64,000 nucleotides of DNA from an uncultured delta proteobacterium (GCA_963752595.1 CAVVYZ010000002.1:308745-372744), one strand, 5' to 3'. Positions 1-64,000 are shown, numbered from the stretch's first letter. Translations and numbers: made by a program. The notes: a model not told the origin generated them from the sequence alone.

Positions 1-309
1 TTAATGAAATATCCACCTGGTATGAGTCCAGGAAGCTCTTCGACCTTGCTCATTTCGTGGTCATGTCACGCCCCAATGCAAGGCGGCCTGAACTCGGAGA
101 AGTGCTGGGAGAGAAAGCCGAACTGTTTGCAAAGAGCGGGGACGGCTATGTGAACAGCTCCGGGAACAAGATAATATATCGTAGAGGTGACCCCGCTCGA
201 TATCTCATCGTCTCTTATCCGTGAGGTCTGCCGGCAGGGGAGATCCATCAGATACCTGGTGCCTGAGGAGGTTGAAGAATACATGAGGAACGAAAGGATG
301 TACGAATAG
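1..309 (+). CDS. nadD: Nicotinate-nucleotide adenylyltransferase, C-terminal part (window-truncated; apparent frameshift near 171-180)
   Basis: Manual translation gives ..ISTWYESRKLFDLAHFVVMSRP.. then, in another frame, ..DISSSLIREVCRQGRSIRYLVPEEVEEYM..*; canonical nadD-rsfS-rlmH order. Confidence 0.85.
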
Positions 310-630
310 ATGAAACCTTTGTGGAGCAAGGCGGTAGAAGCCCTGGAGGATGTGAAGGCGACGGATGTCGTTGTCCTGGATGTGAGCGGCGTCTGTTCTT
401 TTACGGATTGTATCATCGTATGCACAGGCATGTCGGACAGGCAGATCAGGGCTATGGCCGAACACGTGATAGATACTGTCGGGAAGCCATTCGGAGCGGA
501 AGGATTGGATACCGGCCGATGGGTTCTCCTGGACTATGTTGAGGTCATCATCCATATCTTCCAGGATGACTTGAGGAAGTATTACGATATCGAAGGCATG
601 TGGTTCGATGCCAAAAGGCTTAAAGGATGA
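310..630 (+). CDS. rsfS: Ribosome silencing factor RsfS (Iojap)
   Basis: KATDVVVLDV, WVLLDY..VIIHIF..R.YYDIEGMW motifs; synteny. Confidence 0.95.
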   Translation: MKPLWSKAVEALEDVKATDVVVLDVSGVCSFTDCIIVCTGMSDRQIRAMAEHVIDTVGKPFGAEGLDTGRWVLLDYVEVIIHIFQDDLRKYYDIEGMWFDAKRLKG

Positions 631-1037
631 AGCTGGTCTTCTGCATGGCTGGGAAGACCGAACGCGGCCCTGTAGGAGAGCTCGTAGACGATTACCGAAA
701 GAGGATTTTCCGATATGGGCCGGTAGAGGTTATCGAGGCCAAAACCCTCAAACTCCAGAGCAGGGAGGGAACCCATGTGCTCCTGAGCCCTGATGGAGAG
801 AGCATGACCTCGGAGGAATTCGCCCGGTTTATCGGGCAGCAGCAGTTGGGTTCGGTAAAACACATCTTTTTCTACACCGGCGGCTCCACCGGGTTTGACG
901 AGTCGCTGGAAGAACATATTAAAAAAAAGATATCACTCTCCCCCATGACCTTCAGCCATCAGATGATCAGGATCATGCTGATGGAGCAGGTCTACCGGGC
1001 CTTCACCATCCTGAATAACGAACCCTATCACAAATAA
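627..1037 (+). CDS. rlmH: 23S rRNA pseudouridine-1915 N3-methyltransferase
   Basis: SPOUT C-terminus SLSPMTFSHQMIRIMLMEQVYRAFTILNNEPYHK. Confidence 0.95.
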   Translation: MKLVFCMAGKTERGPVGELVDDYRKRIFRYGPVEVIEAKTLKLQSREGTHVLLSPDGESMTSEEFARFIGQQQLGSVKHIFFYTGGSTGFDESLEEHIKKKISLSPMTFSHQMIRIMLMEQVYRAFTILNNEPYHK

Positions 1038-1217
1038 GGAAAAAGAAGTCCTCATCGGATGACATGAAAGCTCTTTGATTTTTCTATCTAACCAGGTCAT
1101 TTCATACGATAATCCTATTGTGATAGGAAGACATATTCTTTATAATAGTTTATATGAATTGATGTATCGATTAACATACATTTGATGGGTAAAGTATTGT
1201 CACTACGGGGAGGGAGA

Positions 1218-1703
1218 ATGATGTATTCCAAATTGGTCAAGCTGATCGAGGACAACCAGGACGAGCTGACAAGGCGGTCAAGCAAGGAACTTCTCAGCCG
1301 GGAAGAGACTCAGTGTTATCGAAGCCTTCCAGTGGATATCCTCAGCGAGCGCATTTACGATGTGTACAGCAGGCTTATCTCATGGCTCAATAAGGAAAGG
1401 CGATCCGGAGATATCAAGAAATATTACACCGAGCTCGGGAAAAGGCGGTTCCATGAGGGAATTCCGGTCAGCGAAGTGATAATAGCCTTTATGCTCCTGA
1501 AGAGACATCTCTGGCTCTTCGTTACCGAGAGGCAGTTTTTTGATTCCACATATGAATGCTATCAGGCCCTGGAGCTTAACAACAAGGTCGTTCTCTTTTT
1601 TGACAGGATTATCTATTTTTCCGCCCAGGGGTATGAAGAGGAACTGGGCAAGGCAGGGCAGCATAAAGAAGGGATCTTTTCAAAGCTGCTCAGGAAAAAA
1701 TAA
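1218..1703 (+). CDS. Hypothetical all-helical protein, RsbRD N-terminal/globin-like
   Basis: YTELGKRRFHEGIPVSEVI..L.KRHLW pattern; RBS GGGAG before ATG 1218. Confidence 0.6.
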   Translation: MMYSKLVKLIEDNQDELTRRSSKELLSREETQCYRSLPVDILSERIYDVYSRLISWLNKERRSGDIKKYYTELGKRRFHEGIPVSEVIIAFMLLKRHLWLFVTERQFFDSTYECYQALELNNKVVLFFDRIIYFSAQGYEEELGKAGQHKEGIFSKLLRKK

Positions 1704-1739
1704 ATTTCTTGGGGGAGAATGATCCACATTCCCCTTTGA

Positions 1740-2198
1740 TTATTTTTCGGGTGCCCCGAGATCGAATGAAACCTTTATCTTGAAGACGCGGCGGGCGGGA
1801 AGGTCGAGGACATGTAAGCCCAGCCCACTTTCTATCTCGCGGATTATCTCTCTCGATCTTGCGGCATCAGGGGTAATCAGGGTGAACCAGCAGTTGGGCT
1901 CGCCCGTCCGCACATAGTTGTGAGTTACCTCGGGGTAGGAATTGACGAGCGTTGCGTAATCGGGGATCCTCCCTTCAGGAATCTGCACGGCGCAGAGGGT
2001 CGAATGCCACCCGAGGAGCCTCGGGTTGATAACCGCGCCGATCCTCCTGATGAAACCGCGTTCCTTCAGTGCCCTGATCCGATCAAGGGTCTCGTCTTCG
2101 GAGATGCCGATCTTGTCGGCCACGGCCTTAAACGGCTGCTCTTCAAGAGGAAGCGAATCATTGATGATGGTGAGGATGCTCCTGTCGATTGCGTCCAT
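1740..2198 (-). CDS. ahbA: Siroheme decarboxylase subunit (AhbA/NirD-like, Lrp/AsnC fold)
   Basis: LPLEEQPF..A..G, IRRIG, EVTHNYVR..WFT motifs; directly downstream of ahbD. Confidence 0.8.
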   Translation of the reverse strand: MDAIDRSILTIINDSLPLEEQPFKAVADKIGISEDETLDRIRALKERGFIRRIGAVINPRLLGWHSTLCAVQIPEGRIPDYATLVNSYPEVTHNYVRTGEPNCWFTLITPDAARSREIIREIESGLGLHVLDLPARRVFKIKVSFDLGAPEK

Positions 2199-2203
2199 GT
2201 TTC

Positions 2204-3193
2204 CTATACCTTGTACCAGCATACGGGGTCGGTTTCCAGGAGGTCCGAACGCACTTCAAAGGCCCTGGCCCTGCATCCGCCGCAAACAGCCTTATAGCCG
2301 CATCTCCCGCATTTTCCTTTGAGCGCCTCCGTGTCCCGGAGGAGGTTCAGATAGTGCGAGCGCTCCCATGCGGCGCAGAACCCTTCTTTCCTGATGTCTC
2401 CGCAGGGAATCTGCAGAAACCCGCACGGCTGGATAATGCCTGTGGACGAAACAAAACCGAAATGAGTCCCTGCAAGGCATCCCTTAGTATGGACAGGTTC
2501 GCCCTTCTCAGCCAGGAGCCGGTAGAACTGAGGCGCGCAGGTTGCCTTGCATTCTATGCGGGCCGCTTTGTAGACAAGGAAAAAGGTGTCCAGCATTTCT
2601 TGATATTCTTTGACCTTTGCAGGTTCGAGGTCGACCCCCCTACCGGTGGGTACGAGGAAAAACACGTGCCAGGCAATGACGTGTAAATCTTCGAGGAATG
2701 CAGGGAATGCTTCCATCTGGGAGACGTTCATGGCTGCCACCGTGGTGTTGACCTGGACCGGGATTGAGTTTTTGATGAGGATTTCAATTCCGCGCAATGC
2801 GAGCTCAAATGCCCCGTTCCGGCCCCGGAACCGGTCGTGCATATCGGCAGTGACGCCGTCGAGGCTTACAGAAACCCTTGATATTCCTGCCTCTTTCATG
2901 CCTTGGGCAATCCCGGGGGTGATGAGAGAACCGTTCGTGGCAAGGGTCATGCGTAAGCCGAGCGACTTTCCGAACCGGGCAAGATCGAGCACGTCGGAAC
3001 GCATCAGCGACTCGCCGCCGGAAAGGATTACGAGTTTGGTGCCTGCAGCTGCGACCTCTTCGAGAAGCGCATATCCCTCGCCCGTGGTGAGCTCACCCGG
3101 TTTGGGATCCGGGGTGGCGGAAGCTCTGCAGTGGAGGCAGTCCAAGTTACAGGATGAAGTGAGCTCCCAGGCGAGTATCCGCGGTGCTTTCAT
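2204..3193 (-). CDS. ahbD: Radical SAM/SPASM heme b synthase (alternative heme pathway)
   Basis: [33 protein letters not shown] and SPASM cysteines; overlaps hemB stop. Confidence 0.85.
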
Positions 3194-4161
3194 TTGAGAA
3201 TCCCGGCTATCTCCGGTGCAAAATAGGTGATGATCATATCGGCCCCGGCTCTCTTGATGGAGATAACGCTCTCCATCATGCACGCCTTCTCGTCAAGCCA
3301 GCCCATGGCCGCCGCAGCCTTGATCATGGAGTATTCTCCCGAGACCTGATAGGCGCACAAGGGCTCGTCGAACTCATCGGCAAGGCTCCGGATCACATCC
3401 AGATACGGCAAAGCAGGCTTGACCATAAGGATGTCCGCACCTTCCTCCACATCGAGTCGAGCCTCCCGGAGGGCTTCACGGACATTTGCAGGATCCATCT
3501 GGTAGCCTTTCCGGTCACCGAAGGCAGGTGCCGACCCTGCGGCCTCCCGGAACGGGCCGTAGAAGGATGAAGCGTACTTGACCGAATAGCTCATGATCGG
3601 CATGTACTCGAACCCGCCTTCGTCAAGGGCTTCGCGGATAATGCCCACGCGGCCGTCCATCATGTCCGAGGGCGCGACCATGTCAGCGCCGGCCTTGGCA
3701 TGCGACAGGGCTACCTTTGCCAGGATCTCGAGCGTCTCGTCGTTCTCGACCTCTCCCTTGGGGTTGAGGATTCCGCAGTGACCGTGGCTTGTATATTCGC
3801 ACAGGCAGACATCGGTGATGACGAGGAGATCGGGCGCTGCATCCTTGATCCTTTTGATTGCCTGCTGGACAATCCCGTCGCTCTTGTGCGCTTGGGTGCC
3901 GTAGTTGTCTTTTTTTAAGGGGATTCCAAACAGCAGGACAGCAGGTATGCCCAGAGAGACGATGTGTTTGGCTTCCGATGCAAGCTTGTCGGGCGAGTAC
4001 CGGAACCGGCCGGGCATGGCAGCTATCGGTTCCTTGACGGCCTTCCCCTCCTTTATGAACAGGGGATAGATGAGATCATCGGCCGACAGGGCAGTCTCCC
4101 TTACTATTCTTCGAATAACGGGCTTCAGCCTCAACCTCCGGGATCTGTTCTCAGGAAACAT
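3190..4161 (-). CDS. hemB: Porphobilinogen synthase
   Basis: [33 protein letters not shown]. Confidence 0.98.
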
Positions 4162-4236
4162 CTCGTTCTCCCTTCAATCGGAATAATTATATTGCTTATC
4201 GGATTAGATATATAACCTGTTTTCAGGCAATGCAAG

Positions 4237-4851
4237 CTATGGAATGGCGAACAGTACCGGGAGAAGCTCAAAACCATGGAGGCGTTCGATCACGAGCATG
4301 ACCATGAAGATCAGCGGGAACCACATGACGCTGAAGAATGCCCTCCTGAAGAGACGCGTGTCAATGGTATATGAAGGCTGCTCACGATAGATAGAAAGTT
4401 TTGGGATGAACATGGGGGTCTTCTTCCGGTATTCCTCGAAGTCTTTGCCGTGGATCCGGTATAAATGCTCTTCTTCCCCGCGGATGACGAAGGGATAATA
4501 GAGGCAGAAGAGGATGACGATCAGGATAAGGACCAGGGTATTCTTAGAAACGAGGCCGATGCCGAGGGCGCCGATGAGGCTGAACAGGTACAGGGGGTTC
4601 CGGACCATGGAGTAGGGGCCGTCCGCAATGAGATCTTTTGTCTTGTGGCCGCTGATGTATGCCAATGCCCACAGCCTGCCGAATGTGGCAAGGAGGATGA
4701 GTGCAAAGGCGATCAGATCGATTGCGATAGACAAAGCAAAGCTCAGCCTCCAGGAAGTTTTGGAGAATATGACGAGAAAGACGATCAGCGCACCGAAGAT
4801 ACGCGAAACCGCTATCCGGTATTTCTGGGAAAAATGTTCAGTCAGCCCCAT
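4237..4851 (-). CDS. Isoprenylcysteine carboxylmethyltransferase/PEMT-family membrane protein
   Basis: LIADGPYSMVRNPLY, EEEHL...G..F.EY...TP.F.P; several TM segments. Confidence 0.85.
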   Translation of the reverse strand: MGLTEHFSQKYRIAVSRIFGALIVFLVIFSKTSWRLSFALSIAIDLIAFALILLATFGRLWALAYISGHKTKDLIADGPYSMVRNPLYLFSLIGALGIGLVSKNTLVLILIVILFCLYYPFVIRGEEEHLYRIHGKDFEEYRKKTPMFIPKLSIYREQPSYTIDTRLFRRAFFSVMWFPLIFMVMLVIERLHGFELLPVLFAIP

Positions 4852-4984
4852 ATGTACTGACAGTTTCTAGGATACATGCATCTCTCCTGTCAATCTTTTT
4901 CAAAGATTTGATTTGTTCAATGGTATTGAGTGTTGTACTAAAATCGTAATAAACAATTCCATACAAAATTATCGAGGTGGGAGC

Positions 4985-6031
4985 ATGGCGATACATGCGG
5001 TTATCATGGCAGGGGGAAAGGGAGAGAGGCTTTGGCCGGTTTCCAAGCCGGGCATGCCCAAGCAGCTCCATTCGTTCGGAACCGGGAAAAGCCTTCTCCG
5101 GAGTACGTTCGAGCGGCTGAACGGTATCACCGGCAGCAGCAACATCTATATCGTAACCAATGCGGAAATCGCGGGAAAGGTTCAAGAACAACTGCCGGAG
5201 CTTACCCCCGGGAACATCCTGGTTGAACCCGTGGGCAGGAACACTGCACCCTGCATCGCCTATGCGGCGCTTCATATTTCGAAAAAAGATCCCGATGCCG
5301 TCATGGCGGTGTTCCCTGCAGATCACCTCATAGGCAAAGAGGCTGATTTCCATGGTGCCATATCCTTCGGGATCAATGCCCTTGCCGCATGGCCGGATGT
5401 CCTCATCACGCTGGGTATGGTTCCTGATCACCCGGAAACAGGGTACGGGTACATCGCGCCTGGAAATATCATCGATCACGACGGTGATTTCTCGCTCCGC
5501 CGTGTTCTCACATTCAAAGAAAAGCCTGATGCGGCAACCGCCCGGGAGTACATCGACAAAGGATTTCTCTGGAACGCGGGAATGTTCATATGGCGGGTGG
5601 ACGCCATACTGAATGCCTTCAGGGCGCATATGCCCCGGATGTATGGCCAGCTTATGTCCATGGGCGTTGGTGGGGAGATAACTGAGGGAGAGCTCCGGGA
5701 ATTCTATGAAACGGTCGAGCCGATCTCCATAGACTACGGCATCATGGAAAAGGTCTCTTCCGCAGGCGTTATCCCTGCAGAGTTCGGCTGGGACGATATC
5801 GGCTCATGGGATGCACTGGGGAAAATCCTCCCCCGGGATGAATCCGGCAATGTGATCAAGGGTGACGCCCTGCTTGAAGACTCGACGAACAATGTGGTTT
5901 GGGCAACCGACAAAAAAATCGTGCTTATCGGAGTGGAGGACCTTGTCGTCATCGAGGGCGAAGAGGCAATACTCGTCTGTCCACGAAAAAAATCACAACA
6001 CGTAAGCAAGATAGCGAAGCGGATGAAGTGA
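4985..6031 (+). CDS. manC: Mannose-1-phosphate guanylyltransferase
   Basis: VIMAGGKGERLWPVS, EPVGRNTAP, ETGYGYI, WNAGMF, SIDYGIMEK, WDDIGSW. Confidence 0.93.
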   Translation: MAIHAVIMAGGKGERLWPVSKPGMPKQLHSFGTGKSLLRSTFERLNGITGSSNIYIVTNAEIAGKVQEQLPELTPGNILVEPVGRNTAPCIAYAALHISKKDPDAVMAVFPADHLIGKEADFHGAISFGINALAAWPDVLITLGMVPDHPETGYGYIAPGNIIDHDGDFSLRRVLTFKEKPDAATAREYIDKGFLWNAGMFIWRVDAILNAFRAHMPRMYGQLMSMGVGGEITEGELREFYETVEPISIDYGIMEKVSSAGVIPAEFGWDDIGSWDALGKILPRDESGNVIKGDALLEDSTNNVVWATDKKIVLIGVEDLVVIEGEEAILVCPRKKSQHVSKIAKRMK

Positions 6032-6046
6032 ACAAGAGGCCGGCTC

Positions 6047-6219
6047 ATCTCCCGGCATTCCATGCGGTGGCTGGTTCAGCCGTGATCCAGGTGTAAAACA
6101 AGGCGCCCCCTGACCTGCCCGTGAGCCATATCCTACGAGGAACACTTCGCTCGCGTGCAGGCTCCCCGATCCCGATTCAATATTGAACTACAGTTTGGAA
6201 TTACGGTTACCGATGAGAT
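6047..6219 (-). ncRNA. ssrS: Probable 6S RNA
   Basis: ~173-nt ORF-free intergenic segment with long rod-like self-complementarity on the minus strand (ATCTC/GAGAT, TTCCA/TGGAA, GTTCA/TGAAC, CCTGC/GCAGG, TCCT/AGGA) and 6S-like GGGAGCC and GGGCGCC..CACCTG boxes. Confidence 0.6.
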
Positions 6220-6272
6220 AAGATAATTTGCAGGTTGCATGTGCGCTGGACGGTCAGCAGTATGGGGTATCT

Positions 6273-7023
6273 ATGAAGATAGAAATTCTTGGTTGCAGCG
6301 GATCAGTGATGCAGGGATTCAATACCACCAGCATCCTGGTCAACGGAGACATCCTCATCGATGCAGGCTCGGCCGCTTCCGTCCTGCCCGAATGACGGGT
6401 ATCCGCGCCATCAAGCACATCCTGATCACCCATTCCCATATCGACCACATCAAAGAGCTGCCTTTCATCCTCGATACGCTGCTGCAACGGTCTCACGGGG
6501 TAACGGTCTGGGGAAGCAAGAATACGATCAGTGCCCTCAACGGGAATATCTTTAACGGCATTATCTGGCCCGAGATCAGGGAGCTGAATAACCACAAGGA
6601 TTTTGTGAAATTCCAGGAAGTCCCGGACAGGTGAATTCTCCGCAGGCAATGTCAGGATCAGACCTATCCCGGTCGAGCATATCCCGGGTTCTTTGAGCTA
6701 TCTGATCTCCGAAGGAGATGGCTATGTCCTCATCAGCGGCGATACCGGGTATAATCAGGCCCTTTTTGACCTGGCCTGCTCTCTTGGCACCGGTCTCAAG
6801 GCTTTTTTTATCGAGGTGTCGTTTCCAAACAGGATGAATGAGCTTGCACGAGCTCACGCGGCATATCACGCCCATGCTCCTTCAGAAGGGGATTGCAGAA
6901 CATGTGTCTCCTTCCACCCGCGTCATTGCCTACCATATCAAGCCCAAGCATATTGACGAAGTAGTTGCAGAACTCCCCCCGAATGTTGCATATATAACAG
7001 GCGGGGAGGTGTTCGAATTTTGA
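6273..7023 (+). CDS. MBL-fold 3',5'-cyclic-nucleotide phosphodiesterase (split by several apparent frameshifts)
   Basis: MKIEILGCSGS..ILIDAG, THSHIDHIKELPF, IFNGIIWP, SGDTG, IEVSFPN, YHIKP found across frames. Confidence 0.75.
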
Positions 7024-7757
7024 GCGAAGTACTGGACATTGCAAAAAAAGACGGAAGATGGATCGAGTGTCGGAATTGCTCCGAAATCATCTTGACCAAA
7101 AAGCTCGTGGAAAACCTCTGGGTTTGTAATCATTGCGATCACCACTTCAGGCTTGGCGCCAGGGACCGTGTCAGGATAACATGCGATGAGGGGAGCTTTG
7201 TCGAACTCGGCATGGATGAGCAAGACGATGAGGGCGTTCCCGAAGAAGCGATTCTGTGCGGGAAAGGGGCCATCGACGGCAAGCAATGCTTCTTAGGCGT
7301 CATGGATTTCTCCCATAAAGGGGGCTCCATGGGGGTCGCCGTGGGACAGAAGATCGTGAGACTCATGAAAGCCGCCCAAGAGGGCTGCCTTCCTCTCATT
7401 ATCTTTACCACTTCGGGTGGGGTTCGTATCCAGGAAGGAATCTGGGGGCTGTTCCAGATGCTCCGCACTGTCCATGCGCGGGATTCGATTGAGAGCTCCC
7501 CTGTGATCACGGTTTTTACCGACCCAACCACCGGAGGGGTCAGTGCGAGCTTCTCAGCCCTTGGCGATATCCTCATTGCAGAGCCAAAAGCCCGTATCGG
7601 ATTTGCCGGGCCCAGAGTCATCCAGTCTACCGTACAATGTGCGATTCCTCCGGGGTTCCAGGATGCCGAGACCCTCATGGCAAATGGTTTCATCGACAGG
7701 ATCGTACACCGCCGTGATCTTCGCAGCACCCTTTCATTCTTCCTGAAATGGTTCTGA
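7020..7757 (+). CDS. accD: Acetyl-CoA carboxylase carboxyltransferase beta subunit
   Basis: Zn finger W.EC..C..C..C, GGSMG, SGGVRIQEG, DPTTGGVSAS, IGFAGPRVI. Confidence 0.95.
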   Translation: MSEVLDIAKKDGRWIECRNCSEIILTKKLVENLWVCNHCDHHFRLGARDRVRITCDEGSFVELGMDEQDDEGVPEEAILCGKGAIDGKQCFLGVMDFSHKGGSMGVAVGQKIVRLMKAAQEGCLPLIIFTTSGGVRIQEGIWGLFQMLRTVHARDSIESSPVITVFTDPTTGGVSASFSALGDILIAEPKARIGFAGPRVIQSTVQCAIPPGFQDAETLMANGFIDRIVHRRDLRSTLSFFLKWF

Positions 7758-8896
7758 AAGACATCTCACCGAATGTCTGGTCTTTGGGCCTGGAACGGGT
7801 AAGGATTGCCCTTGACCGTCTCGGCCGTCCCGAGAGATCCTACCCGCATGTTCTCGTTGCAGGCACGAACGGAAAAGGCTCAACCTGCATCTATCTTGAG
7901 CGAATCCTCTCCGCCATGGGGTTTCGTGTGGGGACAACCATTTCACCCCATGTGACCGATTTTACCGAGCGGTTCAGGATAGACGGCCATAACGCCGCTG
8001 AAGAAGAACTGGCGAGCATACGCATGGAGATCGAACCGCTGCTGGAAGATATCGGGCTGACGTATTTTGAGTGGTGCGTAATCCTCGCAGTCATGATCTT
8101 TGCACGGCACCGTGTCGATTACGGCATTTTCGAGATAGGTCTGGGCGGCAGATATGATGCGGCAAATGCACTGGATCCGTGCGTGTGCCTGATTACCGAA
8201 ATATCGCTGGATCACGTCAAGTACCTTGGATCGACCGTTGAGAAGATCGCTGCGGAGAAGGCAGCCATTGCACGCACGGGCATGCCTCTCATCACCATGG
8301 CAACAGGTCCGGCTTTGGAGGTAATACGGTCTTGTGCAGCAGAATCCGGGGCCATATTCCGGGAAGTGAACGCGCCGTCCCCGCACAGGACATCTCTGAA
8401 AGGATCGAGCCAGCCCATGAATGCAGCCCTGGCCGTGGAGGCTGCTCGTGCACTGGGCTTCAACCCGAGTGAGAATCAGCTCTCCTATGCCCTGTCGACT
8501 GCTTTCCTCCCCGGTCGGATCGAGGATATCGGGGGAAAGATTATCCTCGATGTGGCCCACAATCCGTCGTCTCTCCGTGAATTGATAAAATATCTTGATC
8601 AATCCGGTTTCCATGGGGTAGGGGTGTTTGGTGTTCTTGCGGATAAGGACTACCCCTCAATGATCGAGATGTTAAAAGATGTCTGCTCACGCCTGTATAT
8701 AGCACCGGTGCAATCGGAGAGGTCGTGGAGCCCCGCCGACATGGAGCCCTTTCTCGAGGCAGGGAAAATCATTCGGTTCGGCAGTGTTCGGGAAGCCTTC
8801 CAGAAAGCGCTGTCCGAAGGGGAGACCATCGTGGTAGCCGGTTCTTTCTATACCGTGGGAGAAGTGCGGGAGTCCATTGTATGTACAGGATTCTAG
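7748..8896 (+). CDS. folC: Folylpolyglutamate synthase/dihydrofolate synthase
   Basis: VAGTNGKGS, SPH..ERF, EIGLGGRYDA, LDVAHNP, GSFY. Confidence 0.95.
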   Translation: MVLKDISPNVWSLGLERVRIALDRLGRPERSYPHVLVAGTNGKGSTCIYLERILSAMGFRVGTTISPHVTDFTERFRIDGHNAAEEELASIRMEIEPLLEDIGLTYFEWCVILAVMIFARHRVDYGIFEIGLGGRYDAANALDPCVCLITEISLDHVKYLGSTVEKIAAEKAAIARTGMPLITMATGPALEVIRSCAAESGAIFREVNAPSPHRTSLKGSSQPMNAALAVEAARALGFNPSENQLSYALSTAFLPGRIEDIGGKIILDVAHNPSSLRELIKYLDQSGFHGVGVFGVLADKDYPSMIEMLKDVCSRLYIAPVQSERSWSPADMEPFLEAGKIIRFGSVREAFQKALSEGETIVVAGSFYTVGEVRESIVCTGF

Positions 8897-11067
8897 CGTG
8901 TCTCCTTTTCTCCTTCCTCATAGCTGTCCCCTGTGCTGCAGCAGTCCTGGATGTGGAGGCTGAGAACGTCCAGAAGCAGGGGCAAAGGGTCGAGGCGTTC
9001 GGAAATGTGATCATCAGCGGGCAGGATATCACGCTGAAATCGAATTATGTAGTCTATGATACCCTTACCGAGGATATCTGGGCGGCAGGAAATGTCTTTC
9101 TCAAAGAAAAAGGCGGGGAGATCACTGCCGAGAGCCTCTATTACAACACAAAGAGAAAGGATGTCCGCCTGGAGCAGGGCTCCATCTTTGTCTATGCCGA
9201 ACCGGTCATCATCTCGGGAAAATCGATCACCCGCTACGGAGAAGATGAGTATGAGGGCGACGATATCGTGTTTACCCCGTGCCTGGGAGACAAGCCCGCG
9301 TGGTCCATTGCAGCCGGCAGTTTCGAAGCCCCTTTGGAAAAATACGGGCATGCGGCCCATGCGAGGTTCCAGATCAGAGATCTCCCTATCTTCTATCTCC
9401 CCTACCTCTATTTCCCGGTCAAGCTGCAGAGGCAATCCGGACTTCTTATGCCCTCTTTCAGCAATTCAACCGATTACGGCTACCGGGCAGGGGTACCACT
9501 CTATCTGGTGCTCGGACGAAGCGCAGATGCGACTGTCACACCCATGAATCTCTCCAGCAGGGGCCTGCTCCTGACAGGAGAGTTCCGGTATCGCCTCAGC
9601 GAGCAGGAGGATGGGGGGCTTTACCTCGAAGGCCTGATGAGCGACAAGAAAAGCGGTGAAGAGCTTCCGGGAAGTGTTCTTGGAACGATTCCCGACAGCA
9701 GATGGCTTTTCAGGGCTTACCAGGCCGGCGGAAACCTGACCTGGGATGTCAAGCTCGCCAGCAACCCGGACTATTTCAGGGACATAGGCTCTTTCTACGC
9801 CGACGAGGCAGTCTGGAGGGATTTCTACACCAACGAGCCGGACGACGACCTCGAGGAGCTCGTTTCACGGGCTCAGTGGAACGTGCAGCGGAAAGGTTTT
9901 ACAGCCAACATCTCCGGCATATGGACCCAGGATCTTACTGCTCAAAATGATGACAGGACATTGCAGGAACTCCCGAGGATAGCCCTGAGGACGAATCAAC
10001 GTAAAATTTCCAAGACTCCGGTATTCATAACCTCGGAGCTGAACTCGGTACATATCTATTCACTCGACTGGGTCCAGGCCCTCAAGAACGATGCGCAGGT
10101 CGGCTTCTCGCTTCCCCTGTCCTATTTCCCTTTTTTCACGCTCATGCCTTCATTTACCCAGTACTATCGCGATACATACATCAACGACAACCCGGATCTC
10201 TTCCAGAGCGATGCTATCCGGAATCTCTGGGAGAACAGGGATAGTTCCCTTACCAGCCTCTACAATTCTCAGTTCTTCGGCGACAACCCCGGCATTCTCG
10301 AAGACGACACATACCGTGAACTCTGGCAGAGGCGGGAGGTCTCTCTCACCACCACACTCTACAGCCAGAGATTTTTGGGCGGGTTGTACCACCAGATAGC
10401 CCCGAGCATATCATGGACTCATTTCTCCCGCGTTGGTGGGAACTACGATCCCGGCGATGTGGAAGACGTCTTTCCTGAATTCTTACCTGAAGATGACTGG
10501 AACAAGGAATTCCAGATGCGGATAGCCATCGAGAATTACATCAGAAACTCCTCCGGATGGCCGCTGGCTGATTTTTCGTTGAGCCGCGTATATGATTATC
10601 TGATAAGGGAATGGGATTACTATGAGGCCAATATCGTGCTCCAGCCTGTTCCCTGGTTTACTGCCAGGCATTTCAACAGGTTCGGCCGAGAACCGCACCC
10701 TTATGCCACCATCGAGCATTGGAGCCGGCTGACGGTTCGCGATGCGAGGGATGATGAGCTCTATGCAGCGGAAGAGTACAACAAGGTGGATACCAAATCC
10801 GCCCTCATGGGCATGAAGGTGAACCTTGTTAAGGGCTTGTCTGCCCGCTTCGAGCTCGAGTATGATTTCCTGGACGACAGGGTCGAGAACTCCCGGCAGG
10901 CGCTTACCTATACTGCCCAGTGCTGGAGCGTGGACTTCTATCGGGAGGTCGAGCCTAGTGAAGATAGCACCCCCAGGGAAACAACCATCGGAGTTGCCGC
11001 CAATCTTCTGGGAATTGGACAAGTGGTTCGCACAAAACGAAGCATGACAGGATCAAGCGGACAGTGA
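8881..11067 (+). CDS. lptD: LPS-assembly protein LptD
   Basis: Signal peptide from ATG 8881, FTPC, YLPYLYFP..RQSGLLMP, C-terminal QCWS beta-barrel region. Confidence 0.88.
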   Translation: MYRILACLLFSFLIAVPCAAAVLDVEAENVQKQGQRVEAFGNVIISGQDITLKSNYVVYDTLTEDIWAAGNVFLKEKGGEITAESLYYNTKRKDVRLEQGSIFVYAEPVIISGKSITRYGEDEYEGDDIVFTPCLGDKPAWSIAAGSFEAPLEKYGHAAHARFQIRDLPIFYLPYLYFPVKLQRQSGLLMPSFSNSTDYGYRAGVPLYLVLGRSADATVTPMNLSSRGLLLTGEFRYRLSEQEDGGLYLEGLMSDKKSGEELPGSVLGTIPDSRWLFRAYQAGGNLTWDVKLASNPDYFRDIGSFYADEAVWRDFYTNEPDDDLEELVSRAQWNVQRKGFTANISGIWTQDLTAQNDDRTLQELPRIALRTNQRKISKTPVFITSELNSVHIYSLDWVQALKNDAQVGFSLPLSYFPFFTLMPSFTQYYRDTYINDNPDLFQSDAIRNLWENRDSSLTSLYNSQFFGDNPGILEDDTYRELWQRREVSLTTTLYSQRFLGGLYHQIAPSISWTHFSRVGGNYDPGDVEDVFPEFLPEDDWNKEFQMRIAIENYIRNSSGWPLADFSLSRVYDYLIREWDYYEANIVLQPVPWFTARHFNRFGREPHPYATIEHWSRLTVRDARDDELYAAEEYNKVDTKSALMGMKVNLVKGLSARFELEYDFLDDRVENSRQALTYTAQCWSVDFYREVEPSEDSTPRETTIGVAANLLGIGQVVRTKRSMTGSSGQ

Positions 11068-11705
11068 TACCCACAAGGCAGTGGATTTATCGTCTCATGG
11101 AGCAGAAACGGATGCCCCTCCATATCATCCGGCACAGCTGCATGGTAAGGATGGCGGGGGTAATGCTGGCAAACGCCCTCCGGGAGGCCGGGTGCGATAT
11201 CGATCTCAAGATAGTGGACAGGGCTGCCCTCCTTCATGACATCTGCAAGATGGACTCTCTGACGATCGGCGGTGATCACGCTGCAATGGGGCGGCAACTG
11301 ATGGAAAGCCACGGATACCAACGCATCGGAGAGGTTATCGGACAGCACATCCGGCTTCAAACGATAGAGCCTGGCGAGCCGATGATTGTCAACTATGCGG
11401 ACAAGAGGGTTATGCATGATCGCGTGGTATCCCTGGAAAGGCGCTTCCTCGACCTTATGGACAGGTACGGCACAAGCGAGCAGAGCATGCTGCGCATCCT
11501 GAGCCACTACATGCTTGCCTCCGAGATGGAACGGGTTCTTATAAAGGTTTCGGGTATTGATCCTTCGATTCTTGAGAACTTAAATCTGATACCGGGAGAT
11601 CACGCGTTCTATGCTGTTGATGGTCTCCTGAGTCAGAACGGCACGGTTGAAGAGCAGGATCATCACGTAAATCTTGAAAGGGTACACGAGGACGAGCCGG
11701 TTTAG
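11064..11705 (+). CDS. HD-domain phosphohydrolase
   Basis: HIIRHS, ALLHDICK, DHAAMG, VNYADKRV..VSLE.RF.DL..RYG. Confidence 0.85.
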   Translation: MIPTRQWIYRLMEQKRMPLHIIRHSCMVRMAGVMLANALREAGCDIDLKIVDRAALLHDICKMDSLTIGGDHAAMGRQLMESHGYQRIGEVIGQHIRLQTIEPGEPMIVNYADKRVMHDRVVSLERRFLDLMDRYGTSEQSMLRILSHYMLASEMERVLIKVSGIDPSILENLNLIPGDHAFYAVDGLLSQNGTVEEQDHHVNLERVHEDEPV

Positions 11706-12653
11706 GTCTATGAACGAGACTTTCTTCGGTGTCGAAGAAACGATTTCTCCGAGATTTTCCGCGAGATTCAGGAAGAACTTCGTAACCATGGGAAGATCTA
11801 TCTCGTTTGTGATCCCGCCACTCTGGTACAGAACCTCGTTTTCGGATGTGATGACAGCGATCCCGCTGCATTCCGGAAGCGAAGAGAGGTTCTTTACTGC
11901 AATCCGGGTCGACTCATCAATAGATGCCGCCCCTGCGTCATCGACGTCATCGCCCTTCTCCAGAGCGAGGGTCATCTCGTCAGCCTTTCTCATGCCTTCT
12001 ATGAGGAGGTATTCCCAATTTGTATTGATGCTCATCCTCGGTGCTTTTGCCCCGCCGACGAAGCGGAAGCTCCCGCTGGCCCAGGAGAGGATACTGAAGA
12101 GCGCTTCTTCTCCTTCGATGGCTCCGACCTGGGCATGGGTGATCTGTCCGTCGTCGAAATAGATACACCCCTCGCGGTCGCCCTTGCTTACATACAACGC
12201 AGTTGTTATCTGACTCAGGCAGTTCATCTGGATGAGATCCGGCAGCTGCAGGCCTGTTATACTCCCATCAAAGCCGCGAACCGAGCCCTCGTTGAGGGCT
12301 TTGAGGATGAGTTCCCTCATCTGGTCAATCTCGAACGGCTTTTCGATATAGAACAAAGAGCCCCTTGCTTTAGCCTTTGCCTTGATCTCTGACGATCCGT
12401 AGGCTGTCATGATGATGACCTTAGTAGAAGGCCTTTTCTCCTTGATCTTCATAAGAACATCGAGACCGTTGATTCCGGGCAGACGGATATCGAGCACTAC
12501 CACGTCGAATGGCTTTTCCCTGATGAGAGCCAACGCCTCTTCCCCGGAGTTGGAGGTGGTTACCATATAGGTCTCGCGGTCGCTTGCCAATGATTTTGCA
12601 AGTGACCAGGTCAGCGTCTCTTCGTCATCAACGATTAATACCTGTTTATGCAT
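11580..12653 (-). CDS. Response regulator with receiver, DUF4388 and roadblock-like C-terminal domains
   Basis: VLIVDDE/DIRLP/MTAYG/EKPF receiver; GFDGSITGLQLPDLIQM..G.IYF.DGQI.HA..W..G.F. Confidence 0.85.
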   Translation of the reverse strand: MHKQVLIVDDEETLTWSLAKSLASDRETYMVTTSNSGEEALALIREKPFDVVVLDIRLPGINGLDVLMKIKEKRPSTKVIIMTAYGSSEIKAKAKARGSLFYIEKPFEIDQMRELILKALNEGSVRGFDGSITGLQLPDLIQMNCLSQITTALYVSKGDREGCIYFDDGQITHAQVGAIEGEEALFSILSWASGSFRFVGGAKAPRMSINTNWEYLLIEGMRKADEMTLALEKGDDVDDAGAASIDESTRIAVKNLSSLPECSGIAVITSENEVLYQSGGITNEIDLPMVTKFFLNLAENLGEIVSSTPKKVSFIDLNRLVLVYPFKIYVMILLFNRAVLTQETINSIERVISRYQI

Positions 12654-12654
12654 C

Positions 12655-13404
12655 TTATCTGCTCCCGAGCTTTTCAAGGGCTAATATAAGGGATGTCTTG
12701 AGCCGGAAGAACGAGTCCGAAAGGCTCACCATGACTTTCCCCCCGGATCTGGGGAGCTCTTTATCAAAATTTCCTAGACTGAGCTGCTCGAATGCCTTTG
12801 CAGCCCTGGTAACGGGCATGGTCAGGATGAAGACGATGATCAGGGACAACACAACGGCGCATGCCAACCCCCCTGCCACATAGAATATCAGAATGGTCGT
12901 GATGGACCGGGTATTGCGCTGTATCTGGTCGTTCTGCTCCGAAATAAGGCCTCTCTCCCACTCCTTGGGCTTGAAGCCGATAATCGTGCTGTTTTCGGGC
13001 AGAGGAGAGAGGGCGATCATGTAATTTTTCGTTTTTACCGTCTCATCCCGGCCTTTTTTCATGGCATCGATAACCGGTGATGCCTGATCCAGGAGTTGGG
13101 GAATCTTGTAGAGGCTCATCCCGGCATGCCTCTGGTCGGTGGATGATTTGATGGTAAGGCTTGTATTGTCCACGATCAGGATTTCTCCCCACGATGAAGG
13201 GAGCGGCATCCGGCCAAGCTTCTCGAGATCGACATTTTTCATCGACCAGGCAAGTATGCCGGTATTCTCGATGTAGAGCTTGTTTTCCAGAACACCCAGA
13301 CGAAGGTTTTTGATCGTCTGCATCTGCAGGTAGATAAGAAGAGCCGAGCAGAACAGGAGAACCATGAAACTCAAGAAGGTTACGAGGAACGTCTTTGTTC
13401 TCAT
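12655..13404 (-). CDS. Two-TM membrane protein with extracytoplasmic sensor-like domain and terminal HAMP
   Basis: N-terminal TM, second TM, then PVTRAAKAFEQLSLGNF..L.DSF.RLK.SL HAMP; no output domain. Confidence 0.7.
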   Translation of the reverse strand: MRTKTFLVTFLSFMVLLFCSALLIYLQMQTIKNLRLGVLENKLYIENTGILAWSMKNVDLEKLGRMPLPSSWGEILIVDNTSLTIKSSTDQRHAGMSLYKIPQLLDQASPVIDAMKKGRDETVKTKNYMIALSPLPENSTIIGFKPKEWERGLISEQNDQIQRNTRSITTILIFYVAGGLACAVVLSLIIVFILTMPVTRAAKAFEQLSLGNFDKELPRSGGKVMVSLSDSFFRLKTSLILALEKLGSR

Positions 13405-13407
13405 GGA

Positions 13408-14217
13408 TTATGCTCCCTCCGTGTTTATCCAGTCCGTCATGGTGTCAAGAAACTGTAACGACATGGACTCGCTCGGTATCTTGCTCGATATCGTCTCTAT
13501 GAGTGCGGCCTTCTGGCCGGCGTCGTCCGAGAGGAGGTCGACGCCCATCTCCTTTGCCGTATCCAGGATCACGAAGGGTGCTATAGGCCCGATCGCTTTG
13601 GTGAGGTCTTTTCCCAATGCATTGAGAAAAGAAGTCTCGGGCAGTCTTCCGGAGCCTTGAGAGATCTCCGTCTCCGATGTGCTTGCATCCCTGAGCAGGC
13701 CTGCCTTGATCAGCGTATAAAAAATTTTCATGGTATCCGATACGCCGAAGCCGATTTTCTGTGCGATGTCGGCTATGGATTTTTTCCCATCGATCTGTAC
13801 CAGGGCTTTCCATTGAACGGACTTGATCAGGACTTCCTTATCCTTTAGATCCGGGTCGAGCTCATACACTTCCGAACTCGAAGAGATCAGGGAGGTAATG
13901 CGATCCATCTGGCGGATGCGATTTGCTGCCTCAGCCAGAATTTCATCCACCGGTATGTCAACACTCACGATATCCGGTGTGTCATCCACGAAGAACCGGT
14001 ATTCTCCCGAGGTCCATATCGCGAGCTCGTAAATGGCTTTTATCCCTTGCAGGGCTCCGCATTGTGCATGAATGATCTCGCCGTCCCTGAAGAAGATATT
14101 GCCGGTTTCTCCGCCGTTATTTAAAAAAAGCTTTCCGGAGCGTTTGCCCAGAGAGAGGATCTTGATTATCTCCGAACATCGGGTGTTCTCAAGACCACCA
14201 CTGATATCCTGGCCCAT
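13408..14217 (-). CDS. DUF4388-domain protein
   Basis: ISGGLE..SEIIKIL..KRSG.L..G.IFF.DGEIIHA..W.SG.Y.F; C-terminal IGPIAPFVI domain. Confidence 0.8.
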   Translation of the reverse strand: MGQDISGGLENTRCSEIIKILSLGKRSGKLFLNNGGETGNIFFRDGEIIHAQCGALQGIKAIYELAIWTSGEYRFFVDDTPDIVSVDIPVDEILAEAANRIRQMDRITSLISSSSEVYELDPDLKDKEVLIKSVQWKALVQIDGKKSIADIAQKIGFGVSDTMKIFYTLIKAGLLRDASTSETEISQGSGRLPETSFLNALGKDLTKAIGPIAPFVILDTAKEMGVDLLSDDAGQKAALIETISSKIPSESMSLQFLDTMTDWINTEGA

Positions 14218-14544
14218 TCAGTTCATCTCCTTCACAATATTCGCAATGACCAGCTTGCCTGTCATCCTCACCAATGCGAGATTGACCCGGGGGTTCGATA
14301 ACACCATCAGCATGATCATGCCGTTTATGAAAATCGTCAGCACCATATCGTCGAGGAAAATCTCTACGATATTACCGGGCCTTTTCTTTGTCTGAACGAG
14401 ATCCTCGTAGAGCTGCTTGATCCGGCCTTTCGAACCTGCAAACCTGTGCATGGAGGGGAGCTTCATCTGGATGTTCTTCTGATTTGCAATGACATACCCC
14501 TGGACGCCGGACAGCTTGATAAGATCTTTTATCGTACCCTTCAT
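14218..14544 (-). CDS. Roadblock/LC7 (MglB-like) small protein
   Basis: 108 aa, L..L.GVQGY.I start and VNLALVRM helix typical of roadblock folds. Confidence 0.6.
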   Translation of the reverse strand: MKGTIKDLIKLSGVQGYVIANQKNIQMKLPSMHRFAGSKGRIKQLYEDLVQTKKRPGNIVEIFLDDMVLTIFINGMIMLMVLSNPRVNLALVRMTGKLVIANIVKEMN

Positions 14545-14667
14545 ATTGCCCTATCTATCGGCCAAACATATGCGATTCTTTACCATATTGAAAACAATTC
14601 TTGACCTTCAAGCTTTATATGATAAGTCCGATAATATGGGTATAAAGATGTGCCACAAGGAGCAGGG

Positions 14668-14940
14668 ATGCGATATATTCGTAACATATTCAATAAGCTG
14701 ATCGAAATGTTCACTATACAGTTCAGTTTCCTTGAGAAAAAAAGCTTGAGAACCATTGATCTGTCGGATCTGTTCAACGAGGATCTTGAATCCATCCCCG
14801 AGCTTGAGATCATGACTGACGATTTCAAGAGTTTTTCCTCTACGGATGATTACAACAAGGAATTTCTCTGCGTGTTTCAGAATTTCAAACGGGTTTTCGT
14901 CCTCGACCATTCTCACGGAGACGGTCATTTCCGAGTATAG
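14668..14940 (+). CDS. Hypothetical protein
   Basis: ORF with AAGGAG RBS upstream; no recognisable motif. Confidence 0.45.
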   Translation: MRYIRNIFNKLIEMFTIQFSFLEKKSLRTIDLSDLFNEDLESIPELEIMTDDFKSFSSTDDYNKEFLCVFQNFKRVFVLDHSHGDGHFRV

Positions 14941-15104
14941 AAATCCTTTAAACAGATACAGCCCGCTAATAATCCGTTTGTTCAGAAGCTCCTGTCACGG
15001 TAAAGATTATAGGCACTCTCCGATTTCCCCTTGTGTTGACTGAAGATATTTTCTATAAAGCCAGGCAGTCTGTCTGACTGAAATACATGTGCCGGGTGGT
15101 AGCG

Positions 15105-15674
15105 ATGGAGGACCGTATCCAGGAGATTATCGAGGAGAGCCTGAGGCTCCACGGCCGGCTCAGTGTGATCGTGCCCATGATCGGTCGCGCCGCCGCTCTG
15201 ATGTCTGCAGCCCTTGCCAGGGGAAACAAGATCATGTTTGCCGGCAATGGAGGATCTGCTTCCGATGCCCAGCACCTCGCAGCCGAGCTTGTCAACCGCT
15301 TTCGGAAAGAAAGGCAGCCTCTCGCAGGTCTCGCGCTCACAACGGATACGTCGATCCTGACAGCGATCGGCAACGATTATGCTTTCGATGATATTTTTTC
15401 AAAACAGATCAGGGCTCTGGGCAGGGAAGGCGATGTATTCGTGGGCATTTCCACGAGCGGTAATTCGCGCAACATCGTCAAGGCCATGGATGATGCCCGG
15501 GCAATGGGCATCCTGACCGTCGCCCTTAGCGGTGAAGGAGGGGTGATGAAGGAAAAGGCGGACCTTGCCATTGCGGTTCCTGACGGGAATACGCCCAGGG
15601 TCCAGGAAGTGCACATCCTCATCGGGCACATCCTGTGCGAGCTCATTGAAAATGAATCTTTGAAGTCGGTTTGA
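15105..15674 (+). CDS. gmhA: D-sedoheptulose-7-phosphate isomerase
   Basis: GNGGSASDAQH, TAIGNDY, ISTSGNS, RVQEVH. Confidence 0.96.
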   Translation: MEDRIQEIIEESLRLHGRLSVIVPMIGRAAALMSAALARGNKIMFAGNGGSASDAQHLAAELVNRFRKERQPLAGLALTTDTSILTAIGNDYAFDDIFSKQIRALGREGDVFVGISTSGNSRNIVKAMDDARAMGILTVALSGEGGVMKEKADLAIAVPDGNTPRVQEVHILIGHILCELIENESLKSV

Positions 15675-15699
15675 CATCGAAACAAAGAGAGACTACTAT
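15671..15699 (+). promoter_or_regulatory. Sigma70 promoter of tmRNA
   Basis: TTGACA (15671-76), 17-bp spacer, TACTAT (15694-99), 10 nt before the mature 5' end. Confidence 0.8.
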
Positions 15700-15709
15700 C
15701 AATAAACCC

Positions 15710-16064
15710 GGGGGCGTATTGGGTTCGACGGGGGTAGTTGAGGCGCAAGGAGCATGTCGAGGTCTGCTCCCTCGTAAAACAGGCAGAAACACTACAAGTG
15801 CCGACGATTATTCATACGCACTGGCTGCTTAGCGCAGCCCATCTCTGCATCAGCCCGCCTATCGGCTGATACGGGGGTGTCAAATTAAGATAGGCAACCC
15901 TGACGGCTGTGGCCCCTTCGGACGCCGGGGTATTTACAGGGGATGGAACACGGGAGGCCTGTCTATGGGCAGATCGTGTTCAAAGCTTTGTACATAGACT
16001 AAACATGTAGCTGCCTTGTGCTGAAGATCTTCGGACGGGGGTTCGATTCCCCCCGCCTCCACCA
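15710..16064 (+). ncRNA. ssrA: tmRNA; tag peptide (A)ADDYSYALAA* at 15800-15832
   Basis: 5' GGGGGCG..GGTTCGAC, tag ORF ending YALAA-stop, 3' GGGTTCGATTCCCCCCGCCTCCACCA. Confidence 0.97.
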
Positions 16065-16069
16065 TTAAC
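16037..16069 (+). repeat. attL (ssrA 3' end)
   Basis: GGGGGTTCGATTCCCCCCGCCTCCACCATTAAC. Confidence 0.9.
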
Positions 16070-16090
16070 TTGTTGTAATTATTAGATAAA

Positions 16091-16117
16091 ACCAATTTAG
16101 GATGCCCCTAAATTGGT
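16091..16117 (+). terminator. Perfect 11-bp inverted repeat downstream of ssrA (possible terminator/processing hairpin)
   Basis: ACCAATTTAGG-atgcc-CCTAAATTGGT; no U-tract. Confidence 0.4.
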
Positions 16118-16133
16118 AGCGGATTGGTAGCGG
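16112..16133. repeat. Tandem 11-bp repeat, likely integrase arm-type site
   Basis: ATTGGTAGCGG x2, between attL and the integrase stop codon. Confidence 0.6.
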
Positions 16134-16143
16134 GCAACATTGG

Positions 16144-16390
16144 TTATTCAGCACCTTTCTTGCCCTTTGAAAAGGGTATCACTTTGGCTTTTTTCTTCCT
16201 GATAGCTGTCACAACTTCAAACGATCCTTCATTCTCAACTTGGCGGTAACGGTCAAACGCCTTGTTTGTCAATCCTGATGCAACCCTTGCCTTATCAGTA
16301 CCAAGCATCTTTGCTGTTTCCGTTGCCGTGGTATGCTTCGTTCCAGGATATAGCGGAACATCTCTTAAACCTACCTCATTTGCAGCTCTA
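16144..16390 (-). pseudogene. Tyrosine integrase C-terminal remnant
   Basis: Manual translation RAANEVGLRDVPLYPGTKHTTATETAKMLG..ASGLTNKAFDRY..KVIPF..* resembles the box II region with catalytic Tyr; N-terminal part missing. Confidence 0.7.
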
Positions 16391-16818
16391 ATTTTAAAAG
16401 CAATCGAGAATGAACAGCTTAAGGATACACAAAAAAACTTAGATCTACAGAAGAGGTAGCAGAAACTTTAGAAAAAGATATAGAGGATATTCTTGCTAGA
16501 AATTCAAATCTGATTGGGAAAGACTTAAAGTTAGTTGAAAGACAAGTTCCTATAGATAGCGGAAGAATAGATCTTATCTATGAACATCTGGGTGGGAGCC
16601 TTGTTATTGTAGAAGTTAAGATGAACAAGATTGGGCGTGGAGCTATACAGCAGATTAATAGTTACATCAAGGAATTTAAAGCTAGAGAACCTAGGAAAAA
16701 GATCTTCGGGATTATTATTTGCGCTGGTGTTATGCCAGCCTATGAAGATGAGCTGAGGAAACAAAAGGGTATTAAGATAATGGTATATGGCTGGGATATA
16801 AAAGTTCAGCCATTGTGA
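16390..16818 (+). pseudogene. NucS/DUF91-like PD-(D/E)XK endonuclease, 5'-truncated
   Basis: Frame open from 16423: LEKDIEDILARN..L.LVERQ..GRIDL..VIVEVK..AIQQI.SY; no clear start; possible slip in the A-run near 16431. Confidence 0.7.
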
Positions 16819-16864
16819 AAATGGTATAAAACGATTGTTCCCCCTGTATTCTGTGCAGATTTAA

Positions 16865-17942
16865 TCATGCAAGACGTGGGGGATTAGACACAGAAAACTC
16901 CTCAATATATCCAGGCCTTTTATCAAGAACTGCCTGGCAAACTGCCAGCGTGGATCATCGATGAGGCTGCCCGCCCACGTGATTCTAGATGATCTTCTAG
17001 CCTTGTTCTTATTAGGCTTTCCAAGGTTTTAGTTGCATCTACTTTTAGGTTCACTTCCCGAACCAAGACATCGAACTGTGCTGCGGCAATGTTTGTCCAT
17101 CGCTTCGATAGACTTTGGATAAGGGACATGTGGTTGTTAAGTCGTGTTTGCTCGGTAGTATCGGGTGAATATAGTCTTGGAATAGAGTTTCTTGGTGTTC
17201 CACTGAGTGATATGTGTACTTGAAGTGAAGCTGGTCTAAAAAAGGGATGGAGCCAGTCGTTTGTTGAATTTGGTGGACCTGGCGTGATGGCAGCTTTATT
17301 ACCTTTTGCTGTACCTACAACATTACAGGAGTGACAGGCTGGAATGAGATTCCATGGTGAGCAAGAGAGCAGAGGAAATCCTGATTGGGATAGATAGTGA
17401 TCCAGCTCAGGTGTTCCGATCTCTCCATCACAGTAAGGGCAAATTACCATGGTAGGGTAGTAGCTGCAAAAGTCATCCTTGTACTTGCTGTTCGTGATGG
17501 ATCGGTCTCCACCAAACATGTAGCCGTTCCACTTTCTATCCTTATTAGTGCTCAGGAGTTTATAACACTGCTTAAAGAATTCTTTGACTTCGGTTGCTAA
17601 CTGGGTGTTGAAGCCAGGCAAGTTATTAAGGTCTTGGAAGTTGCCGCCTGAATAAAGCATCGCCTCTACTTTGTTCTGACGGCAGAATTCATCATAGAGC
17701 GCCTGCCGCGCAACTGGCATTGCCTGGGCGATGGACTTGATTCTGTTCTCCTGTCCTCCAAGACAAAATTGCCTCACCCATTCTGAATCCAACATGTGCC
17801 ATACATTCTGAACCCAGGCTGTGTTCACCATGGCTGAATTCAAACCCGGGTCTGCCAGCGCTTTCAATAGCCTTTTTTGGAGGACAATGATTTTTAAAAG
17901 CTGAACCGCGCTCTTCGGTAATTTAACTTGATGTAGTGCCAT
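16865..17942 (-). CDS. HNH endonuclease (Septu PtuB-like); probable frameshift near 16957 extends C-terminus to 16865
   Basis: CPYCD..ELDHYL....FP.L...WNLIPACHSCN; start overlaps ATPase 3' end. Confidence 0.85.
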
Positions 17943-19956
17943 CGTTGTTTGCTCTTAGTTGTTTTAGAATTGCCCTCAACTCTGCCCGGTGGAAACTGCT
18001 GCCAAGGATTGTTAGGATTGCCTCCAACTCACTCTCTCGATATTTCCATTCTGTCTTCATCAGCTTGTCAAGCAGCTCTACAGATCTGCTGCCGATGCTG
18101 CTTTCGCTTCCGAAGAGGTTCATGGTGACCTCGCCGGGGTCAGTGCCGAAGAGGCCGCCGGTGACGCCTCGTGCAATAATGCCATCATCTGTCTTGTCCA
18201 ACACAGTCACCTCCGCAGCAAAGGCATCGGTAAGCGCTATACTCGTGTGGGTTGAAATAATGACATTGGCATGGGTGTTCTCCAGCAGGCCCAGATCCAC
18301 CATTTCAACGATCTTTTGTTTCCACACATCGTTGAAGTGTGTTTCCGGCTCGTCGAAGAGGAGCAGAGACCCGTCTTGGCCGCGCAGGAGGTAAAACAAG
18401 CCCATTCGGCCGAGCAGCATCTGCTCGCCGTCGCTGAGCTGGTCATAGGTGATAATGATATCGTCGGATTCGCCATCAAAGGACTCATGCTGGTGGAGGC
18501 GTTTCATGGTGAGGGTAATGTCTTCCAGCAGACCGGTGCGCTCCCAATCCTTGAGGCGGGTGAAGACGTCCATGGGCGTGGAGTCGATTTCCTGGTCTGA
18601 ACTCAGAACGCGCAAGAATGCCTCCGCGCCTGTTCTGCTGCCATCCACCCGTTCGGCGATGAACTCGATATCCTTACTCGTGATGCCGAGGGGAAACGCA
18701 TCCTTGAGTCTCTCGGTAAGGCTGATCTTCTCGAACGGGCCGAGAGAGAAAACGGCGCGTCGGCGCCCAAACGGCTGGTCGAGAACTTCATCGGCCAGGG
18801 CTATAAGGCAGAACAGCTCCAGGTGCTGGCGCGGAGTAACGCGGTCGTCGTCGTGGTAGGTGAAACTCAGGTGCGTTGGCCAGAACCAGTCTATTTGTTC
18901 GAATACAGGGCGGGCATCTGTCAGAGTCCTATCTTTGGAATCATACCTCCCCAGGAGATAGTTTCTCAGGGATTCACGGCTGCTCTCTGATGTGCAACCG
19001 CTCAGTTCCCTGGCTGCTTGCCAGAGGGCAAGGGTAATGCCTGCGAAACGTAAATGATGCGGTTCGATGAGGAAATAGGAGTCATCCTGCGGTCCCTTGA
19101 GTGTCATGTGGTTGGCAAGGAGCTTCTTGAATATATCCTCCACCTGTCCCGGCTCTCTCTGCAAGAGCTCAAGGCTCTCCCTGATCATGCCCTTCAGCGC
19201 AGAACCTGGGATAGTCGGCCTGGTAACGCCTGTTGGCGGCGGAGTGGTCGTTGTACTGGTAGTAGTCGTAGTCGTGCTGGTTGTCGTGGTGCTTGTCGTA
19301 TTGCGGGTAAGTGCATTTGAAATAAGGATGTGTTGTGCTTCTTCCCATTCCTTATCCATGTCCCAGCCATGCGGGCGTTCATCCTCAGAGCTGTATTGAC
19401 CTTCTTCTTCATCCAGTGGGTGAAAGATCGGATGATCGATCTGCATCCAGGGGTAACAGTCGCCCGAGGTATAGGCGATGAGACGCTTTGGCAACCGGGA
19501 AAACAGTAACGGGCTGGTGATGGCGTCTGGGCCGGTGATCATTTCAAGCCCCTCAGCCAGGGGGTGATGTTCCCCTTTGCTCATGGTGGCAATAATCCTC
19601 TCCCAGTCGGGACGCCGTGCGCTGATGGGCACGGGTTTGCATGTGGCAAAAAAGGAAAGGGCATCCTTCCTGTTGGTACTATGGAGGAGCGCGGTCACTG
19701 CTTCGACCCCAAGGGTACGATCCCATGACAGCGTGACAGGCAGTGTCGGCCATTCTCTGCGGTTCAGCGCACGGAAGACATGGTAAAGCACCCGCAGTAA
19801 TGTTGACTTGCCGCTTCCGTTCACGCCGACCACGAAGTTTAACGCACCTTTGCGCGGCAGATTCAGGGTATTGGTGATGAGGTCCTCACGTCCGAAAATG
19901 ACACTGACATCATTGAGCGGGCCGCAGCGCGGGATATGGAGGTAACGTAGTCTCAT
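17923..19956 (-). CDS. ABC/AAA_21 ATPase (PtuA-like, restriction-system-associated)
   Basis: Walker A GVNGSGKS, signature LSDGEQ, Walker B LLLFDEPETHFN, H-loop STHT. Confidence 0.9.
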   Translation of the reverse strand: MRLRYLHIPRCGPLNDVSVIFGREDLITNTLNLPRKGALNFVVGVNGSGKSTLLRVLYHVFRALNRREWPTLPVTLSWDRTLGVEAVTALLHSTNRKDALSFFATCKPVPISARRPDWERIIATMSKGEHHPLAEGLEMITGPDAITSPLLFSRLPKRLIAYTSGDCYPWMQIDHPIFHPLDEEEGQYSSEDERPHGWDMDKEWEEAQHILISNALTRNTTSTTTTSTTTTTTSTTTTPPPTGVTRPTIPGSALKGMIRESLELLQREPGQVEDIFKKLLANHMTLKGPQDDSYFLIEPHHLRFAGITLALWQAARELSGCTSESSRESLRNYLLGRYDSKDRTLTDARPVFEQIDWFWPTHLSFTYHDDDRVTPRQHLELFCLIALADEVLDQPFGRRRAVFSLGPFEKISLTERLKDAFPLGITSKDIEFIAERVDGSRTGAEAFLRVLSSDQEIDSTPMDVFTRLKDWERTGLLEDITLTMKRLHQHESFDGESDDIIITYDQLSDGEQMLLGRMGLFYLLRGQDGSLLLFDEPETHFNDVWKQKIVEMVDLGLLENTHANVIISTHTSIALTDAFAAEVTVLDKTDDGIIARGVTGGLFGTDPGEVTMNLFGSESSIGSRSVELLDKLMKTEWKYRESELEAILTILGSSFHRAELRAILKQLRANNDGTTSS

Positions 19957-21675
19957 GTCAGTGACCGATCCTTCTCCAGTTGCTCGACCAGCCGCTCCAG
20001 CTCTCTAAGGCGCGCATGATCGCCGAGTCTAGGCTCGCGTTCCTCGCCTTCACGTGGTTCATAATCATCCAGTGTCAACCGGTATGTATTGCCGAAAACA
20101 AACTCCCCTGTGTCTCCTCTCTGTTCCTCACGGCTTATGTGGATGATCAGGCCTCGGGCAGCAAGGACGGCCAGGTGACCTTCAATTGCCTGGGGGTTTC
20201 TTCTGAGAGGTCCTACTTGGAGGTATTCGCTCAATCGCTGTGCAGTGAAATAACGGGCATAAGAAACACCGCCCACCATGCGTTTGATCTCGCTGAGCAG
20301 GAGCCTCTGCTCGCGGTTGAGTTCAGCATAGATACCGTCCGTACGATCCTGTAGGAGTTCTTCAATCTCCTGAATCATCGTACGACGCCAACGGGACAAT
20401 CTGGCTCCTGTCTCTTTAAGGACTGCGTCACGCTCACGTGCCTCGATAACGAGCTTGTCTCGATTAGCTTCCCGCCATTCAGCGGTGAGTCGGCCGGAGA
20501 AGGCGTGGGCGGAGAGGGATTTATTCATTTGTATTATCATTTGATTACTTGTAGTAGAAGCTTCTTTGATGTTACGGATTTCTTCGCAGGAAATTCGGAA
20601 ACGTTCAATTAGCTCCGTTGAAAACTCTGGCATATCGAGAGTCTTTAAAGCTTCTAGCGTGAGTCCTTCTGTGTTAGCGCCTCGAGCACGAGAAAGAATG
20701 CGACCGAGCTGTGCTTGTAATGAGTATACTATTAACTCTGGAGTTATGCCAGAGGTGGGCATCAGTCCTTTGATGTCTTGCCCAAAGCACATTGGAACTT
20801 GAGTAATAGCAATAGGAAGTGTGTGTGCCAAAATTTTACTTTTTACTACAACCATCACGGTTCCTTTGGGCACAACATTTGTTGCACTTGACTGCACAGC
20901 TTCTTCTGTGACGTGTTCCTCTGTATCATCAAGATAAAGCCTCTTAATATCCTTAGATGTTGCCCAAGGAATTTCCCCTGAATAAAAGTGTTCAATTCTC
21001 CTGCTGGGGGTTCCCCCTCCTACAATCTTCACCAAATCACCCAATTTAGGGCCACCCTTCCATTCAGATGGGGCGCCGAAAATTGCATCAAACATTGCCG
21101 GGAGCAAGTTCGGCGGTTTTGGCTTCAGCTTCTGTGAGGAGGCGGCGGATTTTCTCGACCTCTTGTAAAATCTCCACAATCTTTTGCTGCTCACTTAGGG
21201 GCGGAAGGGGGATGCGGAGTTTTGCTAGATCTGACGTTCGCAAGGATGGATAGGCTGGGTCCAAAGCCAGCTTCATCATATCCAGTGTGCATGTTAGATG
21301 ATAAAGGTACTCGGGATTGATCAGTGGGCCAGACACAAGCACTGCAAGATGGCTCACCACATAGGATGGCTCGTTTAGCAACGCACGTTTGTTGAGCGCA
21401 ACGGATGCTCCACTTTTTGGAATCAGCAGAGATCCAGCGGGCCAATTACGGAGACGATGCTTTTCTAGAGCTAAGTCGTTTAAGCGATCTGCTGTTGTCT
21501 TGATGTATGGGATTTGACAACGCCCAACATCCTGCATGCGCACAAATGGGTATGTTCCCCCTGCAAAAAAAGCGCCGCCCTGTGGTGCTCCATTTCCAGC
21601 ACCTACTTCGCAAATGGCTCCAAGGGCAACTAACGGCCAGGTTGAGGGTATGGTGTTCTGAGACGCCTGCATCAC
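19953..21675 (-). CDS. hsdS: Type I RM specificity subunit with C-terminal extension (one frameshift near 21105)
   Basis: Two TRDs (W..V.LG.IC..; GGGTPSR..Y.GEIPW), IPLPPLSEQQKIV, AFSGRLTAEWRE. Confidence 0.9.
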
Positions 21676-24185
21676 TTCACCTCAATAAGGTTAAGAAGTT
21701 TTCCAAGCCTCTTCTGCACCTCACCGTGGATGGCCTGAAGCTCACCGATGAGTTCGGCGGGCGGGCGATGCTGGCCGGCGTCGAAGACGAAGGGCTTGTG
21801 GCGTCCGGCGGAGAGGTTGAAGTCAAGGGCTTCGAGGCAATCGGGATCGAGGCGGTCGAGGAATTCTTTCTTCACCGTGGCATCGTCATCGAAGACCTTC
21901 AGGGTGTCACGTAGCCAGGAGAGATAGTCGGGATCGATGATGCCGTCCTGGTGCGTGGGTCTGGCGATTGGTTCTTGGGTCTCGGGGTCTTCACCCCAGC
22001 TTTCCAACTCCGCCCATTGGCGGACAGGGACGATCCAACTGAGCAGCGTCGGCTCGCGCTTGGACTCGCCCTCGTCGGACGGGGTGAGTTTCCCGCCTCG
22101 TGGTTGGATTCGAGGCTGCGCCGCCAGACATTGTAGCCATCGAGCTTGGCGAATTCGGTGAGAAGCGGCGTGAGGGCCTCGGCGGCCTGATCCACATCGG
22201 GCTCGGCAGGCGGTCTTCGGCTTCTTGTCTGGGAACGGGACGGCGGCAGCCCATTCCTTTACCTTGGCGGTCATTTCCTTGAGTACGGTCTTGAGGGCGT
22301 TCTGGCCGAACTGATCGAATTCGCGGTCGAGCAGGCCGCCATCGCGGACCTTCTTGTTCAGTTGGTTGGCCACTGACTTGACGTTTTTCTCGGCGGCGGC
22401 AAGGGCTTTTCCGCATCGGGTTTGCGAGCGGTAGCGTAGGCATGTATGATAGTCTGCTCGACAAGGGTTGCTGATTGTCTTCTCGAACTTGGGTCGGACG
22501 CGGGCGAGCACGACATCGTCATACTGGCGTGAGCCGCGTGAGTCAGCAGGGTCGAAGCGGAAAGTCCTGCGGCCATAGTTCGTGCAGCGGATAGGTATGG
22601 CCTTTGTCGCCGGACTTGTCAGGGAAGATTTTCAGGAATTCGTCATCCACGCTGCGCCAGCGTTCCTCCCAGTAGTCGGGCTGGTGGTAGTCCTTGGCTG
22701 TGGCGGCGGCACGGAGGGCGGCAAGGGTTTGGCCTTTCTTGTCCTCGGCCTCCCCTTGACGGTAGCGGTTCCAGGCGTCGAATTTGACCAGGGCATCCCA
22801 GAGGTCGTTGTCCTGGCCGTAGAGGGCCTTGCGTTTCTGGTCAAGTGAGAAGGCTTCGTCAGTGACCTCGTAAAACCAGACTTCGCGGGTGCGGGGTTCG
22901 GACCCTGCAGCCACGGGTTCGCCCGCTTTCTGGAAGAGCAGGATGGAGGTCTTCACGCCCGAGTAGGGCTGGAACATGTTGGCCGGGAGGGAGACGACGG
23001 CTTCGAGGGTGTTCTCGAATAGGAGCTGGCGGCGCAGCTCCCGGTGGGCCTTGGTGGCGCCGAACAGGACGCCATCCGGCACGATGACGGCGGCGCGCCC
23101 GCCGATCTTGAGCAGGTCGAGCATGAGCCAGACGAAGAGCAGCTCGCTCTTGGTGGTTAGTGGACCGCTGCCTTTGCCGGAACGCGGGAAACGGCCTGCG
23201 GTTCTCGCTGAGGTCGCCTTCGTCCACACTGCCGGTGAAGGGAGGGTTGGCGAGGATGTAGTCGTAGGTGCCGCTTTCGTCGTCTTTAAGCCGCTTGCTA
23301 AGCGAGTCGAGCTGATGGATCTCGGGTGACTCCAAGTCGTGGAGGATGAGGTTCATCCAGGCGATGCGGACCATGGTGCGGTCGTTGTCGTAGCCGTGGA
23401 AAAGGGAGCTGAAATTGAACTGTTGCGCCTTCGGGCCAGACGGGAAGGACATCGTGCGGTGTGCCGTCCCATTCGAGGCGGAGTACGTCCTTGTCGGTGT
23501 GCTGGGCCTTCCAGTGGAGAAGTGAGTTGAGCAGGAAGCCGCCGGAGCCGCAGGCTGGATCAAGGATGGTCTTGCCCAGCTCAGGCTTGAGCAGCTGCAC
23601 CATGAAGCGGATGACATGGCGCGGGGTGCGGAACTGGCCGTTCTTGCCGGACTCCTTCACCTCTTCGAGCAGATACTCGAAGATATCGCCCATGATGTCG
23701 GAGTTGACCGAGCGGGTGTCGAGCTGGCGGAAGAGATCATCGATAAGGCTGACGGCGCGCTTGAGGGTCTCGGTCTTGTTGACGTCGAGGATGAAGTAGG
23801 CATCGCTCAGACGGCCGGATATGCGGCCGAGGGTTGTGTTACCGTTCTGGGCAGGGCCTACGCGATCTTCCAGGCTGCGGAGCCACGGAAATACTGTTTC
23901 ATTGAGCAGCGGGAAGGAGGGATTCTGCCTGATGTAAGACCAGCGGCATTTCTCGTAGTTAGGTGGTGTTGTCTTTTCTTTCTCGTGCTTTTTCTTTTCC
24001 TCGTCTGTTAATGCGTAGATGGAGGTCCTTCCGGCTCCGACCCTTGTTCGGTCGAGGGCTTCCAATTGCCTGATGAACAGTAGATAGGTTATCTGTTCAA
24101 TGGCTACAAGCGGGTTAGACAGACCTGAGGACCAGAAGAGCGACCAGAGGTCGTGGACTTTACGTCGAAGTTGGGGTGAGAGCAT
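21672..24185 (-). CDS. hsdM: Type I RM N6-adenine methyltransferase with large insertion (several frameshifts)
   Basis: NPL..IEQITYLLF, GQFRTPRH, DPACGSGGFL, ANPPF, GRAAVIVPDGVLFG, FNLSAGRHKP. Confidence 0.9.
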
Positions 24186-24194
24186 ATGCGTTCC

Positions 24195-26955
24195 TTATGC
24201 GGCAATAGCCGTGACAAGTTCGAGGAGCTCGTTAAGGTCTGATTTTTCGAACAACTGTTCAGGATCTCCGATTGTAGAAAACGGCGGTTTCCGTCAGTGA
24301 TACAAGGGAAGTTATCCTTGCCTTCTGCATTACGGCTTTCCGCAATGTCCGCACGAACATGAGCTGGGTTGCCGTGAGCTGGGGATGACTGCGAACCCAC
24401 TCGTCAAAAGCCTGAGAGATAGTTTCCTCACGTGATGGAAGTGAGGCCACATTGAGTATATGGCGGAGGAAATCGGCCAGGCTTGCCTTGGGCTGGTGAT
24501 AGACTTCGCGCAGTCGTTCCTCAGTTACGAAGAGATCAGGACCGTTCAGTGCTGCGGCGATGGCATCAATGTCTTCGGGTGTGAGCTCCTCGCCCCTCCG
24601 GAGTCTCTGCAGTGCCGGGTTATCACCAGCGATGTCCTTGACAAGTGCCTCCACCTGGGCACGGTATGTTTCTGCAAAGGCACCCTCCCCGGATGGTCCG
24701 TAGATAATCCAGTGGCGCCTCTTGATCTGATCGGGAAGAGAGAGGCGAACAAAGGTGCCGGGAGGGCGACGGTTCCGAAACCTCATGAGCGGTGCAAAGG
24801 TTTCCTGCAGTTCCATGATGCGGGGGCAGGAAAGATTGCCCCAGAATGCAGCTGTCTGAGCAGCGGTGAGGGATTCAAGATGCCGTTGCACTTCAGGGAT
24901 GTTTGTTGGGAGTAGCGAAAGGTGTTCTGTAATTCGCTCACGAAGCTTATCGATTTCTCCGGCATCTGCCTTGAGATATGCGAGTGCGAGATGCTCGGTT
25001 TGATTTTCAAACTGAAGCTCCGGATACGAGCCGACAGTGGAGAAGCGTAACAGAGGCGCAATAGTGTGGGAAAAATGCGATATCCTTTCGTCTGTCAGGT
25101 CTTTCCATGGTTCGTCACTGCCTGCGAGAAACCGAATTTCTTCCGCATGCGGGGCAACGTTGATATTATCGAGGGGCAACGTGCCTACAAGATCACGAAG
25201 CTGGCGGACAGTGTATTCCATGGAAACGATGTCAGACCGGCCGGTGAGGATCTGAAGTTTTTCCAGGCGAAGACGGAACAGACGGGAAGGCAGCGGCTCG
25301 GAAACAGAACCAGTGCGGCCGTCTTTGTTTACCTGGAAATAATCAAAGTTGTTCCAGTGGTCGATGACGAGAAAGTCGGCTTTCTTTTTGCCAGTGAGAG
25401 GATCAGTCCAGGTGCGGGTGCCGCGGCCGAGCATCTGCCAGAACTTCACCTTGCTGAAGACTGGTTTGGCAAAAACAAGGTTGCGTAAAGAGGGCACATC
25501 AATGCCGGTATCGAGCATGTCAACGGAGACGGCAATTCGGGGAAAATCCTTGTTCTTGAAATCGTCGAGGGTTTTTTCAGCACGCTCCATCTGACTATCA
25601 ATGACCTTGGCAATGCCCTTCCGTTGCAGGTCAGGGTAGAGGCGGTTAAAGCTCTTATAGAGTTCCAGGGCATGCTTGTGGGATACGGCAAAGATGATAG
25701 TCTTGGAAGGTAATGTTCCCACGGCATCTTTAATGGCATTATCCATAAACTCCCTGACAATGGCGTCATTTGTGCCGGTGTTTGTGACCTTCCGCTCAAG
25801 ATCGGACCCCTCAAAACTGAACTGTTCAGGATCGACGCCTTGTTCAAGAACCTGCTTTTTCACTTCGTCGGGCAGGTCGCCTGGTTTCATGCCCTCGATC
25901 TGGAATCCGGTGCGGGCGACATGGACGGGACGATAGGGGACCAAGTATGTGTCTCGCACTGCTTCATCGTAGCCATAGTAAAATGTCGGGCTGTCTTTTG
26001 GGCATTCGAAAAGCTTGAACGTATCATGGTCGATGAAGTCGGTCGGTGTAGCAGTAAGCCCAAGAAGCAGGGAATCGAAGTGATCGAAAATCCCACCGTA
26101 GCTCTTTTTCTCATAGATCGAACGGTGACTTTCATCTGCGATTATCAGGTCGTAGTAGCCAGGTGAGAGCCGTTGGTAAAGCGACATCATTCCGGGGTAT
26201 GTAGCAAAATGAATTTGTGCGTCTTTGTCGATAGCCCCTCCTTCTATCCATGATCTGGGGGCGCCGGGCAGGTGCTCCTTGAATGCGCCTAATGCCTGCT
26301 TCACAAGCTCACGGCGGTCAGCGAGAAAGAGGACACGCTGGATTCGTTCCTGGCGTTGGAGCAGTTCAACTAGGGCCACAGCGACGCGGGTCTTACCGGT
26401 CCCGGTGGCAAGAACCATGAGGAAACGCCTCTGGGAAGCTTCTATACGCTCGGCAATGGTCTTGACCGCCTCTATTTGATAAGCACGATCGATAATGCGA
26501 TCGAGTGGCATTGTGCCAGTGAGCTTTTGTCCGAACTTGTCGAGGTGGGCAAGTCGCAGGAGGTCTTCCTCTGCAAAGAATCCGCTTACCTTTCTTGGAG
26601 GATAGAGATTCCGATGCCAAAACCAGATTTCATCACCGTTGGCCAGAAAGACAAAAGGGTCAATGCCGTGTTTTGTTCGAAGCGCATCAGCATAGTCTGC
26701 TGCCTGACGTTCACCTTCAAGGGGATCTCTGCTGGAACGCTTTGCTTCGACAATGGCAAGCGGTCGGCTGAGATGATCCAATAATGCGTAGTCAGCAAAC
26801 TCATTTTTGATGCCGTAAACGCCTTCCGGTTCGCGCACCATGGAGGTAGTCTCGATGAGGAACTCTTCAATCAGGCGCCGACTTCCTATGGCCCAACCGG
26901 CACGACCGAGTTGACGGTCGATTTTTTCCTGACGAGTCTTGCTTTCAAAGTCCAT
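24195..26955 (-). CDS. hsdR: Type I RM restriction subunit (EcoAI/EcoEI-like; frameshift near 24295)
   Basis: ADY.L..IVEAK nuclease, LATGTGKT, DESHRS, GLTATP, MLDTGIDVP, QMLGRGTR. Confidence 0.93.
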
Positions 26956-27236
26956 TGATTAGAATACCCTAATATTAAACATATCAAAAACTGTAATGCT
27001 TATTTCATTCTCATATCTTGGTGAAAGGAAACAATGCAGCAATCTAAATACAACTTACCACAATTCTCTTATTTTATCACATGCAGATCTCTCATTTCAG
27101 GAATGGATTATATTGAGATCATAGTACCCAGTTAGGATCAAAATAAATAAGGAGCTTACTGTCATTATAGATATTGAAAGAATTTGTGCAAAACGTGTGC
27201 AACCTACCTGCAAACATAGGCCAGGCCATGTGAAGA

Positions 27237-27266
27237 GGGGGTTCGATTCCCCCCGCCACCATTAAC
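27237..27266 (+). repeat. attR (displaced ssrA fragment with 3-bp deletion)
   Basis: GGGGGTTCGATTCCCCCCGCC---ACCATTAAC, identical to attL except for missing TCC. Confidence 0.9.
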
Positions 27267-27388
27267 CATTTATTATCATTAATCTTCTCCAAGAAACCTG
27301 CGCCGCAAAGCAGGAACATATGAAGAGCACTGAATATTGGCTATGCCGTAGTCTGTTTTTGATCTCTACAGACATGTTCAGCCGGTGT

Positions 27389-29206
27389 TTACCGGATCGG
27401 GTTTTCCGCCAGGGATATGGCCCATGCTGCGTTGACCAGGCCGATATGGCTCAACGCCTGAGGATAATTGCCGAGGGATTCGCCGGTGCGTGGGTCTATT
27501 TCTTCGGAGAGGAGGCCGACGTCGTTTACAAATACGGCTGCCCTCTCGAATACCTCTTTTGCGTGTTCGACCTTTCCTGCCAGGGCAAGTGCGTGGGAAA
27601 GCCAGAACGTGCAGGTGAGAAAAGTTCCTTCCGCGCCCTCCAGGCCGTCGGGGGATTTGTAGCGGTATACAAGCCCATGGGAATCGGTTAATCCTTTTTC
27701 AATCGCCTCGATCGTGGAAAGCATGCGCGGATCATCCCCTTTGAGGAAGCCGACAACAGGCATCATCAGGGTCGAGGCATCAAGATCGTCACCGTCAAAG
27801 GTCTGGGTAAAGGCACCTAATTCATGATTCCATGCATATGATAAAATGGAGTTTTTAATAGTTTCTCTGGTCTTTTTCCAGGAAGGCACCCGGTCGTTCG
27901 CCCCGATCAGGTCTGCCAGTGCGATGGCCCTGTCAAGAGCGACCCAGCACATCAGCTTGGAGTAGGTAAAGTGTTTCGCCGGGCCGCGGACCTCCCAGAT
28001 TCCCTGATCCCGTTTCGTCCATGCGAGAGAGGCGATATCGGCCATGTCGGCGAGAATGCCCTGTGTAGCGCTGTCCTGATCCTTGATATAGTCCCGCAGG
28101 AGCAGGGCTGCATCCAGAAGCTCACCATAAATATCAAGCTGCCTTTGCCTCCAGGCTTCATTGCCGACCCTCACAGGAGCACTGTTCCGCCATCCGGATA
28201 GATGAAGCAACTCCCGTTCGCTTAAGTCATGTTCTCCGCCTATCCCAAATACTGTCTGGACATCGAGACCCCGTTTGATATGGGTAAGTACGGCATGGGC
28301 CGTAAAATCAAAGTACTTGATGGATTCATCGGGACAGGCAGCAACCCAGAGTGCATTATGGGTGAAACTTGCATCTCTGATCCAGCAGAACCGGTAGTCC
28401 CAGTTCCTGACTCCTCCTATTGTCTCGGGCAGAGATGTGGTCGGTGCTGCAACGATGGCGCCCGTGGGGTAATAAGTCAAAGCCTGCAGAATCCTGCCGG
28501 AATCTTGCACCATCTCTTTCCAGAGACCCTGATAGTTCTGGTGGAGCTTAGACCAACTGTTCCATGCCCTGAGCGTGCCTTGGAAAAATCGTTTGATCTC
28601 TTCCTCCGGCCAGGGTTGAGGAGACATTCCGGAAGTGCTGCCATATTCCAGAAGGAAAAAATACTCATCTCCTTCATTCATATTGACGTCTGCATGGGCT
28701 GTAAATTCAACATGCTGAAAATCTAACGGCGAGGTAAGGAAGAGGACCGAGGCTCCTCCCTGGGCAAAGATTCCGCTTCCGGTGCCCCGCAGGAGAGGCA
28801 TGACCAGGCCGTACTCAGGACGGGGTGCATACTCGATATGGACAGCGGCACCGCCTTTCAAGCATCGCAATCTCCGGATTAATGCATGGGGTGAACCGGC
28901 GCCGAGTTCATGACCGGTATTGTTCAGGCCTACTGCCAGGAGGTCTTCAAGAACCATATCCCCTCTGTCAGTTTGAAAAGACGTCTGGATGCACATAGTG
29001 TTCTCCAGATACCGTCTTTTTGTCGCCTTTACCCCGATCGGACAGATGCTGAAGTGCCCCCCTTCATGGTCGAGAATCCTGGCGAAAACCGAAGGAGAAT
29101 CGAAACGGGGGAAGGGAAGCCAGTCAATAGAGCCGGATCTGCTCACCAATGCCGCTGTATGGCAGTCGGAAAGGAGTGCATAGTCCGATATGGGAAGGTG
29201 ACCCAT
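27389..29206 (-). CDS. Glycoside hydrolase family 15 (trehalase/glucoamylase-like)
   Basis: AAPTTSLPE..GG.RNWDYR..WIRD, GIWEVRG, LLSEE, GNYPQALSH. Confidence 0.93.
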   Translation of the reverse strand: MGHLPISDYALLSDCHTAALVSRSGSIDWLPFPRFDSPSVFARILDHEGGHFSICPIGVKATKRRYLENTMCIQTSFQTDRGDMVLEDLLAVGLNNTGHELGAGSPHALIRRLRCLKGGAAVHIEYAPRPEYGLVMPLLRGTGSGIFAQGGASVLFLTSPLDFQHVEFTAHADVNMNEGDEYFFLLEYGSTSGMSPQPWPEEEIKRFFQGTLRAWNSWSKLHQNYQGLWKEMVQDSGRILQALTYYPTGAIVAAPTTSLPETIGGVRNWDYRFCWIRDASFTHNALWVAACPDESIKYFDFTAHAVLTHIKRGLDVQTVFGIGGEHDLSERELLHLSGWRNSAPVRVGNEAWRQRQLDIYGELLDAALLLRDYIKDQDSATQGILADMADIASLAWTKRDQGIWEVRGPAKHFTYSKLMCWVALDRAIALADLIGANDRVPSWKKTRETIKNSILSYAWNHELGAFTQTFDGDDLDASTLMMPVVGFLKGDDPRMLSTIEAIEKGLTDSHGLVYRYKSPDGLEGAEGTFLTCTFWLSHALALAGKVEHAKEVFERAAVFVNDVGLLSEEIDPRTGESLGNYPQALSHIGLVNAAWAISLAENPIR

Positions 29207-29226
29207 TCATTCACTCTTGGGGATTC

Positions 29227-30054
29227 CTATCCCCCGGATGCAAAGCCCGGATAAAGCGTCATGCCGCCGTCTACGAACAAGGTGGTGCCGTGGACATAGT
29301 CGGATTCGTCAGATGCAAGCCAGACTGCCGCAGCTCCGATATCCATCGGATCTCCGATGCGGCCCCAGGGGATGAGCTTGATGAGTGATTCGGCCGCCTC
29401 AGGGGTTTCCCATGATTTCCTGTTGATAGGAGTCTTGATCGCTCCGGGAGCAATACTGTTCACCCTTATCCTGTCCGGCGCAAGCTCCTGGGCCATGCTT
29501 TCCATGAGCAGATTTATCCCGCCTTTGGATGCCGCATAATTGCAGTGGTGTGCCCAGGGGATGACCTGATGTACTGAACTGATGAAGATAATTTTCCCTG
29601 CACTGAGTGATTTTTCCGGTTGGATGCCTCTGCGCTTGAATTCACACGCTGCTTCACGGGAACAGAGGAACGTGCCTGTCAGGTTCACATCGATCACCTT
29701 CTGCCAATCCTCAAGGGTCATCTTATCAAATGCTGCATCCCTCTGGATACCGGCATTGTTCACTAGAATATCGACCGTACCGAATTCCCGGACCGCCTGC
29801 CCGAACATTCCCCGGACCTGGTTTTCATTGCTGACGTCTGCTTCGACGGCCATCGCCTTGGCTTTCTTTTTCCCTATTTCCCCGACTACTTCCCCGGCTG
29901 CCTCTTCCTCTCCGCTATAATTCACCACGATATGAGCGCCTTCATCAGCCATGGCGAGCGCAATCCCTCTGCCGATCCCCGAGGATGCTCCGGTTATGAG
30001 GACCACCTGGTTTTTTAAACGGCCGGCACAGGCCGGACGGCTGAAACACGGCAT
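29227..30054 (-). CDS. Glucose 1-dehydrogenase (SDR)
   Basis: TGASSGIG, NNAG, SSVHQVIPW..NYAASKGG, DGGMTLYPGF. Confidence 0.88.
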   Translation of the reverse strand: MPCFSRPACAGRLKNQVVLITGASSGIGRGIALAMADEGAHIVVNYSGEEEAAGEVVGEIGKKKAKAMAVEADVSNENQVRGMFGQAVREFGTVDILVNNAGIQRDAAFDKMTLEDWQKVIDVNLTGTFLCSREAACEFKRRGIQPEKSLSAGKIIFISSVHQVIPWAHHCNYAASKGGINLLMESMAQELAPDRIRVNSIAPGAIKTPINRKSWETPEAAESLIKLIPWGRIGDPMDIGAAAVWLASDESDYVHGTTLFVDGGMTLYPGFASGG

Positions 30055-30200
30055 AGATACACCTTTTTCTGGTACATAAATGTTGGAGCACTGAAAAAAT
30101 GAAGCCTTCGGAGACAGTATGCGAGTGCTCCCTAAAAGACGGTTTTAAGCCTCTCGTAAGAGTGATGATAGGCGCAGATGAGGAATTCACAAGGCAGGAA

Positions 30201-31959
30201 TTATATTTCCTGCGGGTGCTTTCGAGAGATTGCCTGTTCTATGGGGTCAAGCGGCAGCCTCGGCAGGAAGAAAGAAAATGATGAGCCTTTGCCCGCGGTG
30301 CTCTGTGCTGTGATGACGCCATGATGGTCCTTGATGATCCCATGTACGACACGACAGCCAGCCCAAGACCCGAGCCTTCTCTGAATTTCCTGGTGGTAAA
30401 GAAGGGATCAAAGATGCGGCCGAGGATCTTTTCTTCGATACCTTTGCCGGTGTCGCTTACAATGATCCGGATATAGGGGCCATGGACAAGGTCGGGTGAT
30501 ATTTTCAAAGTGTCATTCTGATCAAGCTCGACGCACGAGAGGTGCACTTCCAGGAAGCCTCCCTTTTCCTTCATGGCATAGGCCGCATTATTGCCGGGAT
30601 TGATCAATACCTGTTTGATCTGGACAGGATCCGCAAGGATTGTTGCAGAATCATCGTCGATAAGGTAATTGATTTCGATGTTCGAGGGGATGGAAGACCT
30701 GAGAAAGGCCATCGTTTCCCTGATGATGGCGGATATTGAAGCAGGGTTCTTCTCATGAGTAATCCCTCCTGCCATGGTCCATAAAGCCTCCATCTTCTGT
30801 ATCCGGCAGATATGGTTCTGAAGTTTCTGCTCACGGGTAGTATCCCGTACGACCGATACATAATTGGTCACTTCACCGTTTGCATTGCAAACCTGAGAAG
30901 AGCTCAAGAGGACATCCAGGATTTTTTTGTTTTTCTGCCTTCTCTTCGTACAGCCCTTCCATGATCGTTTCTGGGGGGAGATGATATCGGTAATCAGCTC
31001 GCAGAGCATGCCCTCGTCATACCTGTCAAAGAGTATATCCACCTTTTTCCCTATCAGCTCATGCCTTTTACATCCGCTCAATTCCTCATACGCCGGGTTG
31101 ACGTATTCAATAATCCCGGAGGGACTGAACAATATGATGCCTTCTCCTGCCTGATCTATAACAGAGGCTAACTGCAGGAGGTTGCGCTCCAACTTTTTCC
31201 TCGCGCTTATGTCTACTCCTATCCCGATATAGGAGCCGTCAGAGAGACGGACGTTTGCCCAGGAGGTTGATACAGAATCCCCCGATCGGTTTGTGGCTTC
31301 AAAATCCCGCCATCCGGGTTCTGCTCCCGCCATATACGAATTGGTCTCCTGGCATTTCGAAGGTTCAGGGAAGCATACGGACAAGATATCCCTGTCTTTG
31401 AATTCCTCCAGGCTCCACCCGATGACCCTTTCGAATTCCTTGTTGACCAGCTTGGCCGCACCTGTCGAATCAAATAAGCAGAGCATGACAGGGATAATGT
31501 CGATGATCTTCTGCAGCAGCTCCTTCTTATCTTCGAGCATTTTCGTTGTTCTGCGCAGATCTTCTGTAGGGATGATATCCGGCAATGACTTGAACATCTC
31601 GGGGGGCACACTTTGGAGAACCAGCGCAAAACCCTCTCCGCAAGGCATGCATCTGCATGAAAATGTGATTTCTGCCGGTGCAGGGTATTGTGCCTTGAAG
31701 GTGACGGCTGTGTTCTCCCTCGATGCATGATCGAGCTCTTTTGAGAACAGGGACACAAGAGAGTCCGGGATCATTTCCCTAATGACCCGGCCTGTCACTT
31801 CTCCCCTGGGCTTGGCCAGGAGCTTTTCACCTGCAGGGTTTACATAGGTGACCAGGTATGAAGGGCTGAGGTGTATGATGACTGAATCAAGATTATCGAG
31901 CAGTTCTATCGCTTCGAATGCATGGTATGTTCTGCACTGTTCTGTTTACACATACTCAT
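30201..31959 (-). pseudogene. Multi-PAS histidine kinase with deleted DHp domain and frameshifts
   Basis: PAS repeats; QKMEAL..AGGITH joined directly to EKNPASIS; HATPase boxes DTGKG, FDPFFTT, GSGLGL. Confidence 0.7.
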
Positions 31960-32255
31960 TGTCCGTAGTTCCTGCCTTTAAAGGATATTGAGTTTCTTGG
32001 GGAAACTCCTGAAAAACGGAGCGAGTTCCAGAGATGTGCGTAAACTCGGTTTCCTTTATACAGGAATACGTGAAAAAGCCAAAGTGGTAAATGAAAGAAG
32101 CAAAGTCTTTACAGGATATTGATCCGGATCGATCTGGGTATAGAAAGTACTTGTAAGACTTGTCCCGGCCGTAATCCGGGCAAGGCATTTAAGAGATTGT
32201 GGTGATTTTCATGTGAATTGAATATGATGATCTTGAGGAGCAAAGGAGGAAGCGA

Positions 32256-33956
32256 ATGAGAGATCACTCCAGGATCGTGGTAGTAGGGGGCTCTGCCGCC
32301 GGCCCCAAGGCAGCAGCAAAGGCAAGGAGAATAAACAGCGGGGCAGAGATCGTCATCCTTCAGAAAGACCCGGATCTGTCCATGGCATCCTGCGGCTATC
32401 CATACTATGTGGCCGGCGTCTTTGATGACAGGAATATGCTCGTGAGCACCGGTAACGGGGTTACCCGGGACCCTGTGTATTACCATGGAGCAAAGGCAAT
32501 CGATGCGAGGACGAACACCGAGGTGACCGACATCTCCACGGTCGAGCATGTCGTGTTCTCCCGGAATCTCCTGACCGGAGAAACCGATGCCATGGACTAT
32601 GACAAGCTCATCATTGCAACCGGTTCTCTTCCTATAATGCCGCCCGTCCCGGGAACGGATCTCAAAGGGATTTCAACGTTGCAGTCCATGAAAGATGCCG
32701 ATTTTCTCCGCGGGGTACGGGACGAGCGGAAGGTGAAGAAGGCTGTCGTCGTGGGCGGCGGGCTCATAGGGATAGAGACCTGCGAAGCCCTCCGGATTGC
32801 AGGAATCGAGGTCACCGTTATTGAGCTCGCTCCCCAGCTGGTCACCTTCCTCGACTGGGAGCTCGCAAAGCTCGTGGAAAACCATGTGCGGAGCAAGTCG
32901 GTGAATGTGCTCACCGGTAGCCCTGTCGCCGCTTTCCTTGGGCAGAACGGCATATTGAACGGGGTCAAGCTCGAGAACGGCACCGAAGTACCGTGCGATA
33001 TCGCGGTGGTTGCCGTGGGAGTCCAGCCCAACGTGGAGCTTGCACGGCGGGCAGGCTTAACGATCGGCATCACCGGCGGGATCGAGGTCAACGAATACAT
33101 GCAGACCTCCGACCCGGATATCTATGCTGCAGGAGACTGCATCGAGACCGTAAACCTGATCACAGGCAAAGAGGTGTTCGCTCCCTACGGCGACCTCGCA
33201 AACCTCCAGGGAAGGGTGGCAGGAGAGAACGCGGCTTCCGGAAACAGGGCAGTCTTCAGGGGCACGATCCAGACCGGCATCTGCAAGGTATTCGATTTCT
33301 CGGCCGGTTCAACCGGGCTCTCGCAAAGATCTGCGGGAAAGAACGGCTTCACCGATATCATCTCCGTCATTACCGCAGGCCCGGACAAGCCGGGGTATAT
33401 GAGCGGCAAGCTCCTGGTAACGAAGCTGGTTGCTGACAGGACCACCGGCAAGATACTCGGCGCCCAGTGTATAGGTCCGGGAAATGTCAGCAAGCAGGTT
33501 GCCCAGTGGGCAATGGCCATCCAGGGCGGATTATGCGTCGAAGACCTTATCAACGCAGATCTCCCCTATGCCCCGCCATTCTCTCCGGCGATCGATCACT
33601 TCATCACCACGGCGCATGTCATGCAGAACAAGATGGAAAATCGGTTCAAGGGCATATCATCCCTTGCAGTCAAGGAAAAGCTGGATAAAGGCGAGAAGCT
33701 CTTTCTCCTGGATGCGAGGGGATCGGATGAGTTCGAGTCCACCCGTCTCGGCATCGGCGAAACTCTCATGCCTCTTCACGATTTGAGGAAAAGGTCCGGA
33801 GAGTTGCCGGAAGACAGAAATGCGGAAATCATCTGCTACTGTACGGTTTCGCTGCGAGGGTATGAGGCTGCTCTTGCCCTTGAGGCATTGGGCTGGAGAA
33901 ATGTTAAGGTCATGGAAGGAGGCATAGCCGCCTGGCCGTTTTCAAAGGAGAAATAG
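32256..33956 (+). CDS. CoA-disulfide/persulfide reductase with C-terminal rhodanese domain
   Basis: GGSAAG, SMASCGYPYY, GGGLIG.E, AAGDC, YAPPFS; rhodanese YCTVSLRGY..GGI.AW. Confidence 0.9.
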   Translation: MRDHSRIVVVGGSAAGPKAAAKARRINSGAEIVILQKDPDLSMASCGYPYYVAGVFDDRNMLVSTGNGVTRDPVYYHGAKAIDARTNTEVTDISTVEHVVFSRNLLTGETDAMDYDKLIIATGSLPIMPPVPGTDLKGISTLQSMKDADFLRGVRDERKVKKAVVVGGGLIGIETCEALRIAGIEVTVIELAPQLVTFLDWELAKLVENHVRSKSVNVLTGSPVAAFLGQNGILNGVKLENGTEVPCDIAVVAVGVQPNVELARRAGLTIGITGGIEVNEYMQTSDPDIYAAGDCIETVNLITGKEVFAPYGDLANLQGRVAGENAASGNRAVFRGTIQTGICKVFDFSAGSTGLSQRSAGKNGFTDIISVITAGPDKPGYMSGKLLVTKLVADRTTGKILGAQCIGPGNVSKQVAQWAMAIQGGLCVEDLINADLPYAPPFSPAIDHFITTAHVMQNKMENRFKGISSLAVKEKLDKGEKLFLLDARGSDEFESTRLGIGETLMPLHDLRKRSGELPEDRNAEIICYCTVSLRGYEAALALEALGWRNVKVMEGGIAAWPFSKEK

Positions 33957-33996
33957 GAGCTTCCGCCTCGATGGGACCCAAGGCTTCGGTCAGGAC

Positions 33997-35358
33997 TTAT
34001 GCAATCCCTTCCGTCCCTTGAGCGACCCTCTTGAAGGCCTTGCCTTGGACAAAACAATAGGGGCATTCATCAGGGGGGGTATCACCGAGGTGGATGTATC
34101 CGCATATAGGGCACCGCCAGGCCACCTGAGACCCTAGGGCCTCGCTGAAATCACCGCTCCTGTCTTCCCACGCCATAACCGGCACCTCATTCAGCGGGGG
34201 CATGACCGGCCTGTATGCGCTGAAGAGCTGTCCTGCAAGGATAAGGTGCTGGATCTCAGAGGTGCCTTCATAGATCCGAGCAGCCGATATCCCGGAATAA
34301 CTTTTCTATGGGATACATCTTCGTATATCCGTACCCGGCAAAGATCTGGAGCGCATCGCTGACCACCTCGAACGCAGCCTCGGTTGCATAGAGCTTTGCA
34401 ATGGAGGAAGAAACATTGTCTCGGATGCCTTTATCGACTTCGTACGCAGCCTTCCAGGTCAGAAGCCGGGCAGTCTCGATCTTCATATACATGTCAGCGA
34501 GCTTGAACTGGATGGCCTGGTAATTTGCGAGCGGAGAGCCGAAGGTCCGCCGCCTTTTGGTATAGTCGATCGCAAACTCCATGGCCGACCGGGCTGCGCC
34601 GACTCCGAATGACCCGATGGTAGGACGTGTCCTGTCAAAGGTCTTCATGGCGAGGAGAAAACCCTCTCCGGGTTCTGCAAGGATATTTTCCTTCGGCACC
34701 CTCACGTCTGTAAAATTGCACGCCAGCAGTGTTCGAACACCTCTGGCCCAGCTTTGGGATGTGTTTCCCGGCTGGAGACGCCGTCCCAGTCCATGTCCAC
34801 GACGAAGGCGCAGATCCCCTGATGGGCGAATTTCGGGTCTATTGTGGCGAAGACGCTCATGTAATCGGCAATCCCGCCGTTCGTTATCCAGTATTTCGTG
34901 CCGTTCAGGATATAGTCGTCACCGTCTTTTTTCGCATAGGCACCTCATCCCTGCGACATCAGACCCCATCGTGGGCTCGGAGGTGCCGAAGCAGATGAGC
35001 TTGAACTCCCTGGCAATCTTGCTCAAATATCCTTTCTTGATATGTTCTTTGTCCGAGAGCAGGATCGGCGCCATCCCAAGGGAATTATCAAATATCGATG
35101 TGGCGAGCCCTGGGCATCCGGCAGCGATCTCCTCCACCCGATGGTTCCTTCGACCATGCCGCAGCCCCTGCCCGCCGTACTCTTCAAGGGGATATCCCCG
35201 TTCATGAGGCCTTCATCAAAGGCCTTGCGGAGTACGGTAAGGGGAGTTTCATCCAGCTCATCATAGTACCAGGCTACCGGCAGGATCTCTTTTATGGTGA
35301 ATTCGCGGGCTCTGTCCCGTATGGCGAGCTGCTCGGGACTCAACGTGAAATCCAGCAT
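33997..35358 (-). CDS. Acyl-CoA dehydrogenase with C-terminal rubredoxin-like domain (several frameshifts)
   Basis: MLDFTLSPEQ, TSEP..GSD, LNGTKYWITNG, QAIQFKLADM, IYEGTSEIQ continuing into WRCPICGY..CPYC. Confidence 0.82.
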
Positions 35359-35680
35359 ACCTCTCTCCTTTTAGCTCCTGTATGTACGGCATTCAAGCAG
35401 CATGCCGGTGCCGTTTTAAGGAACACATTCTTCCATTTTATGTTGAAAGGATAAGATGAAGGGTAAGCGTGGGCATTACAGACTCAAGGGCTTGCAGTCG
35501 GAGGAAAGGAATGCCTCGAATAGCTGTTGCTTGTTACATGAATATCACCCGGTAATCAAAGCCCTCTGGCCTCGGAGAAGAGCAAAGGCCAGGACCTTGC
35601 ATTCACGGCAGATGGGATTATATTGTTAACTACCTGATTAACTGAACGTTCAATACATTGTCAAAGAGGAGAAATGAGGT

Positions 35681-37345
35681 ATGACGACAAAACCATGGCA
35701 TCAGCATTACGACTACTGCGTACCCACATCCATCCGTTATCCCAGGCTCCCTGCCCAGGATCTTTACCTGCTCTCCGCCGGCACGTTCCCGGATAAGCCC
35801 GCCCTGAACTTCTACGGCACCGAGACGACCTTCTGGGAGCTGCGGACCCAGGTGCGGCGCATGACCAATGCCCTGGCCGCAGCAGGTGTGAGCAAGGGCG
35901 ACAGGGTAGGGATTCATCTTCCCAACTGTCCGCAATTCGTCATTGCGTACATCGCAACGCTTTCGCTTGGTGCGGTCGTGGTGAACATGAACCCCATGTA
36001 CACTGCGGACGAGCTCAAGTTCATCATGCAGGATACCGGGATGAGCACGCTGATAACCTTTGATATGGTCCTGCCGAACGTCCGACCTGCACTGGCGGAC
36101 ACTGAGGTAAAGAGGGTCGTGGTTACCAGGGTGACGGATTACATCAAAGGGTTCGGGGTGAGCACGGCAAAGGATCTCGAACTCAACGAGGGGTGGTATC
36201 ATTTCTCGCAGCTTATCGAGAATGCATCATCCGACCGTGTTCCGAAGGTCGAGGTAATGTATAACGATCCGGCGCTTATCCAGTTTACCGGAGGCACGAC
36301 GGGCGTACCCAAAGGTGCGGTGCTGACTCACGCGAACATCATTACCGCCACTTTTCAGGCATCGCTCTGGGGCACACCTACCACAGGCAACGTCTCCCCC
36401 GAGAAGCGGGTTACGCTGTGCCTCATTCCGTTCTTCCATGTTTATGGAAACATCGTTGCCATGAACTGGTCGCTCTTCAACAGCTCGACCCAGATCTTAG
36501 TGCCTCGTTTCGATGTGAACGAGCTTATGGGGATCATCGGCAATTTCGAGAAGATCACCTTCTTCCCTGCGGTGCCGACCATCATCACGGCACTCGTCAA
36601 CCACCCCAAGGCACGCGAGCTGAACCTCGACAAGAGACTCGGCCTCCTCAATTCCGGAGCAGCCCCCATGGCTGTGGAGCTTATCGACCAGGTCAAGGAT
36701 ATGGGGATCTTCTTCAGCGAGGGGTACGGCTTGAGCGAATCCACGTCTCTGGGAATATCAAACCCGATTCTGGGTCTCAAGAAAGCAGGCAGCATCGGCA
36801 TTCCTTTCCCGGATATGGACGTTAAACTGGTGGATCTCGACGAAGGAAAAGTTGAGGTGAAGCAAGGTGAGCCGGGCGAGCTCATCATGAAGGGTCCGCT
36901 CATCATGCAGGGATACTGGAACAAACCCGAGGAGACAAAGGGGCAGCTGCGGGACGGCTGGCTCTATACGGGAGACATCGCCCAGGCTGATGAGGACGGC
37001 TACCTTTTTATCGTCGACCGCAAGAAGGATATGATCATCGCAGGCGGCTTCAACATTTATCCGCGCGATATCGACGAGGTGCTCTACCAGCATCCGAAGG
37101 TCCTGGAGGCCTGCTCGGTCGGTGTTCCCGATGAGTACCGCGGGGAGACGGTCAAGTCCTTCGTGGTCCTTAACCCCGGCCAGACCGTGAGCGACAAAGA
37201 GCTCATCGACTTCTGCAAGACCAAGCTGGCTCCCTACAAGGTTCCGAAAATCATCGAGTTCCGGGATGCCCTTCCCAAGTCCGCAGTGGGCAAAATCCTC
37301 CGAAAGATTCTGCGCGAGGAGGAACTGGCCAAAAGGAAGAAGTAA
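35681..37345 (+). CDS. Long-chain fatty acid-CoA ligase
   Basis: FTGGTTGVPKG, EGYGLSE, TGD, DRKKD, VGKILR. Confidence 0.93.
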   Translation: MTTKPWHQHYDYCVPTSIRYPRLPAQDLYLLSAGTFPDKPALNFYGTETTFWELRTQVRRMTNALAAAGVSKGDRVGIHLPNCPQFVIAYIATLSLGAVVVNMNPMYTADELKFIMQDTGMSTLITFDMVLPNVRPALADTEVKRVVVTRVTDYIKGFGVSTAKDLELNEGWYHFSQLIENASSDRVPKVEVMYNDPALIQFTGGTTGVPKGAVLTHANIITATFQASLWGTPTTGNVSPEKRVTLCLIPFFHVYGNIVAMNWSLFNSSTQILVPRFDVNELMGIIGNFEKITFFPAVPTIITALVNHPKARELNLDKRLGLLNSGAAPMAVELIDQVKDMGIFFSEGYGLSESTSLGISNPILGLKKAGSIGIPFPDMDVKLVDLDEGKVEVKQGEPGELIMKGPLIMQGYWNKPEETKGQLRDGWLYTGDIAQADEDGYLFIVDRKKDMIIAGGFNIYPRDIDEVLYQHPKVLEACSVGVPDEYRGETVKSFVVLNPGQTVSDKELIDFCKTKLAPYKVPKIIEFRDALPKSAVGKILRKILREEELAKRKK

Positions 37346-37397
37346 TCGAAGCGATGAAGGATGGGCGGGAAGGGCTTCACCAGGATATCTGGTAAGG

Positions 37398-39302
37398 TTA
37401 TGTATTGAACTTGGCTGAGAGCTCTTCCAGCTCTTCCCATCGCTGATATGCCTCGTCGAGCTGCTTTTCAAGCGCCTCCAGCCTCTCGTTGGCAGAGATG
37501 ATCGTATGCACGTCACTGCTTTTCTGGAACTCAGGCGCATTCAGGGTTGCGATCAGGTTATTCTTGTCCTGCTCCAGGGCCTCTATGGTTTGGGGAAGGA
37601 TCTCCAGTTCGCGTTCTTCTTTATACGAGAGCTTGCTCTTTTCCCTGGCGGGCTTCACGGATTTGATCTTATCAACCTGATTTTTCCGTGTTGCCGGTTC
37701 GATCTGTGCCGGTCTCTGCCTGAGCCAGTCGTCATACCCGCCGACATACTCCGCCAGGCTGCCCACGCCCTCAAAGACAATCGTGGAAGTGACCACGTTA
37801 TTGAGGAATGCCCGGTCATGACTCACCATAAGGACCGTACCGCTGTACTGCACGAGCCTGTCTTCAAGCAGTTCCAGCGTTTCGGCGTCCAGGTCGTTGG
37901 TCGGTTCGTCCAGCACAAGCACATTCGACGGCATGCTGAAAAGCCTGGCCAGGAGCAGCCGGTTGCGCTCCCCTCCCGATAAGCTCTTCACCGGTGACAT
38001 GATCTGCTCGCGAGAGAAGAGGAAATCCTGGAGGAAGCCTATGATGTGCCGGGGGGAGCCGTTCACGAAGACCTGATCGTTGCAGCCTGCGACATTTTCC
38101 TTCACGGTCCTGTCTTCATCGAGCTGGGCCCTGAGCTGATCGAAATAGGCTATCCTGATGTTGGTGCCCAGGCGGATCTTCCCCTGAAAGGGCTGGAGAT
38201 CTCCCAGGAGGAGCTTTAAGAGCGTAGTCTTGCCCGATCCGTTCGGGCCGATGATGCCTACCTTGTCGCCCCGCATCACAGTGGTGGAAAATGACCTGAT
38301 GATATTTTTCTCCCCGTAGGAAAAGCTGATCTTCTCGGCACTGATCACGAGCCGGCCGCTTCTCTCCGCTTCCTGAAGAACGAGATTCACGTTACCGGCC
38401 TGGTTTCGCCTGAGGGCACGCTGCGTCCGCATCTCCATCAATGCGTTCACCCTGCCTTCATTCCTTGTGCGCCGGGCTTTGATACCCTGCCTGACCCAGA
38501 CCTCCTCTTTCGCAAGCTTTTTATCGAAATCCTGGCGCTGTTTCTCCTCAGCCTCCAGCATAGCTTGCCTCCTCTGGAGGTACGCCGGGTAACCGGAGGA
38601 AAAGGACAAGAGCCTGCCCCGGTCGATTTCGACAATGCGCGTTGAGAGCTTGCGCAAGAATTCCCGGTCGTGTGTTACAAACATGATCGTATGTTCATAT
38701 GAGAGCAGAAAATCCTCGAGCCAGAGGATCGAGCTGATATCGAGATGGTTGGTGGGCTCGTCCAGGAGCAGGATATCCGGCTCGTTCACCAGGGCCCGCG
38801 CGAGGAAAACCCTTCGCTTCATCCCGGCGGACAGGTTCTTGAAGAGGGCATTTTCATCCAGACCGGTCTTGGTGATCACTGTCTCGACCTGCTGGTGGAA
38901 ATTCCAGGCCCCGGATGATTCCAGCTTGTGCTGGATCCGGTCGAGTTTTCCGAGCAGTTTCTGGTCGTGTGCTTCAGCCACGCGTACTGTGAGATCGTGG
39001 TATTCTTTCAGCCTCTCCAGATGCTCAAGCCCGCCGGATGCAACGATCTCATAGACCGTTCCCGGCATTTCGTCCGGGACGTCCTGGGGGAGCAGGGCGA
39101 TCCTGATGTCCCCGTTCGGGATGATCCGGCCTGCATCCGGAGCCAAGTCTCCATGTATCGTCTTCAGGAGCGTGGACTTGCCGGAGCCGTTGCGGCCGAG
39201 CAGTCCGATCCTCTCTCCCGGCTCTATGCTGAGCACGGCGCCTTCGAAGAGCGCAGGACCGCCGAAGCTTACTGAAACGTCATTTATGATCAAAAGGCCC
39301 AT
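37398..39302 (-). CDS. uup: ABC-F family ATPase Uup
   Basis: Two ABC domains (GRNGSGKS, GPNGSGKT), WVRQGIKARRTRNEGRV linker, KLSYKE..WEELE tail. Confidence 0.92.
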   Translation of the reverse strand: MGLLIINDVSVSFGGPALFEGAVLSIEPGERIGLLGRNGSGKSTLLKTIHGDLAPDAGRIIPNGDIRIALLPQDVPDEMPGTVYEIVASGGLEHLERLKEYHDLTVRVAEAHDQKLLGKLDRIQHKLESSGAWNFHQQVETVITKTGLDENALFKNLSAGMKRRVFLARALVNEPDILLLDEPTNHLDISSILWLEDFLLSYEHTIMFVTHDREFLRKLSTRIVEIDRGRLLSFSSGYPAYLQRRQAMLEAEEKQRQDFDKKLAKEEVWVRQGIKARRTRNEGRVNALMEMRTQRALRRNQAGNVNLVLQEAERSGRLVISAEKISFSYGEKNIIRSFSTTVMRGDKVGIIGPNGSGKTTLLKLLLGDLQPFQGKIRLGTNIRIAYFDQLRAQLDEDRTVKENVAGCNDQVFVNGSPRHIIGFLQDFLFSREQIMSPVKSLSGGERNRLLLARLFSMPSNVLVLDEPTNDLDAETLELLEDRLVQYSGTVLMVSHDRAFLNNVVTSTIVFEGVGSLAEYVGGYDDWLRQRPAQIEPATRKNQVDKIKSVKPAREKSKLSYKEERELEILPQTIEALEQDKNNLIATLNAPEFQKSSDVHTIISANERLEALEKQLDEAYQRWEELEELSAKFNT

Positions 39303-39513
39303 ATTGTCACTCGTCCGTGAACTTCCCCATCTCCTTATGGAAGAATCATCAGATTGTCCATGACATTTATCAGGCAAACGATTTTGGGAAGCATATATGC
39401 ATCGATATTGCCGTAATAGGTGGACAGGCGATTCATAACTTGTTAAAATATTACCGATACCTTATGGAATGTCAGGGGTAAGCAGGCATCCTTGATACCC
39501 GCGAGGGGAGGGA

Positions 39514-40317
39514 ATGAGGGGCAAGAAGAAATCATCGGGCATCCTGGTCTTTCCGGTCATACTGATCCTGTCGCTTCTCCTCGCGAGCTGCGGCCCGAGG
39601 TGGAAGAACGTACAGCCGTACCAGAGCAAAGGAGTGCATCAACGCCAGGCAGCCACGACCATCCGGAAGATGGGGTATACCATCCAGGTTGGTGCATTTG
39701 CCAAGGTGAGCAATGCAGCCAGGCTTACAAAATCGCTGGAAGGACAAGGGCTCAATGCATTTTACTTTGCCCATAAATCAGGTCTCTACAAGGTGCGTTT
39801 CGGCAACTACGATACTTTGGCCAAGGCCCGGAAAGAGGTGGGCAGGCTTCAGGGGCTCGATATCATCGATGAGTACTACATCGTGAATCCGAGCGAATAC
39901 ACCATCTCACGGACCATTATGCTCGCGCAGGGAGGAAAGGCCCTGAGAAACGAGCTCGTCAAAACGGCACATACGTATATCGGGCTGCCGTACCAGTGGG
40001 GGGCGTGCACGATAAACGGCCCCAATGACTGCAGCGGGCTTGTCATGGCAGTGTACGAGCTCAACGGCCTGAACGTGCCGAGGACTTCCGAAGAGCAGTA
40101 CCAGTATGGCATTTCCATCGGTAAGGAAGAACTTAAGAAAGGCGACCTCGTCTTCTTTTCAACGAACGGCCCGGGCCATGTCAGTCATGTGGGCATCTAC
40201 ATCGGCGATGACAAATTCATCCATGCGCCGGGCACAGGCAAAACCATCTGCGAAGAAACACTTTCACGTGAATACTACAGCAGCCGCTTCTACGGTGCAT
40301 GCACGTACCTTCGGTGA
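39514..40317 (+). CDS. SPOR-domain NlpC/P60 lipoprotein peptidoglycan endopeptidase
   Basis: Lipobox LLASC, YTIQVGAF, DCSGL, HVGIY..FIHA. Confidence 0.9.
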   Translation: MRGKKKSSGILVFPVILILSLLLASCGPRWKNVQPYQSKGVHQRQAATTIRKMGYTIQVGAFAKVSNAARLTKSLEGQGLNAFYFAHKSGLYKVRFGNYDTLAKARKEVGRLQGLDIIDEYYIVNPSEYTISRTIMLAQGGKALRNELVKTAHTYIGLPYQWGACTINGPNDCSGLVMAVYELNGLNVPRTSEEQYQYGISIGKEELKKGDLVFFSTNGPGHVSHVGIYIGDDKFIHAPGTGKTICEETLSREYYSSRFYGACTYLR

Positions 40318-40440
40318 GCACGGCCAGTGAATAAAAAGCATAAGTCTTAAGGGGCAATGTCCGCGCCGGAAGCCACTCCTGACGGAATAGATCTTTTCCG
40401 TATATCCTGCGGTCATCCGTTCGCCGTGATACGTACCGGT

Positions 40441-41640
40441 TCATACATGCGAGGTTTTCAGTTCGATGAGGGAAAACCATTTCTTCGGATCAGTATACCA
40501 GTTTGATATGTGAAGTCCTGCCTGAGGGAACAGCCTCTCAATGCCTTCTCTGCTGTATTTCCTGCTGATCTCGGTATGGATCGTCTCCCCTTGACCCAGA
40601 TGGACCGGCATGCTGAGATCTGCTATGTATGCGCTCACACTCCTCCGGGCGCGGAGGTGCATCTCGATCTGTTCCCGATCAGCATTGAAAAAAGCCTTAT
40701 GATCGAAATCTTCCTCATGGAAGTCAGCACTGAGCTTGTGATTGATGTGGTGAATGATATTGAGATTGAATTCCGCAGTAACCCCGAATCGATCGTTGTA
40801 GGCTGCCTCTATGATTTCGACGGATTTAAGCATATCCATGCCGATGAGCAGGCGGTCTTCCCGTTCCATGCTTCGGGCAAGTTCCCTGAGGAATACAGCT
40901 CCTTCGTCATCCGGAAAATTTCCGATGGAGCTGCCGAAGAAGGTTATCAGCTTCCGGGTTCGAGGGATATGCCCCATGCTCCGGATAAAGTCACCGATGA
41001 TCCCGTAGATATTCAAGCCGTCAAAACTCGCAAGAAGGCTTCGAGCTGACCGGAGAAGGCCTATTTCGCTGATATCCATGGGTACATAACGTATCTTTTC
41101 CAGGCAGTTCGGCTGCACCACTTGCAGGAGTTTCCTGATCTTGAGGTCCGATCCGCTCCCTATCTCGATGAGGTCTCCGCCGTCTTGGGCAAAAAAATCC
41201 ATGATACGCGGTGCATATTCATCGAGGATGCTCAGCTCGGTACGGGTCGGATAATACTCGGGCAGGCAGCATATTTCATCGAAGAGCATTGAGCCTCGAG
41301 CATCGTAGAGGTATTTGCACGGAATGGATTTCCGGGAACCTGACAAGCCGTTTCCGACATCATGTTGCATTTCCGAGTGGAAATCATGATCATTGCAGTT
41401 CAGGAGGCTAAGCCTTTGCTCGGGAGGCGATGCTCTCCTTGGGGGCGAAACGGGCATGTCACTCGGCATGGTAAAGGGGCTTGTGCTGCATGCAAGGCAA
41501 GCTTCACCCTGCACACTGCTATACGCCTCGCTGCATTGAGGGCAGAGGCGGCAGCTCCGTAACCGATAGGTTTTATTGTCTTTCGCACCCAGTCTGGGGT
41601 TTGGTTTTTTCATACGACAGCCTTTCTTAGCAAGATTCAT
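40441..41640 (-). CDS. egtD: L-histidine N-alpha-methyltransferase
   Basis: KSIPCKYLYD..GS.LF..I..LPEYYPTRTE, EIGSG, GSSIGN, AYND..GVTAEFNLN, IHTEISRKY. Confidence 0.93.
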   Translation of the reverse strand: MNLAKKGCRMKKPNPRLGAKDNKTYRLRSCRLCPQCSEAYSSVQGEACLACSTSPFTMPSDMPVSPPRRASPPEQRLSLLNCNDHDFHSEMQHDVGNGLSGSRKSIPCKYLYDARGSMLFDEICCLPEYYPTRTELSILDEYAPRIMDFFAQDGGDLIEIGSGSDLKIRKLLQVVQPNCLEKIRYVPMDISEIGLLRSARSLLASFDGLNIYGIIGDFIRSMGHIPRTRKLITFFGSSIGNFPDDEGAVFLRELARSMEREDRLLIGMDMLKSVEIIEAAYNDRFGVTAEFNLNIIHHINHKLSADFHEEDFDHKAFFNADREQIEMHLRARRSVSAYIADLSMPVHLGQGETIHTEISRKYSREGIERLFPQAGLHISNWYTDPKKWFSLIELKTSHV

Positions 41641-44600
41641 CAGCGGCAGGAGACAAAACGGACCGTCTGCAAGGATTCCCTGATTATCCGGTCCATTGCA
41701 CTCAGGGTCCTGTCGATCTCCGCTGCAGTGGTTTCTCTGCCCAGAGAGAAACGCAAGGCGCAGTGTGCCTGTTCTTCCGTGATCCCCATGGCCAGCAGAG
41801 CTTGGGAAGGTTTTGGAGAGCCTGACCGGCAGGCCGAGCCTGATGACAGGGATATCCCTTCAGCATCGAGGGCAAACACCATGGATTCCCCGCGGATTCC
41901 GGGCAGAGAGATGTTGAGTGTATTGGGAAGCCGGTCCGCACTATCGCCGTTGATCACGGCCCCGGGAACCATGGACATGATGCCTTCCTGGAGCCTGTCG
42001 CGCAGCCGTGCCGTTTCCGAACCCATCTCCCGGAGGCCTCTATCAGCGAACTCTGCCGCTTTGCCGAGCCCGATGATGCCGATGCTGTTTTCTGTCCCCG
42101 CCCGGAGGCCGTGCTCCTGTCTGCCGCCGTGGATAAGAGGTTCGACCATGGCGCTGTTCCGGACATAGAGCGCCCCGACTCCTTTCGGGCCGTGGAATTT
42201 ATGTGCCGAAAGGGTGAGAAAATCCGTTCCAAGGGACATGACATCCACGGGGATCTTCCCTACGGCCTGGACAGCGTCCGTATGGAAGAGCGAGCCTCTG
42301 CCATGGGCTATGGCTGCAAGCTCGGCTATGGGCTGGATGGTTCCGGTCTCGTTGCTGGCAGTCATGATACTCACGAGGAAAGTGTCTTCCGTCATGGCCT
42401 CTTGGAGGCTTTCAGAGCTTATCATGCCGCCGGTGTCGACCGGGAGATAGGTCACCCTGAATCCGAATCTCGCCAGCCATGCACAGGCCATGAGCACCGA
42501 CGGGTGCTCAATCAAAGAGGTAATCAGCTGTTTTTTCCGGTTCCAGGGAGCCAGGGCCGTGCCCTTGATGACCTGGTTGTTGGCTTCGCTGCCGCAGCCG
42601 GTGAAAACAATCCTCCTGGCCGTACTGCCGATGAGTTTGGCAACTTTGCGCCGTGCATTCTCTATGGCGACCTTCACCTGCCTGCCGTCCTGATGGAGGG
42701 CGCTGGCATTCCCGAAGAGGATTTTCATGGCGTGATGCATCTCTGATACTACTTCCGGCGCAGGGGCAGTGGTTGCGTTGTGGTCAAGGTATATCCTATG
42801 TTGCGATAGTGCTGCAACATACCGCCTCCGGGGAACCCGGCCGGCCTCCCCAGTATCGACATGGACCGCATTACCGGATTGTTCAACCCTGAGCACATCG
42901 CACAGCAGCGACTTATAAATGGGGAATCCGGAAATCGGATCATAGCGGAGGTCGGTAAGGTCGTTGATATTGCAGCGCTTCCAGGCTTGAGGGCCGAGCG
43001 GCCCGCCACCGCCCATGTTTGCGTCGATGGCGCCGCAGACGATATCGTCGGTGACGATGGCCCGCATCCTGACTTCACCCCGCGGGCTCTTCACCAGTAC
43101 CTCATCGCCGTAGCGTATATCCCGTGAAGCGGCATCACGGGTGTTTATCATCACCGTGGGCTCCGGGCGCTCTTTCACCAGGCCTTTGATATGGTGGAAC
43201 TGGCTTCTGAAGTCGGTAGTCACCCGGGAGCCGGAATTGAATACCAGGGGATAGGAGGCAGCCAGCTCAGGATTTGCCAAGGGCCCCTCTTGGGGCTCGG
43301 TGTATACTGGCAGGGGATCATAACCGTGTTCCTCGCAGGATCGTGGAGGCAATCTCGAATCTGCCCGTGGGAGTGTCGAACCCGGGTTTGTGGTCGGAAC
43401 GGAGCAGGCCTTTTTCCCATTTTCTGTATTCCATGATCGATGTTTCTACCCGGACCGTTCCGCCTGCCGCACGCACGTCTTCGAGCGAGAAGGGCGAATC
43501 TTTCAAAGCGTGGCGGAGAAGCGCTTCTTCATTCTGCGGATAAAGATGCCCATACCCGAGGCGGCCTGCAAGCTCGCTGAAGATAAAGAAGGCGTTCCTT
43601 GCCTCGCCGACCGGCTCGATGACCTTCTCCCGGATGCGGAAAACCGGTCCGTAGCGCATGTAGGACTCTATTTCGTACCAGGTGGCGGCCGGCAGCACGA
43701 TATCGGCATAGGCGCAGTCCGCGGTAAGATTGACATCGATGCAGACAAGGAAGTCCAGGCCGCTTAAGGTCTGCCGCCATATCTCAGGCCGGGGCCAGGA
43801 GGTAATGATCGAGGCCCCGAGAATGATCAGGGACCTGATCCTGTAGGGATTGCCGTGAAGCACGGCTTCAGGAAGGGCATTGGCGTGTGACTCCCCCCGG
43901 TAGGGGCTGTACACCGGGAAGGTATCCCGCCCGAGGGCCTTTTTCATATCCGGGTTCGGGATGAGCCCGTCGCGGTTGATGGGAAACTCGCTTCCCGGCA
44001 TGGAGAAGCAGCGTCCTCCGGGCACATCGAGCTGTCCGGCCAGAGCCCAGAGGACAAACGTCGCCCGGATGGCCTGGACGCCGCTGTCGCTGTACTCGAG
44101 CCCGGTATACATGACCGGCGAGGCACCCCGTGCTGATGCGATTGTCTCTGCAAGCCACCGTATGGTCTCAGCCGGAACGCCGGTAATGGATTCCACCAAC
44201 TCGGGCCGGAAATGGCGTACATACTGTTCGAATTCCTCAAACCCGTGGCACCAGTCTTTTGCAAAGGCCTCATCATGAAGCTCCTGGGCAATCAGGACAT
44301 TGCAGAGCCCCAGGGCAAGCGCGCCGTCCGTACCCGGCCGGATGGGGATCCACTCGCATCCGCGAGTTTTGCGGTCCTGGTGCGCCTCGGGTCGATCACC
44401 ACGATCTGCGCGCCGCGATCATGCGCCTTCAGGATACGGTCCAGGTCAGTGGCGGGCAGTCAGTTGCAGGGTTTGCGCCCCACACCACGACGAGTTCGGC
44501 GTTTTCGATATCGGAGAACATGTTGATGAGCATGCCCCCCATGGTGACATGGGGGGCGATCATGGCCATCGAAACGTAGCACAGGGCGCCGACTCCCATG

Positions 44601-45040
44601 GTATTGGGCGATCCGAAGGGAAAGAGCACGCTCGATGCGGAGGAGACGGCCACTCCTGCCGGCTGGAAGACATCGCACATGGCCAGCTCGAAGCTTCCCC
44701 GGCCCGTATAGATCGCAGCTGCCTCCGGTCCGGACTCCTCTTTGAGAGCCTGCAGTCTGTCCGTGATCTCCTCAAAGGCATCATCCCAGGAGATCTGTTC
44801 AAACTCGAAGCTCCCTTTCGGGCCTTTCCGCTTCAAAGGGGCTTTAAGCCTGTGTTCTGAATAAACGATCTCCGGAGCATGCTCGCCGAGCTTGCATATA
44901 TTACCGAGCCTTGAGGTATTGTCCGGCCTGACCGAGGCGAGATCACCATTTTGATCATAGCCCACAATCACCCAGCAACCCGCAGGACAGATGCCGCATA
45001 TAGCTTTCACCCCATCCGCCTTTGCTTCCATATGAACCAT
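41640..45040 (-). CDS. Molybdo/tungstopterin enzyme-cysteine desulfurase fusion (metallopterin-dependent ergothioneine synthase-like; about 3 frameshifts)
   Basis: CGICPAGC..C Fe-S motif, VWGANP, DIVLPAAT, molybdopterin dinucleotide domain in frame with YLDHNATT, SAHKFHGPKG, SSGSAC; ~1130 aa. Confidence 0.85.
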
Positions 45041-45214
45041 ATGTATTAGAAGTAGAAAGCGAATGGCGAAAAACCAGGCTTGAAGAAAACCTTTTGAGCC
45101 CCTGGCCTCGTTGGATTTACACTACTGCATCCAATGGTTCCTCGCTATAGAATATCCAAATGCACAGACGAAAAGGCAGAGCACTGCAGAAAATGTTGAA
45201 GGAAAAGAAGGCCG

Positions 45215-45418
45215 TTACTCCAGGCCGAAACCTATCTTGAGAGTAACCTGATAATAAGAGACTTTTCCTTCTTCAATGAAGCCCCTCATCTCGGTTACCT
45301 CAAACCATCTCATTCCTCTCACAGATTGGGATGCTTTGCCGAGTGCATTGCCGATGGCATTTTCTATACTGGTTTTAGATGTGCCCACGACTTCCAGTTT
45401 CTTATAGACCTGATCCAT
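45215..45418 (-). CDS. Dodecin
   Basis: VYKKLEVVGTS..SIE.AI..A..WFEV.E.RG..YQVTLKIGF. Confidence 0.93.
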   Translation of the reverse strand: MDQVYKKLEVVGTSKTSIENAIGNALGKASQSVRGMRWFEVTEMRGFIEEGKVSYYQVTLKIGFGLE

Positions 45419-45669
45419 TCCCCATCATCCTTTCGCTCTCCGTCAGGAAGAGCTTTGATTTCATATGCCGGCGGATCTTTCCGTATGGGCATATCTCTCT
45501 TGGGCCACACCTCTTTGAAAGTATGGCCGGGTGCAAGGCAGTACGGACATTCTTCAGGCGGAGTATCTCCGTGATGGATGTCTCCGCATAGGGTGCATCT
45601 CCAAGCATGGGTATCGTCCATATACTCTTTGTATCCGTTCGTCTCATATTCCCATTTCTCAAACGACAT
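45364..45669 (-). CDS. Rubredoxin-like small protein (3' end uncertain; overlaps dodecin)
   Basis: WRCTLCG.IH.GD.PPEECPYC; GGAGGAG RBS. Confidence 0.7.
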   Translation of the reverse strand: MSFEKWEYETNGYKEYMDDTHAWRCTLCGDIHHGDTPPEECPYCLAPGHTFKEVWPKRDMPIRKDPPAYEIKALPDGERKDDGEWIRSIRNWKSWAHLKPV

Positions 45670-45950
45670 ATTCTCTCCTCCTGCTGCAGCAGGTAATCAC
45701 CCGGCAGGGGCAAAGGCCTGCGGGTTTTTAAAAAACGTGCACGTGTTTTTTCCTGGACACCTGCTTTTTTTGCCTTTCTTGCCATCGTGTGCCGCTTTCA
45801 ATAATCCTCCGGAAGAATGCGTCCTCGCCGGCGATCGGCCCTGAAAAAATAGGAAAACTGCAAGAGTAATAAATACAGCCCTGCAATGCAGAATCAAGGG
45901 GATCTACGATGGCTCATAACCAGCATTCATTTCTTGATTAATGAATATTT

Positions 45951-45979
45951 TTGACACGTTATTTGTGTGATGGTATCTT
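45951..45979 (+). promoter_or_regulatory. Sigma70 promoter of the WYL gene
   Basis: TTGACA, 17-bp spacer, TATCTT with TG extension. Confidence 0.6.
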
Positions 45980-46031
45980 TTGATCACATCAGCTTGTATC
46001 ACGTGCTGTTTCTTAAGGAAGGAGTCTTAAG

Positions 46032-47003
46032 GTGGCTTCCAAGATAATCTACGAGAGGTTCCTCTGGTTCCACAACCAGGCCAAGGAGGGCAGGTACCCG
46101 AACACCGGCATGCTTGCCATGCAGTTCGAGATTTCCCGCAAGACCGCGCAAAGAGACGTGAGCTTTATGATCAACCGGCTTTTCGCCCCACTGGTCTACG
46201 TGCCGGAAAAGCGCGGTTTCATGTACGAGGATGCCTCATATGAGCTTCCGGGCTCATGGCTCAGCGAAGAAGAGCTTACGTCTCTGATCGTCTCCTGCAG
46301 GCTTGCATCCACTATCCCTGATAAAGCTCTGAAGACATCCCTGAAGGGCTTTCTCGGCCAGATCCTCTCTTTGCACAGCAGGAAGGGATCGATTTCGGTA
46401 ACCGGCTTGAGTGAAAAGGTCTCTGTGAAGAACATCGAGTATTCCCTTTCCGAAGGCAGGATCTTCCAGCAGGGTCTCGATGCCCTGCTGCAGGACAGGC
46501 CGGTGAGCATAGAATACTACTCCCCTCACAACAAAAAATCCACGCTCCGCGACATCCTGCCCCTGCACCTGCTCCACTACATGGGCAGCTGGCATATCAT
46601 CGCCCACTGTGCCTTAAGGGGCGAAATCAGGGATTTTGCCCTTTCGAGGATCCGGATGATCAGGCCTTGCGATGCCGTGATATCAGCCGAGGTATCTGCT
46701 TCGTCCATCAAGGAGTATATCAGGGAGAACTTCGGCATCCTCTCAGGCAACGAGATCAGCGAGGTATGTATCCGCTTCTCAGCCGAGATCGCTCCGTGGA
46801 TAGCAGAGCAGGTCTGGCACCCCAGGCAGAAGGCAGAAAAAGCCCCTGACGGCAGCCTGTGCCTGTCATTCCCTGTTGCCGATTTCCGCGAGATCAAGCG
46901 GGAGATACTCAAGCACGGCTCACACGCCGAGGTAGTATCGCCGGCGGGCTTAAGGGACGAGGTAAAAGAAGAAATAGAAAAAATGAAAGATCTCTATTGG
47001 TAG
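46032..47003 (+). CDS. HTH-WYL-WCX transcriptional regulator
   Basis: FEISRKTAQRD HTH, P.HL..Y.GSWHIIAHC..R..IRDFALSRI, ILKHG..AEV.SP..LR. Confidence 0.92.
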   Translation: MASKIIYERFLWFHNQAKEGRYPNTGMLAMQFEISRKTAQRDVSFMINRLFAPLVYVPEKRGFMYEDASYELPGSWLSEEELTSLIVSCRLASTIPDKALKTSLKGFLGQILSLHSRKGSISVTGLSEKVSVKNIEYSLSEGRIFQQGLDALLQDRPVSIEYYSPHNKKSTLRDILPLHLLHYMGSWHIIAHCALRGEIRDFALSRIRMIRPCDAVISAEVSASSIKEYIRENFGILSGNEISEVCIRFSAEIAPWIAEQVWHPRQKAEKAPDGSLCLSFPVADFREIKREILKHGSHAEVVSPAGLRDEVKEEIEKMKDLYW

Positions 47004-47056
47004 GACACGGGATGGGGGACCGGATATGGTAAGCCTCGCAAACAAGGAGAGAAACT

Positions 47057-47479
47057 ATGGAAAGAAGAAAGTTCATAAAACTCGTTACCTGTTTGCCGCT
47101 GTTTGCCCTGCACCCGCTTTCACTGACCGGCACACAGGATATACCGAAATTTGACCCGAAGAATATCCTGCTCCTCCAGTCCAACGTGGCCGGATTCCGG
47201 TATTACCGTGGCGAAAACGTATGGCTGAGAATCAAACCCGGCGACCCTGTCACCCTGAAGAGGGAGCCCCACAACCCATACGACCGGAAGGCAATAGCGC
47301 TCTATTGGTTTGATCAAAAGCTCGGCTATATTCCAAGGGTCGACAATTCGGTCATTGCCAATCTTCTGGACCAGGGTGCAAGTTTGGATGCATGCATCAG
47401 AAAGAAGAAGGAAAGCCCGCATTTTTGCGAGAGACTGGAAATCGAGGTGAGATGCAGCACCGGCATGGGGAATGTATGA
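47057..47479 (+). CDS. HIRAN-domain protein with twin-arginine-like N-terminus
   Basis: VAGFRYY, L.REP.NPYD..AI..KLGYIPR; starts MERRKFIK plus hydrophobic stretch. Confidence 0.88.
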   Translation: MERRKFIKLVTCLPLFALHPLSLTGTQDIPKFDPKNILLLQSNVAGFRYYRGENVWLRIKPGDPVTLKREPHNPYDRKAIALYWFDQKLGYIPRVDNSVIANLLDQGASLDACIRKKKESPHFCERLEIEVRCSTGMGNV

Positions 47480-47861
47480 AGCCGGTTCTGACTCCCGGGC
47501 TTTCATTCAGAGGATACAGGAGAGGGTTTGCTTAAGGAGTACTTCCTTTGTACGCAGGCACCGGCAATCCGGCATGGTGCGGGTCAGGCTCCGCAGCCGG
47601 GGTGCCCTTCATCCCGGCAGATTCCTACTTATCCTGACTATGGGAAGGCAAAGGGGTTGAGAACCTCGGCACAGGTAATTAATTTAAATAGTAATGGTAC
47701 AATTAATTTTTTTTACGCTTTCTCCTCATGACTTCAGGCACTGTTGGGTGATTGGTACTGCTGCTCGCGGGTTGTCCCTTTAAAAAGTTTCCTGTTCGTG
47801 ATTATTCCTGGCGGCCGTATATCTTTTTGGGTTCGGGACAAACCGGGTACAGAATCAGAGA

Positions 47862-49289
47862 ATGACAGGGGGCGAGATGTTTCGCTATTTCGTGAAGAAA
47901 ATCTCATTTCCGTTTATCGCATCCCGGGAGGGGTATCCGGGAGTATTGAAGCATCTCCGTGAACTGGAGGCAAGCCAGAATTGGCCGTTGGAGCGCATCC
48001 TCAATCTGCAGAGGGCGAGGTTGAAGAATCTTCTGGTACATGCCTATGAGAACAACCTGTTTTATAATAAGAAGTTCGACGAAGCAGGATTCAACCCTTA
48101 CAAATTCAGGCACACCGATGAGATGAAGGGTCTGCCGGTCCTCACGAAAGAGGAGATACACAATCACCTTCTCGATTCGATCGCCCGGAATTACCGGGAA
48201 AACGATCTTCGCGTCGCCAAGACCGGTGGAACTTCCGGGGAGAAGATGGTCTTTTACCGGGATGACTACTGCCTGCCGAAGAAGGAGGCAGCGCTGTACC
48301 GGTTCGAGAAATGGTCGGGATGGGATATCGGTGAGAGGATCGGGCTTGTATGGCCTGCCCGGCAGGACCATGTGGGTCATTGGACGCTCAAGTCCAAAAT
48401 AAAGAACGGACTATACCGGCGGGAAGTGGTTTTCCCGGCGGCAATCATCGAAGACGATCTGTGCATGGCGGATGTTCAGAGGCTGTTGGCAAAGAAACCT
48501 GCCGTCATACGGGGATACACGACCCCGCTATTTGAGCTGGCACATTACATGGAAAGAAAAGGAACAGATGATGTCGCGGTAAAAGGCATCATTACTACCG
48601 GCGAACCCCTGTATCCGCATCAGCGGAAGCTCATTTCACAAGTATTTCACTGCCCGGTGTTCAATTCCTACGGAATCAGGGAAACAGGGCCGATAGCACA
48701 GGAATGCCATATGCACAGCGGCCTCCATATCAGTGCGGAGTCCGTATACCTCGAGACTGATAGAGCTTCGATGTCTGATGAACCGGAGATGAGCGATCTC
48801 CTCGTAACTGACCTGTTGAATTACGGTATGCCCCTTATCCGGTACCGGATAGGTGATGTCGGTTCACTCTCTATGAGAAAGTGTGGTTGCGGCTGTGAGC
48901 TGCCTCTCCTTGAAAAGGTTTTGGGGAGGGTATCGGACACCTTCTACACCCCTGACGGCAAGAAGATCATGCCGGTATCCCTGCTCCAGCGCATGCATAT
49001 GCACACTGATCCGGTCGGACAGATTCAGTTCGTCCAGGACAGACTCGATCACATCCTGATCAATCTCACCAGGGACCCTGCTCCCACACAGGACCTCATG
49101 GATTATATGAGAGATATCATCAGGCAGATATTCGGTGACAGAATGAACACTACCTACACGTTTGTCAGCGAGATCCCTCGGGAGGCTTCCGGAAGGTATC
49201 AATATGCTAAGTGTATTATTTCGGACAGCGGATCTCGGGAGGGGGCCGGAAGCATGCTGGGGATGAGTGCCTCAACAGCAGCGGTGTGA
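47862..49289 (+). CDS. Phenylacetate-CoA ligase/CapK-family adenylate-forming enzyme
   Basis: TGGTSG, TTGE.L, YGIRE.G, PLIRYRIGD, GR.SD. Confidence 0.85.
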   Translation: MTGGEMFRYFVKKISFPFIASREGYPGVLKHLRELEASQNWPLERILNLQRARLKNLLVHAYENNLFYNKKFDEAGFNPYKFRHTDEMKGLPVLTKEEIHNHLLDSIARNYRENDLRVAKTGGTSGEKMVFYRDDYCLPKKEAALYRFEKWSGWDIGERIGLVWPARQDHVGHWTLKSKIKNGLYRREVVFPAAIIEDDLCMADVQRLLAKKPAVIRGYTTPLFELAHYMERKGTDDVAVKGIITTGEPLYPHQRKLISQVFHCPVFNSYGIRETGPIAQECHMHSGLHISAESVYLETDRASMSDEPEMSDLLVTDLLNYGMPLIRYRIGDVGSLSMRKCGCGCELPLLEKVLGRVSDTFYTPDGKKIMPVSLLQRMHMHTDPVGQIQFVQDRLDHILINLTRDPAPTQDLMDYMRDIIRQIFGDRMNTTYTFVSEIPREASGRYQYAKCIISDSGSREGAGSMLGMSASTAAV

Positions 49290-49359
49290 AAGGAAGGATC
49301 GCAAGATATGATATGTATCTCTCTGGATTGCTGCCGTTGGCGATAGGGGCACTCCGCGG

Positions 49360-52300
49360 TCAATCGTTTTTCAACACCCGGGCGAGCTCATTGCGCAGCA
49401 CGTTCAACTCGAAGGGCTTCTTGATAAATCCTGCAGGCTTCTTGCCCTGGAGACGGTGCTCGACTTCCTGCTCGCTGTAGCCGCTCGATACGATCACCTT
49501 GATATCGCTCCGGATGCGCTTGAGTCGTTCAAATGCTTCAATTCCGTCCATCCTCGGCATGGTCAGGTCGAGGATGACGCAGTCGATTTCACCGGCATGC
49601 TTTTGGAACACATCCAAGGCCTCTTTGCCGTCCGATGCGTTAAATACCCGGTAGCCGAGGCGTTCCACCATGGCGCTGCAGAGATCCAGGACCATGTCTT
49701 CGTCATCAACAAGCAGAACGGTTCCGGTCGCAGGCCCGTCCTGTTCTCCTTCCGATTCACTCATACCTGCATCGTTTCTTCCTGAATCCGACAACTTCAT
49801 GGTCGTGATCAAAGCAGGGAACATGACCCGGATGGAAGTCCCCTCGCCATGGGTGCTCTCCACGATGATGGCGCCTCTGTGGCCGCGTACAATGCCGAGG
49901 ACGGCAGCCATTCCAAGCCCTCTGCCGGTGAATTTGGTACTGAAAAATGGATCGAAGAGCCGTTCTTTGGTCTGTTCGTCCATCCCGCAGCCGGTGTCCC
50001 TGACCTTGATGAAGACATACAAGCCGGCTGGAGGCTTCTCTTTGAGACGGCTCTGTTCGAGGCAGGCCTCGTCGCACTCCTTTACACCCGTGGTGATGGT
50101 GACGACGCCCGGCCGATCGCCGATAGCCTCTGATGCGTTGACGATGAGATTCATGATGATCTGCTGTATCTGGCCGGGATCTGCAGTCATGTACGGAATA
50201 TTTCGCCCCATCTGGAGATTCAGGGTGACGGTCTTGGAGATGGAAGCCTTGAGAAGCCGGGCCATCTCTTCCACGAGCTCGCTCAAGTCAAAGGTTTTCA
50301 GGTCGAATCTTCCCTTGCCGGAATACGCGAGCATCTGGTTGGTAAGGTCAGCGGCGCGCCGTGCTGCAAAACGAGCCTGGTTGATGAAGTGCTTGGACCG
50401 GGAATCCGGGGGAATATCGATCTGCGAAAGGTCCAGATTCCCCAGGATCGCCATGAGAAGATTATTGAAATCATGAGCTATGCCGCCTGCCAGGACCCCC
50501 AGACTCTCAAGTTTCTGCGCGTGCTGGAACCTCCTTTCCATCTCGATCCGCTCATCCTCCACTTTCTTGCGGTCGGTTATATCACGGGCGGTAATGACGA
50601 TCCCATTGATACCGGGGAATCCCATGAGATTTTTGCCGATGGCTTCCAGATGTACCCATGAGCCGTCTGCCTTCCGAAACCGGATCTCGGTGGGCATTCC
50701 GGGGTTGGATTTATCAAAGACCTCCAGTAGGCCGGTCTTTGTTGCCTCGATATCTTCCGGGTGAATGAAATCATACGTTGCTCTGCCGACGAGATGTCCC
50801 GGCTCATAACCGAGGATACGCGATACAGAAGGAGTTTCATAGGTTATGATCGCTTGCTCGTTCATGATGACGATGATGTCCGATGAATTCTGAATCATGG
50901 ACCGGAAGCGTTCTTCGCTCTCTTTGAGGGCTTCCTCCGCCCTTTTCTGGTCGGTGATATCCAGAAGGACGCCGTTGAATACGATTTCATCCCCAGGAGG
51001 TTCGGGCTGTGAAATGCCTCTGACGTAGATCTCTTCACCACTCGGTTTTATGTATCTGACTACGAAATCCCACTTGCTGACCGTCCGAATTGCCTGATCG
51101 ATCGAAGCAAAAAAGCCTTCCTGGTATTCTGGGATTATTTGGGAAACGGCATAGGTGAAAAAGTTTTGCACATTGTTGTCTATCCCTAAAATATCCAGTG
51201 ACCGGTCACTGACATAGTTGAGCCCCATCTCGCCGTTGCTGCGGGCATAGAACTGGAAAACCACGCCGGGAAGATTGTTGGCAATGCCTTTGAACCGCTC
51301 CTCGCTTTTCCTCAGGGCAGCCTCGGACAGCTTTCGCTCTGTTATGTCCTGAAGAGCACCGACGATCATGGTTGTCTTTCCATCCACGACAACGGGCGAT
51401 TCATTTACCTCTACCCATACCTTCCTGCCGTTTTTCGCAATCAACTCGAGATCGTAGGGGCCTTGGGATTTACCGGTACGGATCGACTTCTCGGTCGCTT
51501 CCAATCCCTTCGCATTCAAAGGGTTGTCTGAAACGAGTTCCGTCCATCGCCGCAAGGCCTCTTCTGGGGTGTACCCGAGGATCTTCTTTATCTGCGGGCT
51601 GAAATAGGTAATGTGATGATCCGTTGTGTGAGAGTAGAAGGCATTGGTGCTGTTCTCGATAATGTTGCGAAGCTTTTCTTCACTTTGCCTGAGGGCCTCT
51701 TCTGCACGTTTGCGCTCGGTAATATCCCTGAACTCGGTAACTCGAACAACTCTTCCATGAAATGGAATGTTTTTCACGCGGATCTCAAGCGGATAGATGG
51801 ATTCGTTTTTCCTTACTCCTTCGGCATCATAGGATTTTTCGTATCCGCTCAGAATTTTCTGCAACACAAGATCACGCCAAGGCGGAGCTATGAGATCGAG
51901 GCCGTTCATGCCGATGAGCTCATCCCTTGAGAAGCCGGTGAGGTTGCAGAGCCCCTGATTACAGTCAAGTATCAGCCCCTTATCATGGATGCCGATGCCG
52001 CCGAACGACGCCTCCTGAAGGGTCCGGAATCGTATCTCGCTCTCTCGCAGTTCTTCTTCGGCGAGTTTCCGCATAGTAATGTCGCTTACCACTCCGTCAT
52101 ACGAAATCATCCCGCCTGACAGGTCTCGATGGATTACCGGCGTGTTGGTAACCCACCGCACAGTACCGTCTTTCCTGCGGATCCGGTGTTCGATGGGCAG
52201 CATGTCGTTATTGGAAAGAACTTGCTCGATATGGTCGTGAACCTTATCACGGTCTTCCTCGTACACCATGGAGTACCACAGGTATGGATTCTTTTCGAAA

Positions 52301-53307
52301 TCGTCCGGCGTATACCCGGTCACGGCCTCGCAGGCCGGACTGTGGACGGTGCGGACCACGTTGCCTTTTTCGAGAAGGACCGTGTAGATATAATCCGTTA
52401 TGGCAGAAGTGATCCTGCGATATCGCTCTTCGCTTTCCTTCAGGTATCGGTCGATCTTTTTGCGTTTCGTGATGTCCAGCGCCGTGAACGTTACACCTGC
52501 ACGGGGGTTTTCGGGGTCAAGCGGCGAGAATCTCAAAAAGACGTCGATGACCGTTCCGTCCTTCTTTCTCCACCTGGTCTCCATGGAGCCTATACCCGTT
52601 TCCTTGAGCAGGCGGTCTCTCTCGATTCCAACCTGCTTGAATTCCTCTTCCGTAGGATAAAGGATCTTGGCTGACTGTCCCAACAGCTCCTCTCTGGAAT
52701 AACCGCTTATCTCGGAGACGCGGTCATTCACATCGATGAGTCTCCTTTGAATTGCTACGCCGATGCCGGTCGGCGCCGCACGAAAGATGCTGTCGAGCTG
52801 GGCCTGACGCTCGCAGAGCTCGTTTTCTACCCTTATACGGTCGGTGATATCGCGGATCGTAATCAGGTCTGCCTCTTTGCCCCGGAAGGAGATTTTTTTT
52901 TCAAGGGTTTCAACCCGGCTTTCGTGGCCGTTTAAGCTCAGGATCTTATAGTGTGTTACAAACGCGTCCTGGCCGGTTTGTACAAGCCGGAGGTTTTTCA
53001 GTGCCTTCTGATGCTCATCCGGGGCCAGGAATTGGAAGATGTTCAGGCCGGAGGTGTCCGGCACGGGCTCCAATCCTACCAGACGGAAGGCTGCTGCATT
53101 AGCGTAGAGCACGTTTCCGTCCCAATCAATGATGATGGCGGGATCGAGCCGGCTGTCGGTAAGGATTGCTAGGAAGTTTTGTGACTCCTCAAGGGTCTGT
53201 GCGAGCTTGCTGCGTTCGGATTCAGCCTTTTTCAGTACCTTAAGTTCCGATTGCAAAACGCGGAGCTCATTTTTCAGCTCCTGCAGGTCCTTTTCATGCT
53301 CCTTCAT
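49360..53307 (-). CDS. Multi-PAS hybrid histidine kinase with receiver
   Basis: About 7 PAS/PAC repeats, LAGGIAHDFNN, DTGCGM, GRGLG, receiver DLTMP. Confidence 0.95.
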   Translation of the reverse strand: MKEHEKDLQELKNELRVLQSELKVLKKAESERSKLAQTLEESQNFLAILTDSRLDPAIIIDWDGNVLYANAAAFRLVGLEPVPDTSGLNIFQFLAPDEHQKALKNLRLVQTGQDAFVTHYKILSLNGHESRVETLEKKISFRGKEADLITIRDITDRIRVENELCERQAQLDSIFRAAPTGIGVAIQRRLIDVNDRVSEISGYSREELLGQSAKILYPTEEEFKQVGIERDRLLKETGIGSMETRWRKKDGTVIDVFLRFSPLDPENPRAGVTFTALDITKRKKIDRYLKESEERYRRITSAITDYIYTVLLEKGNVVRTVHSPACEAVTGYTPDDFEKNPYLWYSMVYEEDRDKVHDHIEQVLSNNDMLPIEHRIRRKDGTVRWVTNTPVIHRDLSGGMISYDGVVSDITMRKLAEEELRESEIRFRTLQEASFGGIGIHDKGLILDCNQGLCNLTGFSRDELIGMNGLDLIAPPWRDLVLQKILSGYEKSYDAEGVRKNESIYPLEIRVKNIPFHGRVVRVTEFRDITERKRAEEALRQSEEKLRNIIENSTNAFYSHTTDHHITYFSPQIKKILGYTPEEALRRWTELVSDNPLNAKGLEATEKSIRTGKSQGPYDLELIAKNGRKVWVEVNESPVVVDGKTTMIVGALQDITERKLSEAALRKSEERFKGIANNLPGVVFQFYARSNGEMGLNYVSDRSLDILGIDNNVQNFFTYAVSQIIPEYQEGFFASIDQAIRTVSKWDFVVRYIKPSGEEIYVRGISQPEPPGDEIVFNGVLLDITDQKRAEEALKESEERFRSMIQNSSDIIVIMNEQAIITYETPSVSRILGYEPGHLVGRATYDFIHPEDIEATKTGLLEVFDKSNPGMPTEIRFRKADGSWVHLEAIGKNLMGFPGINGIVITARDITDRKKVEDERIEMERRFQHAQKLESLGVLAGGIAHDFNNLLMAILGNLDLSQIDIPPDSRSKHFINQARFAARRAADLTNQMLAYSGKGRFDLKTFDLSELVEEMARLLKASISKTVTLNLQMGRNIPYMTADPGQIQQIIMNLIVNASEAIGDRPGVVTITTGVKECDEACLEQSRLKEKPPAGLYVFIKVRDTGCGMDEQTKERLFDPFFSTKFTGRGLGMAAVLGIVRGHRGAIIVESTHGEGTSIRVMFPALITTMKLSDSGRNDAGMSESEGEQDGPATGTVLLVDDEDMVLDLCSAMVERLGYRVFNASDGKEALDVFQKHAGEIDCVILDLTMPRMDGIEAFERLKRIRSDIKVIVSSGYSEQEVEHRLQGKKPAGFIKKPFELNVLRNELARVLKND

Positions 53308-53528
53308 TCTTATACTACCTCGCCTGTGCGTTGCCGTATTCCCACGTGGCCTTGGTAAGCCCATTTCCAAAACGAATGGTTATTTGTGAGTAATAAGGGT
53401 GATGAGGGCATGTGTCAATGGAAAGACAAAAACAAGGGTGAATGACCGGTATCTGTAGATAGTTCACTGCCTGTATAATGGTTATTAACCTTTCCACCGA
53501 AAAGATCGGAGAATAGGTTAAAAAAAGG

Positions 53529-55082
53529 ATGCAGCGATTCATGGACATGCAGGCATTGATGAAAGAGTATGCACATTTTGTCAGGACGAGTGCGGACGAG
53601 TGCATCATTGCCGAAGGCAGCTGCGGAGATTCCTTTTTTTACATCCTTTCGGGCAAAGTCAAAGTCACCAAGCGGATCGGCGAAAAAGAGGTGACTTTAA
53701 GGGAACTTGTCCCGGGTGAATTCTTTGGTGAACTCGCTTTGATCCATGACAAGCCACGCGCGGCATCGGTATTGTCCGTAGAGAAAACCGAGCTGTATGA
53801 AATGGGACGTGAGAGCTTTTACAAGCTGCTGAGGAACAATCCCGAGATCTCCATGGAGATACTGTGTACCTCGTCCAACTGGCTTCTGGAATCCCACAGG
53901 CAGTACATAGAGGAACTGCAGCAGCAGACGAGGGAGCTTGCCATGCTCCTGCAGCAGAAGGATCAGCTGGCTGTTTCTCTCGAACACGAGAGCCGCCTCC
54001 TGGAGCAGGAAAAAGAAAAGTATCAGTCTCTTGTCGAGCATTCCCTCGTAGGTGTTTTCGTTGTGCAGGGCGGCAGGATCATATTTGCTAACAACACGTT
54101 CATCCGCATGACCGGGTACCGGGCAATGGATGAGATCTATCGCTTGCCTCCCGATGAGCTCTTCCTTCAGAATACACATGTTTTCATCAATGATAAAACC
54201 GATGCAAAAGGCCTTGAACACTATGAAATCAAGGTGAGAACAGCACACGGCGAAGAGAGGATCTGGGAAATCCGGTCTGTCCCTATCATGATGAACAATG
54301 AACGTGCAATGCTTTCCAATGCGAGCGACCTGACGGAAAAGAAGCGGCTGGAAAAGGAAAATGAGGATACCAGGATGCAGCTCATGCAGGAATCCAAGCT
54401 TGCCTCCATCGGATTCCTTGCGGCAGGAATCGCTCACAATCTCAATAACCCATTAGCCTCCATTTACACGGTGGCCCAGTTGCTGAAGCAAGAACATCCG
54501 GAAATGGTAGAGGCGGACCGGATCGTTCAGCTTTGTCAGAACATGATTAATATCATCAAGAATCTGATGATCAAGAGCAGGATGGATCAATCCGACGAGG
54601 TGATAGCCATCGATTTGAACAAGCTCCTGGAAAATGAACTTAAATTTTATGAGGCAAACCTCGATTTCAAGCATTCCATTACCAAGGAATATGACTTCGA
54701 AGAAGGCCTGCCGGACATATACGGGGTATACAACGATTTTTCCCAGGCGATCATGAATATCGTCTCGAATGCCGTGGACGCGATGTGTGACAGCCCGCGT
54801 AAGAGGCTAAGCATCAAGACACGCTCCGATTCAAAAAACATCTTCATAGAAATAGTCGATACGGGCTGTGGTATCCCCCGGGAACACCTCGGCAAGATTT
54901 TTGATCCCTTCTTCACCACGAAACCGATGATGAGTGAAAAACATGAGGGAGAGCCGACCGGAACAGGCCTGGGAATGGCATCAAGCTTACAGCTGATTCG
55001 CAAATATCATGGCAACATCAGGGTGAAAAGCACAGTGGGCGAAGGCACGTCCGCGACCCTGGTAATACCGATCGCTCCATGA
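53529..55082 (+). CDS. cNMP-binding/PAS histidine kinase
   Basis: GEFFGELALI..PRAASV, PAS, AAGIAHNLNNP, GTGLG. Confidence 0.92.
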   Translation: MQRFMDMQALMKEYAHFVRTSADECIIAEGSCGDSFFYILSGKVKVTKRIGEKEVTLRELVPGEFFGELALIHDKPRAASVLSVEKTELYEMGRESFYKLLRNNPEISMEILCTSSNWLLESHRQYIEELQQQTRELAMLLQQKDQLAVSLEHESRLLEQEKEKYQSLVEHSLVGVFVVQGGRIIFANNTFIRMTGYRAMDEIYRLPPDELFLQNTHVFINDKTDAKGLEHYEIKVRTAHGEERIWEIRSVPIMMNNERAMLSNASDLTEKKRLEKENEDTRMQLMQESKLASIGFLAAGIAHNLNNPLASIYTVAQLLKQEHPEMVEADRIVQLCQNMINIIKNLMIKSRMDQSDEVIAIDLNKLLENELKFYEANLDFKHSITKEYDFEEGLPDIYGVYNDFSQAIMNIVSNAVDAMCDSPRKRLSIKTRSDSKNIFIEIVDTGCGIPREHLGKIFDPFFTTKPMMSEKHEGEPTGTGLGMASSLQLIRKYHGNIRVKSTVGEGTSATLVIPIAP

Positions 55083-55089
55083 CCCTCAA

Positions 55090-56583
55090 TCACTCCGCAA
55101 AAGGCATCCTGTCAAACCACGGCTGAGCTTTTTCGAGCTGAGACGCAAGCCTGAAGAGCACGGCTTCTTCTCCGGAAGGTGCAATGAACTGCACGCCCAA
55201 GGGAAGATTATCTCTATTCCAGTACAGCGGTACCGACATGGCAGGCTGACCGGTAATGTTGGCAAGCTGGGTAAACGGCGTTTTTGCCAGCGTTTCGACC
55301 GCAATCCTGTCCGGGATGCCGGACATGCGCATGAGACGGCCCAAGCCGAACTTGTTCGTGATCTTCATGAGGACCTCCTCGATCCCTGAGACCTTGAGCT
55401 CGCCGATTCTCACGGGTGGTGACGCGGTAGTGGGGGTGAGGAAAAGGTCATATTTCTGATGGAAGCTTGCCATGGCCCGTGCGGCACGGTTCCACTGACG
55501 CAAGCTCTCCACGAACTCGCCCGCCGAGTATGCATTGCCGAGGAGGCCGAGCGACCAGGTAGGCCCTTCCATGTCTTCCGGCACCGCCTTTCTTCCCAGG
55601 ACCTGCTTCAGTTCCATGATATCCGCCGCTATTTCACCGAAATACATCATGAAGTAGCTTCGGGCAACAGCCAGGCCGTCTAGAGGTGGCTCTTCCTCCT
55701 CCACGGTATGGCCGAGCCCTTCAAGAAGGCGAACGGAATGTTCTACCGCGGCTCTGCAATCCGGATGCACCTCCGTCTTGAGCGGAGACAGAACCGTGTA
55801 GCCGATTCTGAGCGATCCGGGATCCCGATCGAGCTCATCGAGGAACGGGTTTAACGGCTTCGGCAGAGAATACTGCTCACCGGCTGCCGGGCCGCATACC
55901 GCATCAAGCATGGCAGCGCAGTCACGGACCGAACGGGTGATCACGTGCTCGGTGCATGCGCCCTGCCAGATCTGACCGAACTCGGGGCCTGTGGGGATCC
56001 TTCCGCGGGATGGCTTCAGGCCGAAGAGCCCGCAATAGGCCGCCGGGATGCGGATGGAGCCGCCGCCATCGCCTCCCGAGGCCATGGGAACCATGGAGCT
56101 TGCAACTGCTGCAGCCGATCCGCCGCTTGATCCTCCTGGCGTACGCTCAAGATTCCATGGGTTTCTCGTGGGCCCGTGAAGTTCAGGCTCGGTGATCCCC
56201 ATGAGTCCGAACTCGGGGGTATTGGTTTTGCCCAGGATCATTACCCCGGACTTTTTAAAACGCATCATCATCTCACTGTCAAAGTCGGGGATGTAGTTCC
56301 TGAAGGCCTTGCTGCCCTTTGTCATGGGCACACCCTTGCAAGCGGAAACCAGATCTTTGATCAGGAAGGGCACACCGGTAAAAGGGCCTTGGGGAAGTCC
56401 CTTCCTGATGCAGTCTTGCGTCTGATCGTACATCCTGCAAATGACGGCATTAAGGGCGGGGTTAAGCTTCTCGATCCTCTCGATCGCCTCATTGCAGAGC
56501 TCTGTGGGGGAAATCTCTTTCTCCCGCACGAGCCCGGCAAGGCCCAGGGCATCATATTGATCATATTCCTGGAATTTGCCCAT
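55090..56583 (-). CDS. Amidase signature family enzyme
   Basis: [26 protein letters not shown]. Confidence 0.93.
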
Positions 56584-56836
56584 GGCGTGGATCTCCTTTT
56601 TAGTAAGATGATATGATCATATTATTTACATTCTATTTTGAATAAAGCAAGAGAATGGGCAATCTCCCGATGCCTCTCCGGCCCGGCCTTTCACTCGGGT
56701 TGCGGGTTTGTCGGCAAGCCCTATGGCCGGTTCCGAACCACCTATGAAAATCTTCTTTCACATTAAATTTACAAGGGGTTTCTCATCTTCCATGGTATCA
56801 ATACACACTTTTAACCATCATGAGAGGAGCAGTCCC

Positions 56837-57454
56837 ATGCAGCATACGGTATTCGACACCCCGGTCGTCAGGACGTTTCTTCGCTGGATATCACTTGCTT
56901 ACCTGAAGATTTTCGGATGGCGTTATGAGGGGCGGATGCCGGATATTCCAAAATATGTAATGATTGCAGCCCCGCACACCTCAAACTGGGATTTTCCCAT
57001 CACCATGTTCTTGGCCTTTGCCTTAAATTTGAAAGTTTACTGGATGGGAAAGGATAAGCTGTTCAAGCGGCCGTTCGGTTCTGTCATGCGGTGGCTGGGC
57101 GGTATCCCTGTCAACCGCAGCAAATCAAATAATGTTGTGGCGCAGACCATCGATGCCTTTAACAGCCATGAAAAAATGGTCATTATAATCCCGCCCGAGG
57201 GAACCCGGGGCAAAGTTGCTTACTGGAAAACCGGTTTTTACCACATCGCCCACGGCGCCCGTGTTCCCATTATGCTTGGATACGTCGATTACGGGCGTAA
57301 GGCCGGCGGTATCGGCCCGATTCTCATGCCGACCGGCAATATCGAAGAAGACATGAAGACTATCCGTGCCTTTTATGCCGGGGTCACAGCAAAGTACCCC
57401 GAGAAATCCAGCATGGCCGCCGTCAATCCGGTTCAGTCGAGAAAAGTAGCCTGA
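56837..57454 (+). CDS. Lysophospholipid acyltransferase family protein
   Basis: APHTSNWD, GGIPVNR, PEGTR; GAGGAG RBS. Confidence 0.9.
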   Translation: MQHTVFDTPVVRTFLRWISLAYLKIFGWRYEGRMPDIPKYVMIAAPHTSNWDFPITMFLAFALNLKVYWMGKDKLFKRPFGSVMRWLGGIPVNRSKSNNVVAQTIDAFNSHEKMVIIIPPEGTRGKVAYWKTGFYHIAHGARVPIMLGYVDYGRKAGGIGPILMPTGNIEEDMKTIRAFYAGVTAKYPEKSSMAAVNPVQSRKVA

Positions 57455-57518
57455 GTACGCTTTTCATCATCCTCGGCGCTCTTTGCGAACCGCAGGCACT
57501 TTCTGCGGTTCTTCCCTG

Positions 57519-58304
57519 TTATTCCTTCCAGCCGATGTCACGGTAAAATCTCATGGATCCTATCTGTCCCGTGATATGGTCGGAGGAGCCGGATGCAAGG
57601 AATACGGCCAGCTGCGCCACCTCGTCAGGATCTTTGAGGATGCGGTTCTCCTTGTATTCCACAAACTGGCGATGGATCTCTTTGCTTAAGACTTCCTCGC
57701 CCATCCCCCGGATGGTATCGTGCATGGAGGTGTCCATAACACCGGGGTTTATGGCATTGACCTGTATCCCATGCTGGTCAACCTCGGAGGCAACGGACCT
57801 GGTAAGCTGGATATCGCCTGCCTTTGACACGGCATAGGCGCAGAAGCGAGGGAAAGGCATCTGGCCCAGTCCCGACACGATATTGATGATCTTGCCGCTG
57901 CGGTTTTTGATCATGTGGGGAAGGGCTGCGCGGGTGAAGAGGAAGTATCCTGTGAGGTTGATCCCTAACGTGATGTTCCAGCCGGTGAGGTCGGTATCTT
58001 CCAGAAACCGCGGTGGTCCTATGATCCCTGCATTATTGACCAGGATATCCAGTGCATGGAAGCTGTTCAGCGTTTCATTCACCGCCTCTGCCGCGTCACC
58101 TTCCTTGGAGACATTGCCCGTAAAAATCATGATCTTTCCCGCCTTTATCTGCTCAATCTCCTCGGCTGCCTTCTGTAGTTCGTTTTCATCAAGGCTCATC
58201 ATCATGACATCCGCCCCTTCCCTGGAAAAAGCCTTGGCAATTGCCTTCCCCAATCCACGGCCTGAGCCGGTTACGATTGCCGCTTTGTTTTTAAGCCTCA
58301 TCAT
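57519..58304 (-). CDS. SDR family oxidoreductase
   Basis: TGSGRGLG, NNAG, YAVSK. Confidence 0.9.
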   Translation of the reverse strand: MMRLKNKAAIVTGSGRGLGKAIAKAFSREGADVMMMSLDENELQKAAEEIEQIKAGKIMIFTGNVSKEGDAAEAVNETLNSFHALDILVNNAGIIGPPRFLEDTDLTGWNITLGINLTGYFLFTRAALPHMIKNRSGKIINIVSGLGQMPFPRFCAYAVSKAGDIQLTRSVASEVDQHGIQVNAINPGVMDTSMHDTIRGMGEEVLSKEIHRQFVEYKENRILKDPDEVAQLAVFLASGSSDHITGQIGSMRFYRDIGWKE

Positions 58305-58624
58305 ATACTTCCCCCTTCATATGAATATAGAATCAGAGAGCCGGGTATACAGGGGAGGGAGTGACAGGGACCGTCTGAAGCAGGATACAGTGCAGCTGCT
58401 CTCCATGCAAACCAAAGATTTGCTGTGTAAAATATTAAAATATTTCGACCTATTGCATAATCAATGTGAAAAGATTAAGGGTATCATCATGTGCAGGGTA
58501 GACTCTTATGTCTCCCGGTAGTATATTGGAGAAAAGCGGGGCCTTTTTCATAACAATACTTTCACGATGACGGCTTCCTGCCGGTGAATACACCGAAACA
58601 GAAATAATTTCAGGACGGCAGAAG

Positions 58625-60079
58625 ATGTATAGTCTTTTTGGAATAATAGCGGGATTTCGAATTCAGGATATTTTCGATATCCTTATCATCACTACTCTGA
58701 TTTACGTTGTGCTTATCTGGTTCAAGGACACGGCATCCAGGTTCGTTTTTGCCGGGATAAGCCTGTTGGGTGTAGTGTACATCGTTGCCCGCCTTTTCCA
58801 CCTCTACCTGACCTCCCTGGTCCTCCAGGGCTTTTTCGCCATCCTCCTCATTGCCCTGGTAGTCATTTTCCAGGAAGATATCAGGAGGTTCTTCGAGCGT
58901 CTTGCCACCTGGGGGGCGCTCCGTAAGTATAAGACAGAAACAGGCGACAGGAGATGGCCCATCGATATCGAGGTGCTCATCGAGAGTGTGGCTGATCTCT
59001 CTGCACGCAAGGTCGGTGCAATCATCGTTCTTCAGGGCCGCGATCCCCTTGAAAGACATCTCAAGGGAGGGTATGAGCTTTCCGGAAAGCTCAGCCACCC
59101 CTTGCTTGCAAGCATTTTTGATCCTCATTCCATGGGGCACGACGGTGCAGTCATTATCGATGACGATAAGGTGATCAGGTTCGGGTGCCATCTGCCGCTC
59201 TCTCTCGATACCAGTAAGTTCGGTAAGTTTGGGCTCCGCCATACTGCAGCGATAGGCCTTTCCGAGCGCTCGGATGCCTTGTGCATCGTCATTTCCGAGG
59301 AAAGGGGAACCATTTCCCTGGTCCAGGAAGGCAAAATGATAGCAGCAAGGAAACCGTCCGAATTAAGCTCGATAATCAAAACCTATTATGAAAAGGAAAC
59401 GCTCTTCGAGAGCGCCCAGACCAAGTCGAACTGGCTCAAACGGAACACCATGGAAAAGGCGGTTGCCGTTATGCTCGCCTTCGGCCTCTGGTTTGCTTTC
59501 GGTTATCAGAAAGAGTCGGTGCAGAGAGATTTCATGGTGCCAATCGAATTCAGGAATGTATCGCCGGACTGGGAGATCGAGGAGAGCCGGCACAGGGAGG
59601 TGACGCTGACGCTGACCGGCCCGGACCAGGCTTTTGATCTCCTCGATCCGGCAATACTGAAAATATCCGTCTCCCTCTCCAACCTTGTTGAAGGAAGACA
59701 GGACATCCCGTTATCCGGCCAGATGGTGAAGATCCCTTCGAACCTCTCCCTGGAGAGAATCAAGCCGGAGCAAATAAGGATTACCGCCTACAAATTCTAT
59801 TCCTACAATGCCCCCATACAGGTGAAAACATGGGGTGAGGTCCCGGAAGGGTATGTGCTGAAAGGCATCTCCGCTCACCCGGATAGCCTTGCCGTGCACG
59901 CTTCCAAGGACTTTATCCGAAGGAAGAGCCAACTGCTAACGGAGACCATTGACCTGTCACATATAAAAGAAAACACCACACTCGATGCAAGGCTGCTCAT
60001 GCCTTCCGAGGTGCGGTCCAAGTATGGCCAGGGACAATCGGTCAATGTGACCATCAACGTGGCCAAGAAGCGGGTTTAA
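58625..60079 (+). CDS. Diadenylate cyclase (DacA/CdaA) fused to TM and YbbR (CdaR-like) repeats
   Basis: 3 TM, FQEDIRRF.E, HDGAVII, GLRHTAAIGLSE, SEERG; second TM and YbbR-like repeats. Confidence 0.88.
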   Translation: MYSLFGIIAGFRIQDIFDILIITTLIYVVLIWFKDTASRFVFAGISLLGVVYIVARLFHLYLTSLVLQGFFAILLIALVVIFQEDIRRFFERLATWGALRKYKTETGDRRWPIDIEVLIESVADLSARKVGAIIVLQGRDPLERHLKGGYELSGKLSHPLLASIFDPHSMGHDGAVIIDDDKVIRFGCHLPLSLDTSKFGKFGLRHTAAIGLSERSDALCIVISEERGTISLVQEGKMIAARKPSELSSIIKTYYEKETLFESAQTKSNWLKRNTMEKAVAVMLAFGLWFAFGYQKESVQRDFMVPIEFRNVSPDWEIEESRHREVTLTLTGPDQAFDLLDPAILKISVSLSNLVEGRQDIPLSGQMVKIPSNLSLERIKPEQIRITAYKFYSYNAPIQVKTWGEVPEGYVLKGISAHPDSLAVHASKDFIRRKSQLLTETIDLSHIKENTTLDARLLMPSEVRSKYGQGQSVNVTINVAKKRV

Positions 60080-60252
60080 TGATGGTGCTTTCCCCCATTC
60101 TTTTCCTGGGAGAGATGCCGCGATGCATGATATAGAGATCTAAGTTTTGGCCTCAGAGGCCTGTGCAAGGATGTGCAATATGAGGTGCACCTGGGAGTGA
60201 TACACCGCACCTCCAGCCACACATATGATTTTTATCCGATGAAGGGGGCTTT

Positions 60253-62292
60253 ATGGGATACAGAAACGATACTCTTTGCGGTATCTTCCACAACCAGGCT
60301 TTGCGTTATCAGGATTCGTATACCTTTTTAATGGGAAGGTTCGACGAGCACGGTTCTCCCATTTCCGGCTACCGGAGCATCACATGGAAACAGGCCCGCG
60401 ACAAGGTTTTGAGTCTGGCACGGGGCCTGGTCAGCCTGGGGTTGGAGCCGAAGCAGACCGTTGTCGTCTTCTCGGAGAGCAGGCCGGAGTGGATCATCGC
60501 CGACCAGGCGATTCAGGCCTGCGGAGCAGTGGGAGTGCCTCTGTATCCGACTGTTTCCAGGGATGAACTGGCCTACATGATCGTGGACAGCGAATCGAAG
60601 ATCGTGGTGGCGTCAACGAAGTCCAAGGCGAAAGAGGTGCTGGAGATCAGCCGGGAGGATAAGAAACTAAAAAACTTGATCATCATCACGATGGAGCCAT
60701 GGGACGATCCCGGCACAGGGAATATTCACAGCTTCTCCGATCTCATGGAAAGAGGATGCAGGGAGGTTGCCATCGAAGCCGTCGAGGAAAGGATCCAGAG
60801 GGTTATCCCTGAAGACACGGCTGCCATCATTTATACTTCCGGCACCACAGGCAGGCCTAAAGGGGTTGTTCTCACCCAGGGCAACTTTGTCTCGAATATC
60901 TATCAATCCACCCGAAGCGATCTTATGCAGCGCATGAAGGATCGCGATCTGCACCTCGTTTCACTCGTGCACCTGCCTTTGTGCCATGTGTACGGGAGGA
61001 CAGCGGAATATCATGTCGGGGGCCTGTATCTCGGAGGGATCCTCGCCTTTGCAAAAGATTTCAATTCAATTCCCCAGGATATACTCGAACTCCGGCCAAA
61101 TATCATCGTCTCGATACCCCGTTTTTTCGAAAAGACCTATGATATCATACAGGCGACTGCTGCGCGGCAGAAGGGCTTCAGGAAGAAACTCTTCGCCTGG
61201 GCACTGGAACGGGGAAAGGTGTACAGCCAGGCAATGGCAGAGGGCCGCAGAATCTCAATGATCGAGCTCAACCTCTTCGGCCTGGCGAATATGTTCGTCA
61301 TTGACGGTCTGAAAAAAATGATGGGTATGGACCGGCTCGTCATGGCGCTATCCGGTGGGGGGAAGCTTTCCAGGGAGGTCTGCTCATTTTTCAGGTCGCT
61401 CAATATCCAGCTGCATGAGGGTTATGGTCTGACAGAGACCTCTCCGGTAATCAATTTCAACCAGCCCGAGATCCTCGACGGCCAATCCCACGGGCTCCTC
61501 TATAAGAAATTCTATAATACGGTAATGGATGTCGCAGTGGGTCTCCTCATTGAAAAACAGGCAAAGGGGACATCTCCATTCGCAAATCCCCTTGCTGCAG
61601 CCCTGCTCGGTTTATGCTACCAGACCGTGCTCTACAAGCTCAGGGTCAAGCCGGGGACTGTAGGCAGGTGCGCAGTCTGGACCGAGGAACGGATTGCTTC
61701 AGACGGCGAGATCCTGGTAAAAGGGCCCCAGGTGTTCAAACAATACTGGAAAATGCCTGAGGATACGAAGGACGCCTTCACCGAAGACGGATGGTTCAAG
61801 ACAGGTGATATCGGTGTTTTCGACTCCGAAGGATTTCTTACCATTACGGACCGGAAGAAAGAGCTCTTCGTCAACTCTGGAGGAAAGAATATCGCCCCCC
61901 ACCCCATCGAGGTCGCACTTCTTACGAAGCCGTATATCGACCAGGTCTGTCTTGTGGGGGATGGGAGGAAATATATCACCGCATTGATCATCCCGGACTT
62001 TAAAGAGCTTGCGCGGTTTGCAAAGGAAAGGAATATCCAATACCAGACTCCGGAAGAGCTTGCCCGGACTCTTGAGGTGTACGAGCTTATAAAAGCTCAG
62101 GTGGATGAAACCAACAAAGACCTTGCACGCTACGAGCAGGTCAAGTACTTTACCATACTCGGACAGCCGTTCTCCGTAGAGACCGGAGAGCTTACTCCGA
62201 CCTTGAAGACCAAGAGAAGGGTTGTCTGCGAAAAGTATAAGGATGCCATAGAAGCCATGTACTCCCAGCCTTCCGGCAAAGGGGCATCTTAG
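60253..62292 (+). CDS. Long-chain acyl-CoA synthetase (AMP-dependent)
   Basis: YTSGTTGRPKG, EGYGLTE, WFKTGD, DRKKE, ELTPTLK. Confidence 0.92.
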   Translation: MGYRNDTLCGIFHNQALRYQDSYTFLMGRFDEHGSPISGYRSITWKQARDKVLSLARGLVSLGLEPKQTVVVFSESRPEWIIADQAIQACGAVGVPLYPTVSRDELAYMIVDSESKIVVASTKSKAKEVLEISREDKKLKNLIIITMEPWDDPGTGNIHSFSDLMERGCREVAIEAVEERIQRVIPEDTAAIIYTSGTTGRPKGVVLTQGNFVSNIYQSTRSDLMQRMKDRDLHLVSLVHLPLCHVYGRTAEYHVGGLYLGGILAFAKDFNSIPQDILELRPNIIVSIPRFFEKTYDIIQATAARQKGFRKKLFAWALERGKVYSQAMAEGRRISMIELNLFGLANMFVIDGLKKMMGMDRLVMALSGGGKLSREVCSFFRSLNIQLHEGYGLTETSPVINFNQPEILDGQSHGLLYKKFYNTVMDVAVGLLIEKQAKGTSPFANPLAAALLGLCYQTVLYKLRVKPGTVGRCAVWTEERIASDGEILVKGPQVFKQYWKMPEDTKDAFTEDGWFKTGDIGVFDSEGFLTITDRKKELFVNSGGKNIAPHPIEVALLTKPYIDQVCLVGDGRKYITALIIPDFKELARFAKERNIQYQTPEELARTLEVYELIKAQVDETNKDLARYEQVKYFTILGQPFSVETGELTPTLKTKRRVVCEKYKDAIEAMYSQPSGKGAS

Positions 62293-62315
62293 AAAGAGAC
62301 CAGGGTGACAAAGGA

Positions 62316-63503
62316 ATGGAAGAATGCGTCATTATTGACGGGATACGAACAGCGAATACCAGGGCCCATCCGGAAAAGGGATGGTTCAGGAAGGCGAGGC
62401 CCGAACACCTCCTCATTGCGGTGTACAAAGCCCTGTTCGAGCGAAACCCCAAGATCAGGCCGGAAGATGTGGACGCGGTGTTCTGTGGCTGTGCGAACCA
62501 GGCAGGGATGCAGAACGACATTGCGAGGCTCTCCTGGCTGGCAGGCGGATTCTCCGATACGGTCCCCACAAACGGGATAGGCCAGCAGTGCCCCTCCGGG
62601 ATGGCTGCCGTAGAGCATGCCGCACGGGCGATCATGTGCTCCGAAGGGGACATCTTCATCGCATCCGGGGTGGAGGATATGCTTCACGTACCCCTGGCAT
62701 ACGATTTTGAGCCGCCGCCAGGCCTCATGTGGAGATACCCCATGCATGAGATGCCCATGGAGGCCACTGCTGAGAAGGTGGCCAGGCACTATGCGGTCAG
62801 CAGGGAGGACGCGGAAAATCTGGCATTCTGGAGCCACCAGCGAGCCGCCTCAGCCAGGGATGCGAAGAAGTTCTCCCATGAAATTATCCCCTTAAAAGGG
62901 TTCGATGAGCAGGGAAACGAGTTCCTCGTGGATCAGGATCAATGGATACGGGACAATGTGTCCCGCGAGCGCATGGCAGCCATGAAACCGTTAATCAGAG
63001 ATGACGGCGTAGTGACGGCTGCCGTCTCCTCCCCGGTCTCCACCGCCGGCTGTGCGCTCCTGCTCATGAACAGGAAAAAGGCCGATAAGCTGGGTCTGAA
63101 ATATCACCTGAAGTACGTTGCCGGTGCAATGGCGGGGTGCAATCCCACGATGATGGGCATCGGTCCGGTTTCTGCGGTGAGAAAGCTTCTTGCCAGGGCA
63201 GGGCTTGAGGTCAAAGACATCGGTGTCTGGGAGGTGAACGAAGCCTTCGGGGCACAGACACTCGCAGTGCTGAGGGAATTGAAGATTGCAGAAAATGCAC
63301 CTTTCGAAAACATCAATGTATGGGGAGGTGCGCTGGCATTGGGCCACCCGCTCGGTGAATCGGGCGCACGAATCATCGTAACCCTTCATTCCATCATGAA
63401 GACTGACTTCCGGCATGCAAGATACGGGGTGGCTGCACTCTGCGGCGCGTTCGGCAATTCAAATGCAAGCCTGTGGGAGAATGTCGGGGCCGGGCGGAGC
63501 TAA
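62316..63503 (+). CDS. Thiolase (acetyl-CoA C-acyltransferase)
   Basis: QQCPSG, NEAF, GHPLG.SG, LCGAFG. Confidence 0.92.
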   Translation: MEECVIIDGIRTANTRAHPEKGWFRKARPEHLLIAVYKALFERNPKIRPEDVDAVFCGCANQAGMQNDIARLSWLAGGFSDTVPTNGIGQQCPSGMAAVEHAARAIMCSEGDIFIASGVEDMLHVPLAYDFEPPPGLMWRYPMHEMPMEATAEKVARHYAVSREDAENLAFWSHQRAASARDAKKFSHEIIPLKGFDEQGNEFLVDQDQWIRDNVSRERMAAMKPLIRDDGVVTAAVSSPVSTAGCALLLMNRKKADKLGLKYHLKYVAGAMAGCNPTMMGIGPVSAVRKLLARAGLEVKDIGVWEVNEAFGAQTLAVLRELKIAENAPFENINVWGGALALGHPLGESGARIIVTLHSIMKTDFRHARYGVAALCGAFGNSNASLWENVGAGRS

Positions 63504-64000
63504 CCGGAGTAATCATACCTGTCCTGTCGGAGGCCGTCGGAGTACCTGCCGGCTGTCCTTGATATAGTCTTTGTACATTTGTATCATCATATACTACGCA
63601 TACAGTTACATTCAGGTATAGGCAATTCTTGACTATTTCTTATGAATCAGGGTGTGCCATCATTGATAATCGTGTCAAATAACCATTGACTCTTTTGTCA
63701 AAGAGTGATTGATTTTGTCCTTGGGATGAATTTTTAATCAATTGGATGAAAGGGTTGCCGATGCTGTCCATCCTGAAGACCATACAGGGATTCAGAAGTG
63801 AAATTGATGGATAGTCGTCACCGGACTTGAGCGTATCATTCTTCATTTTGAGTTGCAGAAGCTTTCCAGTATCTGCGGGAACCTTTGAAAAAATTCCCGG
63901 CGGGTGCATCATATGAAATACCGGATGGACAGGATGCATGTCCTCCATGAGTTCTTGTTTGGGGGTAGTATCATGAATAATAAGAATGTTTCAGGAGAGC

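What the first reader, a model, noticed from the sequence alone, without database searches (positions are those of the whole stretch)
16865..26955. Type I RM operon joined to a Septu-like ATPase-HNH pair: candidate RM-guarded defence system
Seen: five co-oriented genes hsdR-hsdM-hsdS-ATPase-HNH with tight junctions (9-nt gap R/M, 4-nt overlaps M/S and S/ATPase, 20-nt overlap ATPase/HNH) that make up nearly all the island cargo. Known: ABC ATPase plus HNH pairs form Septu (PtuAB), which retrons Ec78/Ec83 restrain; PrrC is held latent by the type I enzyme EcoprrI; PARIS senses anti-restriction proteins. Restriction-associated ATPases of this kind are known as a gene neighbourhood. Inference: no RT is present, so the enlarged HsdS/HsdM may restrain a toxic ATPase-HNH effector that fires when phage anti-restriction proteins attack the RM complex.
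Basis: partly seen in the sequence, partly recalled or inferred. Interest (0 to 1): 0.85.

Follow-up and report, generated by a model that had tools for sequence, protein, structure and literature searches.

The report
Restriction methylase carrying a Septu-type nuclease
This is a conserved five-gene bacterial operon that joins a type I restriction system to an ATPase and nuclease of the Septu kind; a small winged-helix domain on the methylase subunits is predicted to tether that pair, which likely fires when the methylase complex meets unmarked invader DNA, even in the many relatives that lack the usual restriction nuclease.

Summary
Observation confirmed: hsdR-hsdM-hsdS-ATPase-HNH with the stated junctions fills about 90% of an 11.2 kb island in the tmRNA gene; at least ten frame breaks are probably assembly errors. 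The gene order is catalogued (TIGR04435 describes a sister clade); I found no experimental paper. The pair is bound to the methylase genes: 45 of 46 loci with enough flank, and 13 of 13 in a second sample. The gene directly before the ATPase usually ends in a winged-helix domain, on HsdS or, in two clades, on a second HsdM copy that often lacks its catalytic motif: the mark of an adaptor. hsdR is missing from 23 of 64 decidable loci, yet 19 of 21 checked keep the NPPF motif and their HsdS recognition domains still vary. That favours an effector gated by unmethylated target DNA (0.5) over a pure guard against anti-restriction proteins (0.3). Binding is untested; the complex predictor was unavailable. 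This scan noted the operon type and the HsdS winged helix before on other DNA (e1-3196907, e1-695410); its move onto HsdM copies and the hsdR-less loci are not in the lines shown of those notes.

The parts
15710..16064 (+). tmRNA gene, host integration site
   Evidence: ARAGORN; the same site carries another element in G004
16037..16081 (+). left attachment repeat (tmRNA 3' end)
   Evidence: family D2
16147..16389 (-). 3' remnant (81 codons) of an integrase gene
   Evidence: 91% to residues 335-415 of the 415-aa ORF at the same site in G004; naming it an integrase rests on its position and on recall, not on a family scan
16423..16818 (+). 5'-truncated NucS-like PD-(D/E)xK nuclease fragment
   Evidence: PF01939 1.1e-13; stop-to-stop frame
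16865..17942 (-). HNH nuclease (PtuB / PDC-M01B-like, about 356 aa in L039), one frame break near the 3' end
17923..19956 (-). PtuA-like ABC ATPase, 677 aa, Walker A GVNGSGKS, signature LSDGE, Walker B LLLFDEPETHFN
19177..19296 (-). most variable segment of the ATPase (aa 221-260): Thr-rich run plus a RAMP-motif look-alike
19953..21675 (-). HsdS with two recognition domains and a C-terminal extension of about 175 aa, one frame break
20076..20315 (-). winged-helix domain in the HsdS extension (proposed adaptor for the ATPase)
   Evidence: AlphaFold2 model, three helices and a hairpin at block pLDDT 80-95; Foldseek winged-helix hits; profile tests
21672..24185 (-). HsdM, about 820-835 aa with a clade-specific insert of about 300 aa; motifs DPACGSGGF and NPPF; at least 7 frame breaks
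24195..26955 (-). HsdR of the EcoAI-like family, nuclease D..ExK and DESH motifs intact, one frame break
27237..27281 (+). right attachment repeat (copy of the tmRNA 3' end lacking 3 nt)

Best explanation
The operon encodes a type I restriction-modification enzyme plus a PtuA-like ATPase and an HNH nuclease, and a winged-helix domain on HsdS is predicted to tether that pair to the methylase complex, which likely holds it quiet on the host's methylated DNA and likely switches it on when HsdS meets an unmethylated target site. Shown here: gene content and order, folds, intact motifs, the near-obligate link to hsdM and hsdS, the winged helix on whichever methylase subunit precedes the ATPase, repeated absence of hsdR. 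Inferred: physical tethering (about 0.75); gating by the methylase complex (about 0.65); unmethylated DNA as the main trigger (about 0.5). Where HsdR is present, as in this window, the pair would be a second arm that still works when HsdR is blocked or outrun; where hsdR is absent it would be the only arm. Whether it cuts the invader's DNA nearby or kills the cell (tRNA or host DNA) is open; PtuAB relatives do either. A DNA mimic such as Ocr in the same groove could trip the same switch, so a guard function may come as a by-product.
For: Link to hsdM/hsdS in loci found from ATPase motifs alone: 45 of 46 with at least 4 kb upstream, 33 of 33 with at least 7.5 kb; HNH next in 66 of 68; the three exceptions at 1.5 kb or more are an IS insertion, a truncated ATPase and a deletion. 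Second sample from 1,604 genomes: 13 of 13 new loci have hsdS directly upstream and hsdM in the operon. A profile trained only on HsdS tails finds, among 1,115 ORFs, the tails of second HsdM copies (E 6.5e-8 to 0.04) and of gene X (0.003); X is itself a divergent HsdM (hhalign 98.4%, E 8.7e-15). HsdS is long when next to the ATPase (median 510 aa, n=41) and of normal size when a second HsdM lies between (408 aa, n=11). Leave-one-out scores 23 of 23 and 33 of 33 at 10 bits or more; 49 control tails at most 4.0 and 8.5. 8 of 15 such second HsdM copies lack NPPF. Winged-helix type and carrier follow ATPase clades; hsdR-less loci fall in several separate branches (quick tree). hsdR absent in 15 of 50 and 8 of 13 decidable loci; NPPF kept in 19 of 21; in 14 hsdR-less pairs with ATPases at least 55% alike, 24 of 28 recognition-domain comparisons are 29% or less. 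Precedent: MADS uses methylation for self/non-self and its mad5 could not be deleted unless mad2 or mad3 was also deleted (10.1101/2023.03.30.534895, passages).
Against: No binding, toxicity or defence data. Two hsdR-less loci (L012, L066) have lost NPPF yet keep ATPase and HNH motifs; a strictly methylation-gated nuclease would be autoimmune there unless another enzyme methylates or HsdS no longer binds (the L066 HsdS was not detected by my HsdS profile). In the second sample only 7 of 13 HsdS tails score 20 bits or more on my two profiles; four look winged-helix-like by eye only, one is unclear, and L127 has no extension. The long and short winged-helix types are not detectably related (hhalign E 0.12). 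HsdR acting in trans is not excluded: 4 of 5 genomes tested hold HSDR_N genes elsewhere and 1 of 5 an EcoEI_R_C gene. Recognition-domain swaps could predate hsdR loss. HsdR keeps its nuclease motif in 36 of 36 aligned, so the pair does not replace a dead HsdR. Loci are related, so counts are not independent.
Confidence: 0.5

Rival explanations
1. Pure guard or decoy: the methylase complex restrains a toxic ATPase-HNH pair and releases it only when a phage anti-restriction protein (Ocr, ArdA, Stp-like) attacks; hsdR-less loci are decoys.
For: Closest folds are retron PtuA, which are toxins held by a partner (PMC12673091 passages). No intact stand-alone pair seen. HsdR is intact where present. 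L012 and L066 keep the effector with a degenerate methylase. PrrC and PARIS are precedents (PMC12707154 passages).
Against: hsdR absent in 23 of 64 decidable loci while NPPF is kept in 19 of 21 and recognition domains keep varying, including a branch (L027, L073, L074) that lacks hsdR throughout.
Confidence: 0.3
2. An independent Septu-type pair (for example ATP-sensing) that merely shares the operon and promoter.
For: Septu is often embedded in other systems (10.1101/2024.01.29.577857, parts 1-2 and passages). L127 has the gene order without an HsdS extension. HNH genes are swapped between lineages (27% identity beside 70% ATPase and 80% HsdM).
Against: That paper puts only 0.7% of Septu inside Hma, whereas this clade was not found intact without hsdM/hsdS; the winged helix moves between subunits but stays next to the ATPase gene.
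Confidence: 0.08
3. The winged helix is a DNA-binding part (operon autoregulation or help in loading on DNA), not a protein adaptor.
For: Sequence and fold hits are ordinary DNA-binding winged helices such as GntR, Fur, MarR, TFIIE, all weak (E 0.03 or worse).
Against: A regulator need not be fused in frame to a methylase subunit in every clade, nor match the ATPase clade.
Confidence: 0.08
4. In this particular genome the operon is a decaying pseudogene cluster in an immobile island.
For: At least 10 frame breaks, deleted integrase, truncated NucS-like gene.
Against: Compensating indel pairs a short way apart; similar indel clusters in unrelated genes of the same contig; the 2-kb ATPase is unbroken; intact homologues are common. 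This bears on this copy only, not on the family.
Confidence: 0.15

Closest known systems
TIGR04435 restriction system-associated AAA family ATPase (NCBIfam)
   Same: Same name-giving association with restriction genes; best NCBIfam hit of the window ATPase; the short-winged-helix clade passes its cut-off (L024, 800 bits).
   Different: Window ATPase scores 101 of 300 bits: a sister clade. Zero papers hold the accession or the name. The winged helix and hsdR-less forms are not part of the name shown.
Septu type I and retron type I-A PtuA/PtuB (Ec78/Eco7, Ec83; PDB 8EEA, 9E8Z, 9KJX)
   Same: ABC ATPase plus HNH; top fold matches (Foldseek E 6e-10; VIA Z 17.6, rmsd 7.2 over 334 residues).
   Different: No RT; larger ATPase and HNH; near-obligate hsdM/hsdS partners. 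About 11-16% identity to the solved PtuA chains.
PrrC with EcoprrI
   Same: Nuclease activity tied to a type I RM locus, activated on its inhibition (PMC12707154 passage).
   Different: PrrC is one tRNA anticodon nuclease gene embedded in a type IC locus; here a two-gene ATPase-HNH pair follows hsdS, and hsdR is often absent.
MADS (mad1-8)
   Same: m6A methylase and specificity subunit with an ATPase-nuclease pair, methylation-based self/non-self.
   Different: Eight genes, MAD4 is Toprim-like; window ATPase 23 bits against a 420-bit MAD3 cut-off.
PADLOC candidates PDC-M01 / PDC-M62 and OLD-ABC plus HNH dyads beside BREX
   Same: Best profile hits of the HNH; ATPase-HNH dyads proposed as back-up effectors of RM-like systems (PMC12839542 passages).
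   Different: Weak, partial profile matches (60 bits); the main text of the PDC preprint does not name PDC-M01 and its supplements were closed.

Membership tests
Type I restriction-modification (EcoAI-like) | HsdR with nuclease and DEAD-box motor motifs | tested here: met
   NF046051 256 bits is under its 550 cut-off, so the EcoAI label is approximate
Type I restriction-modification (EcoAI-like) | HsdM with motif I and NPPF; HsdS with two recognition domains | tested here: met
   (read across frame breaks by comparison with L039)
Type I restriction-modification (EcoAI-like) | methylation and restriction activity | not testable with these tools
   needs methylome and plating
TIGR04435 | score over the 300-bit cut-off | tested here: not met
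   101 bits
TIGR04435 | association with restriction genes | tested here: met
Septu type I | PtuA-fold ABC ATPase followed by an HNH nuclease | tested here: met
Septu type I | HNH assigned to PtuB profiles | tested here: inconclusive
   the best 25 of 35 PADLOC hits are PDC-M01B / PDC-M62B
Septu type I | occurs and works as a stand-alone two-gene system | tested here: not met
   occurrence only: no intact stand-alone locus among 46 plus 13 with flank; function untested
Retron type I-A (Septu type II) | reverse transcriptase gene before ptuA (PMC8565338 passage) | tested here: not met
   upstream gene is hsdS; crude YADD motif screen of neighbours
PrrC | single ATPase-anticodon nuclease gene within the hsd locus (HEPN domain, recalled) | tested here: not met
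   no HEPN or PrrC hit among those shown; nuclease is a separate HNH gene
PARIS / MADS | TOPRIM-type nuclease partner | tested here: not met
   partner is HNH; MAD3 23 of 420 bits
Kleisin C-terminal winged helix (ScpA/Scc1-like, recalled analogy) | homology or fold match to kleisin winged helix; binding to the ATPase head | tested here: inconclusive
   no kleisin among hits shown; binding not tested

The most novel reading that the evidence does not exclude
A distinct class of type I systems in which the methylase complex is a programmable sensor for a second, HsdR-independent effector: a winged-helix adaptor, displayed once per complex on HsdS or on a dedicated, often catalytically dead HsdM copy, docks on an SMC-like PtuA head as a kleisin does, and unmethylated target DNA or a DNA mimic in the HsdS groove fires an exchangeable HNH nuclease. 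Type I RM would then stand where the retron RT-msDNA stands in type I-A retrons.
Probability: 0.35. Interest if true: 0.85.

Novelty: new variant of a known kind. Interest (0 to 1): 0.62.

Why it matters
It would show that the type I methylase core can drive an effector other than HsdR, explain hsdMS loci that look orphaned, and give the PtuAB family a third control module beside ATP sensing and retron DNA. The adaptor that moves between HsdS and a second HsdM gives a direct, cheap test: delete or transplant about 100 residues. The family is spread over many phyla at low frequency (13 new loci in 1,600 sampled genomes).

Tried and rejected
RAMP/Cas7 decoy in the ATPase: Pfam RAMPs E 3.4e-4, 21.6 bits against a 22.1 cut-off. 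The stretch aligns with the native TLPG...ETVERLRQEL segment, a sister protein (P0043) has a half-way form, it lies in the family's most variable part, and the isolated segment hits nothing in NCBIfam at 1e-3 or PADLOC at 1e-8: most likely chance. Dead HsdR replaced by the pair: rejected, 36 of 36 keep the motif. Kleisin homology: no support. HsdM insert: no convincing fold or family (best TM 0.29); HsdS tail in the Atlas, leads under 0.9 only. Stand-alone winged-helix genes: the 26 shorter hits read by eye mostly look like HsdS or HsdM tails. Complex prediction: not available, nothing folded; no verdict. Wide VIA search of the HsdS model: not run. E. coli genomes: no blastn match with the L010 ATPase gene. 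Relatives: no full-length ATPase homologue in 40 related genomes. Promoter scan: 11 sites against 8.1 +/- 2.5 by chance. Krishnan et al. 2020 (ABC ATPase classification) was not held, so it may already list this architecture. Ten paper searches showed no paper on this operon; subscription papers and bioRxiv supplements are not covered.

Full report
Observation. Family scans agree. The operon sits between a tmRNA gene and a copy of its 3' end. A same-genus genome, G004, carries a different 3.9-kb element at the same site with a whole 415-aa integrase-like ORF, of which the window keeps only the last 81 codons; the island is probably immobile now. None of 40 related genomes has a full-length homologue of the ATPase. 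There are at least ten frame breaks against the intact homologue L039; similar indel clusters lie in unrelated genes of the contig, so assembly error is likely but unproven.

The effector pair. The ATPase has intact Walker A, signature and Walker B motifs, the HNH its CxxC, DH and N..C..CN residues. An AlphaFold2 model (pLDDT 73.9) matches retron and Septu PtuA best. TIGR04435 is the best NCBIfam hit but under cut-off (101 of 300 bits); a sister clade passes (800 bits). 354 proteins matched at E 1e-10 or better among 7,992 candidates scored.

Neighbourhoods. Scans with two ATPase motifs gave 101 loci (the genome and metagenome scans stopped after 5 and 6 of 64 parts). 74 hold the clade's DEP[ED]TH[FL]N motif. 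Of these, 45 of 46 with at least 4 kb upstream and 33 of 33 with at least 7.5 kb have hsdS or hsdM upstream; 66 of 68 have an HNH gene next. The three misses at 1.5 kb or more are broken loci. Four searches of 401 genomes each gave 2, 5, 9 and 1 hits, four of them the seed genomes; all 13 new loci have hsdS directly before the ATPase and hsdM in the operon; 9 have an HNH by my profile and 4 a shorter HNH-type gene by motif. Three of 4 plasmid hits were opened and show the same linkage.

The adaptor. The window's HsdS ends in about 175 extra residues that fold as a winged helix plus a helix. Among 120 homologues picked by that tail (so biased upward) it is 67% alike against 25% for the second recognition domain. 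Reading the gene before the ATPase in each locus showed such a tail on HsdS in most, on a second HsdM in a clade that includes Chloroflexota, and on a gene X in a clade that includes Melainabacteria; X is a divergent HsdM. A profile trained only on HsdS tails ranks these HsdM tails next among 1,115 ORFs; one unrelated 92-aa ORF fell in that range. HsdS is of normal length when a second HsdM carries the tail (median 408 against 510 aa; L030 at 506 aa is an exception). 8 of 15 second copies lack NPPF. Leave-one-out scoring separates 56 tails from 49 controls. A second, shorter winged-helix type marks the TIGR04435 clade and is not detectably related to the first. A library-wide search found 350 clusters; of the best 150, 100 are HsdS, 26 HsdM-like, 24 unassigned and mostly short (that profile included HsdM tails). 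In the second sample only 7 of 13 tails score on my profiles and L127 has none. With two HsdM and one HsdS per methylase (established knowledge), both layouts would show one winged helix per complex. Binding was not tested.

hsdR is optional. Of 86 first-survey loci, 35 have hsdR, 15 lack it with at least 3 kb visible, 36 are undecidable; Pfam on 55 neighbours found no HsdR. In the second sample 8 of 13 lack it. These fall in several branches of a quick tree of 65 ATPases (the careful search did not finish). 19 of 21 checked keep NPPF (L013 and L051 are fragmented and were left out); L012 and L066 do not. Recognition domains differ as much between hsdR-less relatives as between hsdR-bearing ones (fixed residue windows). 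Where present, HsdR keeps its nuclease motif (36 of 36). HsdR in trans is possible in some genomes.

Mechanism. The constant core is HsdM, HsdS, the winged helix, the ATPase and the HNH. Retron PtuAB is a toxin held by RT-msDNA and cuts tRNA-Tyr or ssDNA, Septu PtuAB cuts DNA under ATP control (PMC12673091, passages). Here the methylase complex likely takes the controller's place. Kept methylase motifs and shuffled recognition domains without HsdR suggest the switch is an unmethylated target site (0.5); a pure guard (0.3) fits the PtuA ancestry, PrrC and PARIS (PMC12707154, passages) and the two degenerate loci. The two are not exclusive, since DNA mimics bind the same groove (Ocr-bound type I structures appear). 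MADS gives a precedent for both methylation-based discrimination and lethal loss of mad5 (10.1101/2023.03.30.534895, passages; PMC13662399, abstract, introduction and discussion).

Novelty. The neighbourhood is catalogued and ATPase-HNH dyads have been proposed as back-up effectors (PMC12839542, passages; 10.1101/2024.01.29.577857, parts 1-2 of 5 and passages; PMC8565338, passages). Ten searches showed no paper on this operon, but Krishnan et al. 2020 was not held and bioRxiv supplements were closed. Earlier notes of this scan describe the operon type and the HsdS winged helix on other DNA; I had noted the winged helix before seeing them. Verdict: real, conserved, untested; a new variant of a known kind; interest 0.62.

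Noticed in passing
window 19177-19296 (-): The ATPase's most variable segment holds a Thr-rich run with mixed codons and a near-perfect RAMP/Cas7 motif (PF03787 E 3.4e-4); the only match to that motif pattern in the six frames of G000. Probably chance, but the segment may be a sensor or oligomer arm under diversifying pressure.
   Followed up: partly
window 16147-16818: Integrase remnant and NucS-like fragment point away from each other and both lack their 5' ends at about 16390-16420: one deletion likely removed both starts.
   Followed up: partly
L111 (G004:C6, about 144450-148370): A 3.9-kb element in the same tmRNA site with a 415-aa integrase-like ORF and a 381-aa ORF; a frameshifted 52-60% relative of the latter lies on G000 contig C30 near another integrase-like gene.
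   Followed up: no
window 33714-35421: 17 single-base indels against G004 in ordinary metabolic genes: patchy assembly error.
   Followed up: partly
window 21800-22700 (hsdM): Clade-specific HsdM insert of about 300 aa with no known family or fold.
   Followed up: partly
L010, L041, L042, L075, L113: HsdS has a further domain of about 75 aa after the winged helix in this gammaproteobacterial-type group.
   Followed up: no
L012:5488-7917 and L066:6338-7771: hsdR-less loci whose only HsdM lacks NPPF while ATPase and HNH motifs are intact: possible methylase-turned-scaffold.
   Followed up: partly
L027, L073, L074, L119, L124, L126, L128: Rearranged order hsdS-ATPase-HNH-hsdM without hsdR; the HsdM in L027, L073 and L074 is of another subfamily (GAGQYFTPR).
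   Followed up: partly
L091 vs L117, L121 vs L122: HNH genes only 27-33% alike beside ATPases 70% alike: effector swapping.
   Followed up: no
L027, L051, L062, L069, L126; L066: AbiE genes often lie just upstream of hsdR-less loci; a TIR-STING gene precedes L066.
   Followed up: no
L103, L104: Two whole operons on contigs from the viral collection.
   Followed up: no
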